Positions 1-64,000 of a DNA stretch of 64,000 nt are shown here, one piece after another. Made by a program: the position numbers and the translations under genes. Under the pieces are notes generated by a model that saw nothing but the letters and a program-made list of their open reading frames with translations, had not been told where the DNA came from and did no database searches. This DNA comes from Escherichia coli (lineage in GTDB: Bacteria; Pseudomonadota; Gammaproteobacteria; Enterobacterales; Enterobacteriaceae), in NCBI RefSeq assembly GCF_003018235.1, contig NZ_CP027437.1; one strand, written 5' to 3'. Within the stretch, counting starts at the first letter, position 1. Each line of letters begins with the position of its first letter.

Positions 1-2
1 CG

Positions 3-641
3 GTGATTGGCGTCCTGGCGGCAACGCTGGCTGCGGGTAATTCGCTGGAAGAAGCCTGCTTCTTTGCCAATGCGGCGGCAGGCGTGGTGGTCGGCAAACT
101 GGGGACATCCACGGTTTCGCCGATCGAGCTGGAAAATGCAGTACGTGGACGTGCAGATACCGGCTTTGGTGTGATGACCGAAGAGGAACTGAAGCTTGCT
201 GTAGCGGCGGCGCGTAAACGCGGTGAAAAAGTGGTGATGACCAACGGCGTCTTCGACATCCTGCACGCCGGGCACGTCTCCTATCTGGCAAATGCCCGCA
301 AACTGGGTGACCGCCTGATTGTCGCTGTGAACAGCGATGCCTCCACCAAACGGCTGAAAGGGGATTCCCGCCCCGTTAACCCGCTCGAACAGCGTATGAT
401 TGTGCTGGGCGCACTGGAAGCGGTCGACTGGGTGGTGTCGTTTGAAGAAGACACGCCGCAGCGCTTAATTGCCGGGATCCTGCCAGACCTGCTGGTGAAA
501 GGTGGCGACTATAAACCAGAAGAGATTGCCGGGAGTAAAGAAGTCTGGGCCAACGGTGGCGAAGTGTTGGTGCTCAACTTTGAAGACGGTTGCTCGACGA
601 CCAACATCATCAAGAAGATCCAACAGGATAAAAAAGGCTAA
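3..641 (+). CDS. hldE: HldE (RfaE) C-terminal part: bifunctional heptose 7-phosphate kinase / heptose 1-phosphate adenylyltransferase; 5' end lies outside the window
   Basis: ORF open from window edge; translation matches the adenylyltransferase domain of E. coli HldE ([14 protein letters not shown]...). Confidence 0.9.
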
Positions 642-720
642 CCGGAAAGCGGTTCACAGATCTCGCTTCGTAGCAGGTGGGCCTATTGACGCTGTTGTTT
701 TTTCAACCTAGAGTAAAGGA

Positions 721-868
721 ACAAGGGTAAGGGAGGATTTCTCCCCCCTCTGAATTGGTTGTTAATAAGCCTGGAAACTTACTAGTAACAACACAATCAG
801 TATGATGACGAACTTCATCATAACCCTTTCCTTATACAAGGCCCCTTCCTCGGGAGGGGCTTTCCCGT
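721..868 (+). ncRNA. Sib-type antisense sRNA (QUAD repeat), antitoxin partner of the overlapping ibs toxin ORF
   Basis: Promoter-like TTGACG (686-691), 17-bp spacer, TAGAGT (709-714); covers the opposite-strand ibs ORF; ends at GC hairpin 841-860 followed by U-rich tract; sequence recalled as E. coli QUAD/Sib repeat (AAGGGTAAGGGAGGATT...). Confidence 0.5.
762..821 (-). CDS. Ibs-family type I toxin, 19-aa hydrophobic peptide MMKFVIILIVLLLVSFQAY
   Basis: Hand translation of minus strand: ATG ATG AAG ... TAT TAA; SD-like GGAAAGGG 5 nt upstream; length and composition typical of IbsA-E. Confidence 0.6.
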   Translation of the reverse strand: MMKFVIILIVLLLVSFQAY

Positions 869-1059
869 TTCAGCCCCCTGCTGACTCCCCGATTGTTGAT
901 GAGCGCCGGACCTCGCGCAACGCTTTCCCAGAGGCAGTTTTCCCTTCCCCGAGCGGTCACGCAAAAGGCTGCAACGACCTGAGCATTTGCAGTTTTTTGC
1001 GGAATGCAGATATAAAAAATCCCCGGCTTTTTGGGCCAGGGATGTTCATAGTTGAAAAT

Positions 1060-2721
1060 TTATTCTACGTTTTCGGCGACGGGAGTTGTTGAGGTTAAGG
1101 GTGAAGTCAATGCCGCCAGCGAGCCGCCAGAAACACCGATTTCATTGAGCAAGGAGTCAATCAGTGGTGCCTGTGTGCGGTAAGAGAGTGCGGCAGACAA
1201 TGCCTGTTCTGCCAGGTTTCCGCCACTAACGCTGCCTGATGCCGCATTCCCCGCAGCACCACCTCGGTTCAATCCATCGACCTGAATAATCTTGATGCCG
1301 TCGATAGACTTCATCGGCTCAACGGATTTCTCTATTACTGCAGGTAACGACTGTAATAGCGCCAGTTTGAATTTAAGGCTGGTTTGTTCATCAGAAAGTA
1401 CGTTGATAGCGTCGTTCAGCGCACGTTGCGCTTCTGCTTCCGCCAGACCCTTTTTACGCGTAGCTTCGGCTAACTCAACGATTGCCGCCGCCTGCATCTC
1501 TGCGGCTTCTTTCTCTGCTTTCGCCCGCACGGTCAGTTCAACCGCTTTGGTTTCTGCATCCTGCGCGGCAGCGATTAGGGCAACTTGTTTAGCACGATCG
1601 GCTTCTGCGGTCTGGCGAGTTGTTTCTACGTTTTGCTGGGCGCTTACCGCTTCTGCAAGTGCAAGGTTGGCACGCGCTTCCGCTTGTGACTGCTGTTCCG
1701 ATTTGGCGGCAATAGCGATCGATTTCGTCTGGTTGGCGATTTCGGTGACCTGCTGCTGTTCGATCTCTTTAATGCGAACTTCACGTTCAGCTTCAACTTT
1801 TCTGGAACGGACGGCCTGTTTGCGGTCGATTTCCGTTTCCTGAATCTGTCGTTCAGCCAGAATTCGCGTCTGCTCTGCTTCCCGACGACGCTCGGCCTCA
1901 AAAGCCGCAATTTTCGCATTCTGCTCAGCGGTACGGGTTTTAACCTGCTGCTCCTGCTCAAGCGTCATAAACGCTTCTTGTTGTTCAATCTCCAGCTTCC
2001 GCGAAAGTGCATCACGGTTTTTCTCACGCACCGCAACTTCTACATCCTGTTCAACTTCGTTACGTTCGCGACGACGGCGCTCCGTCTCCTGCGTCAGCTT
2101 GGTTAAACCTTCGGCGTCAAAGGCGTTGTTAGAATTGAAATGTTCTTTCGAGGTCTGGTTAAAGTTGGTAAGTGAAACGCTTTCCAGTTCCAGGCCGTTT
2201 TTCGACAAATCTTCAGCTACGGTATTTTGTACGCCCTGCACGAAGTTCTCGCGGGTATCTTGTAACTCATGCATGGTCATTTGCGCAGCTGTTGCACGGA
2301 GGGCATCGACAAATTTATCTTCAACCAACATACGTAAGTCTTCAGGCGACAGTGTGCGTTGCCCCAGCGTCTGGGCAGCGGTGGCAATACCTTCCACTGA
2401 CGGTTTTACCCGCACAAAGAAAGCGACAACGACATCGACGCGCATACGATCTTTCGTAATCAGGCTATCAATGGTTGAGCGGCTGACTTCCAGCTTCAGG
2501 GTATTCATATTGATGGGGATTATTTCATGAAAGATCGGCATCACGATTGCGCCACCGCTCATTACCACTTTTTGCCCACCTAAACCAGTACGAACAAAAG
2601 CTTGCTCTGCCGAAGCGCGACGATAGAGCCTGGCGAAAATAATTCCAATAATAAACAGAATGCATACGGCAATAATTGCGGTAAACATCCAGGAGGGCAC
2701 AGAATTAACAATATCATCCAT
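1060..2721 (-). CDS. yqiK: YqiK, flotillin-like SPFH/band-7 membrane protein
   Basis: 553-aa ORF, N-terminal TM helix, long coiled-coil E/A/R/Q-rich region; matches E. coli YqiK. Confidence 0.9.
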   Translation of the reverse strand: MDDIVNSVPSWMFTAIIAVCILFIIGIIFARLYRRASAEQAFVRTGLGGQKVVMSGGAIVMPIFHEIIPINMNTLKLEVSRSTIDSLITKDRMRVDVVVAFFVRVKPSVEGIATAAQTLGQRTLSPEDLRMLVEDKFVDALRATAAQMTMHELQDTRENFVQGVQNTVAEDLSKNGLELESVSLTNFNQTSKEHFNSNNAFDAEGLTKLTQETERRRRERNEVEQDVEVAVREKNRDALSRKLEIEQQEAFMTLEQEQQVKTRTAEQNAKIAAFEAERRREAEQTRILAERQIQETEIDRKQAVRSRKVEAEREVRIKEIEQQQVTEIANQTKSIAIAAKSEQQSQAEARANLALAEAVSAQQNVETTRQTAEADRAKQVALIAAAQDAETKAVELTVRAKAEKEAAEMQAAAIVELAEATRKKGLAEAEAQRALNDAINVLSDEQTSLKFKLALLQSLPAVIEKSVEPMKSIDGIKIIQVDGLNRGGAAGNAASGSVSGGNLAEQALSAALSYRTQAPLIDSLLNEIGVSGGSLAALTSPLTSTTPVAENVE

Positions 2722-2747
2722 TATTAAATTTCCTTTTGATTAATAAA

Positions 2748-3377
2748 TTACAATATTTGGGGCCAGGGATTGTTTTCCGCCAAATATCGCGTTGCAGAAA
2801 GTCGGTAAATAATTAACACTTTGTCTCCTTTAGTGAAAATTTTTCCTTCTTCAGGCTCCAGTAGTAAATAATGTATTTGGCCAAATTGATCGGTGAGTTT
2901 TCCTTCGCAGGGATTACCTGAAGTGGCTTGATGACCGGTAATTAATGCCATGCTACCAATATATTCTTCTTCTGTAATAGCTGAGCTCTGGTCGCGTGGA
3001 ATCCAGGGCGCAATTATTTTACCGGTATAATGCACCGCAATAATCGTAAACAATAAACTGACAGGAACCACGAACAGGTTCGACAGTGGTGATTGCCAGA
3101 CCATGAGGCAGGCATGCTGCAACAGGATGCCAATAAGACCAAAAAAACCAGCCAGTAAGCAGAGAACGACGAGAGCTGGCAATCTTCCGATATTGAGATA
3201 ATGAAGTGCCTGGCTAATATGACCTGTGGTTATGGAATCATAATGGTCAAGATGTGCATCAAGTGCACCGGAGAGCATGTGACCGCAGATAAGCGCAAAA
3301 ATTTCTAAAAGGCCGATCAACAGTACAAAGGAAATAGCGAAAAGATAAGGGGTGTTATAGTCGGCGAATAAAATCAT
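2748..3377 (-). CDS. yqiJ: YqiJ, NfeD-like inner membrane protein partnered with YqiK
   Basis: 209-aa multi-TM ORF immediately upstream of yqiK in the same orientation. Confidence 0.85.
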
Positions 3378-3645
3378 ATGTCACTCCAATGTCCATTTAG
3401 TGACGCAATATTTACTTTAGGATAGTTTCCTTGCTTACATTTATCTTTGTTAATAATAACACATGTTAGAGAAGTTCTGGAAGAGAAAGTCTTTTAATAT
3501 GGTTTTTTATTTTTCACTAAAAAGTGTGATCGGGGACAATATATTTACGCACGTTATGTTTAAAGGCACTACACTGATTGGGGAATACTGAAATCAGAAA
3601 AAGCATATGGCCTTAAAAGGTATGCGATAACCGGAGGATGTGCTT

Positions 3646-3846
3646 ATGGATCATAGTCTTAATTCTTTAAATAATTTCGATTTCCTGGCGCGTAGTTTTG
3701 CCAGAATGCACGCAGAAGGTCGCCCGGTCGATATTCTGGCCGTTACTGGTAACATGGATGAAGAACATAGAACCTGGTTTTGCGCACGTTATGCCTGGTA
3801 TTGCCAACAGATGATGCAAACCAGAGAACTTGAATTAGAACACTGA
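3646..3846 (+). CDS. glgS: GlgS, small stationary-phase protein
   Basis: 66-aa translation [18 protein letters not shown]... matches GlgS; GGAGGA RBS 8 nt upstream of ATG 3646. Confidence 0.9.
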
Positions 3847-3850
3847 TATT

Positions 3851-3873
3851 ACGGGCCGTCTGGCCCGTTTTTG
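3851..3873. terminator. Bidirectional rho-independent terminator between convergent glgS and ubiK
   Basis: Hairpin CGGGCC-GTCT-GGCCCG followed by TTTTT. Confidence 0.6.
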
Positions 3874-3880
3874 TGTTGCT

Positions 3881-4180
3881 TTATTCTGCTTTATCAATAG
3901 GCGGGATAGCCGGAGGAGATTGAAGATCTGCTACCGAATTATTGCGCGCTTCCAGTTCACTGATGCGCTGCTCCAGTAATGCCAGTTTCTCACGAGTCCG
4001 TAACAGGACTTGCGTCTGTACGTCGAATTCTTCGCGGCTCACCAGATCGAGACGCGTCAGCTGCCCTTGTAGGGTTTGGCGGATTTTTTTCTCCACATCT
4101 TCCCCGAACTCCCTGATTCCTTTAGGCATTGATTCGTGAACCTGGCGAGCGATTTGCTCAATTTTTTTCGGGTCAATCAT
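3881..4180 (-). CDS. ubiK: UbiK (YqiC), ubiquinone biosynthesis accessory factor
   Basis: Translation [32 protein letters not shown]... matches YqiC/UbiK; start taken at internal Met of the longer ORF. Confidence 0.85.
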
Positions 4181-4299
4181 TGTAGTTTCCCTGTACTGAT
4201 AGGTGTTGAGTGCCATTGTAGTGCGATAAGGGTAAGTCATAAACCAGAATTATGTGAAGCTATGCGTTGCTGCCGCTAATCATTAGCGTTATAGTGAAT

Positions 4300-4455
4300 C
4301 CGCTTATTCTCAGGGCGGGGCGAAATTCCCCACCGGCGGTAAATCAACTCAGTTGAAAGCCCGCGAGCGCTTTGGGTGCGAACTCAAAGGACAGCAGATC
4401 CGGTGTAATTCCGGGGCCGACGGTTAGAGTCCGGATGGGAGAGAGTAACGATTCT
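4300..4455 (+). ncRNA. FMN riboswitch (RFN element) in the ribB leader
   Basis: Conserved RFN motifs GGGGCGAAATTCCCCACCGGCGGTAAA ... AGCCCGCGAGCGC ... GGACAGCAGATCCGGTGTAATTCCGGGGCCGACGGTTAGAGTCCGGATGGGAGAGAGT directly upstream of ribB. Confidence 0.85.
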
Positions 4456-4553
4456 GTCGGACATGGACCCGCTCACGTTATTTTGGCTATATGCCGCCAC
4501 TCCTAAGACTGCCCTGATTCTGGTAACCATAATTTTAGTGAGGTTTTTTTACC

Positions 4554-5207
4554 ATGAATCAGACGCTACTTTCCTCTTTTGGTACGCCTTTCGAACGTGT
4601 TGAAAATGCACTGGCTGCGCTGCGTGAAGGACGCGGTGTAATGGTGCTTGATGATGAAGACCGTGAAAACGAAGGCGATATGATCTTCCCGGCAGAAACC
4701 ATGACCGTTGAGCAGATGGCGCTGACCATTCGCCACGGTAGCGGTATTGTTTGCCTGTGCATTACTGAAGATCGCCGTAAACAACTCGATCTGCCAATGA
4801 TGGTAGAAAATAACACCAGCGCCTATGGCACCGGTTTTACCGTGACCATTGAAGCGGCTGAAGGTGTGACTACCGGTGTTTCTGCCGCTGACCGTATTAC
4901 GACCGTTCGCGCAGCGATTGCCGATGGCGCAAAACCTTCTGATCTGAATCGCCCGGGCCACGTTTTCCCACTTCGCGCTCAGGCTGGTGGTGTACTGACG
5001 CGTGGCGGCCATACTGAAGCGACTATTGATCTGATGACGCTGGCAGGCTTTAAACCGGCTGGTGTGCTGTGTGAGCTGACTAATGACGATGGTACGATGG
5101 CGCGTGCGCCAGAGTGCATTGAGTTTGCCAATAAACACAATATGGCGCTCGTGACTATTGAAGACCTGGTGGCTTATCGTCAGGCACATGAGCGTAAAGC
5201 CAGCTGA
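4554..5207 (+). CDS. ribB: RibB, 3,4-dihydroxy-2-butanone 4-phosphate synthase
   Basis: 217-aa ORF matching E. coli RibB; preceded by the FMN riboswitch. Confidence 0.95.
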
Positions 5208-5240
5208 AAATCGCTGCTTAATTTACTGTCTTAATCAAGA

Positions 5241-5275
5241 AACCGAAGTTGTAGCTGGCTTCGGTTTTTATTTTG
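5241..5275 (+). terminator. Rho-independent terminator after ribB
   Basis: Hairpin AACCGAAG...CTTCGGTT followed by TTTATTTTG. Confidence 0.6.
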
Positions 5276-5468
5276 CCCTGCTATGCAAGATGTTAATTCC
5301 GCTTCTCTTTCTATGAGAAAATTTCATTAATATCAGGCATTCTTTTTCATTATGATCAAAATCATATAATTGTTCCGTTATTATGCGACCATATGAATAT
5401 ATCCGAAAAAGGATATGTGAAATTTATGCGCTAAATGTTTAGTATTGTTAAATATTAAGGGTAAAAGG

Positions 5469-5639
5469 ATGTTTATCGCCTGGTACTGGATTGTATTGAT
5501 TGCTCTGGTTGTGGTGGGTTATTTCCTGCATTTGAAACGTTATTGTCGGGCGTTTCGCCAGGACAGAGACGCACTGCTTGAAGCGCGGAACAAATACTTA
5601 AACAGTACGAGAGAAGAGACAGCCGAAAAGGTAGAATAA
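5469..5639 (+). CDS. Small single-pass membrane protein (56 aa), uncharacterised
   Basis: ORF MFIAWYWIVLIALVVVGYFLHLKRY... with one TM helix and charged C-terminus; SD-like TAAGGG upstream; followed by hairpin 5657-5687 plus T-run. Confidence 0.45.
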   Translation: MFIAWYWIVLIALVVVGYFLHLKRYCRAFRQDRDALLEARNKYLNSTREETAEKVE

Positions 5640-5696
5640 GGCTTTCGTGAAGCTGGCAGAAGTTGTCCATGCGCTGGACAACTTCTGATGTTGTTT

Positions 5697-6470
5697 TTAA
5701 CCAATTCCCGCCGTTTGTAGCAGCACTAAACTGAATCCCATCACTGACATTCCACATAGTACGCCATAGCTGGGGTTATTATTAGGGTCAATCTCTTTGG
5801 CGAGCGGCATTAATTCATCAACCGAGAGCGCCACCATAATTCCTGCAACCGCCGCCATGATTGCCGCCATGACCACCGGGGAAATCATGCTACCGAGGAT
5901 TAACCACGCCAGCACACCACCAAGAATTTCTGCCAGTCCAGAAATCCCCGCCCAAAGAATCGCGGTGCGTTTAGACCCCGTTGCCGCGTAAACCGGGCCT
6001 GCAACCGCCAGACCTTCAGGAATATTGTGTAACGCAACGGCCAGTGCGATGCCAAAGCCCAGCTCCAGGTTGCTGCTCGCAGTGACAAAGGTGGCAATCC
6101 CTTCCGGGAAGTTATGCAGACTGATGCCGAGAGTGAGCAGAATGGCTGTGCGCTTGATCGATTTTGGCAACGGCTGCACCGATTTTTGCATTAAATCCTG
6201 CGGATGCGCATGTGGCAACATGCGGTCCAGGCCAAAATAGCCAAGCAGACCGAAGATAAACATTCCATAACCCAACACAGGCGACATTCCTTCGGCTGCT
6301 AGTGCGGCAGGAAGCATTTCCATTAATGAGATGAGCAACATGATCCCCGCCGCAAATCCTAGCGAAAACGCCAGTAAGCGGTTCGAGGGTTTTTGCCCGA
6401 GAACGCCGAGAAACGCGCCAATAAACGTGGCTGCCCCCGCCAGTATGGTCAGAATGAGAGGTACTGACAT
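5697..6470 (-). CDS. zupT: ZupT, ZIP-family zinc/divalent metal transporter
   Basis: 257-aa translation from [16 protein letters not shown]... matches ZupT; start at internal Met of the longer ORF. Confidence 0.9.
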
Positions 6471-6585
6471 CGACAACTCCTTATAAATCTTCACCTTCAG
6501 GCAGATCGTCAAAATAACTGATGATCATCATCATTGTTATCCGGGTTCTTACTCCGCCGAACAAGCGTATTGTGAGGATATCAAA

Positions 6586-7401
6586 ATGACACCTTTAGTT
6601 AAGGATATCATCATGTCTTCAACACGTATGCCAGCATTGTTTTTAGGTCACGGTAGTCCGATGAACGTGCTGGAAGATAATTTGTATACCCGCAGCTGGC
6701 AGAAGTTGGGGATGACATTGCCACGCCCGCAAGCGATTGTGGTGGTTTCGGCTCACTGGTTTACCCGTGGAACAGGAGTGACCGCGATGGAGACGCCGCC
6801 CACGATTCATGACTTTGGTGGCTTCCCGCAGGCGCTGTACGACACGCATTATCCTGCTCCGGGTTCGCCTGCGCTGGCACAGCATCTGGTTGAGCTGTTA
6901 GCGCCGGTCCCGGTGACGCTGGATAAAGAAGCCTGGGGCTTTGACCACGGCTCGTGGGGCGTGCTGATTAAGATGTATCCTGACGCCGATATTCCGATGG
7001 TGCAGTTGAGTATCGACAGTAGCAAACCTGCCGCCTGGCATTTCGAAATGGGGCGCAAACTGGCAGCGCTGCGGGATGAAGGAATAATGTTGGTCGCCAG
7101 CGGTAACGTGGTGCATAACCTGCGTACGGTGAAGTGGCACGGTGATAGTTCACCGTATCCTTGGGCGATGTCGTTTAATGAGTATGTAGAAGCGAATCTG
7201 ACGTGGCAAGGGCCGGTAGAGCAGCATCCTCTGGTGAATTATCTCGACCATGAAGGTGGCGCGTTATCTAACCCAACGCCAGAGCACTATCTGCCGTTGT
7301 TGTATGTGTTAGGTGCGTGGGATGGGCAGGAGCCAATTACCATTCCGGTCGATGGTATAGAAATGGGCAGTTTAAGTATGTTGTCGGTGCAGATAGGTTA
7401 A
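6586..7401 (+). CDS. ygiD: YgiD, extradiol ring-cleavage (DOPA 4,5-dioxygenase-like) enzyme
   Basis: 271-aa ORF matching E. coli YgiD. Confidence 0.85.
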   Translation: MTPLVKDIIMSSTRMPALFLGHGSPMNVLEDNLYTRSWQKLGMTLPRPQAIVVVSAHWFTRGTGVTAMETPPTIHDFGGFPQALYDTHYPAPGSPALAQHLVELLAPVPVTLDKEAWGFDHGSWGVLIKMYPDADIPMVQLSIDSSKPAAWHFEMGRKLAALRDEGIMLVASGNVVHNLRTVKWHGDSSPYPWAMSFNEYVEANLTWQGPVEQHPLVNYLDHEGGALSNPTPEHYLPLLYVLGAWDGQEPITIPVDGIEMGSLSMLSVQIG

Positions 7402-7408
7402 TAAAAGA

Positions 7409-7440
7409 ACCCGAAGCCAGAACGACTGGCTTCGGGTGTT
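7409..7440. terminator. Hairpin terminator between convergent ygiD and dsbI
   Basis: Perfect 12-bp stem ACCCGAAGCCAG / CTGGCTTCGGGT. Confidence 0.5.
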
Positions 7441-7446
7441 GCTGAG

Positions 7447-8118
7447 TTAGCCTCTGATGATTTTAAGCGCCCATGCGCCACTCATAATGACCAGCAGCAC
7501 CAGACACATACCAAAAGCCAGCATACAAGCCTGAGCCATATTCATAAAATGCCATGGTGGTAGCAGATACCAGCCTTCAGATTGCTGATACATTTCCACA
7601 AACCACTGTTGCGTGCTGCTCAGTGTGACGCCATCAGGAACGATTGGTGCGTCATAGCCACAATCCCCGGTAGGCTTGAACCAATTTGGTGCCCACTGTG
7701 CCAGCGGCAGGTTAAAGGGAAAAGTTGGATCGGTAGAGCACCCCTGTACGCCAAACAGTGAATCGGGATCCGGATTATGTACTGCATGGTGGATATCGTT
7801 CAGTTTGAGCGAAAACTTCAGTCCCAAAATGCTGCCGTAAAATGCCATCACGCAGCCAATTAGCTTTAGGATGATGTTCTTTGGGTTGATCGCTGCAACC
7901 AATCCTCCAATAACCATCACAAACATGGCGTAGCGAATGTATACACATTGCTCACAGGGTGCCATGTAGAGATAGATCTGGAAAAAAGAGTGCGCCAGGA
8001 TAATTAACGCGCCCATCGCAATGGCCATTAACAACCACAAAAAACGTTGTTCTTGCCATCTTACCAGCGTGTCCACCGGTGAAGTGCGAAGGTCTTTCCA
8101 CATTCCCTTAATACCCAT
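7447..8118 (-). CDS. dsbI: DsbI, DsbB-like membrane thiol oxidase
   Basis: 223-aa multi-TM ORF with CxxC-type cysteines, last gene of the assT-dsbL-dsbI operon. Confidence 0.85.
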
Positions 8119-8132
8119 AGCCTGTTTCCCTG

Positions 8133-8801
8133 TTATTTGCTTGCTAACTCGCGGATAAGGTCTGCCATTGAGTCAATAGATTTAATACTCTTGGTGTAGA
8201 TCAGGTATTTACCATTGACGACATACGCCGGAACGCCCTGGATTTTTGCAACTTCATAAGAGGCTTTCCATTTTTCCAGCGTTTCCTGAACTGCAGGCTC
8301 TTTCAGCGCGGCTTCAAAATCGGCCTGACTCATACCTGCGGCGTCCAGTCCGGTTGTGATAAAGGCAGCCGGATCTTTACCATCAGACCAGCGTTCTTTT
8401 TTGTCATGATAAGCCGCGTAATAAGCAAACTTGGCTTTCTTAAACTGAGAGTTAGCATCAAATAATGAAATACCTGCTGCTTTATCTTTATTGATCAAGA
8501 CCGCAAAGACTTCGCTTGCTTGTTTGCCGTATTCACCTTTTGTTTCCAGATGGAATGGAGTAAAAGCAACGATATCTTTCACTTTTTCCGATACCGGACC
8601 GGTAACCGCTTTGTCGTACTTGTAACAGAACGGGCAGGCGTAGCTAAATACCTTAATCAGCGTTTTGTCGGCATTCGGAATAGGTTTTTCCAGAACCATG
8701 TAATCCGTGCCTTCGGTAAATGCAGAAGCGGTAAATGAAACAGCCAAAGCTGCGGTAAGCAGTATGGTTTTAAATAGTGATGAGATCCCTAATTTCGACA
8801 T
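8133..8801 (-). CDS. dsbL: DsbL, periplasmic DsbA-like thiol:disulfide oxidoreductase
   Basis: 222-aa ORF with signal peptide and CPFC active-site motif. Confidence 0.85.
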
Positions 8802-8818
8802 TTTTATTCCCTTCTTAA

Positions 8819-10615
8819 TTATTTGAACATCTGTTGTGGACGGACTAACAGTGCACGATAGTGAGTCTGATTGGGTTTATCTGACAGCACGTCGATTTCC
8901 ACTTTCACTTCTTTGGTTTTGTAATCGATTTCGTTCAACTTACCGACGGTTGGCTGCCCGACATCGAACAAATGAATAGAACCACCGAAGCCAAACATGG
9001 TGTTACGGTCGGCTTGATATTCAATGATGGAGGTAATCGGGCTATAGAAATCGTAGCCACGTTCTTTACCGTATTCCCACACTTGCTGAACGGTGCCTTT
9101 CTTCTCATCAATCTTATATTCCACAAAGCGGGAGTATTTCATGGTTGGTAAGGCAGGTTGTTCCAGATGACGCCCATCGCCATTATCAAAAATGGTGAGC
9201 GTTCCTTTGCTGGAAATCCAGGCGGTATGCTGGGTGTAGGTAAAGTCGAAGTCTGAGTTTTCGCACAGGCCATTTTCGTTACAGGTAATTGGCTTACCGT
9301 TAGCATCAACCGGTTTCAGCAGCTTGCTGGCCAGCGGTTTTTCCCAACCTTTAGAGGGCGCAAGGATCCATTTCACTTGCTTATCACGACCAATTTTCAC
9401 AACACCCTGGTGGCGAGAGGAGAGGATGATTGAGTCGTCTTTTGCGTCATAGGCGATTGAGTTAACGTGCGCCCAGTTACGACCTGGCCCTACACCCAGC
9501 GCGTCGCCGAACGGTGTATCTGGTTCCAGTTTTGCCTGTTGTCCTGCATGGGCAAGGTCAACGTTAACGCAAACTGCACCTGCATCCAGCGCGCCGAGCA
9601 GTGCATCGCGTTTCGGATCGAGGATCTTGGTCAGATCCCATACATCGACAACGCGACCAGATTTATCGACTTCGAGGATATGGTCACGAATGGTGGTGAC
9701 GTGTACGCCGTCATCGCGACGATAGTTACTCTTACCTACGCGCAACAGTACCGTGCCATTTGGCATCTCAATGGACTCATGAGTAGCGTCAGCAAATCCG
9801 CGCGGTAGTTTGTGATCTTCGAGCACCTGCCCCATCATGTCGAACTCGTACCAGTGCTGACCTTGTACAGCGGTAAAGGTGCCGCGTGGCGTTTCGCGGA
9901 TACCCATCAGATAACCACGCTTGTTGATATCGCGGTCACGACCATCGTAGAAAGTGTCTTGATCCAGCCACCAGCGGTATTCACCTTCGGTATCGACGAT
10001 GAAAGTAAAGGGCGCGATATCAAAAGGTAGTGCGCCGGTTGCCGGACCCGCATCAAGGATACCGGCATTTTTATCTTTCTCACCATGCCAGTGGAGATCG
10101 GAACCTTGGGCGGTAAAGGTGTGGGTATTAACCAGATAGAGGCGATCTTCAAAACCCGGTGCGACTTTAATAACTTTGGTCTGTTGTAAATCGGAGATAG
10201 AGCGGTTATCCATGTAATTATTGACGATGGCCGAAGTGTGCACCACATAATCATCTTTCATGACCTTGCCGTTTTCTTTCCACTCAACGGTCACTTTGTT
10301 AGCAAATTTCTGATAAAGACCAAAAATCGGTACACCATCGTAAGTTTTTAGTGATTCCTGACCCACGGGATAGCTGATTTCTACGCCTTTTTCGCCCTTC
10401 CCATGGACGGTAACTTTGACGTCAGAAATAACATGGCTATCTAAGTCAACCAAAGCGGTCAGTGGTGCATTGCCGTAGGGATCGACAATGACCGCACCCA
10501 GTTGCCCGGCAGGCGGTGCGGGTTTAAAACCTGCTGCCATCACCCCCGGTGCTGACAAACCCAGAGTTATCGCCACAGCTCCGGCTACCAGAGTTTTTCT
10601 ATATTTATCAAACAT
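8819..10615 (-). CDS. assT: AssT, periplasmic arylsulfate sulfotransferase
   Basis: 598-aa ORF with signal peptide; matches the ASST family; first gene of the three-gene operon. Confidence 0.9.
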   Translation of the reverse strand: MFDKYRKTLVAGAVAITLGLSAPGVMAAGFKPAPPAGQLGAVIVDPYGNAPLTALVDLDSHVISDVKVTVHGKGEKGVEISYPVGQESLKTYDGVPIFGLYQKFANKVTVEWKENGKVMKDDYVVHTSAIVNNYMDNRSISDLQQTKVIKVAPGFEDRLYLVNTHTFTAQGSDLHWHGEKDKNAGILDAGPATGALPFDIAPFTFIVDTEGEYRWWLDQDTFYDGRDRDINKRGYLMGIRETPRGTFTAVQGQHWYEFDMMGQVLEDHKLPRGFADATHESIEMPNGTVLLRVGKSNYRRDDGVHVTTIRDHILEVDKSGRVVDVWDLTKILDPKRDALLGALDAGAVCVNVDLAHAGQQAKLEPDTPFGDALGVGPGRNWAHVNSIAYDAKDDSIILSSRHQGVVKIGRDKQVKWILAPSKGWEKPLASKLLKPVDANGKPITCNENGLCENSDFDFTYTQHTAWISSKGTLTIFDNGDGRHLEQPALPTMKYSRFVEYKIDEKKGTVQQVWEYGKERGYDFYSPITSIIEYQADRNTMFGFGGSIHLFDVGQPTVGKLNEIDYKTKEVKVEIDVLSDKPNQTHYRALLVRPQQMFK

Positions 10616-11067
10616 GGATATATCTCCTTATATAACGCAAATATATAATAATGATGAATATCGACTGTTGAGAGGGTGCTAATAAATTCGTTGCGTGAAT
10701 ATAAATATTAATTCAATAAAGAGTGAGAATGCTTTTGTGTTTCTTTTAAATATGTTGTTATCCGGTGAAACAAATATTTATGTTTAATGGATAGTAGGGG
10801 GGCAATATATCATTCACAATGTTCAATATTGTGTAGTGTGATCTCTGCAACATTGTTTTTTAATTATTAAATTTAAATCTGGTGAGATAAAAGTAAAGTA
10901 TTTAAATAATATCAATTGGTTATGTCGTGAAGTGTTCACTTACTTTAATTACAATATCGCTTGCATATGACGATTTAACATTAAATTGAATGTTAATGTT
11001 AAATAAAGGTTGGATATGTATGTGTTTATATATTGATGGGAATTATGAATGGTGGATTATAAGAGAT

Positions 11068-11090
11068 TGCCCCGCTTATCGGGGCAATAT
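11068..11090 (-). terminator. Hairpin downstream of ygiC
   Basis: Stem TTGCCCCG / CGGGGCAA with 5-nt loop just past the ygiC stop. Confidence 0.4.
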
Positions 11091-11099
11091 TAAGCTGCA

Positions 11100-12260
11100 T
11101 TATTCAACAAAAATATGCGGATAAAACCGAGACATATCCTGGGTGATCAATGCACGGTCTTCACGAATGCCAATTCCGGCAGGTTGATCGTTCACCAGCC
11201 AGCTACCAATCAGCATATAGCTGTCGCCAAATTTCGGTAACGGGTGGAATTGCTGAACAATCATCCCTTCTTCGCCATACGGACCTTCCGCTGCTTCAAT
11301 GGTTTTGCCGTTCTCAATGATCGACACGTTTGCGCCTTCACGGGAGAAGATCGGTTTAACCACATATTTTTCCATTTGCGGATGATCATCTTCCGCAAAA
11401 TAAGCGGGCAGCAGGTTCGGGTGATTCGGGAACATCTCCCACAACAGCGGTAGAAGCGCTTTGTTGGAGATAATGCTCTTCCACGCCGGTTCCAGCCAGC
11501 GTACGCCTGCATCCTCCAGCTTGGTGGAGAACATCTCACGCAGCATAAATTCCCACGGATACAGCTTGAACAGGTTAGAAATCACCTGATCTTGTAAATC
11601 CGTGAACTGACCTTTTTCGCCTAAACCGATATCGTCGATGTAGAGGAATTCAGTAGCGATTTCAGCTTCTGTCGCGCAGTCCTGCAAATACTGGATGGTT
11701 CCGCGATCTTCCACCGTGTCGCGACAGCAGGTGAGATGCAGCAACTGGAAGCCATACTGTTCACGCAACTCGACAAAGCGATCGATTAGCTTTTCTTGCA
11801 GACTGTTAAACTGGTCGCTGCCTTCCGGCAGGTTACCGGCGTTAAGCTGATCTTCCAGCCAGATCCACTGAAAGAATGCGGCTTCATACAGTGACGTTGG
11901 CGTATCGGCGTTATTTTCCAGAAGTTTAGGTTCGCCAGTACCATCCCACGCCAGATCAAGACGCGAATAAAGCGATGGCTGGTGAGTCAGCCATGACTGG
12001 CGCACAAAACTCCAGGTGTGTTTTGGAATGCGGAATTTGGTCATCAGCTCATCGCTGGCGATCACTTTTTCAACCACTTTCAGGCACATCTGGTGCAGTT
12101 CGGCGGTGACTTCTTCCAGCTTTTCAACCTGGGCGAGGGTCAACTTGTAGTAAGCATCTTCACACCAGTACGGTTCGCCGTACATGGTGTGAAAATTGAA
12201 ACCGTATTCGTGGGCTTTTTCGCGCCAGTCCGGGCGCTCGGTAATACTGACTCTTTCCAT
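11100..12260 (-). CDS. ygiC: YgiC, glutathionylspermidine synthase-like ATP-grasp protein
   Basis: 386-aa ORF matching E. coli YgiC. Confidence 0.9.
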
Positions 12261-12265
12261 CGGTA

Positions 12266-12937
12266 TCAGCCACCCATTGAACGAGAAGAGGTGCCGGTTG
12301 CGCTACGCTGCATAGTGCTTTGTTTGGCAACAGATTCACCAAAACCGCCACGAGTAACGGTGGTGGTGGTTGCCGGTTTTGGTGCCATTGCCGTCTTCGG
12401 TACGGTCATGGTGCGGCCTGGCTGGGCTGCGCCATAGTTTTTACCGGTCGCGTCGGTATATTTACCGTAAGCCGGGCTGGCCGGGTTTTTCGAGGAGAAC
12501 AGCGGCTGCTGTGCAAATCCCGCGCCGCCGCCCATCAGACGACCCATCATGTAACCGGCCATCAGCGGCATCCAGAAACTCCCGCTGGATTGCTGGGCCT
12601 GCGCCTGGTTTTCTGGTGCCATGCCAGCCTGGGCTGGTGCCTGCTGGCACTGACCTTCACCAAATTCAGCAACACAGTCTTCACGGGTGGCGTATTTCGG
12701 CGCAGTACGTTCGGCTTCTTTCAGCGCATTGTTGTACGCGGTGGTACATTCGGCGCTTTTGCCTGGGTTTGCAGCTGAACAGTCGTCAGCATTTTGATAG
12801 AGAGACACTGTTTCATCACTCTTTTCACAGCCAGCCAGCATAAAAACAGTGGCAACCGCGAGAGCGACTGGTGTCAGATGGCGTGCGCTCCAGTTTTTGC
12901 GGAACGATGCGTGGCGTATGGATTTTGTCCGTTTCAT
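12266..12937 (-). CDS. ygiB: YgiB, DUF1190 lipoprotein
   Basis: 223-aa translation from [12 protein letters not shown]... with lipobox LAGC; start at internal Met of the longer ORF. Confidence 0.85.
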
Positions 12938-13084
12938 TTTTGTCTTCCGGGACCAGTGGTAAATACCCATCAGAATAGAGGATGGCTGGTCGAAATTGAA
13001 GCGAGAAGGGGGAAGAATGCGGCAGATAACCCGTATCTTTACGTTGCCTTACGTTTAGACGGGGCCGAAGCCCCGTCGTCGTCA

Positions 13085-14566
13085 TCAGTTACGGAAAGGG
13101 TTATGACCGTTACTGGTGGTAGTGCGTGCGGATGTTTGCTGAACGACGGGTGCCGGGCTATCAGGCGCATAGCCATCAGCAATAGCATTCTGTTCCGGCG
13201 TTTGCGGGGCAACGTTTTCCGGATTAGTGGAAACCGGTTTGCTCAGCGCATTGTTCAGTGCCAGCAGATCCTGCTCGTTCAACGTACCCAGAGCTGACTT
13301 AATATTCAACTGGTTAATCAGGTAGTTATAACGCGCATTTGCCAGCTCTTGCTTAGCGTTGTACAGCGTGGTGGTCGCATCCAACACATCAACAATGGTA
13401 CGCGTACCGACCGAGTAACCCGCCTCCATCGCGTCTAATGAGCTTTGAGCGGAAACTACGGCTTGTTTGTAGGCGTTAATGCTACTGATAGAAGCATTAA
13501 TGTTGTTGAAGGAGGAACGTACGGTTTGTACGACGCTACGATGCGCGCTTTCCAGTTGCTCGCTGGCACCAACAAAGTTGTACTGGGCCTGTTTCACCTG
13601 CGAGTTAACCATTCCGCCCTGATAAATCGGCAGCGAGAAGCTCAGGCCAACTTTGTTCTGGCCCATATTGCTATCGTCATACTGGGTACCAGCGGCACCA
13701 CGGGTTTTCGAACCGCTATAAGAGGTGTCAGAAATCCCGGTAGAAGCCGTTAAATCCAGAGTCGGTAAGTGACCATCCTGCGCCTGGCGAATTTGCTCGC
13801 GTGCCAGGTCCTGGCTCAAGCGCGCCTGTAACAACGACAGGTTGCGTTTTTCGGCTTCTTTCAGCAGCGTGTTAACCGGCTGTGGTTTGTCGGTTTTAAA
13901 GTTTTCGACATTCAGCGCCGCCAGTTCCGGATAGTAGTTACCGGTGATCTGGCGCAGCTGCTCTACCGCGTTATCAAGGTTATTACGTGCGGTCACTTCG
14001 TTCGCCAGCACGGTATCGTACTGTGCGCGGGCGTTCTGCACGTCAGTGATTGCTACCAGGCCCACGTTAAAACGTTGGGTGGTTTGATCTAATTGACGGT
14101 AGATCGCTTCTTTTTGCGCCTGTGTATAGGAAAGAACGTCAATAGCATTCAACACGTTGAAATAAGCGGTCGCGGTGTTGAGGATCAAGGTTTGTTGATC
14201 GGTCTGATACGTGACGTCCTGAATCCCAGCTGCTTTTTCCTGCAGCGTTAACGCACGCCATTTCGACATATCAAAAATGGATTGAGTTAACTGCAGGGAC
14301 GCACTGGTCGCGTTAGAGTTGATGCCGTTCGCGTCGCGGTAGCCGTTGCTATAGGTGTAATCTGCACCTAAACCTAGCTGTGGCAGTAATGGACTGCGCG
14401 CTTCATTAATTTTTTCAAAGGCAGCATCACGATCGGCGGCAGACTTACGCAATTCCGGGTTACTAAGGCGTGCTTGCTGATAAACTTGCATCAGGTTCTC
14501 GGCCTGGCTCAACGAACTGAACCCAGAAAGGCTCAGGCCGATAAGAATGGGGAGCAATTTCTTCAT
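13085..14566 (-). CDS. tolC: TolC, outer membrane efflux channel
   Basis: 493-aa translation from MKKLLPILIGLSLSGFSSLSQA... matches TolC. Confidence 0.95.
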   Translation of the reverse strand: MKKLLPILIGLSLSGFSSLSQAENLMQVYQQARLSNPELRKSAADRDAAFEKINEARSPLLPQLGLGADYTYSNGYRDANGINSNATSASLQLTQSIFDMSKWRALTLQEKAAGIQDVTYQTDQQTLILNTATAYFNVLNAIDVLSYTQAQKEAIYRQLDQTTQRFNVGLVAITDVQNARAQYDTVLANEVTARNNLDNAVEQLRQITGNYYPELAALNVENFKTDKPQPVNTLLKEAEKRNLSLLQARLSQDLAREQIRQAQDGHLPTLDLTASTGISDTSYSGSKTRGAAGTQYDDSNMGQNKVGLSFSLPIYQGGMVNSQVKQAQYNFVGASEQLESAHRSVVQTVRSSFNNINASISSINAYKQAVVSAQSSLDAMEAGYSVGTRTIVDVLDATTTLYNAKQELANARYNYLINQLNIKSALGTLNEQDLLALNNALSKPVSTNPENVAPQTPEQNAIADGYAPDSPAPVVQQTSARTTTSNGHNPFRN

Positions 14567-14641
14567 TTGCATTCCTTGTGGTGAAGCAGTATTTAGCGCG
14601 ATCAAACTGTAAAATTATTGCGGATTCTAGCAGAAGCCGCT

Positions 14642-14669
14642 ACCGCAAAAGGTTGGCGTTACGTGCCAT
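14642..14669 (-). promoter_or_regulatory. Possible mar/sox/rob box in the tolC promoter region
   Basis: Minus-strand GCACGTAACGCCAACCTTTTGCGGT resembles the MarA/SoxS/Rob box (GCAC ... RYYAAAY); by-eye match only. Confidence 0.3.
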
Positions 14670-14770
14670 AGGGCGTTAATGTGCCTCAATTTAACACATG
14701 ACTGCTCAAACGGCAGTCAAACGTCGCTGAAATTCACATTTAATTCACTATTAGTGCCAGGACATTAACA

Positions 14771-15400
14771 ATGCTTAAGCCAGACAACCTGCCCGTTACA
14801 TTTGGCAAAAACGATGTAGAAATTATTGCACGAGAAACACTTTATCGCGGCTTTTTTTCATTAGATCTTTATAGATTTCGTCATCGTCTATTCAACGGGC
14901 AAATGAGTCATGAGGTACGGCGGGAAATTTTTGAGCGCGGTCACGCCGCAGTCTTGCTACCCTTTGACCCAGTGCGTGATGAAGTTGTGCTGATTGAGCA
15001 GATTCGAATTGCCGCGTACGACACTAGCGAAACCCCCTGGCTACTGGAGATGGTTGCCGGGATGATTGAAGAGGGTGAAAGTGTGGAAGATGTTGCCCGT
15101 CGCGAAGCGATTGAAGAGGCGGGGCTGATAGTCAAACGGACCAAACCGGTGTTAAGTTTCCTGGCAAGCCCGGGGGGCACCAGTGAGCGTTCGTCAATTA
15201 TGGTGGGCGAAGTGGACGCCACGACCGCAAGCGGTATTCACGGTCTGGCTGATGAAAACGAAGATATTCGCGTTCATGTGGTAAGCCGGGAACAGGCATA
15301 CCAGTGGGTAGAAGAGGGGAAAATCGACAACGCAGCGTCGGTCATCGCTTTGCAATGGCTGCAGCTGCATCATCAAGCGTTAAAAAATGAGTGGGCATAA
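14771..15400 (+). CDS. nudF: NudF, ADP-ribose pyrophosphatase
   Basis: 209-aa ORF with Nudix box, matches NudF. Confidence 0.95.
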
Positions 15401-15823
15401 ATGAAGCGTTACACACCTGACTTTCCTGAAATGATGCGCCTGTGCGAGATGAACTTTTCACAATTGCGCCGTTTGTTACCGCGCAATGACGCACCCGGCG
15501 AAACTGTAAGCTATCAGGTGGCAAACGCACAATATCGGCTGACGATTGTGGAATCGACCCGATACACTACCCTGGTGACAATAGAACAGACTGCGCCCGC
15601 GATCAGTTACTGGAGCCTTCCGTCAATGACGGTGCGTCTGTATCATGACGCGATGGTGGCTGAAGTGTGTTCAAGCCAGCAGATTTTTCGCTTCAAAGCG
15701 CGGTATGATTATCCTAATAAAAAGTTGCATCAACGCGACGAAAAGCATCAAATTAATCAGTTTCTAGCGGACTGGTTGCGATACTGTTTAGCACATGGAG
15801 CGATGGCGATTCCGGTTTACTAG
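15401..15823 (+). CDS. yqiB: YqiB, DUF1249 protein
   Basis: 140-aa ORF abutting the nudF stop. Confidence 0.85.
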
Positions 15824-15847
15824 CGTCGTGAAACCTAAGGACACCAT

Positions 15848-16675
15848 TTGGAAAGCCTGTTAACCCTTCCTCTGGCTGGTGAGGCCAGAGTCAGGATTTT
15901 ACAAATTACCGACACTCACCTGTTTGCGCAAAAGCACGAAGCCCTGTTAGGGGTAAACACCTGGGAAAGCTACCAGGCGGTGCTGGAGGCGATTCGGCCA
16001 CACCAGCACGAATTCGACCTGATTGTCGCGACAGGTGATTTAGCGCAGGATCAATCCTCTGCGGCCTATCAGCATTTCGCTGAAGGCATCGCAAGTTTTC
16101 GTGCGCCCTGCGTCTGGCTGCCGGGCAACCACGATTTCCAGCCCGCGATGTACAGCGCGTTACAGGATGCGGGTATCTCCCCGGCGAAGCGGGTGTTTAT
16201 TGGTGAGCAATGGCAAATCCTGTTGCTGGATAGCCAGGTGTTTGGCGTGCCGCACGGTGAGCTGAGCGAGTTTCAGCTTGAGTGGCTGGAACGTAAACTG
16301 GCCGATGCGCCAGAACGCCATACGTTGCTGCTGCTGCATCATCATCCGCTACCTGCAGGTTGTAGTTGGCTTGATCAACACAGCCTGCGTAACGCGGGCG
16401 AACTGGATACCGTGCTGGCGAAGTTTCCGCACGTCAAATACTTGCTGTGCGGTCATATTCATCAGGAGCTGGATCTCGACTGGAACGGTCGCCGCCTGCT
16501 GGCAACGCCGTCGACCTGTGTGCAGTTTAAGCCGCACTGTTCCAACTTTACGCTGGACACCATCGCGCCCGGCTGGCGTACTCTCGAGTTACATGCTGAT
16601 GGCACGCTGACCACCGAGGTGCATCGCCTGGCGGACACACGTTTCCAACCTGATACCGCTTCAGAAGGCTACTGA
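15848..16675 (+). CDS. cpdA: CpdA, 3',5'-cAMP phosphodiesterase
   Basis: 275-aa ORF matching CpdA; starts at TTG. Confidence 0.9.
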
Positions 16676-17256
16676 TGTCTACGCTTCTTTATTTACACGG
16701 TTTCAACAGCTCGCCGCGCTCTGCAAAAGCGAGCTTGTTAAAAAACTGGTTGGCGGAACATCACCCTGACGTAGAGATGATCATTCCGCAGTTGCCGCCG
16801 TATCCTTCCGATGCGGCAGAACTGCTGGAATCCATTGTCCTGGAACATGGCGGCGATTCGCTGGGTATTGTCGGTTCGTCACTGGGGGGATATTACGCCA
16901 CCTGGTTGTCGCAATGTTTTATGCTGCCCGCAGTGGTGGTCAACCCGGCGGTGCGCCCGTTTGAACTGCTGACGGACTATCTCGGTCAGAACGAGAACCC
17001 CTACACCGGGCAGCAATATGTGCTAGAGTCACGCCATATTTACGATCTCAAAGTCATGCAGATTGACCCGCTGGAAGCGCCGGATTTGATCTGGCTGCTG
17101 CAACAGACGGGAGATGAAGTGCTGGATTACCGCCAGGCGGTGGCGTACTACGCTTCCTGCCGCCAGACTGTCATAGAAGGCGGCAACCACGCATTCACGG
17201 GCTTCGAAGATTATTTCAACCCGATCGTCGATTTTCTTGGTCTGCACCATCTCTGA
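16675..17256 (+). CDS. yqiA: YqiA, esterase
   Basis: 193-aa alpha/beta hydrolase; start overlaps the cpdA stop by 1 nt. Confidence 0.9.
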
Positions 17257-17281
17257 CGATCAACTCGAATTGCTAACTTAA

Positions 17282-19177
<1,896 letters not shown>

Positions 19178-19206
19178 TAATCCTCCCGCCAGAAGAATAA
19201 AACATA

Positions 19207-19238
19207 GCCCGGTATACAAGTGTATACCGGGCTTTTTT
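19207..19238. terminator. Rho-independent terminator after parE, shared with the convergent receptor gene
   Basis: Stem GCCCGGTATAC / GTATACCGGGC followed by TTTTTT. Confidence 0.7.
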
Positions 19239-19240
19239 GA

Positions 19241-21382
19241 TCAAAATTCCATTTTCACCGTGAATTGCACTTCACGCGGATCGCCAATCTGATTCCCCAG
19301 ATTATTTGTGGCGATGGAAGAGGTGTAATACGTTTTATCAAACAGGTTTTTGACGTTTAATTGCAGTGTGACCGGATACTGCAATTTCATTTTGTATGCG
19401 GCGAAGGCATCGGCAACGAAATAGCCTGGCAGATAATAGTCAGCCCCATTGGTTGCCGAACGACGGCTTACGCCATGTCCACCACCGCCAAACGTCAGTG
19501 TGTTATTGCCTGGCATGTTATGAATGTCATAGGTCAGGAATAGCGAACCGGTATGACGAGGAACATTCGGCAATGGTTTCCCTGCATAATCAGGATCCTC
19601 CAGAACCTTAGCATCGGTATAGCCGTAGCTGGCAATGATATTAATGTTTTCAGTTAATGCTCCCGCAAGGTCGACTTCTACCCCTCTTGAACGAACGCGG
19701 CCTGCCGTTTTGGCGATGGTTTCATCACCAATACTTTCGGTATACAACACGTTACGTTTATGGATATCAAACAGCGCAATATCTGCGGTTATACCATCGA
19801 ACAGCTCGAATTTTGCCCCGACTTCGTAAGCATTAGATGATTCCGGTGGAAGATCGCCAATGTAGCTGGCAATTGACGATTGCGGCATAAATGTTTGCGA
19901 ATAATTAGCAAATAAGGATACCGATGGCGTCAGTTTGTAGACTAACCCCAGTTTGGGCGTCCATTGTTCATCGCGGCTGTCAGTATTGACATTAAAAGGA
20001 CGGCCTTTACCCGCATACTGCGTGTAATACTGATAGCGGATCCCGGCGACGGCAATCCAGTTATCGGTCAGATAGAGTGCGTCCTGTGCATACGCTGAGT
20101 AGCTCTCCTGTTTGATCGTCTGATCACTGTCCGACGCCGAAACCGTTGTACATTTGCTGGTATTACCATAAACAGGGTTGTAGATATTGAAATCTTTAGC
20201 TTTTTTACAGCGAATCATATCTGTGCGCAGAAGATCATAATATTCATATGACACCCCACCCAGAATCTCATTATAGAACCCAGCAATATCAACATTCCCT
20301 TGCAGATCCGCACGAGTAGAATGCATACGCTGGGTAGATCCCTGAGTTGCATCAACACGCCGTGTCAGCGTTCCTGTCGTTGCATCATACGCGGTAACGC
20401 GAGCCTGATTGTCGCTGTATTTATCCTGGCTGTAGCTGTAATCAAAGCGCGCTGTCCACTGGCTATTGAGATGATATTCTGCGTTGAGTTGCGCCAGATC
20501 GGACTGACCATCTGTAATATTAAACGGTTCGTCAAAACGTATTTTTCGATCAACGTTTACGGGCTGTTTCGTCGTAAGGTCGAAAATCGTTCCACGATCG
20601 AACGGAGTTTTATAGTCCCGATGGGAATAGAGCATAGTTACTGTTGCATTATCACCAAACCAGGTGAGTGACGGGGCAATAAATGTACTGCGCTCTTTAC
20701 CGAAGTTTCGCCAGTAATCTTCATCCTGCACTTCCCCCGTCAGGCGGTATGCCAGCTGAGTGCCTTCAATGGGACCTGTGATATCAAGTTGCCCAGTGCC
20801 TCCGCCAAAACTGGAGGAGGTGGCTGAAACCGAACCATGGAATGTTTTTTCCGGGCGCTTGGTCACGACGTTAATCAGTCCACCAGGATCGAGAATGCCA
20901 TACAGCGTGGAGGCCGGACCTTTTAGCACTTCCACACGTTCTGTGGCGGCGTTGAAACTGCGAGGAAGTACAGTTCGCAGGCCGTTGGTCATGATGGAGC
21001 CATCCCGGTTAGCACCAAACCCACGACGTACAAAGGCGTCCTGAGTTCCGCCTAATGTATTGGTCTGTACCACGTTACTGACGTTATAAAGCGCTTCATC
21101 CAGCGTCGTCGCATTCTGATTTTCCAGAACCTGATCGCTAACCGTATTGACCACCTGCGGGATATCCAACATCGGCATATCGGTTAATGTCGCCGTGGAA
21201 GTGCTCAGAGGTTGATAACCATCGGTCGCCTCAGTTGCGGTATTTGCATCCGCTGTAACAGTGATTGTTTCGCCATCTTTGGTCGTTGCAGTGTCGGTTG
21301 CATGAATCATTGGTGCTGCAAAGAGCAGTGAAAAGAGCGCCCGACCTTTGATTCCTGAGAATGAAGGTGTGAACTTAGCCAT
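19241..21382 (-). CDS. TonB-dependent outer membrane receptor (siderophore/metal-chelate type)
   Basis: 713-aa ORF; signal peptide; TonB-box-like ETITVTA; plug plus beta-barrel; C-terminal aromatic residue (…KMEF). Confidence 0.9.
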   Translation of the reverse strand: MAKFTPSFSGIKGRALFSLLFAAPMIHATDTATTKDGETITVTADANTATEATDGYQPLSTSTATLTDMPMLDIPQVVNTVSDQVLENQNATTLDEALYNVSNVVQTNTLGGTQDAFVRRGFGANRDGSIMTNGLRTVLPRSFNAATERVEVLKGPASTLYGILDPGGLINVVTKRPEKTFHGSVSATSSSFGGGTGQLDITGPIEGTQLAYRLTGEVQDEDYWRNFGKERSTFIAPSLTWFGDNATVTMLYSHRDYKTPFDRGTIFDLTTKQPVNVDRKIRFDEPFNITDGQSDLAQLNAEYHLNSQWTARFDYSYSQDKYSDNQARVTAYDATTGTLTRRVDATQGSTQRMHSTRADLQGNVDIAGFYNEILGGVSYEYYDLLRTDMIRCKKAKDFNIYNPVYGNTSKCTTVSASDSDQTIKQESYSAYAQDALYLTDNWIAVAGIRYQYYTQYAGKGRPFNVNTDSRDEQWTPKLGLVYKLTPSVSLFANYSQTFMPQSSIASYIGDLPPESSNAYEVGAKFELFDGITADIALFDIHKRNVLYTESIGDETIAKTAGRVRSRGVEVDLAGALTENINIIASYGYTDAKVLEDPDYAGKPLPNVPRHTGSLFLTYDIHNMPGNNTLTFGGGGHGVSRRSATNGADYYLPGYFVADAFAAYKMKLQYPVTLQLNVKNLFDKTYYTSSIATNNLGNQIGDPREVQFTVKMEF

Positions 21383-21481
21383 TTAGTCTGTTATCCCAAA
21401 AACTCACGGATTGTCGTGAGTGAAAATTGTTTCTTGTTGCTCACTAAGCACTATCCGTTTGTTATTTCACCATCGGATATG

Positions 21482-21500
21482 TAATTGAGAATCATTCAAC
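21482..21500. promoter_or_regulatory. Fur-box-like site in the divergent receptor/ABC promoter region
   Basis: TAATTGAGAATCATTCAAC; core TGAGAATCATT matches Fur consensus TGATAATCATT at 10 of 11 positions. Confidence 0.4.
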
Positions 21501-21755
21501 CATGCGGTGATGTAGTAGTAAATGAGAAATAACAAAAAATTGCTACATGTGTTTTTATGAGAGGTTAATGCAATTCAATTGATGGTAATTTATTAATATT
21601 TAATGGTTTTATTTTTATCTTTAAAAATATTTCACCTGTTATTTACCTTGTTTTTGTATGGCTTTTAACTTCTTGACTACTACATTTTGTGGCGTCAAAC
21701 TCTCAAAGGAGAATGAGTTTTATTTTTGTTTGTCTTTGATTAAGTTGGCGTACAC

Positions 21756-22565
21756 GTGGCACATAACGCAAAAGGGCAGGGGCTGATCCTCGACAATGTT
21801 TCTGCCGGGTATCACACGAAAATCATTGTTGATGGCGTTTCTTTCTCCGTTCCCACAGAAAAAATGACCGTTCTGGTTGGGGCAAACGGCTGTGGAAAGT
21901 CGACGTTGCTCAGCACCATTGCACGTATCTTGCAACCTATGGGCGGCTCGATATTGCTGGATGGTAAAGCGATTCACGAGCAACCAACGAAAGCGTTATC
22001 CCGTAGACTTGGGATCTTGCCGCAGTCGCCATTATTGCCGGAGGGCTTAACCGTTTATGAACTGGTGTCGCGTGGGCGTTTTCCCTGGCAGAATTTCATT
22101 CGTCAATGGAGCGACGCCGACGAGCAGGCGGTAGAAGAGGCCCTGAAATTAACCGGTACGCAGGAGTTTGCACATTTACCTGTTGAAAAACTTTCTGGTG
22201 GGCAGCGCCAGCGTTGCTGGATTGCGATGGTGTTGGCGCAAAAGACGCCTTATATCCTGCTGGATGAACCCACAACCTGGCTTGATTTACGTTATCAGGT
22301 TGAAATTCTTGAGTTATTACATGATTTAACGCGTCATCACGGGCGTACAGTCGTCGTGGTGTTGCATGATCTGAATTTTGCCGTCAATTATGGTGATACG
22401 TTGATATTTTTACGCCAGGGGAAAGTGGTGCGTGTGTTGAATGAGGGGGAGCATTGCACGCCTGAGCTGGTAAAAGCTGTCTTTGACGTTGATGTTCACG
22501 CATCAATAAATCCTCTGACGGGAAAGCCGTTCTTCATGCCGTTTCGTGGTGTAGAAAAAGTATGA
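21756..22565 (+). CDS. ABC transporter ATP-binding protein (FepC/FecE-like)
   Basis: Walker A GANGCGKST, signature LSGGQRQR, Walker B ILLDEPT, H-loop; GTG start. Confidence 0.85.
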   Translation: MAHNAKGQGLILDNVSAGYHTKIIVDGVSFSVPTEKMTVLVGANGCGKSTLLSTIARILQPMGGSILLDGKAIHEQPTKALSRRLGILPQSPLLPEGLTVYELVSRGRFPWQNFIRQWSDADEQAVEEALKLTGTQEFAHLPVEKLSGGQRQRCWIAMVLAQKTPYILLDEPTTWLDLRYQVEILELLHDLTRHHGRTVVVVLHDLNFAVNYGDTLIFLRQGKVVRVLNEGEHCTPELVKAVFDVDVHASINPLTGKPFFMPFRGVEKV

Positions 22566-23545
22566 TGCGCACAGGGCTGGTTACTGTAATTTTCCTCGCC
22601 TTACTGCTGGTGGGATGCGTGGTATATCCAGGGATTGGTGCCCGATTTATTGCACCACAAACGGTGTTGCAGGCATTTCTTCATTTTGAACCGCAAAACT
22701 TCGATCACAACGTAATTGTAAGACTCCGTTTGCCGCGTTTAGCGGCAGCATTGCTTACCGGTGCTTCTCTTGGAGTTGCTGGTGCTTTGTTGCAGGCTGT
22801 CATTCGTAACCCATTGGGGGAGCCACATATTTTAGGCTTAAATGCCGGAGCCGCTCTTGCTGTCGTTGCTGCCAGTGCGCTTGGGCTGGCCTTTCCGGTT
22901 GGACGCCCACTGCTGGCATCTACGGGCGGCGCGTTATTGTTCCTGTTGATATTGCTGCTTTCCTCCGCAGGGCGTTCAGGGTTAACGCCAATGAAAGTTA
23001 CTTTATGCGGCGTGGCGCTATCGGCGTTCGTGTCCTCAATAACGGCTGCAATCCTGATTCTTGACGAACAAACACTGCTGGCGATGCGGACATGGCTAGC
23101 AGGTGATTTAGCGGGGCAGGATTGGGCGACGCTGGGTACGTCCGCCTGGTTTTCTCTGGGGGGGGTTGTGTTAGCCATTTACCTTGCGCCCTCTCTTAAC
23201 ATGTTGGCACTGGGTGATCGCATGGCGCAGGGGCTGGGCGTCTCGGTACTCCGCACGCGAACATTCACTCTGCTTGCGATCGCGTTGCTCTGTGGCGCAG
23301 CCGTATCGATTGCTGGCCCCATTGGTTTTGTCGGTCTGCTAGTACCGCAGATTGTCAGGCGTCTGGTATCTGCGGATCTGCGCGTTCTGCTCCCTCTTTC
23401 AGCTTGTGTCGGTGCCTTACTGCTATTACTGGCAGATATTATTGCCCGGACGCTTTTCACGCCCCATGAGCTGGCGACCGGTGTCATGACGGCGTTAGTT
23501 GGTGCGCCCGTTTTTGTCATTATGGCGACGAGGATGTTCAAATGA
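22562..23545 (+). CDS. ABC transporter permease, FecCD family
   Basis: 327-aa multi-TM ORF; start overlaps the ATPase stop. Confidence 0.85.
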   Translation: MMRTGLVTVIFLALLLVGCVVYPGIGARFIAPQTVLQAFLHFEPQNFDHNVIVRLRLPRLAAALLTGASLGVAGALLQAVIRNPLGEPHILGLNAGAALAVVAASALGLAFPVGRPLLASTGGALLFLLILLLSSAGRSGLTPMKVTLCGVALSAFVSSITAAILILDEQTLLAMRTWLAGDLAGQDWATLGTSAWFSLGGVVLAIYLAPSLNMLALGDRMAQGLGVSVLRTRTFTLLAIALLCGAAVSIAGPIGFVGLLVPQIVRRLVSADLRVLLPLSACVGALLLLLADIIARTLFTPHELATGVMTALVGAPVFVIMATRMFK

Positions 23546-24591
23546 GTCGGATAATGAACGTCGGGCTACGTCCACTACGTGTTGGTAAGTTTTCGACACT
23601 GGTACGCCCTAAAAATCTGGTGTTGCTTGGTGGGCTGTTTCTGTTTGCGGTTGGAATACTGATATTCGGTCTGATGCATGGTTCTTTTTCTGTCCCAGCA
23701 TCGGAAGTAGGACGAGCGTTGTTTGCTCCAGAAAACGTAAGCACAGACGCACGTTATATTGTGCAGGATATTCGCTTGCCGAGAGTCATCATGGCATTGC
23801 TATGCGGAGCCATGTTAGGTATGGCGGGGGCCGCGATGCAATCCATTGCGCGTAACGGCCTTGCCGATCCTGGTTTAATCGGCGTCAAAGAAGGATGTAG
23901 CGTGGCGGTGCTGTGGCTGATTTTCCAGTTTCCAATGCTGGGAATGTTCTGGCGTCCAGTGGCTGGTCTTGCTGGTGGCTTGTTGGTGGCTTTAATCGTG
24001 ATTTTTTGTGCGCGCGATATTTCCCGCCCGCGATTTGTTCTGATTGGTATTGGTGTTTCCTGGTTTTTCGCCGCCGGTATCGGTGTATTTATGACCACTG
24101 CAGATGTTCGAGATGTACAAACTGCATTGATGTGGTTATCGGGAAGCCTGCATGCAGCTAACTGGATGTTAGTCGGTATTTCAGCCTGTTGGATGTTGCC
24201 AGCCGCTCTTTTATTGCTGTTCACCGCCAGGACGGCAGATATCGCTCTGCTTGGTCATCAGGTTGCAACCGGGTTAGGGGTGAATAGTTCTCGTCTGGCG
24301 TTGTTACGTGTCGCCGCACCAATAATCCTGACCGCCGTCTGCGTTTCGTGTGTTGGTAACATCGGTTTTGTCGGATTGATAGCACCCCATATATCACGTT
24401 TTATTCTACGTGGCGGGCAGACGACATTACTGCTGGGGAGCGCCGTATCGGGGGCGTTGTTAGTCATCCTGGCGGATAGCATTGGTCGTTTGGCTTTTTT
24501 GCCTTTGCAACTGCCTGCCGGAATCATTATTTCATTGATTGGTGGACCATTCTTTTTGCTACTGCTCTGGCAGCGCAGGAACAGTTTTTAA
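23542..24591 (+). CDS. ABC transporter permease, FecCD family (second)
   Basis: 349-aa multi-TM ORF; start overlaps the previous stop. Confidence 0.85.
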   Translation: MSRIMNVGLRPLRVGKFSTLVRPKNLVLLGGLFLFAVGILIFGLMHGSFSVPASEVGRALFAPENVSTDARYIVQDIRLPRVIMALLCGAMLGMAGAAMQSIARNGLADPGLIGVKEGCSVAVLWLIFQFPMLGMFWRPVAGLAGGLLVALIVIFCARDISRPRFVLIGIGVSWFFAAGIGVFMTTADVRDVQTALMWLSGSLHAANWMLVGISACWMLPAALLLLFTARTADIALLGHQVATGLGVNSSRLALLRVAAPIILTAVCVSCVGNIGFVGLIAPHISRFILRGGQTTLLLGSAVSGALLVILADSIGRLAFLPLQLPAGIIISLIGGPFFLLLLWQRRNSF

Positions 24592-24601
24592 TGGGAGTTA
24601 T

Positions 24602-25549
24602 ATGCGTTTATTTTTTTCTCTGCTGATACTGTTGTCATTCTTTGCCCGAGCGACAGAACCTGTTCAGGTCTTTACTGATGATTTAGGGCGCAAAGTCACT
24701 GTTCCTGCTCATCCAAAGAGAATTGTCTCTTTACACGATCTTGATATCACTATTCCTCTGATTGAGCTCGGTGTACCTCCTGTCGCCAGCCACGGGCGAA
24801 CCCGGCCTGACGGTAGCCATTTCATTCGATCAGGCGCGTTATTGACAGGTGTCGACTTTGATAATTCATCGATCGCTTTTATTGGCACCGCTGATATTGA
24901 TATTGAAGCGATTGTGGCGGCAAAGCCTGACCTGATCATCACAGAACCGACCCGTAATACGCCCATTGAACAACTGGAAAAAATTGCGCCCACGGTGAGC
25001 ATTGATCATCTCAAAGGAGGCGCGCCAGAAATCTACCGCAAGCTGGCAGAACTTACAGGAACGCAGTCGCAGCTGGCGATACTTGAACGCCGCTATCAGG
25101 CACAAATCAATGCGCTGAAGGCGACGCTGGACAGCCAAAAAATAACGGTATCGGTGATTCAGGCAAATCAGGGAAAAATTAATGTGATGCATAGCTATCA
25201 TTCGCTGGGGCGGGTATTACGCGATGCTGGTTTTCGCTTTCCGCCGCTGATTGAGAGCATTCCTGAAGGTGGGCGAATGGGTGTGAGCGCAGAGCGTTTA
25301 CCTGAACTGGATGCCGATTTTGTTTTTGCAACCTGGCGCGGTGACACCGGTGGTAAACCTCAGGATGAGCTGGCAGCAATGGAAAAAGTCATGCCGGGAT
25401 GGTGTCAGTTTCTGACGGCCTGTCGTTCCGGGCGCTATGTGCTGATTTCTCGTGAAGAGGCGATTTCTAACTCCTTTGCATCTCTGGGGCTGATGGCTGC
25501 GCAGATACAATCACAAATTGCGGGACGACCTCTACCGGAGGCTAAATGA
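24602..25549 (+). CDS. Periplasmic substrate-binding protein (siderophore/cobalamin-type)
   Basis: 315 aa from MRLFFSLLILLSFFARA with signal peptide; GGAG RBS 4 nt upstream of ATG 24602. Confidence 0.8.
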   Translation: MRLFFSLLILLSFFARATEPVQVFTDDLGRKVTVPAHPKRIVSLHDLDITIPLIELGVPPVASHGRTRPDGSHFIRSGALLTGVDFDNSSIAFIGTADIDIEAIVAAKPDLIITEPTRNTPIEQLEKIAPTVSIDHLKGGAPEIYRKLAELTGTQSQLAILERRYQAQINALKATLDSQKITVSVIQANQGKINVMHSYHSLGRVLRDAGFRFPPLIESIPEGGRMGVSAERLPELDADFVFATWRGDTGGKPQDELAAMEKVMPGWCQFLTACRSGRYVLISREEAISNSFASLGLMAAQIQSQIAGRPLPEAK

Positions 25550-26433
25550 TCCAGAAAGACAAAACGCGGGTTGATATTTATGGTGAGTGTTTTCGCACTC
25601 GCGCGAGTCAGTTAACGCCTGGGTTAAGAGCTGTCGCAAGCTACATTAATGAGCATCGTGAAGTGGTACTCGAGCAAACGGCGATGGAAATTGCGGCCAC
25701 GTTGAACACTTCCGATGCCACAGTTATCAGGGCTATACAGGCTCTGGGGTTTGCCGGGCTGCGTGATCTGAAACGCACACTGGAACAGTGGCTTGGTCCA
25801 GCCCTTAGTTCCAGCGAAAAGATGTCTACGACGGTGAGTAACTTGACGTGCGATGTTAACACCGCAATCGACTTTGTTCTTGAAGGGCATTTGTATACTT
25901 GTAATGTCCTGTCAGAGCCTGAAAACCGCCACGCGCTTGAGCAAGCTGTAGCGTTGTTGGTGCAGGCACGGCAAGTCGCTATTTTTGGCATTGGCGCTTC
26001 GGGTATCCTGGCGGACTATACCGCACGACTATTCAACCGCATAGGTTTGCCTGCCACGGCACTAAACCGTACGGGTATTGGCCTTGCCGAGCAACTGATC
26101 GCGCTTCAACGTGGCGATGTTCTGATCATGATGGCGCAAAAATCTGCGCACCGGGAAGGGCTGACAACGCTTCGTGAGGCGAGGCGGCTGGGGATCCCTG
26201 TTATTTTGCTGACAAACGCGCTGGATTCACGTTTTAGCAAAGACGCCAGTATCGTGATTCATGTTCCGCGCGGGGATGAAAAGGGGAAAACGCCACTACA
26301 TGGTACGGTATTGTTGTGTCTGGAAATGATTGTCTGGTCGGTAGCTTCCGCAGTGCCGCAGCGTGCGGTTAAAACCATTAAGCGAATTAACGATTTCCAT
26401 CGAGGACTGAAAACGGGAAGAAAGAATGGCTAA
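25546..26433 (+). CDS. RpiR/MurR-family transcriptional regulator (N-terminal HTH, C-terminal SIS phosphosugar-binding domain)
   Basis: 295-aa ORF; HTH region then SIS-like VAIFGIGASG...; ATGA overlap with the binding-protein stop. Confidence 0.8.
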   Translation: MIQKDKTRVDIYGECFRTRASQLTPGLRAVASYINEHREVVLEQTAMEIAATLNTSDATVIRAIQALGFAGLRDLKRTLEQWLGPALSSSEKMSTTVSNLTCDVNTAIDFVLEGHLYTCNVLSEPENRHALEQAVALLVQARQVAIFGIGASGILADYTARLFNRIGLPATALNRTGIGLAEQLIALQRGDVLIMMAQKSAHREGLTTLREARRLGIPVILLTNALDSRFSKDASIVIHVPRGDEKGKTPLHGTVLLCLEMIVWSVASAVPQRAVKTIKRINDFHRGLKTGRKNG

Positions 26434-26441
26434 TCTGGGCT

Positions 26442-26470
26442 GAGACCGGTAGCAGCACCGGCCTCTTTTC
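26442..26470 (+). terminator. Terminator after the island operon
   Basis: Stem GAGACCGGT / ACCGGCCTC (one mismatch) followed by TTTT. Confidence 0.45.
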
Positions 26471-26477
26471 AGGAATG

Positions 26478-26792
26478 TTAAATCCCCGGTTGCAGAATAC
26501 GGATATTCATCTCCAGCACGTCGCCTTTTACGGCTTCGCTGTACGCCTTCATGTGCGGGGTTTGCAGATGCGCTTCAAGATGCGCGATGCTTTCCCACTG
26601 CTCAATCATCACGATAGAATCCGGTGCCATAGACTGGAAACTCACGCCAGCAGCGCAATCCACCATTGGCGCATAGCCGTGGCAACCTTCTTCTTTCAGT
26701 ACGGTTGGAACGATTTTAGCAAACTGATCCAATACTGCCTGACGGTGATGTTGACCAGGACGAGTACGGATTTCTGCGATTACGGTAAGCAT
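26478..26792 (-). CDS. ygiN: YgiN, quinol monooxygenase
   Basis: 104-aa ORF matching YgiN. Confidence 0.9.
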   Translation of the reverse strand: MLTVIAEIRTRPGQHHRQAVLDQFAKIVPTVLKEEGCHGYAPMVDCAAGVSFQSMAPDSIVMIEQWESIAHLEAHLQTPHMKAYSEAVKGDVLEMNIRILQPGI

Positions 26793-26822
26793 GGTTAACT
26801 CCTTCTAAAGCCTGAGCTCTAG

Positions 26823-27404
26823 TTAACCAAAAATTTCCACAAGATGCTTGCGATATTCTTCAGTATAGCGGGGAACATCAGGCATTTTTATCACGTCATT
26901 AGCGATAAATGTCGGCAGCGGTTCCATGCCAAGGAATTGGTTTGCTTTATGGAACGGCAGATACACACCGTCAACGCCAACGCCGTGGAAGAACTGATCT
27001 TTTTCGGTGAAGGCTTCCATTGGTGCGTTCCAGGTCAGAGCAAGCATATATTTTTTGCCCTGTACCAGGCCGCCGGAACCGTATTTTTTCGACGGATCTT
27101 TGCGGGTACGACCATCGCTGGCATACAGAGTCCCGTGACCTTCGGTGAATACATCATCAATGTATTTTTTCACTGTCCACGGCGCGCCCATCCACCAGCC
27201 TGGCATCTGCCAGATCACCACATCAGCCCAGAGAAAGTTTTGTACTTCCGCTTTGACATCGTAGTTGCTGTCGGCGCGAACGATGCGAACATCATGCCCG
27301 AGGTCGCGCAGTGTGCCATCCGCGACTTCGGTCAGGGTGTCGTTCAGTTGACCATTGGAGTGGGCGAATTTTTTCGCGCCGTTGATAATCAGGATGTTGC
27401 TCAT
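26823..27404 (-). CDS. mdaB: MdaB, NADPH:quinone oxidoreductase
   Basis: 193-aa ORF matching MdaB. Confidence 0.9.
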   Translation of the reverse strand: MSNILIINGAKKFAHSNGQLNDTLTEVADGTLRDLGHDVRIVRADSNYDVKAEVQNFLWADVVIWQMPGWWMGAPWTVKKYIDDVFTEGHGTLYASDGRTRKDPSKKYGSGGLVQGKKYMLALTWNAPMEAFTEKDQFFHGVGVDGVYLPFHKANQFLGMEPLPTFIANDVIKMPDVPRYTEEYRKHLVEIFG

Positions 27405-27463
27405 TTTTTAACCTCAAGGTGAGACGTTTGTCGACTATAGTACGTCACAGAGCGGTACGGTGA

Positions 27464-27496
27464 AATTAGCAAAATGTGCAAAGTCTTTTGCTAATT
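27464..27496. promoter_or_regulatory. Perfect 11-bp inverted repeat upstream of mdaB, candidate operator
   Basis: AATTAGCAAAA-(11 bp)-TTTTGCTAATT, then direct repeat TAGCAAAAGTC; 60-90 bp upstream of the mdaB start. Confidence 0.3.
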
Positions 27497-27761
27497 TAGC
27501 AAAAGTCTGATCTTGCTCTGACTCACCGATGCAGGATAAATATTTTCTGAAAATGACAATACTGATAGCAATTTCTCATCATTCCAACTAGCACAGGGTT
27601 AATTTACAACGTTGGTGTGGACTTTCTGCGAGTTGATAATTGTGGTGTTGAATAACTAAAAATGAAAATATCAGCGTGTTACGCAGATTATTTTAAATAG
27701 ATTTACTGGAGGGTATCGAAAACCAGATCTCCGACTGGACTTTTTTAGAGAGTGCTAACAT

Positions 27762-28091
27762 ATGTTAAAGCATAAAATTCAAACAATATTTGAAGCTCTG
27801 TTATATATAATGCTTACTTATTGGTTAATAGATGCTTTTTTTGCTTTCAATAAGTATGACTGGATGCTTGAGTCGGGAGACAATATTTACAGTATACCTT
27901 CCGTTTCAGGCGAAGATCGTATATTGCAAGCAATGATTGCAGCATTTTTTCTTTTGACGCCACTTATTATTCTTATCTTAAGAAAACTCTTTATGCGGGA
28001 AATGTTCGAGTTTTGGCTATATGTATTCACGCTCGTTATTTGTTTGGTTTGTGGTTGGTGGCTTTTTTGGGGTCGGTTTATATTTTGCTAA
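27762..28091 (+). CDS. ygiZ: YgiZ, inner membrane protein
   Basis: 109-aa ORF with three predicted TM helices in the position of K-12 ygiZ. Confidence 0.7.
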   Translation: MLKHKIQTIFEALLYIMLTYWLIDAFFAFNKYDWMLESGDNIYSIPSVSGEDRILQAMIAAFFLLTPLIILILRKLFMREMFEFWLYVFTLVICLVCGWWLFWGRFIFC

Positions 28092-28139
28092 TAGTAAAAT
28101 CTATGAGAGTCGTTTTAACGGCTCTCATAGACAGAGAAG

Positions 28140-29489
28140 TTACCAGCTTACCTTCGCCTCAAATCCACCTTGTTCCGCATTCCCAAACTCAACATTCATG
28201 CCATGCAATTTGGCGATCCGCTGGACAATCGATAGCCCAAGTCCACTGCCGGTAGCGGTTTGTCCGGGTGGGCGATAGAAGCGTTCGCCAATTCTCGCCA
28301 GTGCCTCTGGCGTCACACCGGGGCCGTTATCCCTCACGATGAAATTTTCGGCATTCAGCGTGACGTCCACCACGCTGCCCTGTGGACTGTAGCGCACGGC
28401 GTTATCCAGAAGGTTTCGTACCAACAAACTTAGCAACAGCGGTTGTCCGGTGCGTTTGATGCCGTGGGCATTGAGTGTCAGTCGCACGTCAATTTTCGCC
28501 TGCTGCGCCGTGTGGTAAATATCCATCACCGATGATTGCAGGAGATCTTCAAGCGGGATCTCCGCGACGTCCTGAAGGTTATCCAGTGAGTCCAGCCGCG
28601 ATAGCGTGAGCAGTTGATCAACCAGACGAGTAGCACGATCGATTCCGGAATGTAATTGAAGCAGCGCTTTTTTCCGCGCCTGCGGATCATCGTCAGAGAG
28701 CTGCGCAACTTCGGTTTGCACTTTCAGCGCCGTTAACGGGCTACGAAGTTCGTGAGCTGCGTCGGAGGTAAAGCGTCGTTCTCGAACCATCATCGCATGT
28801 GTGCGGGCGAACAGTTGATTCAACGACTCAACCAGTGGACGCACTTCGCTGGGTACGCCCGTCGCGTTTAGTGGTTTTTCCGAGTCAGGGTCACGCATAC
28901 GTAGTGCCAGCGCCAGTTTGTTCAGCGGCGCGAGTTCACGACCCAGTAGTACCATCATGATGATTAACATAATCGGCAGTGCGACAAGCCACGGGATCAA
29001 TTGCCCTGCAACAATCGCCAGCGCCATGTCTTCGCGGTATTCCCATTCCTGACCAACAACGATGCGATATTTGCCATCAGGTGAGGTCATCCAGACAAAA
29101 CGCCAGGGATCGTCTTCACCGACCAGTTGCCCGTCAGCAAAACCTTCCCGTTGATAGCTATAGGGAATATCTTCTCCGTTATCGCCATCGTTAAGGACCA
29201 TTCTGCCGTCGTGGGTAAAGATGGCAAAGGTTAGCGCATCGTCATCAACATGACCGTGTTTTAATTTATTTGGCGTCTGTGCCATGCGATCTGCCGCGTT
29301 GATTTCGTTGAGATCGAGCGTACTTAACCGCTTGGCAAACAGCATCAGTTGGGTGTCGAACAACTCATCGACGTTATCCGTTGTTTGTTTCCAGGCGACA
29401 AAGCTGGAAAGCAGCCAGGTCACTGAGGCCAGAATTAAAAAGATTAGCGTCAGCCTGACTCGCAGACTAAGACGTTGGGTAAATTTCAT
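28140..29489 (-). CDS. qseC: QseC, sensor histidine kinase
   Basis: 449-aa ORF with two TM helices, HAMP, H-box and ATPase motifs. Confidence 0.9.
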
Positions 29490-30145
29490 TTCTCACCTAA
29501 TGTGTAGCCAATACCATGAACGGTACGAATAAAATCACTGCCGAGTTTGCGTCGCAGATGATGCACATGCACTTCAACGGCATTACTGGTGACCTCTTCG
29601 TCCCAGGTATACAGTTTCTCTTCAATCAGTTTGCGCGGCAGTACCCGACCAGCGTTACGCATCAGTAATTCCAGCAGGGCAAATTCTTTTGGTTTCAGAG
29701 TTAAGGGTTCGCCAGCCAGCGTGGCGATACGTTTGCCGGGGTCGAGCATGACGTTACCGTGGCGCAGTTCGTTGCTGGCCTGGCCGTTGGTTCGGCGCAT
29801 CAGAGCTTCCAGCCTGGCGGCGACTTCTATCAACGCAAAAGGTTTACACAGATAATCGTCAGCTCCCAGACGCAGCCCCTCTACACGTTCCGCTAACGCA
29901 TCGCGCGCGGTCAGGATCAGTACCGGCTCACGCTGACCTTTTTCTCGCCATTCGCGCAAAATATCGCGACCATCCATGCCTGGTAAGGTTAAATCCAGGA
30001 TCACCGCATCATAAGGCGCACTATATAGCGCCTCTTTTCCCTGACGACCTTGTGTAAACCAGTCGACGCTAAAACCCATTTTACTAAGGCCCGTTTTGAT
30101 GCCGTCGCCAATCAGCATGTCATCTTCTATCAGTAAAATTCGCAT
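29486..30145 (-). CDS. qseB: QseB, OmpR-family response regulator
   Basis: 219-aa receiver plus winged-helix ORF; 4-nt overlap with qseC. Confidence 0.9.
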
Positions 30146-30296
30146 TTTTTCATCCCTGCGATAACCGTATTTGCTGCCAGTAAACCGTGTTGTAACGCGC
30201 TCTGTACAGCATTAAATTTTATTTTTTTCCCTTAAGAAGTTGTTAAGGACTATCTTGTTAAATGCTCGGAAACAGACATTAAAGGGAGTAATAAAC

Positions 30297-30689
30297 ATGA
30301 AAAAATTCGCAGCAGTAATCGCAGTAATGGCCCTGTGCAGCGCACCGGTGATGGCAGCAGAGCAGGGCGGTTTTTCTGGCCCATCGGCAACGCAAAGTCA
30401 GGCCGGAGGATTCCAGGGGCCGAACGGCAGCGTAACGACCGTAGAAAGCGCAAAATCCCTGCGTGACGACACCTGGGTAACCCTGCGCGGCAATATCGTT
30501 GAACGCATCTCTGACGATCTCTACGTGTTCAAAGATGCCAGCGGTACTATCAATGTTGATATCGACCACAAACGCTGGAACGGCGTGACGGTGACGCCGA
30601 AAGATACGGTTGAGATTCAGGGTGAAGTCGATAAAGACTGGAATTCTGTTGAAATTGACGTCAAACAGATCCGCAAAGTAAATCCGTAA
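30297..30689 (+). CDS. ygiW: YgiW (VisP), BOF-family periplasmic stress protein
   Basis: 130 aa from MKKFAAVIAVMALCSAPVMA; start at internal Met of the longer ORF. Confidence 0.85.
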   Translation: MKKFAAVIAVMALCSAPVMAAEQGGFSGPSATQSQAGGFQGPNGSVTTVESAKSLRDDTWVTLRGNIVERISDDLYVFKDASGTINVDIDHKRWNGVTVTPKDTVEIQGEVDKDWNSVEIDVKQIRKVNP

Positions 30690-30741
30690 TTGTTACCGCT
30701 CCCGGGACGCATTCCCGGGAATAATTTCGCAGGGAGGCAAA

Positions 30742-31224
30742 ATGACAAACCTGACACTGGATGTAAATATTATCGATTTCCCATCAATCCCTGTGGCGAT
30801 GTTGCCGCACCGCTGTAGCCCTGAGTTGCTCAACTACAGCGTGGCGAAATTTATCATGTGGCGTAAAGAGACGGGGCTTTCTCCTGTTAACCAAAGCCAG
30901 ACTTTTGGCGTCGCCTGGGACGACCCTGCCACCACCGCACCGGAAGCGTTTCGCTTTGATATCTGCGGCAGCGTTAGCGAACCGATCCCCGATAATCGTT
31001 ATGGTGTGAGTAATGGTGAACTTACCGGTGGACGTTATGCTGTGGCCCGCCATGTTGGCGAGCTGGACGATATTTCACACACGATATGGGGCATCATTCG
31101 CCACTGGCTACCTGCAAGCGGCGAGAAAATGCGTAAAGCACCGATTCTGTTTCACTACACCAATCTTGCCGAAGGGATGACAGAGCAGCTACTGGAAACG
31201 GATGTTTATGTACCGTTAGCGTGA
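30742..31224 (+). CDS. ygiV: YgiV, GyrI-like domain protein
   Basis: 160-aa ORF in the position of K-12 ygiV. Confidence 0.8.
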   Translation: MTNLTLDVNIIDFPSIPVAMLPHRCSPELLNYSVAKFIMWRKETGLSPVNQSQTFGVAWDDPATTAPEAFRFDICGSVSEPIPDNRYGVSNGELTGGRYAVARHVGELDDISHTIWGIIRHWLPASGEKMRKAPILFHYTNLAEGMTEQLLETDVYVPLA

Positions 31225-31332
31225 TGGAGAATCTTTACCGGAGTGTGAGCCACATCACTCGCGATAAGTTTGAGCGAACAATGCCACAGGCGTATTGTTG
31301 TCGGGCTTATAATTTCTCCGGTAAGGAATACC

Positions 31333-32940
31333 ATGTATACGCGAAATTTATTATGGCTGGTCAGCCTGGTAAGTGCGGCTCCTCTCTACGCTGCTGACGT
31401 TCCCGCCAACACACCGCTCGCCCCGCAACAAGTCTTTCGTTACAACAATCATAGCGACCCAGGTACGCTCGACCCGCAAAAGGTAGAGGAGAATACTGCC
31501 GCGCAGATTGTGCTGGATCTGTTTGAAGGTCTGGTATGGATGGACGGTGAAGGCCAGGTGCAGCCCGCTCAGGCTGAACGCTGGGAGATACTGGACGGCG
31601 GCAAGCGCTATATTTTCCATCTGCGTAGCGGTTTGCAGTGGTCAGACGGTCAGCCTCTGACGGCAGAGGATTTTGTCCTCGGCTGGCAGCGCGCGGTTGA
31701 CCCGAAAACGGCAAGCCCTTTTGCTGGCTATCTGGCACAGGCGCACATTAACAATGCCGCGGCTATTGTTGCGGGTAAAGCAGATGTTACATCGCTGGGT
31801 GTCAAAGCGATGGATGATCGTACTCTTGAAGTTACGCTTGAGCAGCCGGTTCCTTGGTTCACGACGATGCTCGCCTGGCCGACGCTGTTCCCGGTTCCCC
31901 ATCATGTCATCGCGAAATATGGCGATAGCTGGAGTAAGCCTGCGCATATGGTTTACAACGGTGCCTTTGTGCTTGAACAGTGGGTAGTTAACGAAAAGAT
32001 TACTGCACGCAAAAATCCAAAGTACCGCGATGCGCAACATACAGTATTGCAACAGGTTGAGTATCTGGCGCTGGATAATTCGGTCACCGGCTATAACCGC
32101 TATCGCGCGGGAGAGGTCGATCTCACCTGGGTTCCGGCGCAGCAAATTCCCACCATTGAAAAATCACTGCCTGGCGAGCTACGAATTATCCCGCGTCTGA
32201 ACAGCGAATATTACAACTTTAACCTTGAGAAACCGCCATTTAACGATGTGCGGGTGCGTCGGGCGCTATATCTTACGGTTGATCGACAGCTTATTGCGCA
32301 AAAGGTACTGGGGTTGAGAACGCCCGCAACCACGCTGACGCCGCCAGAGGTAAAAGGCTTTAGCGCGACGACGTTCGATGAACTGCAAAAGCCAATGAGT
32401 GAGCGTGTCGCGATGGCAAAAGCCTTGCTGAAACAGGCGGGATACGACGCCTCTCATCCGCTACGCTTTGAGCTGTTCTACAACAAGTACGATCTGCATG
32501 AAAAAACCGCGATAGCGTTGTCTTCCGAATGGAAAAAATGGCTGGGTGCACAGGTGACGCTGCGCACAATGGAGTGGAAAACTTATCTTGATGCCCGACG
32601 AGCCGGTGATTTCATGCTGTCGCGGCAGTCGTGGGATGCGACGTATAATGATGCTTCCAGCTTCCTGAACACGCTCAAAAGCGATAGTGAAGAAAACGTC
32701 GGTCACTGGAAAAATGCGCAGTATGACGCCTTACTAAACCAGGCCACGCAGATCACTGATGCGACAAAGCGTAATGCGTTGTATCAGCAGGCAGAAGTGA
32801 TCATCAACCAACAGGCACCGCTGATTCCTATCTACTATCAGCCGTTAATCAAACTGCTTAAACCCTACGTTGGCGGTTTTCCGCTGCATAATCCCCAGGA
32901 TTATGTCTACAGCAAAGAGTTGTATATCAAGGCACATTGA
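31333..32940 (+). CDS. ygiS: YgiS, periplasmic solute-binding protein (OppA/DppA family)
   Basis: 535 aa from MYTRNLLWLVSLVSAAPLYA with signal peptide; start at internal Met of the longer ORF. Confidence 0.85.
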   Translation: MYTRNLLWLVSLVSAAPLYAADVPANTPLAPQQVFRYNNHSDPGTLDPQKVEENTAAQIVLDLFEGLVWMDGEGQVQPAQAERWEILDGGKRYIFHLRSGLQWSDGQPLTAEDFVLGWQRAVDPKTASPFAGYLAQAHINNAAAIVAGKADVTSLGVKAMDDRTLEVTLEQPVPWFTTMLAWPTLFPVPHHVIAKYGDSWSKPAHMVYNGAFVLEQWVVNEKITARKNPKYRDAQHTVLQQVEYLALDNSVTGYNRYRAGEVDLTWVPAQQIPTIEKSLPGELRIIPRLNSEYYNFNLEKPPFNDVRVRRALYLTVDRQLIAQKVLGLRTPATTLTPPEVKGFSATTFDELQKPMSERVAMAKALLKQAGYDASHPLRFELFYNKYDLHEKTAIALSSEWKKWLGAQVTLRTMEWKTYLDARRAGDFMLSRQSWDATYNDASSFLNTLKSDSEENVGHWKNAQYDALLNQATQITDATKRNALYQQAEVIINQQAPLIPIYYQPLIKLLKPYVGGFPLHNPQDYVYSKELYIKAH

Positions 32941-33077
32941 TGCCTTTATCGCCGTCGGAGCACGTCCGGCGGCGCTATTCACGCTGATCTCCTGTGACTC
33001 GACGCGGCAGATAATGTAGTATCTCCGGCAATATTGCCCCTTTGAAGGCTGGCGAATAAGTTGAGGAATCAGAATTA

Positions 33078-35336
33078 ATGAGCGATATGGCAGAGCGCCT
33101 TGCGCTACATGAATTTACGGAAAACGCCTATTTAAACTACTCCATGTACGTGATCATGGACCGCGCGTTGCCGTTTATTGGTGATGGTCTGAAACCTGTT
33201 CAGCGCCGCATTGTGTATGCGATGTCTGAGCTGGGCCTGAATGCCAGCGCCAAATTTAAAAAATCGGCCCGTACCGTCGGTGACGTACTGGGTAAATACC
33301 ATCCGCACGGCGATAGCGCCTGTTATGAAGCGATGGTCCTGATGGCGCAGCCGTTCTCTTACCGTTATCCGCTGGTTGATGGTCAGGGGAACTGGGGCGC
33401 GCCGGACGATCCGAAATCGTTCGCGGCAATGCGTTACACCGAATCCCGGTTGTCGAAATATTCCGAGCTGCTATTGAGCGAGCTGGGGCAGGGGACGGCT
33501 GACTGGGTACCAAACTTCGACGGCACTTTGCAGGAGCCGAAAATGCTACCTGCCCGTCTGCCAAACATTTTGCTTAACGGCACCACCGGTATTGCCGTCG
33601 GCATGGCGACCGATATTCCACCGCATAACCTGCGTGAAGTGGCTCAGGCGGCAATCGCATTAATCGACCAGCCGAAAACCACGCTCGACCAGCTGCTGGA
33701 TATCGTGCAGGGGCCGGATTATCCGACTGAAGCGGAAATTATCACTTCGCGCGCCGAGATCCGTAAAATCTACGAGAACGGACGTGGTTCAGTGCGTATG
33801 CGCGCGGTGTGGAAGAAAGAAGATGGCGCGGTGGTTATCAGCGCATTGCCGCATCAGGTTTCAGGTGCGCGCGTACTGGAGCAAATTGCTGCGCAAATGC
33901 GCAACAAAAAGCTGCCGATGGTTGACGATCTGCGCGATGAATCTGACCACGAGAACCCGACTCGTCTGGTGATTGTGCCGCGTTCCAACCGCGTGGATAT
34001 GGATCAGGTGATGAACCACCTCTTCGCAACCACCGATCTGGAAAAGAGCTATCGTATTAACCTCAATATGATCGGTCTGGATGGTCGTCCGGCGGTGAAA
34101 AACCTGCTGGAAATTCTCTCCGAATGGCTGGTGTTCCGCCGCGATACCGTGCGCCGCCGACTGAACTATCGTCTGGAGAAAGTCCTCAAGCGCCTGCATA
34201 TCCTCGAAGGTTTGCTGGTGGCGTTTCTCAATATCGACGAAGTGATTGAGATCATTCGTAATGAAGATGAACCGAAACCGGCGCTGATGTCGCGGTTTGG
34301 CCTTACGGAAACCCAGGCGGAAGCGATCCTCGAACTGAAACTGCGTCATCTTGCCAAACTGGAAGAGATGAAGATTCGCGGTGAGCAGAGTGAGCTGGAA
34401 AAAGAGCGCGACCAGTTGCAGGGCATTTTGGCTTCCGAGCGTAAAATGAATAACCTGCTGAAGAAAGAACTGCAGGCAGACGCGCAAGCCTACGGTGACG
34501 AACGTCGTTCGCCGTTGCAGGAACGCGAAGAAGCGAAAGCGATGAGCGAGCACGACATGCTGCCGTCTGAACCTGTCACCATTGTGCTGTCGCAGATGGG
34601 CTGGGTACGCAGCGCTAAAGGCCATGATATCGACGCGCCGGGCCTGAATTATAAAGCGGGCGATAGCTTCAAAGCGGCGGTGAAAGGTAAGAGCAACCAA
34701 CCGGTAGTGTTTGTTGATTCCACCGGTCGTAGCTATGCCATCGACCCGATTACGCTGCCGTCGGCGCGTGGTCAGGGCGAGCCGCTCACCGGCAAATTAA
34801 CGTTGCCGCCTGGAGCGACCGTTGACCATATGCTGATGGAAAGCGACGATCAGAAACTGCTGATGGCTTCCGATGCGGGTTACGGTTTCGTCTGCACTTT
34901 TAACGATCTGGTGGCGCGTAACCGTGCAGGTAAGGCTTTGATCACCTTACCGGAAAATGCCCATGTTATGCCGCCGGTGGTGATTGAAGATGCTTCTGAT
35001 ATGCTGCTGGCAATCACTCAGGCAGGCCGTATGTTGATGTTCCCGGTAAGCGATCTGCCGCAGCTGTCGAAGGGCAAAGGCAACAAGATTATCAACATTC
35101 CATCGGCAGAAGCCGCGCGTGGAGAAGATGGTCTGGCGCAACTGTACGTTCTGCCGCCGCAAAGCACGCTGACCATTCATGTTGGGAAACGCAAAATTAA
35201 ACTGCGTCCGGAAGAGCTACAGAAAGTCACTGGCGAACGTGGACGCCGCGGTACGTTGATGCGCGGTTTGCAGCGTATCGATCGTGTTGAGATCGACTCT
35301 CCTCGCCGTGCCAGCAGCGGTGATAGCGAAGAGTAA
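33078..35336 (+). CDS. parC: ParC, topoisomerase IV subunit A
   Basis: 752-aa ORF matching ParC. Confidence 0.95.
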
Positions 35337-35377
35337 TATGCCGGGGAGGGCGCTGTTTCCTCCCGCTTGCAAGGAAC

Positions 35378-35407
35378 GCCGGATGAAACGTTAAGTCGTC
35401 ATCCGGC
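35378..35407. repeat. REP-like imperfect palindrome in the parC-plsC spacer
   Basis: GCCGGATGAAACG...CGTCATCCGGC. Confidence 0.35.
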
Positions 35408-35569
35408 AGCGTATTCAACCCCCGGAAACGATAAAAATTCCCTTGAAACCGTTGTTTATTCATGCGTTGCGATTAACAATACGCTTTTCCAGAGAGCGGC
35501 TTTTAACAATGCCCTAACCTGATTTCAGGTGACGTACAATGCCAGTCTCTCAGACCTTCAGAGGGTGTT

Positions 35570-36307
35570 ATGCTATATATCTTTCGTCTTATTATTACCG
35601 TGATTTACAGCATCTTAGTCTGTGTATTCGGCTCCATTTACTGCCTTTTCAGCCCGCGTAACCCGAAACATGTGGCCACCTTTGGGCATATGTTTGGTCG
35701 TCTTGCACCGCTGTTCGGCCTGAAAGTTGAGTGCCGCAAACCTGCGGATGCTGAAAGCTACGGCAATGCTATTTATATCGCTAACCACCAGAACAACTAT
35801 GACATGGTGACAGCATCGAACATTGTGCAACCGCCGACGGTGACGGTAGGTAAAAAGAGCTTGCTGTGGATCCCCTTCTTCGGGCAGTTGTACTGGTTAA
35901 CCGGCAACTTATTGATCGACAGAAACAATCGCACTAAAGCTCACGGCACTATTGCGGAAGTCGTGAATCACTTCAAAAAACGCCGCATTTCCATCTGGAT
36001 GTTCCCGGAAGGAACTCGCAGCCGTGGTCGCGGCCTGCTACCGTTCAAGACCGGGGCATTTCACGCGGCAATTGCGGCGGGCGTCCCGATTATTCCCGTG
36101 TGCGTCTCTACAACTTCGAATAAGATTAATCTTAATCGTCTACACAACGGTCTGGTGATTGTCGAAATGCTGCCACCAATTGACGTCAGTCAGTATGGCA
36201 AAGATCAGGTTCGCGAGTTGGCTGCCCATTGTCGTTCGATAATGGAACAAAAAATCGCTGAGCTCGATAAAGAAGTCGCAGAGCGCGAAGCCGCCGGAAA
36301 AGTTTAA
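35570..36307 (+). CDS. plsC: PlsC, 1-acyl-sn-glycerol-3-phosphate acyltransferase
   Basis: 245-aa ORF with HxxxxD and PEGTR acyltransferase motifs. Confidence 0.9.
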   Translation: MLYIFRLIITVIYSILVCVFGSIYCLFSPRNPKHVATFGHMFGRLAPLFGLKVECRKPADAESYGNAIYIANHQNNYDMVTASNIVQPPTVTVGKKSLLWIPFFGQLYWLTGNLLIDRNNRTKAHGTIAEVVNHFKKRRISIWMFPEGTRSRGRGLLPFKTGAFHAAIAAGVPIIPVCVSTTSNKINLNRLHNGLVIVEMLPPIDVSQYGKDQVRELAAHCRSIMEQKIAELDKEVAEREAAGKV

Positions 36308-36381
36308 GTCGGCAATCTGTATTTTTGCGGGGAACACTTTCCTGCACGGTATTACTTTAGCCAGTTTTACATGGAGCAAAT

Positions 36382-37794
36382 ATGTCACTCAGTCGGCGTC
36401 AGTTCATTCAGGCATCGGGGATTGCACTTTGTGCAGGCGCTGTTCCCCTGAAGGCCAGCGGAGCCGGGCAACAGCAACCGCTACCCGTTCCGCCGCTGCT
36501 TGAATCTCGCCGTGGGCAACCGCTGTTTATGACTGTACAACGTGCGCACTGGTCATTTACGCCAGGGACACGCGCGTCGGTTTGGGGAATCAATGGTCGT
36601 TACCTGGGGCCGACTATCCGCGTCTGGAAGGGCGACGATGTTAAGCTTATTTACAGCAACCGCCTGACAGAAAATGTCTCAATGACGGTGGCCGGGCTAC
36701 AGGTACCTGGCCCGCTGATGGGCGGTCCGGCACGCATGATGTCGCCAAACGCTGACTGGGCACCCGTACTGCCTATTCGCCAGAACGCAGCTACTCTGTG
36801 GTATCACGCCAATACTCCCAACCGCACGGCTCAGCAGGTCTATAACGGCCTTGCCGGAATGTGGCTGGTGGAAGATGAAGTCAGCAAGTCGCTGCCTATC
36901 CCCAACCATTATGGTGTGGATGATTTTCCGGTCATTATCCAGGATAAACGGCTGGACAACTTTGGTACGCCAGAATACAACGAACCGGGAAGCGGCGGCT
37001 TTGTTGGTGACACACTGCTGGTTAACGGTGTACAAAGCCCGTACGTTGAAGTCTCGCGTGGCTGGGTGCGCTTGCGTCTGTTGAACGCGTCGAACTCTCG
37101 ACGCTATCAACTACAGATGAGCGATGGTCGCCCGTTACATGTGATTTCTGGCGATCAGGGATTCCTGCCCGCTCCTGTATCGGTGAAGCAACTTTCGCTA
37201 GCACCGGGCGAGCGTCGTGAGATTCTGGTGGATATGAGCAACGGTGATGAAGTGTCGATCACCTGTGGCGAAGCGGCGAGCATTGTTGATCGTATTCGTG
37301 GCTTCTTTGAGCCATCCAGCATTCTGGTTTCTACGCTGGTGCTAACGCTGCGCCCAACCGGCCTTCTGCCGCTGGTCACAGACAGTCTTCCGATGCGCTT
37401 GCTGCCAACTGAAATCATGGCTGGTTCGCCGATTCGCAGTCGTGATATCAGTCTGGGTGATGACCCGGGTATTAATGGACAACTGTGGGACGTTAACCGT
37501 ATTGATGTCACCGCGCAGCAAGGAACGTGGGAACGCTGGACGGTACGCGCGGACGAGCCGCAAGCGTTCCATATTGAAGGCGTGATGTTCCAGATCCGTA
37601 ACGTGAATGGCGCGATGCCGTTCCCGGAGGACAGAGGCTGGAAAGATACCGTTTGGGTTGACGGACAAGTGGAGCTGCTGGTTTATTTCGGTCAGCCTTC
37701 CTGGGCGCACTTCCCGTTCTACTTCAACAGTCAGACGCTGGAAATGGCGGACCGTGGCTCGATAGGGCAACTGTTGGTCAATCCGGTACCGTAA
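36382..37794 (+). CDS. ftsP: FtsP (SufI), Tat-exported multicopper-oxidase-like divisome protein
   Basis: 470-aa ORF with twin-arginine signal SRRQFIQ. Confidence 0.9.
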   Translation: MSLSRRQFIQASGIALCAGAVPLKASGAGQQQPLPVPPLLESRRGQPLFMTVQRAHWSFTPGTRASVWGINGRYLGPTIRVWKGDDVKLIYSNRLTENVSMTVAGLQVPGPLMGGPARMMSPNADWAPVLPIRQNAATLWYHANTPNRTAQQVYNGLAGMWLVEDEVSKSLPIPNHYGVDDFPVIIQDKRLDNFGTPEYNEPGSGGFVGDTLLVNGVQSPYVEVSRGWVRLRLLNASNSRRYQLQMSDGRPLHVISGDQGFLPAPVSVKQLSLAPGERREILVDMSNGDEVSITCGEAASIVDRIRGFFEPSSILVSTLVLTLRPTGLLPLVTDSLPMRLLPTEIMAGSPIRSRDISLGDDPGINGQLWDVNRIDVTAQQGTWERWTVRADEPQAFHIEGVMFQIRNVNGAMPFPEDRGWKDTVWVDGQVELLVYFGQPSWAHFPFYFNSQTLEMADRGSIGQLLVNPVP

Positions 37795-37904
37795 TCTTCA
37801 TACTCGCCCGAGGAGGGCGAGTATGGAATACCTTTCGATTTCTCTTTCGTTCCGGCTTATAATCCCCGGCCTTTGATTATTTTTTTATCATTTCTGGAAG
37901 CAAA

Positions 37905-40124
37905 ATGAGCTCTATCTCCCTGATCCAACCGGATCGCGACCTGTTCTCCTGGCCGCAGTACTGGGCCGCCTGTTTTGGACCGGCACCGTTTTTGCCGATG
38001 TCTCGTGAAGAGATGGATCAACTTGGCTGGGATAGCTGCGACATCATTTTGGTTACTGGCGACGCGTATGTCGATCACCCAAGCTTCGGGATGGCGATTT
38101 GCGGTCGTATGCTGGAAGCGCAGGGCTTTCGCGTCGGGATCATCGCCCAGCCGGACTGGAGCAGCAAAGACGACTTTATGCGTCTGGGTAAACCGAATCT
38201 GTTTTTTGGTGTTACTGCTGGCAACATGGATTCGATGATCAACCGCTATACCGCCGATCGCCGTTTACGTCATGACGATGCCTACACGCCGGATAACGTC
38301 GCGGGTAAGCGACCGGATCGCGCCACACTGGTTTATACCCAGCGTTGTAAAGAGGCGTGGAAAGATGTGCCGGTGATCCTCGGCGGTATTGAGGCTAGTC
38401 TGCGCCGTACCGCGCATTATGATTACTGGTCCGATACCGTGCGCCGTTCCGTGCTGGTGGATTCCAAAGCCGACATGCTGATGTTCGGTAACGGTGAGCG
38501 TCCGTTGGTGGAGGTGGCGCACCGTCTGGCGATGGGCGAGCCGATTAGTGAAATCCGCGATGTGCGTAATACTGCGATTATCGTAAAAGAGGCGTTGCCA
38601 GGCTGGAGCGGCGTGGATTCCACCCGTCTCGATACCCCAGGGAAAATCGACCCGATCCCGCATCCGTATGGCGAAGATCTGCCGTGCGCGGATAACAAAC
38701 CTGTTGCGCCGAAAAAGCAGGAAGCGAAAGCCGTAACCGTGCAGCCGCCGCGCCCGAAACCGTGGGAAAAAACCTACGTATTGCTGCCTTCTTTCGAGAA
38801 AGTGAAGGGCGATAAAGTGCTGTACGCCCATGCTTCGCGTATTCTGCACCACGAAACTAACCCAGGCTGCGCCCGCGCATTGATGCAAAAACATGGCGAC
38901 CGCTATGTGTGGATCAACCCGCCTGCTATTCCGCTCTCTACCGAAGAGATGGACAGCGTTTTTGCGCTGCCGTACAAGCGCGTGCCGCATCCGGCCTATG
39001 GCAATGCTCGTATTCCGGCTTACGAAATGATCCGTTTCTCGGTCAACATTATGCGTGGCTGCTTTGGCGGCTGCTCTTTCTGTTCTATCACCGAGCACGA
39101 AGGGCGCATTATTCAGAGCCGTTCGGAAGATTCGATCATCAATGAGATCGAAGCGATCCGCGACACCGTTCCAGGTTTTACGGGCGTAATTTCCGATCTC
39201 GGTGGGCCAACTGCCAACATGTATATGTTGCGCTGCAAATCGCCACGCGCTGAGCAAACCTGCCGTCGTTTGTCGTGCGTTTATCCGGATATTTGTCCGC
39301 ATATGGACACTAACCACGAACCGACGATCAACCTCTATCGCCGTGCGCGTGATCTGAAAGGCATTAAAAAGATCCTGATCGCTTCCGGCGTACGTTATGA
39401 CATAGCCGTGGAAGATCCGCGCTATATCAAAGAGCTGGCGACCCATCACGTCGGCGGTTATCTGAAGATTGCCCCGGAACATACCGAAGAAGGGCCGTTG
39501 TCGAAGATGATGAAGCCGGGTATGGGCAGCTATGACCGCTTTAAAGAGTTGTTCGATACCTACTCGAAACAGGCAGGTAAAGAGCAGTATTTGATCCCGT
39601 ATTTCATCTCGGCACACCCCGGTACGCGCGATGAAGATATGGTGAATCTGGCGCTGTGGCTGAAAAAGCACCGCTTCCGCCTCGACCAGGTACAGAACTT
39701 CTACCCGTCGCCGCTGGCTAACTCGACCACTATGTATTACACCGGCAAAAACCCGCTGGCGAAGATTGGTTATAAAAGTGAAGACGTCTTTGTACCGAAG
39801 GGCGACAAGCAGCGTCGCCTGCATAAAGCGTTGTTGCGTTACCACGATCCGGCAAACTGGCCGTTAATCCGCCAGGCGCTAGAAGCGATGGGCAAAAAGC
39901 ATCTGATTGGCAGCCGTCGCGATTGCTTAGTGCCTGCGCCAACCATTGAAGAGATGCGTGAGGCTCGTCGCCAGAACCGCAATACCCGTCCGGCGTTGAC
40001 TAAACATACGCCGATGGCGACCCAGCGTCAGACGCCTGCTACGGCAAAAAAAGCGTCGTCTACGCAATCTCGTCCGGTGAATGCTGGTGTGAAGAAACGC
40101 CCTAAAGCGGCGGTTGGACGTTAA
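37905..40124 (+). CDS. ygiQ: YgiQ, UPF0313 radical SAM protein
   Basis: 739-aa ORF with a cysteine cluster (CFGGCSFC) and basic C-terminal tail. Confidence 0.85.
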
Positions 40125-40132
40125 AAAATATC

Positions 40133-40164
40133 CCCGGTAACAGAATGCTACCGGGAATTTTTTT
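40133..40164. terminator. Rho-independent terminator between convergent ygiQ and yqhH
   Basis: Stem CCCGGTA / TACCGGG followed by AATTTTTTT. Confidence 0.6.
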
Positions 40165-40165
40165 A

Positions 40166-40423
40166 TCATTCTGCGTACATACGCAAGCAGCGCAGGCAAT
40201 CAAAATAGTCCTGAGCATCAAGACGCGTATTGGCTCTGTTAGCGTCGGATTTGGCAGCATAGATTTGTGGGCGTAATGCTTTCATATCCTGCTCAAGCCG
40301 GGCGATTTTGGCATTTAATGTTTGCACATTGCTCGCCAGCTGATTGACCTTTTGCTCATTGACGCAGCCACTGAGCAAGCAGGTTGCCAGAACAACAGCT
40401 CCCACGGTGAAAATCGTTTTCAT
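40166..40423 (-). CDS. yqhH: YqhH, Lpp-paralog outer membrane lipoprotein
   Basis: 85-aa ORF with lipobox LSGC and Lpp-like coiled coil. Confidence 0.75.
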
Positions 40424-40473
40424 ATAGTGTTCCCTTTTATTTATTGTTCCGGCTAATTGTTATTTAACTCAGC

Positions 40474-41400
40474 TCATTGTTTTAATCTGGCGGCGGTTTT
40501 TGCCTCAATCTGCTTAAGTAGGCTGCCGCTGTTCGGGCGGATAAAATCAGCGATTTCCCACTTACCTTCGCGCCGCTGTAAAATCAGTTCTTGCTCTTCG
40601 TTGTTGCCATTGGTCAGCGTAAAACGAACATGAATGCGGGCGGAATCGGTGGTTTTCTCCAGGACTCGAATTTCATCAACGCGGGAAAATAACGACTCTT
40701 CGCCAAAACAGATCGGATTGTCGTAAATAAATTGCCGTTCTATTTGCATATCTTCATCGGGATTGTTGGCAGTCTTGAAGGTGGTTTTATAGAAGGCATT
40801 GACCGCCTGGCGGTAAGAGTCGGAAACCACCCACGTCCACGGCCAGCTATAATCAGCAATATGTTCAAAGAGTTCGGCAACAAAGGCTTCCGGCTGTTCT
40901 TTTTGCAACGAAGCTATAGCGGCCAGCGTTTTTTCATTCTCGCTATTAACTGCTTGTAAGACGCTGCCATGATTGCTGACAATATCGTCAATGACCCAAC
41001 GACCATTTTCCGCCACCATTTTCAGTGTCTGCATGGTCTTTTCTTTGTCGTCTTTAAAGATACGAAAGCGCACAACGGCATCGGCATGATCGGCGTCAGG
41101 TTGTGTTATCGCTACGCTTTCTAACACCAGATCGCCAAAATCCTGACAATCACAAACCGGATCATAATCCAGCCAGCCAATATTGCCCGGTAGTGTAAGA
41201 TTGTCGTTCAGCGTAAGCGCCTGTTGAATACGCGCAGAAGTTATCGCTCGCTCCCCGGTTTCACCAAAATAAGGCGTACTGGCATCTGATTTATAGTTCT
41301 GATAAATCTGCCGGACTGTTTGTTCTACGGTCTGTGAAGGAGGCTGCGCCTGTACGGTAAAACTTGCCAGGGCTGCTAAAAACAGAAGTATTATTTTCAT
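40474..41400 (-). CDS. yqhG: YqhG, DUF3828 periplasmic protein
   Basis: 308-aa ORF with signal peptide in the position of K-12 yqhG. Confidence 0.8.
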   Translation of the reverse strand: MKIILLFLAALASFTVQAQPPSQTVEQTVRQIYQNYKSDASTPYFGETGERAITSARIQQALTLNDNLTLPGNIGWLDYDPVCDCQDFGDLVLESVAITQPDADHADAVVRFRIFKDDKEKTMQTLKMVAENGRWVIDDIVSNHGSVLQAVNSENEKTLAAIASLQKEQPEAFVAELFEHIADYSWPWTWVVSDSYRQAVNAFYKTTFKTANNPDEDMQIERQFIYDNPICFGEESLFSRVDEIRVLEKTTDSARIHVRFTLTNGNNEEQELILQRREGKWEIADFIRPNSGSLLKQIEAKTAARLKQ

Positions 41401-41599
41401 CTGTTTTTCACCTCTCCGTTGCGTTTATCCCGGGTGTAGATGAATTGTTCCTTTAAGAGCTTCCGGCTCTGCATGATGATATCCTTATATTTGGCATTCC
41501 TGAACAAGGAAGAGTAACAATGGGCAGGACGCGAGGGGAATAAATGATTTCTGAAAAGTCCGGTAGCGGAACATTACCGCCACCGGGAGAATTTGCACG

Positions 41600-42427
41600 T
41601 TAGCCGCCAAACTGGTCAGGATCGGGACCGAGACGCTTGCCCTGATCGAGTTTTGCAATTTCGCCGAGTTCGTCTTTGTCGAGACGGAAATCCCAGACAT
41701 CAAAGTTTTCGGCAATACGTGAAGGTGTGACCGATTTCGGGATCACCACCAGGCCGCTATCCAGATGCCAGCGGATAACAATCTGCGCCGGGGTTTTGCC
41801 GTATTTATCTGCCAGATCGCGAATGACTTTCTGATCGAAAACGCCTTTCCCTCCTTGCGCTAATGGGCTCCAGGATTCGGTCTGGATTTTGTGTGTCGCG
41901 TTCCAGGCATGTAGCTGGCGTTGTTGCATCAGCGGGTGAAGTTCGATCTGGTTTATCACAGGCGTCACGCCAGTTTCATCAATCAGGCGTTGCAAGTGAT
42001 GGATCTGGAAGTTGCACACGCCGATGCTTTTGATTAATCCCTCTTTTTGCAATTCGATCATGCCTTTCCATGCTTCGACATAATGGTCGATAGCGGGAAC
42101 GGGCCAGTGCATTAAGTAGAGGTCGATATAATCAAGCTGGAGTTTTTTCAGGCTGTCGAGCAGGGCTTCGCGGGGGCGCTTGTGGTCGTCGTTCCACAGT
42201 TTAGTGGTGATGAACAGTTCTTCTCTGTTGACTGAGGCATTTTTCAGGGCTTTGCCGACACCTTCTTCGTTCTTATAGGCCGCGGCGGTATCAATCGAGC
42301 GATAACCCACGTCTAACGCTTTTTGAATGGCGGTGATTACTTCCTCATTACTTGCTTGCCAGACGCCCAGTCCCAACTGGGGCATGACATTGCCATCCTG
42401 TAGCTTAATAACGGTTGGATTAGCCAT
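41600..42427 (-). CDS. dkgA: DkgA, 2,5-diketo-D-gluconate reductase A (aldo-keto reductase)
   Basis: 275-aa ORF matching DkgA. Confidence 0.9.
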   Translation of the reverse strand: MANPTVIKLQDGNVMPQLGLGVWQASNEEVITAIQKALDVGYRSIDTAAAYKNEEGVGKALKNASVNREELFITTKLWNDDHKRPREALLDSLKKLQLDYIDLYLMHWPVPAIDHYVEAWKGMIELQKEGLIKSIGVCNFQIHHLQRLIDETGVTPVINQIELHPLMQQRQLHAWNATHKIQTESWSPLAQGGKGVFDQKVIRDLADKYGKTPAQIVIRWHLDSGLVVIPKSVTPSRIAENFDVWDFRLDKDELGEIAKLDQGKRLGPDPDQFGG

Positions 42428-42531
42428 ACGTTCCTCCTTTATATGAACTCACCGGAGCAGGCTCCGGTGAGGTGTTGTGAACTTAAGTCTGGACGAAATG
42501 CCCGAAAACGAAAGTTTGAGGCGTAAAAAGC

Positions 42532-43695
42532 TTAGCGGGCGGCTTCGTATATACGGCGGCTGACATCCAGCGTAATGTCATGATTTTCGCCCAGTTGGGT
42601 CATACCGTGCTCTTCCAGTTTTTTCAACAAAGCCGGGATGGAGCTGCCGTCCAGACCGTAGTCGGAGAGGTGGGTCGGCACGCCTAATTGCTCAAAGAAA
42701 TTGCGGGTTGCGGCAATCGCGGCGTCAATACGCTCATCGTCGGAACCTTCTGTGATGTTCCAGACGCGTTCAGCATATTGCAGCAGCTTAGCGCGCTTGG
42801 TATCGCGTTTTTCATTCCACAGTGCAGGCAGGACGATAGCCAGTGTTTGTGCGTGATCCAGACCGTGCATCGCAGTCAGTTCGTGGCCTAGCATATGCGT
42901 TGCCCAGTCCTGCGGTACGCCAGCGCCAATCAAACCGTTCAGCGCCTGAGTCGCCGCCCACATAACGTTGGCGCGCACATCGTAGTTTTCTGGCTCTTTC
43001 AGGGCTTTCGGACCATCTTCGATCAGCGTCAACAAAATGCCTTCTGCGAAACGGTCCTGAATTTTGGCATCAACCGGTTTGGTAACATACTGTTCCACGG
43101 TGTGCACAAAGGCATCCACTACACCGTTAGCCACCTGACGCGGCGGCAGAGTGTAGGTATAAACCGGATCGAGCACGGCAAATACGGGTTGAACATGGGC
43201 AGAATGGAATGCCTGCTTGTCGCCTGTGGTTTTACGGGAGATCACCGCGCCTGCGTTGGATTCTGAACCGGTTGCTGGCAGCGTCAGCACACAGCCCATC
43301 GGGATGGCGCTTTTAATTTCTTTACCGCCCGTTTGTAGAATGTGCCACGGATCGATATTTTCCGGATAATTAGCCGCTGCGGCGATAAATTTGGTGCCGT
43401 CCAGTACAGAACCGCCGCCAACCGCCAGCAGGAAAGTCACTTTTTGTTCGCGAACCAGTTTCACGGCGTTCATCAGCGTTTCATAAGCCGGGTTTGGCTC
43501 AATACCGCCAAATTCCAGCACGTCCATGCCTTTCAGGGCATCCAGAACTTGATCGAGAACGCCGGTTTTTTTCACGCTGCCGCCGCCGTAGGTAATCAAT
43601 ACGCGAGCATCGTGAGGAATTTGTTCGCGTAAACCAGCGATTGCGCCTTTACCAAAAAGAATGCGGGTTGGGGTGTGCAGATTAAAGTTGTTCAT
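42532..43695 (-). CDS. yqhD: YqhD, NADPH-dependent aldehyde reductase
   Basis: 387 aa from [17 protein letters not shown]; start at internal Met of the longer ORF. Confidence 0.9.
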
Positions 43696-43831
43696 TACTT
43701 GCTCCCTTTGCTGGGTCAATATGAGGGCAGAGAACGATCTGCCTGATGTTTTTCATTGTGGTCGCCAGCGCCGTACCTCTCAATGCTCATTTCTGCCAAT
43801 GTCTTGCCTATTTCTCCAGAGTGCTGGAGAA

Positions 43832-44788
43832 ATGCTACAAAATTGCGCACAATCAAATTGCCGCATTATTCCTAAGAAATTACGCGATATGAAACGTGAA
43901 GAGATTTGCCGCTTGCTGGCGGATAAAGTTAATAAACTGAAAAATAAAGAAAATGAATTGTCAGAGCTGTTGCCCGATGTGCGTTTGTTGTATGGCGAGA
44001 CGCCTTTCGCACGTACACCGGTAATGTACGAGCCTGGCATCATAATTCTCTTTTCCGGGCATAAAATCGGTTATATCAATGAACGCGTGTTTCGTTATGA
44101 TGCCAATGAATACCTGCTGCTGACGGTGCCGTTGCCGTTTGAGTGCGAAACCTATGCCACGTCAGAGGTGCCGCTGGCAGGGTTGCGTCTCAATGTCGAT
44201 ATTTTGCAGTTACAGGAACTGTTGATGGACATTGGCGAAGATGAGCATTTCCAGCCGTCGATGGCAGCCAGCGGGATTAACTCCGCCACGTTATCAGAAG
44301 AGATTTTATGCGCGGCGGAGCGGTTACTCGACGTGATGGAGCGACCACTGGATGCGCGTATTCTCGGCAAACAGATCATCCGTGAAATTCTGTACTACGT
44401 GCTGATCGGACCTTGCGGCGGCGCGTTACTGGCGCTGGTCAGTCGCCAGACTCACTTCAGCCTGATTAGCCGCGTGCTGAAACGGATTGAGAATAAATAC
44501 ACCGAAAACCTGAGCGTCGAGCAACTGGCGGCAGAAGCCAACATGAGCGTATCGGCGTTCCACCATAATTTTAAGTCTGTCACTAGCACCTCGCCGTTGC
44601 AGTATTTGAAGAATTACCGTCTGCATAAGGCGCGGATGATGATTATCCACGACGGCATGAAAGCCAGTGCGGCAGCGATGCGCGTCGGTTACGAAAGCGC
44701 ATCGCAATTTAGCCGTGAGTTTAAACGTTACTTTGGTGTGACGCCGGGGGAAGATGCGGCAAGAATGCGGGCGATGCAGGGGAATTAA
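43832..44788 (+). CDS. yqhC: YqhC, AraC-family regulator of yqhD-dkgA
   Basis: 318 aa from [13 protein letters not shown]... with C-terminal AraC HTH; divergent from yqhD. Confidence 0.85.
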
Positions 44789-44792
44789 ATAC

Positions 44793-44816
44793 GTTCCCGG
44801 TACAGCAACCGGGAAC
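44793..44816. terminator. Hairpin between convergent yqhC and yghB
   Basis: Stem GTTCCCGGT / ACCGGGAAC, 6-nt loop; no strong T-run. Confidence 0.35.
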
Positions 44817-44834
44817 GGGGAAAATCGTCAGGCG

Positions 44835-45488
44835 TTACAGTATTTTTTTTTTAATCACCACAAACAGCGTGCCTAACAAGCCAGCGGTTAACAAGGCAAT
44901 TGGCAGGATCATCAGGAACGTCATTACCTGATCTTCATGGCGTTTAACGAACGGAATCATACTTAAGGCATAGCCGAAACTGGTTACCACGCTGACCCAC
45001 AGCAATCCGCTTAACCAGTTGAAAAACTGGAAACGGCGGTTTGGCAAACCGGAAATTCCCGCCATGGTTGGCAGCAGCGTACGGACAAATGCAAGAAAAC
45101 GTCCAGCCAGCAGCGCCAACAGACCGTGGCGGTCAAACATGCAGGTGGCGCGCTGGTGATATTTAGCGGGAAGCTGTGCCAGCCAGCCTTTCACCGTTTT
45201 GGTATTCCCTAACCAGCGCCCCTGAATATAACTTAACCAGCAGCCCAGACTTGCTGCGGCGGTCAGAATCGCAATCGTAGGCAGAAAATCCATAACCCCC
45301 TGGGCAATCAATGCGCCAGCCAATATCAACAAGCTGTCGCCTGGCAAAAATGAGGCGGGCAGCAGGCCGTTTTCTAAAAACAGCGTGGCAAACATGACAA
45401 AGTAAACAACGCTAACAATATGAGGATCCGCCAGCGCGGCAAAGTCGTGTTGCCAGAGCGCAGCGATGATATCTTGAATAACAGCCAT
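44835..45488 (-). CDS. yghB: YghB, DedA-family inner membrane protein
   Basis: 217-aa multi-TM ORF matching YghB. Confidence 0.85.
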
Positions 45489-45627
45489 GGACTTTCCTGT
45501 GGAACAGCGTTTAAGCCTTTATCTGCCTATTGTACTCCTGAATCGTCCGGGACGCCTTGATCCCGGACGCAACAATTTAAGACTTTTCACAATAAAATGT
45601 CTGCAAAATTGTCCAAAAGTGGCAATG

Positions 45628-46815
45628 TTATACAATTCGCGCAAAACCGGCGTCCAGATCGGCAATCAGATCGTCGACATCTTCCAGACCAATATGCAGG
45701 CGAATCAAGGTCCCGCTAAAATCGATCTCGCCTTGCGGGCGAATGGCGGCGATATGTTCTGGTTGATTTGCCAGGATCAACGATTCATAACCGCCCCACG
45801 AGTAGGCCATGCTGAATAAACTGAAGTTATCCAGATAGTTCGCCAGCTCTTCATCATTGAGCTTTTTCTTAAGCACAAAGGAAAATAGCCCGCTGCTACC
45901 TGTAAAGTCTCGTTTCCAGAATTCGTGGCCTTTACTGCCAGGCAGAGCAGGGTGGTTAACTCGCGCTACTTGCGGATGTTCTGCCAGCCATTTGGCCACT
46001 TTCAGACTGCTTTCATGATGTTGACGCAAACGCACACCTAATGTGCGCAGGCCACGGCTGGTTATATAGGCGGTATCGGCATCGACCATCTGGCCCATCA
46101 GGTAGGCATTCTCCCGTAGTTGCTCCCAGCAACGGGCATTGCACACCGCAGTGCCAATCATCGCATCTGAATGCCCAACCAGATATTTGGTGGCGGCCTG
46201 AATAGAAACATCGATGCCAAAATCCAGCGCCTTAAACAGCACACCGGCTGCCCAGGTGTTGTCGATCATAATGATGGCATCCGGCACCACACTGCGTACG
46301 GCGGCAACAATCGCCGGAACGTCGTGGACTTCCATGGTGATGGATCCTGGGGATTCCAGAAATACGATTTTGGTGTTTGGCTGTAGATACTTAACGATAT
46401 CGGCACCAATCAGCGGATCAAACCATGATGTCGTTACGCCCAGTTTGCTGAGGATTTTGCTACAGAAATCCTGGCTCGGTTCGTAGGCGGTATTGGTCAT
46501 CAACACATGATCGCCCTGTTCAACAAAAGCAAGAATGGAATTGGCAACCGCAGCCGCCCCGCAAGGAAACAGCACGCAACCTGCGCCACCTTCCAGTTCG
46601 CACATCGCTTCTTGTAATGAGAAGTGCGTTAGCGTTCCGCGCCGTCCATAGAACAACTCGCCATTGGCGCGATTGCGCGTCGCATGTTTTTTGGCTTCCA
46701 CACTGTCAAAGACCAGCGAAGAGGCGCGCTGAATCACGCTATTTACCGCGCCGAGAGTGTATTTTTTGCTGCGTCCTGCATTGACCAGTTGAGTATCAAG
46801 TTGTTTGTCTGCCAT
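45628..46815 (-). CDS. metC: MetC, cystathionine beta-lyase
   Basis: 395 aa from [19 protein letters not shown]...; PLP-enzyme motifs; start at internal Met of the longer ORF. Confidence 0.9.
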
Positions 46816-46833
46816 GTTGGGATTCCTGTTTTT

Positions 46834-46849
46834 ATACGTCTGGATGTCT
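46834..46849. promoter_or_regulatory. Tandem MetJ-box-like repeats upstream of metC
   Basis: ATACGTCT GGATGTCT resembles tandem AGACGTCT met boxes, about 20-35 bp upstream of the metC start. Confidence 0.4.
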
Positions 46850-46978
46850 AAACTAGCACGAATGAGGTCATGCGCATCCTGAAGAATTGGCATAAAGCAG
46901 AAAAATTTCGCAAAAGGTGTACTGGTGACTTTTTTACTGCGTAAACGCAAAGAAAAGAAAGCAAAGGTACGGCAGTAT

Positions 46979-47003
46979 GCAAATAGTAATGAGAACGACT
47001 ATC
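46979..47003. promoter_or_regulatory. Fur-box-like site upstream of exbB
   Basis: GCAAATAGTAATGAGAACGACTATC resembles the Fur consensus. Confidence 0.35.
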
Positions 47004-47066
47004 AATTCGACGTCGTTTTGATATTATTGTGCGCAGATTTTGTGACTTGCGTCCTGGAGATACACA

Positions 47067-47801
47067 GTGGGTAATAATTTAATGCAGACGGACCTTTCCG
47101 TCTGGGGTATGTATCAGCACGCCGATATTGTTGTTAAGTGCGTGATGATTGGGCTGATTCTGGCCTCCGTAGTCACCTGGGCAATCTTCTTCAGTAAGAG
47201 CGTAGAGTTCTTCAACCAGAAGCGTCGCCTGAAGCGCGAACAGCAACTTCTGGCTGAAGCACGCTCCTTAAACCAGGCCAATGATATCGCCGCTGATTTT
47301 GGTAGCAAAAGCTTAAGCCTGCATTTGCTCAATGAAGCGCAGAATGAGCTGGAACTGTCAGAAGGCAGCGACGATAACGAAGGTATTAAAGAACGTACCA
47401 GCTTCCGTCTGGAGCGTCGGGTCGCCGCAGTAGGTCGTCAAATGGGCCGCGGTAACGGTTATCTGGCAACCATCGGCGCGATTTCGCCGTTCGTTGGTCT
47501 GTTTGGTACGGTCTGGGGCATCATGAACAGCTTTATTGGTATCGCGCAAACGCAGACCACTAACCTGGCAGTCGTTGCGCCGGGTATTGCAGAAGCTCTG
47601 TTAGCAACGGCAATCGGCCTCGTGGCAGCGATTCCGGCGGTCGTTATCTATAACGTATTTGCACGTCAGATTGGCGGCTTTAAAGCGATGCTGGGTGATG
47701 TCGCAGCGCAGGTATTGTTGCTGCAAAGCCGTGACCTGGATCTGGAAGCCAGCGCCGCTGCGCATCCGGTTCGTGTCGCACAAAAATTACGCGCAGGATA
47801 A
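47067..47801 (+). CDS. exbB: ExbB, TonB-system proton channel
   Basis: 244-aa ORF matching ExbB; GTG start. Confidence 0.9.
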   Translation: MGNNLMQTDLSVWGMYQHADIVVKCVMIGLILASVVTWAIFFSKSVEFFNQKRRLKREQQLLAEARSLNQANDIAADFGSKSLSLHLLNEAQNELELSEGSDDNEGIKERTSFRLERRVAAVGRQMGRGNGYLATIGAISPFVGLFGTVWGIMNSFIGIAQTQTTNLAVVAPGIAEALLATAIGLVAAIPAVVIYNVFARQIGGFKAMLGDVAAQVLLLQSRDLDLEASAAAHPVRVAQKLRAG

Positions 47802-47807
47802 TGTCCG

Positions 47808-48233
47808 ATGGCAATGCATCTTAACGAAAACCTCGACGATAACGGCGAAATGCATGATATCAACGTGACGCCGTTTATCGACGTGATGTTGGTTTTGCTG
47901 ATTATCTTTATGGTGGCGGCACCGTTAGCGACGGTAGATGTGAAGGTGAATTTGCCTGCTTCTACCAGCACGCCGCAGCCGCGCCCGGAAAAACCGGTTT
48001 ATCTGTCGGTGAAAGCAGACAACTCGATGTTTATTGGTAACGATCCGGTCACCGATGAAACAATGATTACGGCGTTGAATGCGTTAACCGAAGGCAAGAA
48101 AGACACCACCATCTTCTTCCGAGCGGACAAAACCGTCGATTACGAGACGTTGATGAAGGTAATGGATACGCTGCATCAGGCGGGTTACCTGAAAATAGGT
48201 CTGGTCGGCGAAGAAACTGCGAAAGCGAAATAA
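47808..48233 (+). CDS. exbD: ExbD, TonB-system energy transducer
   Basis: 141-aa ORF matching ExbD. Confidence 0.9.
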   Translation: MAMHLNENLDDNGEMHDINVTPFIDVMLVLLIIFMVAAPLATVDVKVNLPASTSTPQPRPEKPVYLSVKADNSMFIGNDPVTDETMITALNALTEGKKDTTIFFRADKTVDYETLMKVMDTLHQAGYLKIGLVGEETAKAK

Positions 48234-48237
48234 AAAT

Positions 48238-48273
48238 GATGCCCGGTTGCTTTTCACAACCGGGCATTTTTTT
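48238..48273. terminator. Rho-independent terminator between convergent exbD and yghA
   Basis: Stem ATGCCCGGTTG / CAACCGGGCAT followed by TTTTTTT. Confidence 0.7.
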
Positions 48274-49156
48274 AACCTAAATGCTCGCCGCCGCAGACAC
48301 CGTGCACTTCTGCGGTGACGTAGCTCGACTCCTGACTTGCCAGGTAAACATATACAGGGGCCAGTTCCGCCGGTTGCCCCGCACGCTTCATCGGCGTTTT
48401 CTGACCAAACTGCGGGATCTTATCCTGCGTCTGTCCGCCGGAAATTTGCAGTGCTGTCCAGATCGGCCCTGGCGCAACAATATTCACCCGAATACCTTTC
48501 TCTGCGACCTGTTTTGCCAGGCCACGGCTGTAGTTCAGAATCGCCGCCTTCGTAGCCGCATAGTCCAGTAAATGCGGGCTTGGCTGGTATGCCTGGATTG
48601 ACGAAGTGGTGATGATACTGGCACCTTTCGGTAGCAGGGGGATCGCTTCCTGGGTTAGCCAGAACAGCGCGAAAACGTTAATGGCAAAGGTCTTTTGAAA
48701 CTGTTCGCTGGTGAGGTCTGCAATATCAGGAATGGCAACCTGTTTCCCGGCGACCAGCACCATAATATCCAGCCCGCCTAACGCCTTGTGCGCTTCGTGA
48801 ACCAGCGAACGGGCGAATTTCTCATCGCTTAAATCGCCTGGCAGCAGGACGGCTTTGCGTCCGCATTCTTCAATGATCTTTTTCACATCCTGAGCGTCTT
48901 CTTCTTCCACGGGAAGATAACTGATCGCCACGTCAGCCCCTTCACGCGCGTAAGCAATGGCGGCAGCGCGACCGATTCCGGAATCGCCCCCTGTCACCAG
49001 GGCTTTACGATCTTTCAGGCGACCGCTACCAACATAGGTTTTCTCGCCGCAATCCGGCACCGGTGTCATTTTCGCCTGGATGCCTGGCGTCGGTTGTTTC
49101 TGTTTGGGATATTCACCAGTGTAATACTGCGTGGTCGGGTCTTTTAAATGAGACAT
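48272..49156 (-). CDS. yghA: YghA, SDR-family NADP-dependent oxidoreductase
   Basis: 294-aa ORF with Rossmann TGGDSGIG and SDR motifs. Confidence 0.85.
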
Positions 49157-49277
49157 CATTTTTCTCCCTTCAGGTTCAACGTCCTTTAAGGGTAGACGCT
49201 CTCGATGCGTTGATAAGGGAACCAGGAAGATCCCTAACCCTCAGAATTATGCGACAAAGGTTTAACGGATATGTTGA

Positions 49278-49841
<564 letters not shown>

Positions 49842-49880
49842 TCTGATTCGGGCGCGGTTCTCGCGCCCGTTATTAACAGA

Positions 49881-50921
49881 TCATTTATCGGAAGACGCCT
49901 GCCACAGATTCAGCTCGCCATCGGCGATATGCTGATCAATCTGCGCCAGCTCCTCGGTGCTAAATGTCAGATTATTCAGCGCCTGCACGTTCTCCTCAAG
50001 TTGCTCCGCGCGGCTGGCACCAATCAATACCGACGTCACGCGATCATCTTTCAGCAACCAGCTTAACGCCATTTGCGCCATTGATTGTCCACGTTGCTGT
50101 GCCATTTCATTTAATAACCGCAGGCTGTTGAGGTTGGCTTCGGTGAGCATTTTCGGCGTCAGACCACGAACTTTATTCCCTTCACGATGCATCCGTGAAT
50201 CTTGCGGAATGCCGTTGAGATATTTCCCGGTCAGCAATCCCTGAGCCAGAGGAGTAAAGGCAATGCAGCCCACGCCGTTATTTTGCAGGGTATCCAGCAG
50301 GCCGCTTTTATCCACCCAGCGGTTCAGTAAATTGTAAGAAGGTTGATGAATTAACAGCGGAATTTTCCACTCGCGCAGTAACTCGACCATTTTTTGCGTC
50401 CGCTCTGGCGAGTAAGAGGAGATCCCGACATACAGCGCCTTACCGCTTTGTACCGCATGGGCCAGCGCAGAGGCGGTTTCTTCCATCGGCGTATTTTCAT
50501 CGACGCGATGAGAGTAAAAGATATCGACATACTCAAGCCCCATACGCTTCAGGCTTTGGTCGAGGCTGGCGAGCAGGTATTTACGTGAACCGCCAGAGCC
50601 GTAAGGGCCGGGCCACATATCGTAGCCAGCCTTGGTAGAGATAATCAGTTCATCGCGATAAGCGGCAAAATCCTCCCGCAGCAGGCGACCAAAGTTCTCT
50701 TCTGCGCTTCCTGGAGGCGGCCCGTAATTGTTGGCTAAATCAAAGTGCGTAATGCCTAAATCAAACGCTTTACGCAGGATCGCACGCTGTGATTCCAGCG
50801 CGTTAACGTGACCGAAATTGTGCCATAAACCGAGCGATAACGCGGGCAGGCGTAAACCGCTTTTTCCGCAATAACGGTACTGCATCTGCCCGTAACGCTC
50901 GGGATTCGCTAACCAGACCAT
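49881..50921 (-). CDS. gpr: Gpr (YghZ), L-glyceraldehyde 3-phosphate reductase (aldo-keto reductase)
   Basis: 346-aa ORF matching YghZ. Confidence 0.9.
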   Translation of the reverse strand: MVWLANPERYGQMQYRYCGKSGLRLPALSLGLWHNFGHVNALESQRAILRKAFDLGITHFDLANNYGPPPGSAEENFGRLLREDFAAYRDELIISTKAGYDMWPGPYGSGGSRKYLLASLDQSLKRMGLEYVDIFYSHRVDENTPMEETASALAHAVQSGKALYVGISSYSPERTQKMVELLREWKIPLLIHQPSYNLLNRWVDKSGLLDTLQNNGVGCIAFTPLAQGLLTGKYLNGIPQDSRMHREGNKVRGLTPKMLTEANLNSLRLLNEMAQQRGQSMAQMALSWLLKDDRVTSVLIGASRAEQLEENVQALNNLTFSTEELAQIDQHIADGELNLWQASSDK

Positions 50922-51074
50922 GACCTCTCCTTTCCACCGTTCAATTTCGAAACAATGTTTCTAGTTTAGCGATTCATCAGCGCGTATCCCGTAGTCTGGC
51001 TCACAGAGTGACGAAAAACTGGGCAAAAACACGTGCTTATGCTTTGCTTAAAAAAACACCAATTGAGGAGTGCA

Positions 51075-51965
51075 ATGATGCCGCGTCTGACCGCTAAAGA
51101 TTTCCCACAAGAGTTGCTGGATTACTACGACTATTACGCTCACGGGAAAATTTCGAAACGTGAGTTCCTCAACCTTGCGGCGAAGTATGCGGTAGGCGGG
51201 ATGACGGCATTAGCGTTGTTTGATTTGCTCAAGCCAAATTATGCGCTGGCGACTCAGGTAGAGTTTACCGACCCGGAAATTGTTGCTGAGTACATCACGT
51301 ATTCTTCACCAAATGGTCACGGCGAGGTGCGGGGTTATCTGGTGAAGCCCGCAAAGATGAGCGGCAAAACGCCAGCCGTAGTGGTGGTGCATGAGAATCG
51401 TGGACTGAATCCGTATATCGAAGATGTGGCACGGCGAGTGGCGAAGGCGGGGTATATCGCCCTGGCACCTGACGGCTTAAGTTCCGTTGGAGGTTATCCG
51501 GGTAATGATGATAAAGGTCGTGAGCTGCAACAGCAGGTTGATCCAACCAAACTGATGAATGATTTCTTTGCCGCAATTGAGTTTATGCAACGCTATCCGC
51601 AAGCGACAGGCAAAGTGGGTATTACCGGATTTTGCTATGGCGGTGGCGTATCGAACGCGGCGGCTGTCGCGTATCCGGAACTGGCCTGCGCGGTGCCGTT
51701 TTATGGTCGACAGGCACCCACCGCCGATGTGGCGAAGATTGAAGCGCCTTTACTGCTGCACTACGCGGAACTGGATACCCGAATCAACGAGGGCTGGCCC
51801 GCTTACGAGGCGGCGTTGAAAGCCAATAATAAGGTCTATGAGGCGTATATCTATCCGGGGGTTAATCACGGATTCCATAATGATTCCACGCCCCGTTATG
51901 ACAAATCTGCCGCCGATCTTGCCTGGCAAAGGACGCTGAAATGGTTCGATAAATATCTCTCCTGA
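51075..51965 (+). CDS. yghX: YghX, dienelactone hydrolase family protein (intact here)
   Basis: 296-aa uninterrupted alpha/beta-hydrolase ORF; GAGGAG RBS upstream of ATG 51075. Confidence 0.8.
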   Translation: MMPRLTAKDFPQELLDYYDYYAHGKISKREFLNLAAKYAVGGMTALALFDLLKPNYALATQVEFTDPEIVAEYITYSSPNGHGEVRGYLVKPAKMSGKTPAVVVVHENRGLNPYIEDVARRVAKAGYIALAPDGLSSVGGYPGNDDKGRELQQQVDPTKLMNDFFAAIEFMQRYPQATGKVGITGFCYGGGVSNAAAVAYPELACAVPFYGRQAPTADVAKIEAPLLLHYAELDTRINEGWPAYEAALKANNKVYEAYIYPGVNHGFHNDSTPRYDKSAADLAWQRTLKWFDKYLS

Positions 51966-52083
51966 TAGGTTTATCTCTTACGGGATTACGTCTTAAACAA
52001 GCATGAAAAAATAGCGTGCGCAAAAGTCGTTCTTTGCCTAAAATATCGCTATATATGGCAATATATAGCGAATGAGGTGAACG

Positions 52084-52371
52084 ATGAATAACCATTTTGG
52101 TAAAGGCTTAATGGCGGGATTAAAAGCAACGCATGCCGACAGTGCGGTTAATGTGACAAAATACTGTGCCGATTATAAACGCGGTTTTGTATTAGGCTAC
52201 TCACACCGGATGTACGAAAAGACCGGAGATCGCCAGCTTAGCGCCTGGGAAGCGGGTATTCTGACGCGCCGCTATGGACTGGATAAAGAGATGGTAATGG
52301 ATTTCTTTCGTGAGAATAATTCCTGTTCTACGTTGCGCTTTTTTATGGCCGGTTATCGCCTCGAAAATTGA
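52084..52371 (+). CDS. yghW: YghW, DUF2623 protein
   Basis: 95-aa ORF in the position of K-12 yghW. Confidence 0.75.
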
Positions 52372-52559
52372 TCAAACATACGTATTATCTTGCTTTAATT
52401 AATTACACTAATGCTTCTTCCCTTCGTTTTAGCGCCCCGCCGCAGTATCATGATATCGATAACCATAATAAATGTGTGGTAAATGGCGCATCGATCGCAT
52501 TATTGATTTTGCGATTGAGGCAAAATATATGCCAGGTCTTCGCAACGGAATAACTATAA

Positions 52560-53678
52560 ATGACTGGAGATAACACCCTCATCCATTCTCACGGCATTAA
52601 CCGTCGTGATTTCATGAAGCTTTGTGCAGCATTAGCCGCCACCATGGGGTTAAGTAGCAAAGCCGCGGCAGAGATGGCCGAATCGGTTACTAACCCGCAG
52701 CGTCCGCCAGTTATCTGGATTGGCGCGCAGGAGTGTACCGGTTGTACGGAATCTCTGCTTCGTGCAACGCATCCAACGGTAGAAAACCTCGTGCTGGAGA
52801 CTATCTCTCTGGAATATCACGAAGTGCTTTCCGCCGCCTTCGGTCATCAGGTCGAAGAGAACAAACATAACGCTCTCGAGAAGTACAAAGGGCAGTATGT
52901 GTTAGTGGTGGATGGTTCCATCCCATTAAAAGATAATGGTATTTATTGCATGGTTGCCGGTGAGCCGATTGTGGATCACATCCGCAAAGCGGCGGAAGGC
53001 GCAGCAGCCATTATCGCTATCGGTTCCTGCTCTGCGTGGGGCGGTGTTGCCGCGGCTGGGGTTAACCCAACTGGCGCAGTCAGCCTGCAAGAAGTTCTGC
53101 CTGGCAAAACCGTTATCAACATTCCGGGCTGCCCGCCGAACCCGCACAACTTCCTCGCGACCGTTGCGCACATTATCACTTACGGCAAGCCGCCGAAACT
53201 GGATGACAAAAACCGTCCGACCTTCGCCTATGGCCGTCTGATTCACGAACACTGTGAACGTCGCCCGCACTTCGATGCTGGTCGCTTTGCGAAAGAGTTC
53301 GGCGACGAAGGCCACCGTGAAGGCTGGTGCCTGTACCACCTCGGCTGTAAAGGGCCAGAAACTTACGGCAACTGCTCAACGCTGCAATTCTGCGACGTTG
53401 GCGGCGTGTGGCCGGTGGCGATTGGTCACCCGTGCTATGGCTGTAACGAAGAAGGTATCGGCTTCCATAAAGGCATCCATCAGCTTGCCAACGTCGAAAA
53501 TCAGACTCCGCGTTCACAGAAACCGGACGTTAACGCTAAAGAAGGCGGCAACGTCTCTGCGGGCGCTATTGGTTTGCTCGGCGGTGTGGTTGGGCTGGTT
53601 GCCGGTGTCAGCGTGATGGCGGTGCGTGAACTGGGTCGTCAGCAAAAGAAAGATAACGCTGACTCACGGGGAGAATAA
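52560..53678 (+). CDS. hybO: HybO, hydrogenase 2 small subunit
   Basis: 372-aa ORF with Tat signal NRRDFMK and FeS cysteine clusters. Confidence 0.95.
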
Positions 53679-53680
53679 CC

Positions 53681-54667
53681 GTGAACAGACGTAATTTTAT
53701 TAAAGCAGCCTCCTGCGGGGCATTGCTGACGGGCGCGTTGCCGTCTGTCAGTCATGCGGCTGCTGAAAACCGCCCGCCAATTCCGGGATCGCTGGGGATG
53801 TTGTACGACTCGACCTTGTGCGTAGGCTGCCAGGCTTGCGTCACCAAGTGTCAGGATATCAACTTCCCTGAACGTAACCCGCAAGGGGAACAGACCTGGT
53901 CGAACAACGACAAACTGTCGCCGTATACCAATAACATCATTCAGGTGTGGACCAGCGGCACGGGTGTCAACAAAGACCAGGAAGAGAACGGCTACGCGTA
54001 CATTAAGAAACAGTGTATGCACTGCGTCGATCCGAACTGTGTCTCCGTGTGTCCGGTCTCTGCGCTGAAAAAAGATCCGAAAACCGGCATTGTCCATTAC
54101 GACAAAGATGTGTGCACTGGCTGCCGTTACTGCATGGTCGCCTGCCCATACAACGTGCCGAAGTACGACTACAACAACCCATTTGGTGCGCTGCATAAGT
54201 GTGAACTGTGCAACCAGAAAGGTGTGGAACGTCTTGATAAAGGCGGTCTGCCTGGCTGCGTAGAAGTGTGCCCGGCGGGCGCGGTGATTTTTGGTACGCG
54301 TGAAGAGCTGATGGCTGAGGCGAAAAAACGTCTGGCGCTGAAGCCAGGCAGCGAATACCACTATCCGCGTCAGACGCTGAAATCTGGCGACACTTACCTG
54401 CATACGGTGCCGAAATATTATCCGCATCTGTACGGCGAGAAAGAGGGCGGCGGTACTCAGGTTCTGGTACTGACCGGTGTGCCTTACGAAAATCTCGACC
54501 TGCCGAAACTGGACGATCTTTCTACCGGTGCGCGTTCCGAAAATATTCAACACACCCTGTATAAAGGCATGATGCTACCACTGGCTGTGCTGGCGGGCTT
54601 AACCGTGCTGGTTCGTCGCAACACCAAAAACGACCATCACGACGGAGGAGACGATCATGAGTCATGA
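53681..54667 (+). CDS. hybA: HybA, hydrogenase 2 ferredoxin-type 4Fe-4S subunit
   Basis: 328-aa ORF with several CxxCxxCxxxCP motifs and Tat-like signal. Confidence 0.95.
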
Positions 54668-55835
54668 TCCACAACCGCTGGGCGGCAAAATCATCAGTAA
54701 ACCGGTCATGATTTTTGGACCGTTAATCGTCATCTGTATGCTCCTGATTGTGAAGCGTCTGGTGTTCGGTCTGGGCTCTGTCTCTGACCTGAACGGCGGC
54801 TTCCCGTGGGGCGTGTGGATCGCGTTTGACCTGCTGATTGGCACCGGCTTTGCCTGTGGCGGCTGGGCGCTGGCGTGGGCGGTATACGTCTTTAACCGTG
54901 GGCAATACCATCCGCTGGTGCGTCCGGCGCTGTTGGCGAGTCTGTTTGGTTACTCACTGGGTGGCTTGTCGATCACTATCGACGTGGGTCGCTACTGGAA
55001 CCTGCCGTACTTCTACATTCCGGGTCACTTCAACGTGAACTCGGTACTGTTCGAGACGGCGGTCTGTATGACCATCTATATCGGCGTGATGGCACTGGAG
55101 TTTGCTCCGGCACTGTTTGAACGTCTGGGCTGGAAGGTGTCGCTACAGCGTCTGAACAAGGTGATGTTCTTCATCATTGCACTTGGCGCGCTGCTGCCGA
55201 CTATGCACCAGTCTTCAATGGGGTCGCTGATGATCTCGGCGGGCTACAAGGTGCATCCGCTGTGGCAGAGCTATGAAATGTTGCCGCTGTTCTCGCTGCT
55301 GACGGCGTTCATAATGGGCTTCTCGATTGTCATCTTTGAAGGTTCGCTGGTGCAGGCGGGTCTGCGTGGCAACGGTCCGGATGAAAAGAGTCTGTTCGTT
55401 AAGCTGACCAACACCATCAGTGTGTTGCTGGCGATTTTCATCGTGCTGCGCTTTGGCGAGCTTATCTATCGCGACAAGCTGTCGTTAGCGTTTGCCGGTG
55501 ACTTCTATTCCGTGATGTTCTGGATTGAAGTCCTGCTGATGCTCTTCCCGCTGGTCGTTCTGCGTGTGGCGAAGCTGCGTAATGATTCCCGCATGCTGTT
55601 CCTGTCAGCACTGAGCGCGCTGTTAGGTTGTGCAACCTGGCGTCTGACCTATTCGCTGGTGGCATTCAACCCGGGCGGCGGTTACGCCTACTTCCCGACC
55701 TGGGAAGAACTGTTGATTTCTATTGGTTTTGTGGCTATTGAGATTTGCGCTTACATCGTACTCATTCGTCTACTGCCGATACTTCCTCCTTTAAAACAAA
55801 ACGATCATAATCGTCATGAGGCGAGCAAAGCATGA
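54657..55835 (+). CDS. hybB: HybB, hydrogenase 2 integral membrane subunit
   Basis: 392-aa polytopic membrane ORF. Confidence 0.95.
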
Positions 55836-57535
55836 GCCAGAGAATTACTATTGATCCGGTAACCCGTATTGAGGGGCATTTACGCATCGATTGCGAAATC
55901 GAAAATGGCGTCGTTTCGAAAGCATGGGCTTCCGGTACCATGTGGCGCGGCATGGAAGAGATCGTGAAAAACCGCGATCCGCGCGATGCATGGATGATTG
56001 TGCAACGTATCTGTGGCGTATGTACTACCACTCACGCGCTGTCTTCCGTTCGTGCGGCAGAGAGTGCGCTGAATATCGACGTTCCGGTTAACGCGCAATA
56101 CATCCGTAACATCATTCTGGCTGCGCACACCACGCATGACCATATCGTTCATTTCTATCAACTTTCGGCGCTGGACTGGGTGGACATCACTTCTGCACTG
56201 CAAGCTGACCCAACCAAAGCCTCCGAAATGCTGAAAGGCGTTTCGACCTGGCATCTGAACAGTCCGGAAGAGTTCACTAAAGTTCAGAACAAGATCAAAG
56301 ATCTGGTTGCCAGCGGTCAGTTGGGAATTTTCGCCAATGGCTACTGGGGTCACCCGGCGATGAAACTGCCGCCGGAAGTGAACCTGATTGCGGTAGCGCA
56401 CTACCTGCAGGCGCTGGAGTGCCAGCGTGACGCTAACCGCGTCGTGGCGCTGCTGGGCGGTAAAACGCCGCACATTCAGAACCTGGCAGTAGGTGGGGTC
56501 GCTAACCCGATCAACCTCGACGGTCTGGGCGTGCTGAATCTTGAGCGTCTGATGTACATCAAGTCCTTCATCGACAAGCTGAGCGACTTTGTTGAGCAGG
56601 TTTATAAGGTTGATACCGCGGTTATCGCCGCGTTCTACCCGGAATGGCTGACGCGCGGTAAAGGTGCGGTGAACTACCTGAGCGTGCCGGAATTCCCGAC
56701 CGACAGTAAAAACGGCAGCTTCCTGTTCCCGGGCGGCTACATTGAGAATGCGGATCTGTCCTCGTATCGTCCGATCACTTCTCATTCCGATGAATACCTG
56801 ATCAAAGGCATTCAGGAAAGCGCGAAGCACTCCTGGTATAAAGACGAAGCGCCGCAGGCACCGTGGGAAGGCACCACCATTCCGGCTTATGATGGTTGGT
56901 CTGACGACGGGAAATATTCCTGGGTGAAATCACCGACTTTCTACGGCAAAACGGTAGAAGTGGGTCCGCTGGCTAATATGCTGGTGAAACTGGCGGCAGG
57001 TCGCGAATCTACCCAGAATAAACTGAATGAAATCGTTGCGATTTATCAGAAACTGACTGGCAACACGCTGGAAGTGGCGCAGCTGCACTCCACGCTGGGC
57101 CGTATTATTGGTCGTACCGTTCACTGCTGCGAATTGCAGGATATCCTGCAAAATCAATACAGTGCACTGATCACCAATATCGGCAAAGGCGATCACACCA
57201 CCTTTGTTAAGCCGAACATTCCGGCAACGGGTGAGTTCAAAGGTGTTGGCTTCCTCGAAGCGCCGCGCGGTATGCTCTCTCACTGGATGGTGATCAAAGA
57301 CGGTATTATCAGTAACTACCAGGCAGTTGTTCCATCAACCTGGAACTCTGGCCCGCGTAACTTCAATGATGACGTCGGTCCTTACGAGCAGTCGCTGGTG
57401 GGTACACCGGTTGCCGATCCGAATAAACCGCTGGAAGTGGTGCGTACCATTCACTCCTTCGACCCGTGCATGGCCTGTGCGGTACACGTAGTGGATGCCG
57501 ACGGCAACGAAGTGGTTTCAGTGAAGGTTCTGTAA
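55832..57535 (+). CDS. hybC: HybC, hydrogenase 2 large [NiFe] subunit
   Basis: 567-aa ORF with N-terminal RICGVC and C-terminal DPCMACAVH nickel-binding motifs. Confidence 0.95.
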   Translation: MSQRITIDPVTRIEGHLRIDCEIENGVVSKAWASGTMWRGMEEIVKNRDPRDAWMIVQRICGVCTTTHALSSVRAAESALNIDVPVNAQYIRNIILAAHTTHDHIVHFYQLSALDWVDITSALQADPTKASEMLKGVSTWHLNSPEEFTKVQNKIKDLVASGQLGIFANGYWGHPAMKLPPEVNLIAVAHYLQALECQRDANRVVALLGGKTPHIQNLAVGGVANPINLDGLGVLNLERLMYIKSFIDKLSDFVEQVYKVDTAVIAAFYPEWLTRGKGAVNYLSVPEFPTDSKNGSFLFPGGYIENADLSSYRPITSHSDEYLIKGIQESAKHSWYKDEAPQAPWEGTTIPAYDGWSDDGKYSWVKSPTFYGKTVEVGPLANMLVKLAAGRESTQNKLNEIVAIYQKLTGNTLEVAQLHSTLGRIIGRTVHCCELQDILQNQYSALITNIGKGDHTTFVKPNIPATGEFKGVGFLEAPRGMLSHWMVIKDGIISNYQAVVPSTWNSGPRNFNDDVGPYEQSLVGTPVADPNKPLEVVRTIHSFDPCMACAVHVVDADGNEVVSVKVL

Positions 57536-58029
57536 TGCGTATTTTAGTCTTAGGGGTCGGCAATATTTTGCTGACCGATGAAGCCATCGGCGTGCGGATT
57601 GTCGAAGCGTTAGAGCAACGATACATTCTGCCGGATTATGTTGAGATCCTCGATGGCGGCACGGCGGGAATGGAGCTGCTTGGCGACATGGCAAATCGCG
57701 ATCATCTGATTATTGCGGATGCCATTGTGTCGAAAAAGAACGCGCCGGGAACGATGATGATCCTGCGGGATGAAGAAGTTCCGGCGTTGTTTACCAACAA
57801 AATCTCTCCGCATCAGCTTGGCCTGGCCGACGTATTGTCGGCCCTGCGCTTCACCGGTGAGTTTCCGAAAAAGCTGACGCTGGTCGGCGTGATCCCGGAA
57901 TCGCTGGAGCCGCACATCGGCTTAACGCCGACGGTCGAAGCGATGATTGAACCTGCGCTTGAGCAGGTTCTGGCTGCGCTGCGCGAATCAGGCGTGGAAG
58001 CCATCCCACGGGAGGCGACTCATGACTGA
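57535..58029 (+). CDS. hybD: HybD, hydrogenase 2 maturation endopeptidase
   Basis: 164 aa from MRILVLGVGNILLTDE...; ATG overlaps the hybC stop. Confidence 0.9.
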   Translation: MRILVLGVGNILLTDEAIGVRIVEALEQRYILPDYVEILDGGTAGMELLGDMANRDHLIIADAIVSKKNAPGTMMILRDEEVPALFTNKISPHQLGLADVLSALRFTGEFPKKLTLVGVIPESLEPHIGLTPTVEAMIEPALEQVLAALRESGVEAIPREATHD

Positions 58030-58510
58030 AGAGATAGCAGGTTTCCAGACCTCCCCGAAGGCGCAAGTACAGGCAGCTTTTGAAGAAATTGCCCGGCGTT
58101 CGATGCATGATCTCTCTTTTCTGCATCCTTCAATGCCGGTGTATGTTTCTGACTTTACGCTGTTCGAAGGTCAGTGGACGGGGTGTGTGATCACCCCGTG
58201 GATGCTGAGTGCAGTTATCTTCCCCGGCCCGGATCAACTCTGGCCGCTGCGCAAAGTGAGTGAAAAAATTGGTCTGCAACTGCCGTATGGCACCATGACC
58301 TTTACCGTTGGCGAACTGGACGGTGTTTCGCAATACCTCTCCTGCTCGCTGATGTCGCCGCTTTCGCACAGCATGTCGATTGAAGAGGGCCAACGCCTGA
58401 CGGATGACTGCGCACGAATGATCCTTTCGCTGCCAGTCACGAATCCGGATGTACCACACGCAGGGCGTCGCGCCCTGCTGTTTGGCCGCAGGAGTGGCGA
58501 AAATGCATGA
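58022..58510 (+). CDS. hybE: HybE, hydrogenase 2 chaperone
   Basis: 162 aa from MTEEIAGFQTSPKAQ... Confidence 0.85.
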   Translation: MTEEIAGFQTSPKAQVQAAFEEIARRSMHDLSFLHPSMPVYVSDFTLFEGQWTGCVITPWMLSAVIFPGPDQLWPLRKVSEKIGLQLPYGTMTFTVGELDGVSQYLSCSLMSPLSHSMSIEEGQRLTDDCARMILSLPVTNPDVPHAGRRALLFGRRSGENA

Positions 58511-58844
58511 GTTGTCGCTTTGCCAGAGCGCCGTTGAAATTATCCAACGGCAGGCGGAGCAGCACGATGTTAAGCGCGTCACCGCCGTGTGGCTGGAAAT
58601 TGGCGCGCTCTCCTGCGTTGAGGAGAGCGCCGTCCGTTTTAGTTTTGAAATTGTCTGCCACGGAACGGTGGCGCAAGGGTGCGATTTACATATCGTCTAT
58701 AAACCCGCCCAGGCCTGGTGCTGGGATTGCAGCCAGGTGGTGGAGATTCATCAGCACGATGCGCAGTGTCCGCTCTGTCATGGCGAGCGGTTGCGTGTCG
58801 ATACCGGCGATTCGCTGATCGTCAAAAGTATTGAAGTTGAATAA
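58503..58844 (+). CDS. hybF: HybF, HypA-like nickel insertion protein
   Basis: 113 aa from MHELSLCQSAVEII... with CxxC...CxxC zinc motif. Confidence 0.9.
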   Translation: MHELSLCQSAVEIIQRQAEQHDVKRVTAVWLEIGALSCVEESAVRFSFEIVCHGTVAQGCDLHIVYKPAQAWCWDCSQVVEIHQHDAQCPLCHGERLRVDTGDSLIVKSIEVE

Positions 58845-58856
58845 CCGGAGTTAACA

Positions 58857-59105
58857 ATGTGTATTGGCGTTCCAGGCCAGGTGCTGGCTGTCGGTGAAGA
58901 TATTCACCAGCTTGCGCAGGTTGAAGTATGTGGTATCAAGCGCGACGTGAATATCGCCCTGATTTGTGAAGGTAACCCTGCCGATCTGCTGGGCCAGTGG
59001 GTGCTGGTACACGTCGGATTTGCCATGAGCATCATCGACGAAGATGAAGCCAAAGCCACATTAGACGCGCTGCGCCAAATGGATTACGACATTACCAGCG
59101 CGTGA
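58857..59105 (+). CDS. hybG: HybG, HypC-like hydrogenase maturation factor
   Basis: 82-aa ORF beginning MCIGVPGQV. Confidence 0.9.
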
Positions 59106-59173
59106 TGATTAAAGCCGGATGCGGCGTAAATTGAACTGCACCCCAAATGTTGGACACAATCTGACATCTGAAG

Positions 59174-59704
59174 GTGCAGTTTATGAAACATTCATTTGAA
59201 GTAAAACTTGCCGCTGTAAATCATTACCTGGCCGGTCATGCAGGCATCATTTCTACGGCAAAACTCTTTCAACTTTCTCACACCAGCCTCTCACACTGGA
59301 TTAATCTTTTTCTTCTTCACGGTCCTCAGGCACTGGATTGCAGACACAAGCGTAGCTATTCTCCTGAAGATAAACTTTGCGTGGTTCTTTATGCTCTCGG
59401 GCATTCTGAGTCTCTACCCCGGGTAGCTGCCCGGTTTAACATTCCCAGCCACAACACGGTTAAAAACTGGATAAAAGGCTACCGCAAATCTGGTAATGAG
59501 GCCTTTATCAGGCGCAGGAAGGAGAAAAGCATGACCCGTTCTGATGATACCCATGAAAACGAGGCAAACATGACGCCGGAAGAGATGAAGAATGAGCTGC
59601 GTTATCTTCGCGCAGAAAATGCATATCTGAAAGCCATGCAGGAGCATCTCCTGGAAAAAAAGCGCCAGGAGCTGGAGAAAAAACGAAAGTCATCCGGAGC
59701 CTGA
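59174..59704 (+). CDS. IS3-family transposase OrfA (HTH / leucine-zipper part)
   Basis: 176-aa ORF, GTG start; contains slippery heptamer A_AAA_AAG at 59656-59662. Confidence 0.85.
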   Translation: MQFMKHSFEVKLAAVNHYLAGHAGIISTAKLFQLSHTSLSHWINLFLLHGPQALDCRHKRSYSPEDKLCVVLYALGHSESLPRVAARFNIPSHNTVKNWIKGYRKSGNEAFIRRRKEKSMTRSDDTHENEANMTPEEMKNELRYLRAENAYLKAMQEHLLEKKRQELEKKRKSSGA

Positions 59705-59808
59705 GGTGCGGACACTGCCAGTCTGACCTGTTAAAGGCTGCAGGGCTGGCCAGAAGCACGCTGTACTACCAGCTGTCACTGCAGAAGGCTAAGGACAAGT
59801 ATGCTGAT

Positions 59809-60563
<755 letters not shown>

Positions 60564-60610
60564 AAATGCTTTATCCGGCTACATAGCGATAAGCCTGCCA
60601 ATGTTGCGAC

Positions 60611-61477
60611 TTACCCCTGACGCTTATCTTCCGTATTCGTCTCGAAATCACTGGCGTCATGGCGTTCATGCAACTGCTCGTTCAGCGGTCCGTTGGTGCG
60701 GTTAACAATACGCCCACGCTTCACCGCCGGACGTTCGCCCACTTCTTTCGCCCAGCGTTGTACGTGTTTATAACTACCTGCATCAAGAAACTCTGCGGCA
60801 TCATACACGCCGCCTAACACCACGTTGCCAAACCACGGCCAAATCGCCATATCCGCAATGGTGTACTCATCGCCCGCAACAAACTTATGCTGCGCCAGTT
60901 GCTTATCCAGCACGTCGAGCAGGCGCTTGGCTTCCATAGTAAAGCGGTTGATGGCGTACTCAATTTTCACCGGCGCGTAATGGTAAAAGTGACCAAAACC
61001 ACCGCCGAGGAACGGCGCGGCACCCTGTAACCAGAACAGCCAGTTCAGCGTTTCAGTCCGTTTTGCCAGATCCTGCGGCAGGAAGTAGCCAAATTTCTCC
61101 GCCAGATAAAGCAGAATCGATCCAGACTCAAACACGCGGATCGGCGGAGTATGGGTATGGTCGCGCAGCGCCGGGATCTTCGAGTTTGGGTTCACTTCGA
61201 CAAAGCCGCTGGAGAATTGATCGCCATCGCCAATACGAATCAGCCAGGCGTCGTACTCTGCACCAGTAACGCCCAGCGCCAGCAGCTCCTCAAGCATAAT
61301 CGTTACTTTCTGACCGTTCGGCGTTCCCAGTGAATAGAGTTGCAGCGGATGTTTGCCCACCGGCAGCGTTTTTTCATGCGTCGGACCAGAAACCGGGCGA
61401 TTGATATTGGCGAACGCGCCGCCAGCGGATTTATCCCACGTCCAGACTTTCGCGGGCTGATAAGTATTGTCTGTCAT
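60611..61477 (-). CDS. yghU: YghU, Nu-class glutathione S-transferase-like protein
   Basis: 288 aa from MTDNTYQPAKVWTWD...; start at internal Met of the longer ORF. Confidence 0.85.
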   Translation of the reverse strand: MTDNTYQPAKVWTWDKSAGGAFANINRPVSGPTHEKTLPVGKHPLQLYSLGTPNGQKVTIMLEELLALGVTGAEYDAWLIRIGDGDQFSSGFVEVNPNSKIPALRDHTHTPPIRVFESGSILLYLAEKFGYFLPQDLAKRTETLNWLFWLQGAAPFLGGGFGHFYHYAPVKIEYAINRFTMEAKRLLDVLDKQLAQHKFVAGDEYTIADMAIWPWFGNVVLGGVYDAAEFLDAGSYKHVQRWAKEVGERPAVKRGRIVNRTNGPLNEQLHERHDASDFETNTEDKRQG

Positions 61478-61681
61478 AGTGAGTTGCCTTCTCAGTGGTA
61501 GTGTTGAAGCAGTGTAGCAGGTCACTTGCTGTACAGAATGTGAATTTTTTAACCCTTTGCGCCAGCCGCTGCGATGAGGTGTATGATTAGTCTGACCTCT
61601 GTCCGGTTAATGTCGCTGAGCAGGTAATCAGAGCACAACAATTACGCCAACTGCTTAGGTTGTATTGTTAAAGGTAAAGTG

Positions 61682-63541
61682 ATGAGCAAAGGAACGACCA
61701 GCCAGGATGCCCCGTTCGGGACATTATTGGGCTACGCCCCAGGTGGGGTAGCAATCTACTCTTCAGATTACAGTTCTCTCGATCCGCAGGAATACGAAGA
61801 TGACGCCGTATTCCGTAGCTATATCGACGACGAATATATGGGCCACAAATGGCAATGCGTTGAATTTGCTCGCCGTTTTCTCTTTCTGAATTACGGTGTG
61901 GTCTTCACTGACGTGGGTATGGCGTGGGAGATTTTCTCGCTGCGCTTCCTGCGTGAAGTGGTTAATGACAACATCCTGCCATTGCAGGCATTTCCTAATG
62001 GCTCGCCGCGTGCACCGGTCGCGGGCGCGCTTCTTATCTGGGATAAAGGCGGTGAATTTAAAGACACTGGCCATGTCGCCATCATTACCCAATTGCATGG
62101 CAACAAAGTCCGTATTGCGGAACAGAACGTGATTCATTCCCCGTTACCGCAAGGGCAACAGTGGACACGCGAGCTGGAGATGGTGGTCGAAAACGGCTGC
62201 TATACCCTTAAAGACACGTTTGATGACACCACCATTCTCGGCTGGATGATCCAGACGGAAGATACTGAATACAGCTTACCGCAGCCGGAAATTGCAGGCG
62301 AGCTGCTGAAAATCAGCGGAGCGCGCCTGGAAAACAAAGGTCAGTTTGACGGTAAATGGCTGGATGAAAAAGATCCGCTACAAAACGCCTATGTGCAGGC
62401 CAACGGTCAGGTGATCAATCAGGATCCGTATCATTACTACACCATTACCGAGAGTGCCGAGCAGGAGCTGATTAAAGCCACCAACGAGCTGCACCTGATG
62501 TATCTTCACGCCACCGACAAGGTGCTGAAAGATGACAACCTGCTGGCGCTGTTCGACATCCCAAAAATCCTCTGGCCACGTTTGCGTCTCTCCTGGCAGC
62601 GTCGCCGTCACCATATGATCACCGGTCGTATGGATTTCTGTATGGACGAACGTGGCCTGAAGGTCTACGAATACAACGCCGATTCCGCCTCCTGTCATAC
62701 CGAAGCGGGCTTGATCCTCGAACGTTGGGCGGAGCAGGGCTATAAAGGCAACGGCTTCAATCCGGCGGAAGGGCTGATTAACGAACTGGCTGGTGCCTGG
62801 AAACACAGTCGTGCACGTCCGTTTGTCCATATCATGCAGGACAAAGATATCGAGGAAAACTATCACGCGCAGTTTATGGAGCAGGCGCTGCACCAGGCGG
62901 GCTTTGAAACGCGTATCTTGCGCGGGCTGGATGAACTGGGCTGGGATGCTGCCGGGCAACTGATTGATGGGGAAGGGCGACTGGTTAACTGCGTGTGGAA
63001 AACCTGGGCGTGGGAAACCGCGTTTGATCAGATTCGTGAAGTTAGCGACCGTGAGTTTGCTGCGGTGCCGATCCGTACCGGTCATCCGCAAAATGAAGTG
63101 CGTCTTATCGACGTATTGCTGCGCCCGGAAGTGCTGGTCTTTGAACCTCTGTGGACAGTGATCCCCGGCAACAAAGCGATTCTGCCGATCCTCTGGTCGC
63201 TGTTCCCGCACCATCGTTACCTGCTGGATACCGATTTCACTGTTAATGATGAACTGGTAAAAACAGGTTACGCAGTGAAACCGATCGCCGGTCGCTGTGG
63301 CAGTAACATCGACCTCGTCAGCCATCATGAAGAGGTGCTGGACAAAACCAGCGGTAAATTTGCCGAGCAGAAAAACATCTATCAGCAACTGTGGTGTTTG
63401 CCGAAAGTGGACGGTAAATACATTCAGGTATGTACCTTCACCGTTGGCGGCAACTACGGTGGGACGTGTTTGCGCGGTGATGAATCACTGGTCATTAAAA
63501 AAGAGAGTGATATTGAACCGTTAATTGTGGTGAAAGAGTAA
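61682..63541 (+). CDS. gss: Gss (Gsp), bifunctional glutathionylspermidine synthetase/amidase
   Basis: 619 aa from MSKGTTSQDAPFG...; CHAP amidase plus ATP-grasp synthetase. Confidence 0.9.
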   Translation: MSKGTTSQDAPFGTLLGYAPGGVAIYSSDYSSLDPQEYEDDAVFRSYIDDEYMGHKWQCVEFARRFLFLNYGVVFTDVGMAWEIFSLRFLREVVNDNILPLQAFPNGSPRAPVAGALLIWDKGGEFKDTGHVAIITQLHGNKVRIAEQNVIHSPLPQGQQWTRELEMVVENGCYTLKDTFDDTTILGWMIQTEDTEYSLPQPEIAGELLKISGARLENKGQFDGKWLDEKDPLQNAYVQANGQVINQDPYHYYTITESAEQELIKATNELHLMYLHATDKVLKDDNLLALFDIPKILWPRLRLSWQRRRHHMITGRMDFCMDERGLKVYEYNADSASCHTEAGLILERWAEQGYKGNGFNPAEGLINELAGAWKHSRARPFVHIMQDKDIEENYHAQFMEQALHQAGFETRILRGLDELGWDAAGQLIDGEGRLVNCVWKTWAWETAFDQIREVSDREFAAVPIRTGHPQNEVRLIDVLLRPEVLVFEPLWTVIPGNKAILPILWSLFPHHRYLLDTDFTVNDELVKTGYAVKPIAGRCGSNIDLVSHHEEVLDKTSGKFAEQKNIYQQLWCLPKVDGKYIQVCTFTVGGNYGGTCLRGDESLVIKKESDIEPLIVVKE

Positions 63542-63556
63542 TACATGTTGTAGCAA

Positions 63557-63590
63557 CCCTGCACTGATTATGAAGAATAATCAGTGCAGG
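63557..63590. terminator. Hairpin downstream of gss (terminator or REP-like)
   Basis: 14-bp stem CCCTGCACTGATTA / TAATCAGTGCAGGG; no clear T-run. Confidence 0.35.
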
Positions 63591-63832
63591 GATTAATCAA
63601 AATATTCAATATTTATATATTCCAATATTTATTCATTTCATATGTGAATGTATTAACCAGTGGAATACCTGTGTTTTGATTATTTCTAAAGGTTTTGAAT
63701 GAATGCTTATTATCTGATACACAAGAAATAACACTCTTTTTATCGTTAAAAAATGATATTTCACTTTGCCCACGCCGTTAAAGTCACTGATAATGCGTCC
63801 GTTCGTAAATTCAAAATGGCGTAATCTAATAT

Positions 63833-64000
63833 ATGCTAAATTTATTTGTTGGCCTTGATATATACACAGGGTTTTTGTTATTACTTGCTCTGGCATTTGT
63901 GTTGTTCTACGAAGCAATCAATGGTTTTCATGACACGGCGAATGCGGTGGCAACCGTTATTTATACTCGTGCCATGCAGCCACAGCTTGCCGTGGTGATG
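63833..64000 (+). CDS. pitB: PitB, low-affinity phosphate transporter, N-terminal part; 3' end outside window
   Basis: Translation [56 protein letters not shown] matches the PitA/PitB N-terminus. Confidence 0.8.

Follow-up and report, generated by a model that had tools for sequence, protein, structure and literature searches.

A perfect 10-bp stem-loop lies between the yqhD and dkgA genes of Escherichia coli, and we observed that its structure, rather than its sequence, is under selection on the sense RNA. This hairpin is probably an intercistronic stem-loop which defines and protects the 3' end of a yqhD-only message. We infer that it partly uncouples yqhD from dkgA, and in E. coli it is possibly also a leaky terminator. 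Such elements belong to a known and fairly ordinary class; this particular site has never been described individually, and its prior traces are the supplementary tables of one paper and the half-coverage by an Rfam family.

The window, i.e. the whole stretch of 64,000 nucleotides that was analysed, carries both genes on the minus strand, separated by a spacer of 104 nt, with the following features:

42532..43695, minus strand: yqhD CDS, NADPH-dependent aldehyde reductase of 387 aa, the upstream cistron
42525..42534, minus strand: yqhD stop codon UAA (42534..42532), then GC, then UUUUU, from the sequence and the spacer alignment
42448..42471, minus strand: stem-loop, with 5' arm 42471..42462 CUCACCGGAG, loop 42461..42458 CCUG and 3' arm 42457..42448 CUCCGGUGAG
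42433..42439, minus strand: dkgA Shine-Dalgarno (SD) sequence AAGGAGG, A97-A104 being invariant or nearly so in 70 spacers
41600..42427, minus strand: dkgA CDS, methylglyoxal reductase of 275 aa, the downstream cistron, with its ATG at 42427..42425

On the mRNA strand the spacer reads UAA-GCUUUUUACGCCUCAAA-CUUUCGUUUUCGGGCAUUUCGUCCAGACUUAAG-UUCACAACAC-CUCACCGGAG-CCUG-CUCCGGUGAG-UUCAUAUAA-AGGAGG-AACGU-AUG. It is identical in strain MG1655, where the hairpin has the coordinates 3156579-3156602, and the spacer region was found in 5410 of 5426 complete E. coli genomes.

The two genes are transcribed from a single YqhC-activated promoter upstream of yqhD, in agreement with the transcription start sites (TSS) counted in the tables of PMC10667835, and by gSELEX only one YqhC site was detected, in the yqhC-yqhD spacer (PMC8249747). 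Mutations that increase YqhC activity raise both the yqhD and the dkgA mRNAs (PMC8262776) and, in the presence of vanillin, YqhD and DkgA increase in parallel, by 35-fold and 41-fold, respectively (PMC6561319). Since both proteins are still co-induced to this extent, read-through past the hairpin must be substantial, and the hairpin is no strong barrier to transcription. We also looked for an internal dkgA promoter: a consensus scan called none in the spacer, the supplements of Kim 2012 and of SMRT-Cappable-seq hold no entry for one, and the tables of PMC10667835 give the operon one log-phase TSS only (3155303, Table S1), with no stationary-phase TSS and none in the spacer. A promoter at the conserved TC-CAGACT-TAA, which resembles a sigma-S/sigma-70 -10 element, is thus unsupported under the conditions that these data cover.

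For the hairpin itself, the inverted-repeat tool gave two 11-nt arms spaced by 2 nt, equivalent to 10 perfect base pairs (7 G-C) closed by a 4-nt loop, with a predicted dG of -17.8 kcal/mol. The original prediction had been a perfect 10-bp stem-loop at 42448-42471 between yqhD and dkgA, and the inverted repeat was indeed found there; the distance to the dkgA SD, given as about 10 nt, was measured as 9 nt from the end of the stem to AGGAGG, the ATG following at 20 nt. The same prediction wrote the sequence with a CAGG loop: its arms are right, as they are identical on both strands, while its loop is the plus-strand text, that of the mRNA being CCUG. The hairpin dominates the predicted fold of the spacer, and the 131-nt spacer region has a z-score of -3.05. 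When we counted perfect stems of at least 10 bp with loops of 3-8 nt over the 64-kb window, we found 19 stem/loop combinations at 12 distinct sites, against a chance expectation of 0.37 combinations (sd 0.73) in 100 dinucleotide shuffles. Such stems are therefore non-random in the window, but they are also a common genomic feature, and roughly one half of the other ones have U-rich tails and look like terminators.

The conservation of the hairpin was then assessed with a DkgA scan that gave 80 species-representative loci of Enterobacteriaceae, i.e. 81 spacers with that of the window. The genera sampled include Escherichia, Citrobacter, Salmonella, Enterobacter, Lelliottia, Leclercia, Kosakonia, Phytobacter, Buttiauxella, Atlantibacter, Cedecea, Siccibacter and Trabulsiella, among others. 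The yqhD gene is directly upstream of dkgA in all 80 loci, the pair is also present in 7 further loci, and none of these 80 + 7 retrieved loci has a yqhD orthologue without dkgA downstream. The spacer is mostly 98-112 nt long, and 79 of the 81 spacers have a hairpin at the equivalent position (68 distinct sequences, mean dG -17 kcal/mol). The arm pairs differ widely from one species to another, for example CCAUCGGGGG/CCCCCGAUGG, UACCCCGCA/UGCGGGGUA and CCACCAGAGG/CCUCUGGUGG, and in Atlantibacter the purine/pyrimidine polarity of the arms is even reversed.

A sequence-only MAFFT alignment of the 70 distinct spacers was used to measure covariation. RNAalifold predicted the hairpin and no other structure on this alignment, and compensatory changes were present in 8 of the 9 aligned pairs. 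Paired cells amounted to 88.5%, compared with 76.0% in shuffles, and double-change cells numbered 108 where 30.7 were expected, a value that none of the 500 shuffles reached. The covariation score was 0.44 and fell to 0.04-0.16 when the 3' partner was slid by 1-3 columns. G-U or U-G cells were far more numerous than A-C or C-A cells (41 versus 2, p = 2e-10); it is therefore the mRNA-sense RNA that is selected, and neither a DNA palindrome nor an antisense transcript. The hairpin segment has a mean z-score of -5.3 in the 70 orthologous spacers, with 70/70 below -1.64. UUCG and CUUG are extra-stable tetraloops; several spacers have one or the other as their loop, which would point to selection for stability, not for a loop motif. 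This is a clean, covariation-backed case of an intercistronic 3'-end hairpin that lacks a U-tract and is kept across a whole bacterial family.

One locus (L003, 2393-2503, from the GTDB representative labelled E. coli strain E69) has the loop CAGG where the window has CCUG, with an identical stem that is extended to 12 bp. Its loop is the reverse complement of that of the window, and the change resembles an inversion within a perfect palindrome.

An inverted loop of this kind, in one divergent E. coli-lineage genome, is a DNA-level event, and the 24 bp form a perfect palindrome except at their centre, as might be expected if the element were a dimeric transcription-factor operator or a cruciform located before dkgA. 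We nevertheless regard a DNA-level function as extremely improbable. The half-sites are not conserved (68 distinct sequences) while the pairing is kept, an excess of G-U over A-C is expected only for sense-strand RNA, the single gSELEX site of YqhC lies elsewhere, and no TSS is reported in the spacer in the tables of PMC10667835. Covariation and the G-U asymmetry together essentially refute an operator palindrome.

The hairpin resembles a canonical intrinsic terminator in several respects, i.e. a GC-rich stem within the range of about 5-14 bp, a short loop, the folding energy, and 3' ends located 8-9 nt past the stem, which is the distance expected for intrinsic termination. Unlike such a terminator, it has no U-rich tract and no upstream A-tract, and it permits a read-through sufficient for the roughly 35-40 fold co-induction of both proteins. 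The E. coli tail, UUCAUAUAA, starts with UU and contains 4 U in 9 nt. Over the 81 spacers, the 9 nt after the stem contain 2.6 U on average, with a single U in 22 of 81 and 1 U in 9 nt in many genera; the Enterobacter tail is AGCACCUGA. No conserved U-tract was found 3' of the stem across these 81 spacers, which argues against canonical intrinsic termination as the conserved function. A consensus terminator scan, which needs at least 5 T in 8, does not call the hairpin.

Published 3' ends are available for this region. Liu et al. (2023) re-analysed SEnd-seq data from MG1655 wild type, an rne-ts strain and pnp, rnb and rnr deletion strains (PMC10667835), and their Tables S3, S4 and S7 place three sites just past the stem:

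42444, minus strand: RNase II stop (MG1655 3156606, stem +4)
42440, minus strand: RNase II start (MG1655 3156610, stem +8)
42439, minus strand: PNPase stop (MG1655 3156611, stem +9), abutting the dkgA SD

In Table S3, the end at 3156606 represents 13.2% of ends in the wild type and 2.2% in the rnb deletion, and that at 3156611 represents 8.7% in the wild type and 0 in the pnp deletion, each mutant being a single replicate (PMC10667835). In Table S4, the stop at 3156606 and a start at 3156610 form an RNase II pair. Table S7 classes operon 401 (3155302-3157493, yqhD and dkgA) as a 'complex operon', that is, with an FPKM ratio of at least 3 between adjacent genes or an equivalent difference, and assigns to it 1 PNPase stop, 1 RNase II stop, 1 RNase II start, 2 termination sites and zero RNase E-dependent ends. 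A pair made of a PNPase stop and an RNase II stop is also listed at the true dkgA terminator, at 3157494 and 3157495. Because this terminator bears the same signature, the ends located at the hairpin do not separate release of RNA polymerase from trimming. The Term-seq tables of Adams et al. 2021 contain the dkgA terminator end at 3157494 and list no end in the spacer, which fits a minor, low-abundance end. The dkgA terminator end, at about position 41556 of the window, was missed by our consensus terminator scan.

The same ends could arise at a leaky intrinsic terminator, where RNA polymerase would release a fraction of the transcripts 8-9 nt past the stem, at UUCAUAUAA, and RNase II would trim 4 nt. 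The positions +8/+9 agree with this, the RNase II stop at +4 mirrors those of the dkgA and ygiN terminators in the tables of PMC10667835, and one could invoke the 2 termination sites called there for the operon as well as the 4 U, UU first, of the E. coli tail. Termination is also the default class for such stems, because U-rich tails clearly mark roughly half of the window's other perfect hairpins as terminators. We consider this explanation unlikely as the main function, in view of the lack of a call by the consensus scan, the unconserved U-tract (mean 2.6 in 9, single U in 22/81, AGCACCUGA in Enterobacter), the loss of the +9 end in the single-replicate pnp deletion (PMC10667835) and the equal induction of YqhD and DkgA (PMC6561319).

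These data bear on the functions first put forward for the hairpin. A role as RNase processing or stability element is supported by the tables of PMC10667835, where the +4 end depends on RNase II and the +9 end on PNPase. As for a partial terminator that uncouples dkgA, 3' ends are present at the hairpin and could come from release as well as from trimming, and the lack of a conserved U-tract argues against classical termination as the conserved role. A condition-responsive attenuator is not supported by the results: RNAalifold finds no conserved alternative structure, and thus no mutually exclusive fold of the type of a regulated attenuator or riboswitch, and YqhD and DkgA rise in parallel (35-fold and 41-fold).

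We therefore favour a block to exonucleases, for which the following mechanism can be proposed. Transcription from the single YqhC-activated promoter reads through yqhD into dkgA, and a minority of transcripts end just past the hairpin, at +4 and +8/+9, these ends depending on RNase II and PNPase according to the tables of Liu et al. Exonucleases would gain entry via endonucleolytic cleavage, or via diffuse or Rho-type termination, in the dkgA part; PNPase would stall some 9 nt short of the GC-rich stem, and RNase II would nibble on to about 4 nt. In E. coli, low-level hairpin-dependent termination at the weak UUCAUAU tail may add to these ends. The yqhD segment, together with a small 3'-UTR fragment that would be the Rfam RNA ES173, would outlive the dkgA segment, and one promoter would thus give unequal abundances of yqhD and dkgA transcripts by selective RNA processing and stabilisation, with full-length read-through still providing dkgA. 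The counterpoint to this reading is that the mapped ends come from one re-analysis with single-replicate mutants.

Dar and Sorek (2018) described stable, U-poor stem-loops that stop PNPase and RNase II and thereby give transcripts their precise steady-state 3' ends (PMC6061677). The features of this class and of the SRPS stem-loops of Liu et al. 2023 (PMC10667835) are found at the yqhD-dkgA hairpin: a stable GC-rich stem, no U-tract and few U after the stem, a precise 3' end a few nucleotides downstream, and a polycistronic operon flagged for skewed abundance. The dependence of the ends on PNPase and RNase II is found as well, from literature tables based on single-replicate mutants. The hairpin is unlike these stem-loops in being located directly before the next SD and in showing a family-wide structural conservation that goes beyond what the class needs. 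It is also comparable to REP/BIME elements such as that of malE-malF, since both are intercistronic palindromes able to block 3' exonucleases and to stabilise the upstream cistron. Unlike them, it is single-copy, orthologous and vertically inherited, not dispersed. A REP-like repeat was rejected on these grounds: the sequence occurs at a median of 1 and a maximum of 2 places per genome, has one match in the window and carries no REP consensus.

Some natural variants of the spacer help to decide which of the two genes the hairpin serves. Insertions of about 80-130 nt, which we take to be ERIC/IRU-like palindromes from the consensus GTGAATCCCCAGGAGCTTAC...GTGACTGGGGTGAGCG, are present between the hairpin and the SD in five species (loci L034, L036, L045, L075 and L087). 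The hairpin stays strong beside a conserved block located upstream of it, and thus lies 97-146 nt from the ATG (computed for four of the loci). As these insertions are tolerated with the hairpin kept beside the block, the hairpin belongs to the 3' side of yqhD and is not tied to the SD by its spacing.

The second variant concerns Klebsiella and Raoultella, in which yqhD ends directly before an additional strong, terminator-like hairpin (-23 kcal/mol) that precedes the block and, in Klebsiella, has UUUUU after it. The loci are:

L083 3162-3311, L085 3162-3312, L086 2362-2512: extra-hairpin loci of Klebsiella and Raoultella

In two of the three (Klebsiella sp. and Raoultella) the original hairpin has only -7 to -10 kcal/mol left, which is consistent with redundancy beside an acquired terminator-like hairpin; in K. 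pneumoniae it still has 9 bp despite the extra hairpin upstream. Taken together, these two natural experiments favour a role on the yqhD side over one on the dkgA side. A secondary role in the dkgA leader is possible, because of the 9-bp stem of K. pneumoniae and of the tight distance from stem to ATG, which is 18-26 nt in all hairpin-bearing spacers without insertion.

That distance is also what first speaks for an element of the dkgA 5'-UTR, which could act as a 5' stabiliser, as a ribosome standby site or insulator, or as a docking site for a protein (e.g. CsrA) or an sRNA. The retention of block and hairpin past the extra hairpin of Klebsiella and Raoultella points in the same direction, and dkgA is among the modelled CsrA targets (PMC6028588). 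As the main function we find it quite unlikely. Five species tolerate ERIC-like insertions of about 80-130 nt with the hairpin intact, and the tables of PMC10667835 report neither a TSS nor an RNase E 5' end in the spacer. The loop has no GGA motif, the reversed arm polarity of Atlantibacter means that a pseudo-SD/anti-SD switch is not conserved, and long-range anti-SD pairing equals that of shuffled sequence.

Two switches were rejected among the candidates. A pseudo-SD/anti-SD switch within the hairpin arms was discarded on the polarity reversal in Atlantibacter. In the MFE structure of the E. coli spacer, the dkgA SD is paired with ACGCCUC, a stretch that directly follows the yqhD stop codon, and this suggested long-range translational coupling. 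Over the 70 spacers the pairing probability was 0.447, versus 0.445 in composition-shuffled segments (Wilcoxon p = 0.98). Concerning CsrA, the published biophysical model lists dkgA as a candidate target with possible dual regulation (PMC6028588). Within 42433-42471 (minus strand) of the window, both the SD and the hairpin's 5' arm contain GGA, the motif of the arm being not conserved.

Unusual spacers were noted at loci L034, L036, L045, L075, L079 and L087 (188-239 nt), at L071 and L072, and at L060, where two copies of the hairpin enclose an insertion of about 165 nt. The usual site of the ERIC/IRU-like elements is downstream of the hairpin and before the SD, with one case inside the conserved block. 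Two Buttiauxella genomes have a shorter palindrome instead of the hairpin.

The upstream part of the spacer contains two further features:

42483..42514, minus strand: conserved block CUUUCGUUUU-N6-AUUUCGUCCAGACUUAA, 32 nt, mean pairwise identity 0.85
42466..42529, minus strand: match to Rfam RF02753 'ES173 sRNA', 99 bits (gathering threshold 90)

The block, which includes the stretch UUUCGUCCAGACUUAA and a direct repeat of UUUCGU, is kept across about 85 enterobacterial species. Its identity of 0.85 compares with 0.54 at third codon positions of the flanking genes and 0.90-0.97 at first and second positions. It is weakly structured (mean z = -0.47), single-copy in each genome and devoid of annotation. 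A small ORF in the block was rejected by eye on either strand, as there is no conserved start and the antisense ATG relies on a variable CAT.

The ES173 family is reportedly derived from the RNA-seq survey of Raghavan et al. 2011. Its match is on the same strand of the same locus, starts 2 nt past the yqhD stop codon, covers the spacer from there and stops after 6 nt of the hairpin's 5' arm. Only these first 6 nt of the hairpin are covered, so the hairpin is not within the modelled family, and the boundaries of ES173 cut through the sole structure of the spacer that is under structural selection. The hairpin drawn in the Rfam consensus was rejected as a conserved element: its pairs are mostly invariant or broken, it shows no covariation, and the segment has a z-score of -0.47. 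At the gathering threshold, Escherichia albertii was the sole match among 14 loci from other species; the model thus recognises Escherichia only, while the block and the hairpin span the Enterobacteriaceae. The 5' end of ES173 is located at GC|UUU, in a U-run that is at least 90% conserved, and it may be an RNase E site, as it matches the motif RN|WUU quoted in PMC10667835. Combined with the 3' end mapped past the stem, it points to an RNA of about 86 nt, ending at the hairpin, as the real species, which the Rfam boundaries probably truncate.

An extended ES173 may thus begin at the U-run that follows the yqhD stop codon and reach 4 nt beyond the stem. It is conceivable, though we hold it rather doubtful, that block and hairpin together form a conserved and functional processed 3'-UTR RNA of this size (about 86 nt). 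The exposed block could then be a seed or a protein-binding site, acting in cis on dkgA or, alternatively, in trans on transcripts of the aldehyde/electrophile stress response. The block could also be the target of an sRNA or, at the DNA level, a site belonging to a promoter of dkgA.

From the point of view of the hairpin, the corresponding explanation is that it forms the stabilising 3' structure of a functional sRNA derived from the 3'-UTR, with ES173 extended to about 86 nt (MG1655 3156521-3156606) and the single-stranded block as seed or protein-binding site. The ES173 match (42529..42466) stops inside the stem, its 5' end fits the RNase E motif at the conserved U-run, an exposed conserved block (0.85 versus 0.54) ahead of a strong 3' hairpin is how base-pairing sRNAs are built, and block and hairpin stay together despite ERIC-like elements or extra hairpins. 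Several points make an sRNA improbable to us. The hairpin has no U-tail for Hfq, the literature gave no target, phenotype or RNA-binding-protein data, and the tables of PMC10667835 report no RNase E 5' end. The fragment may also be a mere decay intermediate, and the block could equally be a DNA-level site. Our searches of the literature found nothing on ES173 by name, and nothing on yqhD in combination with ProQ, RIL-seq or CLIP.

With its conservation well above that of synonymous sites, the 32-nt block is a concrete target for experiment and, if the RNA formed by block and hairpin were regulatory, it would constitute a hitherto unrecognised regulatory arm of the YqhC regulon. The operon itself is of practical interest. 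Of the NADPH-consuming aldehyde reductases that confer tolerance to furfural, glyoxal, glutaraldehyde and vanillin, the products of yqhD and dkgA are the main ones, and metabolic engineers make wide use of yqhD. A shared promoter, yet a partial uncoupling of the two genes at the RNA level by a conserved stem-loop, would be useful to know of when their activities are to be tuned or removed.

Two other palindromes are found nearby in the window. The first is a perfect 10-bp palindrome, ATTTCTCCAG-AGTG-CTGGAGAAAT, at 43810-43833, which ends at the yqhC start (ATG 43832-43834). As plus-strand RNA, it has the yqhC SD (GGAG) in its 3' arm and CUCC in its 5' arm, so that the SD would be sequestered; in the DNA, it is found about 63-86 bp upstream of the yqhD TSS, at the place expected for the activator site of YqhC. 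The second is a hairpin, CGTTCCCGGT-ACAGCA-ACCGGGAACG, at 44792-44817, located 4 nt past the yqhC stop codon, with a U-poor tail on the plus strand and a U-rich tail on the minus strand.

What the first reader, a model, noticed from the sequence alone, without database searches (positions are those of the whole stretch)
51075..51965. yghX is an intact dienelactone-hydrolase gene here
I recall yghX being a frameshifted pseudogene in K-12. Here it is a continuous 296-codon ORF with a good RBS, so this strain probably keeps the ancestral functional allele.
Basis: partly seen in the sequence, partly recalled or inferred. Interest (0 to 1): 0.3.

Follow-up and report, generated by a model that had tools for sequence, protein, structure and literature searches.

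The report
Intact yghX hydrolase gene, known allele
This E. coli strain carries the ordinary, undamaged form of the yghX hydrolase gene, which laboratory strain K-12 and about a quarter of sequenced E. coli have lost to two small deletions; this is already recorded in public annotation.

Summary
Window 51078-51965 (+) is an uninterrupted 295-codon yghX gene. The gene scores 586 bits against NCBIfam "YghX family hydrolase" (cutoff 460) and covers the whole Pfam DLH domain. It is nucleotide-identical to the intact yghX annotated in strain ST2747.

K-12 MG1655 yghX is annotated "frameshifted". Against the window it lacks TA at 51186-51187 (codon 37) and C at 51547 (codon 157). Putting those three bases back gives a full-length protein two residues different from the window's.

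The damaged allele is not private to K-12. Its first deletion junction occurs in 1,248 of 5,426 complete E. coli genomes (23%). Sampled B2 and O157 strains, and other enterobacterial genera, have intact genes. pN/pS among intact alleles is 0.04-0.05, so the intact form is ancestral and under purifying selection.

The protein has the dienelactone-hydrolase Cys186-Asp233-His264 triad. Its mature domain is 98% identical to crystal structure 4ZV9.

Two side observations:
- The first 58 residues look like a twin-arginine (Tat) export signal, with KR here and RR in 27 of 34 distant relatives.
- K-12's published 47-residue "small protein" YqhI is exactly the translated stub of the broken gene.

Verdict: correct, ordinary, already known.

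The parts
51078..51965 (+). yghX coding sequence: 295 codons plus a TGA stop. It encodes a YghX-family hydrolase with the dienelactone-hydrolase fold.
   Evidence: ORF list and translation. NF041440 at 586 bits against a cutoff of 460. Pfam DLH plus YqhI-like. Nucleotide-identical to ST2747 yghX, WP_001360974.1.
51065..51070 (+). Shine-Dalgarno sequence GAGGAG, 7 nt upstream of the ATG at 51078.
   Evidence: Read directly from the sequence. Conserved in K-12, ST95-32 and O157. In K-12 this start is translated, because epitope-tagged YqhI begins MPRL.
51075..51077 (+). It is lineage-specific and probably not the start codon.
   Evidence: It is ACG in K-12, ST95-32 and O157. PGAP starts the identical ST2747 gene at the position equivalent to 51078.
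51186..51187 (+). TA dinucleotide within codon 37 (TAT, Tyr37). It is deleted in K-12, and this is the first frameshift.
   Evidence: Alignments. The K-12 junction 30-mer is present in 1,248 of 5,426 genomes. Strain VG1046-3E9 has this deletion alone.
51547..51547 (+). C within codon 157 (ACC, Thr157). It is deleted in K-12; this second frameshift returns the reading frame to frame 0.
   Evidence: Alignments. The K-12 version of the surrounding 59 bases matches exactly in 1,197 genomes.
51078..51251 (+). Codons 1-58, the N-terminal extension. It holds a conserved n-region (DFPQELLDYYDYYAHG), the motif S-K-R-E-F-L, an Ala/Gly-rich hydrophobic stretch and an A-L-A site. This is a candidate Tat-type signal peptide. 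Pfam labels residues 1-36 'YqhI-like'.
   Evidence: Pfam PF23678. In 34 representatives, the aligned pair is RR in 27 and KR in 3, and an AxA-type motif (AxA in the alignment consensus) follows the hydrophobic stretch. The crystal construct 4ZV9 aligns from residue 59. Against: AF2 pLDDT is 89-95 over this region.
51633..51635 (+). TGC, Cys186, the predicted nucleophile in the motif G-F-C-Y-G-G.
   Evidence: Aligns with residue 123 of Pseudomonas dienelactone hydrolase (the C123S variant 4u2c). Cys in 31 of 34 family representatives.
51774..51776 (+). GAT, Asp233, the triad acid.
   Evidence: Aligns with DLH Asp171. Invariant in 34 of 34 representatives.
51867..51869 (+). CAC, His264, the triad base.
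   Evidence: Aligns with DLH His202. His in 31 of 34 representatives.
49881..50921 (-). gpr (yghZ), L-glyceraldehyde-3-phosphate reductase. It is the divergent upstream neighbour.
   Evidence: ORF. Annotation of the colinear ST2747 and K-12 loci.
52084..52371 (+). yghW (DUF2623). It is the downstream neighbour on the same strand, 118 bp after the yghX stop.
   Evidence: ORF. Annotation.

Best explanation
Window 51078-51965 is the intact, ancestral allele of the E. coli core gene yghX. It encodes a 295-residue alpha/beta hydrolase of the dienelactone-hydrolase (DLH) family. The protein most likely works as a cysteine hydrolase. By analogy with Pseudomonas DLH, Cys186 would attack an ester or lactone carbonyl, His264 and Asp233 would complete the triad, and Glu106 sits where DLH has Glu36. 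The natural substrate is unknown and is probably not dienelactone, because one of the two DLH residues I recall as carboxylate-binding arginines is replaced (R206 aligns with Asn268). The first 58 residues are probably a Tat-type export signal in a KR variant, which would place the enzyme in the periplasm or at the membrane. This step is inferred and is weaker than the rest. In K-12 and at least 23% of sequenced E. coli the gene was inactivated, first by a 2-bp deletion in codon 37 and later, in a nested subset, by a 1-bp deletion in codon 157. Translation of what remains gives the 47-residue stub published as the small protein YqhI. Shown here: gene integrity, family membership, the positions of the K-12 lesions, allele frequency and conservation. 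Inferred: catalytic activity, expression in this strain and export.
For: Integrity and family. Identity to an annotated intact gene in ST2747. K-12 pseudogene flag and lesion positions. Re-inserting the 3 missing bases into the K-12 sequence gives a 295-aa ORF that differs from the window at 2 residues, with 15-17 synonymous against 2 nonsynonymous changes. Frequency: the K-12 junction at site 1 is in 1,248 of 5,426 genomes and the K-12 version of site 2 in 1,197. The intermediate allele in VG1046-3E9 has only the 2-bp deletion. Intact genes in ST95-32 and O157 and in five other enterobacterial genera at 85-92% identity. pN/pS is 0.038-0.053 among intact alleles. Triad alignment to DLH residues 123, 171 and 202, with R81 aligning to R148. 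Triad conservation in 34 representatives. Crystal structure 4ZV9 from O157:H7 Sakai is 98% identical and lies 0.6 A rmsd from the model; TM-score to 1din is 0.81. The start site and ribosome-binding site are used in K-12, where tagged YqhI is detected and is induced at low Mg2+. Tat-like signal: RR in 27 of 34 representatives, a hydrophobic stretch and an AxA-type site in the consensus; weak TIGR01409 hits in 6 of 34 and PF10399 hits in 3 of 34.
Against: No enzymatic or phenotypic data exist for YghX in any strain. A simple sigma-70 consensus scan finds no promoter on the + strand upstream of yghX. About a quarter of E. coli genomes do without the gene, so it is dispensable in at least some niches. 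On the Tat step: the window protein has KR rather than RR and matches no Tat-signal model itself. AlphaFold2 gives the N-terminal 60 residues pLDDT 89-95 as three short helices, which is unusual for a disordered, cleaved signal. DLH R206 is not conserved (Asn268), so a carboxymethylenebutenolidase activity should not be assumed.
Confidence: 0.9

Rival explanations
1. The ORF is intact but is no longer a working gene in this strain. It might be transcriptionally silent or on its way to decay, so 'intact' would not mean 'functional'.
For: A consensus scan finds no sigma-70 promoter upstream on the + strand. The gene has been lost in at least 23% of E. coli genomes. No phenotype or activity is known. 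The window allele carries a lineage-specific S76 where most relatives have P76.
Against: pN/pS of 0.04-0.05 between intact alleles from distant lineages shows continuing purifying selection. The triad is intact. The upstream region and ribosome-binding site are nearly identical to those of K-12, where the same start is demonstrably translated. The S76 column varies among distant homologues.
Confidence: 0.07
2. The N-terminal 58 residues are not an export signal. They would be a folded N-terminal module, a helical cap packed on the hydrolase domain, and YghX would be cytoplasmic.
For: AlphaFold2 models residues 1-60 with pLDDT 89-95 and a whole-chain pTM of 0.93, as three short helices rather than one long helix. 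The n-region motif LYDxYxH is conserved across distant homologues, which is unusual for signal peptides. Enterobacterial members have KR rather than RR. The window protein does not hit a Tat model.
Against: RRxF(L/I/M), then an Ala/Gly-rich hydrophobic segment, then an AxA-type motif in the consensus, is the canonical Tat signal layout. Curated Tat-signal models hit several homologues weakly. The mature domain alone, from residue 59, folds and crystallises (4ZV9). I could not inspect model coordinates, so the supposed packing is unverified.
Confidence: 0.35
3. The K-12 'frameshifts' are sequencing or assembly artefacts, and K-12 yghX is really intact.
For: None found. This is considered only because the finding lists it as a refutation.
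Against: The same deletion junctions are present in 1,248 and 1,197 independently assembled complete genomes. An intermediate allele with only the first deletion exists. The 47-residue frameshift product was detected by epitope tagging in K-12.
Confidence: 0.01

Closest known systems
E. coli YghX (NCBIfam NF041440 'YghX family hydrolase'; RefSeq WP_001360974.1; crystal structure PDB 4ZV9 from O157:H7 Sakai)
   Same: Same gene at the same locus (gpr - yghX - yghW - hybO). The protein is identical to the ST2747 protein. Residues 59-294 are 98% identical to 4ZV9, which lies 0.6 A rmsd from the model.
   Different: Nothing of substance. The window and ST2747 allele has Ser76 and Tyr229 where the commonest E. 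coli allele has Pro76 and Phe229.
K-12 yghX pseudogene (Swiss-Prot 'Putative hydrolase fragment YghX') and the small protein YqhI
   Same: Orthologous locus at 97.7% nucleotide identity, with the same upstream region, ribosome-binding site and start codon.
   Different: K-12 lacks TA at codon 37 and C at codon 157. Translation stops after 47 residues, made of 36 native and 11 out-of-frame residues, and this product is YqhI. The window gene reads through to 295 residues.
Pseudomonas dienelactone hydrolase ClcD (carboxymethylenebutenolidase, EC 3.1.1.45; PDB 1din and variants)
   Same: Alpha/beta-hydrolase DLH fold (TM-score 0.81). The Cys-His-Asp triad is at equivalent positions (C186/D233/H264 against C123/D171/H202). 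The Glu36 and Arg81 equivalents are kept as E106 and R148.
   Different: Only about 25% identity. DLH Arg206 is Asn268 here. YghX has a 58-residue N-terminal extension that ClcD lacks. No chlorocatechol-pathway genes were noted in the annotated part of the neighbourhood, window 40001-64000.
Tat (twin-arginine) signal peptides, for example that of the neighbouring HybO
   Same: The layout is a basic motif x-R-x-F-L, then a mildly hydrophobic Ala/Gly-rich h-region, a basic residue in the c-region and an A-x-A site. Most distant YghX-family members have the full RR.
   Different: The window protein has K-R. The n-region is long and conserved in sequence. The window protein matches no Tat model, and export has not been tested.

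Membership tests
YghX family hydrolase (NCBIfam NF041440) | Whole-protein score at or above the curated cutoff of 460 bits, with full-length profile coverage | tested here: met
   586.3 bits, profile positions 1-292 of 292.
YghX family hydrolase (NCBIfam NF041440) | Orthologous genomic position between gpr and yghW/hybO in E. coli | tested here: met
   The window ORFs are colinear with the annotated K-12 and ST2747 loci.
Dienelactone hydrolase family (Pfam PF01738, alpha/beta hydrolase) | Domain match above the gathering score over the whole model | tested here: met
   164.6 bits against a cutoff of 21, model positions 1-217 of 217.
Dienelactone hydrolase family (Pfam PF01738, alpha/beta hydrolase) | Cys-His-Asp catalytic triad at the DLH positions | tested here: met
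   C186, D233 and H264 align with DLH residues 123, 171 and 202. They are conserved in 31, 34 and 31 of 34 representatives.
Dienelactone hydrolase family (Pfam PF01738, alpha/beta hydrolase) | DLH three-dimensional fold | tested here: met
   The model has pLDDT 96. It matches 4ZV9 at TM-score 0.98 and rmsd 0.6 A, and 1din at TM-score 0.81.
Carboxymethylenebutenolidase proper (EC 3.1.1.45, ClcD type) | Both substrate-carboxylate-binding arginines (DLH R81 and R206; their role is recalled from the DLH literature, not tested here) | tested here: not met
   R81 aligns with R148 and is kept. R206 aligns with Asn268 and is lost. The gene is therefore not filed as a bona fide dienelactone hydrolase.
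Carboxymethylenebutenolidase proper (EC 3.1.1.45, ClcD type) | Hydrolysis of dienelactone to maleylacetate | not testable with these tools
   Needs an enzyme assay. No published activity for YghX was found.
Tat-exported proteins | Twin-arginine motif (S/T)-R-R-x-F-L-K in the signal n-region/h-region boundary | tested here: inconclusive
   The window has S-K-R-E-F-L. The second Arg is kept and the first is Lys. 27 of 34 distant representatives have RR. TIGR01409 hits 6 of 34 homologues weakly (best E 0.004) and does not hit the window protein.
Tat-exported proteins | Moderately hydrophobic h-region followed by an A-x-A signal-peptidase site | tested here: met
   Residues 33-51 have a mean Kyte-Doolittle value of 1.4. 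K52 lies in the c-region and A-L-A occupies residues 56-58. An AxA-type motif appears in the alignment consensus.
Tat-exported proteins | Tat-dependent export of the folded protein | not testable with these tools
   Needs cell fractionation in wild-type and tat mutant strains.

The most novel reading that the evidence does not exclude
YghX may be a previously unlisted Tat substrate of E. coli. It would be a periplasmic or membrane-tethered cysteine hydrolase whose signal peptide carries a natural KR variant and an unusually conserved n-region (LYDxYxH) that could be a docking site for a dedicated factor. It would have escaped the classic E. coli Tat inventories because the reference strain K-12 carries the gene only as a pseudogene. 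A corollary is that the K-12 'small protein' YqhI, and the Pfam family 'YqhI-like', would be no more than the n-region of this signal peptide plus 11 out-of-frame residues.
Probability: 0.4. Interest if true: 0.4.

Novelty: already known. Interest (0 to 1): 0.1.

Why it matters
It matters little as a discovery. RefSeq already annotates intact yghX in most E. coli and flags the K-12 copy as frameshifted. The mature domain has a deposited crystal structure, and engineers routinely use the K-12 locus as a neutral 'pseudogene' integration site.

Three practical points follow:
- yghX is not a pseudogene in about three quarters of E. coli, so 'neutral site' protocols carried over to non-K-12 hosts would disrupt a conserved gene under purifying selection.
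- K-12-based inventories, such as lists of Tat substrates or of periplasmic hydrolases, cannot contain this protein.
- The K-12 small protein YqhI, studied as a low-Mg2+-induced small protein, is best read as the translated remnant of this gene.

Tried and rejected
The ORF is continuous and aligns end to end with the family profiles.

(2) 51075 as the start codon: rejected in favour of 51078, because 51075 is ACG in three other lineages and 51078 has the better Shine-Dalgarno spacing.

(3) A single K-12 frameshift: rejected. There are two deletions, of 2 bp and 1 bp, 360 bp apart.

(4) A K-12-private lesion or a sequencing artefact: rejected by the population counts.

(5) A sigma-70 promoter and an intrinsic terminator for yghX: the consensus scan found nothing convincing on the + strand, so no promoter is claimed.

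(6) Literature on YghX function: 27 papers mention yghX. Most that I opened use it as an integration site. One relays an old suggestion that it might be a cPHB polymerase because of its GxCxG motif. Two use the name yghX for an unrelated antisense ORF at modA. None gives an activity.

(7) Literature on Tat export of dienelactone hydrolases: nothing specific.

(8) Inspecting how the N-terminal helices pack in the AF2 model: not possible, because model coordinates are not exposed to the script environment.

(9) The Rfam and tRNA scans found nothing inside the finding's coordinates.

Full report
**1. What is at the coordinates**

The + strand carries an uninterrupted ORF that ends at the TGA at 51963-51965, with a TAG directly after it.

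The sequence reads ...GAGGAGTGCA ATG ATG CCG..., so there are two adjacent ATGs. The first (51075) is ACG in K-12, in ST95-32 and in an O157:H7 strain. PGAP starts the nucleotide-identical gene of strain ST2747 at the second ATG. The Shine-Dalgarno sequence GAGGAG (51065-51070) lies 7 nt from 51078 and only 4 nt from 51075. I therefore take 51078-51965 as the gene, 295 codons.

The product scores 586.3 bits against NCBIfam NF041440 "YghX family hydrolase" (cutoff 460, profile positions 1-292 of 292). It covers Pfam DLH PF01738 completely (E 3e-48) and has PF23678 "YqhI-like" at residues 1-36. The neighbours are gpr (49881-50921, minus strand), yghW (52084-52371) and hybO (52560-53678), as in the annotated E. 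coli loci. This is a real gene with no hidden lesion.

**2. Comparison with K-12**

The 1,151-bp region matches 5,425 of 5,426 complete E. coli genomes. In K-12 MG1655 RefSeq flags yghX as a "frameshifted" pseudogene.

Alignment shows two deletions in K-12 relative to the window:
- TA at window 51186-51187, inside codon 37 (TAT).
- C at window 51547, inside codon 157 (ACC).

The net change is -3 bp, so the reading frame is disturbed for 120 codons and crosses many stops. Translation from the native start ends after 47 residues.

Re-inserting the three bases into the K-12 sequence gives a clean 295-residue ORF. It differs from the window protein at only two residues (S76P, Y229F), against 15-17 synonymous differences. 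The inactivation is therefore recent.

The pseudogene status of K-12 yghX is common knowledge. Several metabolic-engineering papers integrate cassettes at "the pseudogene yghX locus", and Swiss-Prot calls it "Putative hydrolase fragment YghX".

**3. How common each allele is**

- The 30-mer spanning the K-12 junction at site 1 occurs in 1,248 of 5,426 genomes, or 23.0%. The 58-mer gives the same count.
- The K-12 version of site 2 (a 59-mer) occurs in 1,197 genomes.
- In a rank-spread sample of 40 genomes, 10 had the K-12 length (-3 bp), 2 had -2 bp, 26 had the intact length, 1 had +3 bp and 1 had only a fragment.

Strain VG1046-3E9 (-2 bp) has only the TA deletion, on the same 17-substitution background relative to the window as K-12, and is annotated frameshifted. 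The 2-bp deletion therefore came first, and the 1-bp deletion arose later in a nested subset. Strain CX05 (+3 bp) has an in-frame extra Val and is annotated intact.

The broken allele is thus a common lineage polymorphism, and the window carries the majority state.

**4. Ancestry and selection**

Intact 888-bp genes are present in ST95-32 and O157:H7 Z887. Full-length proteins of 294-298 residues at 85-92% identity are found in Citrobacter koseri, Pseudescherichia, Enterobacter, Kosakonia and Leclercia.

pN/pS is 0.038 (window against ST95-32), 0.049 (window against O157) and 0.053 (ST95-32 against O157). The intact allele is ancestral and under strong purifying selection. That it is "functional" is an inference from this and from the catalytic residues.

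**5. What the protein is and how it probably works**

PDB 4ZV9 is described as a [quoted passage not shown]. It covers residues 59-294 at 98% identity. An AlphaFold2 model built here (pLDDT 96.3) superposes on it at 0.6 A rmsd, and matches Pseudomonas dienelactone hydrolase 1din at TM-score 0.81.

In the HMMER alignment to the DLH variant 4u2c:
- Cys186 (in G-F-C-Y-G-G) aligns with DLH residue 123.
- Asp233 aligns with Asp171.
- His264 aligns with His202.
- Arg148 aligns with Arg81.
- Glu106 lies in the HENRG motif, where DLH has Glu36.
- DLH Arg206 aligns with Asn268.

Among 34 representatives of clusters at 50% identity or less, Cys186 is kept in 31, Asp233 in 34 and His264 in 31.

The most likely mechanism is a DLH-type cysteine hydrolase acting on an ester or lactone. 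That Arg81 and Arg206 bind the dienelactone carboxylate is my recollection of the DLH literature. Because one of them is lost, and because no chlorocatechol-pathway genes were noted in the annotated part of the neighbourhood (window 40001-64000), I do not file YghX as a true carboxymethylenebutenolidase. No activity has been published. An older suggestion that it might be a cPHB polymerase rests only on the GxCxG motif.

**6. The N-terminal 58 residues**

The window protein reads ...HGKIS-KR-EFL-NLAAKYAVGGMTALALFDLL-KPNY-ALA|TQ. Across the 34 representatives, the two aligned positions are RR in 27 and KR in 3, namely the window protein and two of its closest relatives in the set. R28 is conserved in at least 90%. 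An Ala/Gly-rich hydrophobic stretch and an AxA-type motif (AxA in the alignment consensus) follow. This is the layout of a twin-arginine (Tat) signal peptide.

Curated Tat models give weak hits in some homologues: TIGR01409 in 6 of 34 (best E 0.004), PF10399 in 3 of 34 and TIGR02811 in 2 of 34. None hits the window protein. The 4ZV9 chain aligns from residue 59, just after ALA, which fits a construct made without the N-terminal segment.

Four things count against a simple cleaved signal:
- The first Arg is Lys in all the enterobacterial members I read.
- The n-region motif (L/I)xxLYDxYxH is conserved.
- AlphaFold2 gives residues 1-60 pLDDT 89-95, as three short helices.
- I could not inspect the model coordinates.

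I rate Tat export at roughly 0.4-0.6. No paper addresses it.

**7. YqhI**

The 47-residue frame-0 product of the K-12 pseudogene is MPRLTAKDFPQELLDYYDYYAHGKISKREFLNLAAKCGRRDDGISVV. This is letter for letter the sequence published for the small protein YqhI, which was detected by chromosomal epitope tagging (PMC6001520).

YqhI is among 17 small proteins reported as induced at low Mg2+. Its deletion phenotype could not be complemented by YqhI supplied from a plasmid (PMC11429745). That paper does not contain the words pseudogene, yghX or dienelactone.

YqhI is therefore YghX residues 1-36 plus 11 out-of-frame residues, and Pfam "YqhI-like" is the N-terminus of full-length YghX proteins (27 of 34 representatives match it). 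For the present finding, this shows that the yghX start codon and ribosome-binding site are used in vivo. The upstream 156 bp differ from K-12 at only four positions.

**8. Verdict**

The gene is fully accounted for by existing annotation and a deposited structure, so it is already known and of low interest.

The only mildly novel threads are the possible Tat export of a protein that is absent from K-12-based inventories, and the identity of YqhI with the pseudogene stub.

Noticed in passing
window 51078-51188 (and K-12 locus L001:2629-2772): K-12's published 47-aa 'small protein' YqhI is exactly the translated stub of the frameshifted yghX: 36 native residues plus 11 out-of-frame residues. 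The low-Mg2+ small-protein paper does not contain the words yghX or pseudogene. Pfam PF23678 'YqhI-like' is the N-terminus of full-length YghX proteins.
   Followed up: yes
window 51078-51251: The YghX N-terminus looks like a Tat signal: SKREFL, a hydrophobic stretch and ALA|TQ. 27 of 34 distant family representatives have RR at the aligned pair. The n-region motif LYDxYxH is unusually conserved, and AF2 models the whole segment with pLDDT 89-95.
   Followed up: partly
window 51869-52100; locus L005:3001-3232: About 670 extra matches in E. coli genomes could be second partial copies of the yghX 3' end plus the yghX-yghW spacer; only one was inspected. In strain IAL7255 this 232-bp fragment sits beside an IS1 and mdtM. 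There it is annotated as an incomplete dienelactone hydrolase, and the native locus is not recovered.
   Followed up: partly
window 52046-52071: A perfect palindrome with 11-bp arms (TCGCTATATAT GGCA ATATATAGCGA) lies 13 bp upstream of the yghW start. It overlaps the -10 region of the constitutive yghW promoter listed for K-12 (TTGCCT-17-GACAAT, PMC3946193). The central bases differ between lineages: GGCA in the window, GACA in K-12 and TACG in O157.
   Followed up: partly
window 59114-60582: An IS3-family element of the IS1397 type lies between hybG and yghU. It is 99.2% identical to the copy at the same site in strain FDAARGOS_448.
   Followed up: partly
window 48234/48235: Strain FDAARGOS_448 has 233 bp between exbD and yghA that the window lacks. 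The nature of this insertion/deletion polymorphism is unknown.
   Followed up: no
window 40001-64000 versus 50950-52100: Mosaic ancestry. Over 24 kb the best-ranked matches (98.6% identity, full coverage) carry the K-12-type frameshifted yghX. The yghX segment itself is 99.9-100% identical to strain ST2747, which has the intact gene. This suggests recombination in the region.
   Followed up: no
window 686-836 (+), 4302-4450 (+), 42466-42529 (-): Rfam matches at gathering threshold elsewhere in the window: Sib antitoxin RNA, an FMN riboswitch and the ES173 sRNA. No tRNA genes were found.
   Followed up: no
locus L004:329-1219 (strain CX05): An in-frame GTG insertion adds a sixth Val to the AVVVVVHENRG strand that precedes the conserved HENRG motif. 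The gene is annotated as intact.
   Followed up: no
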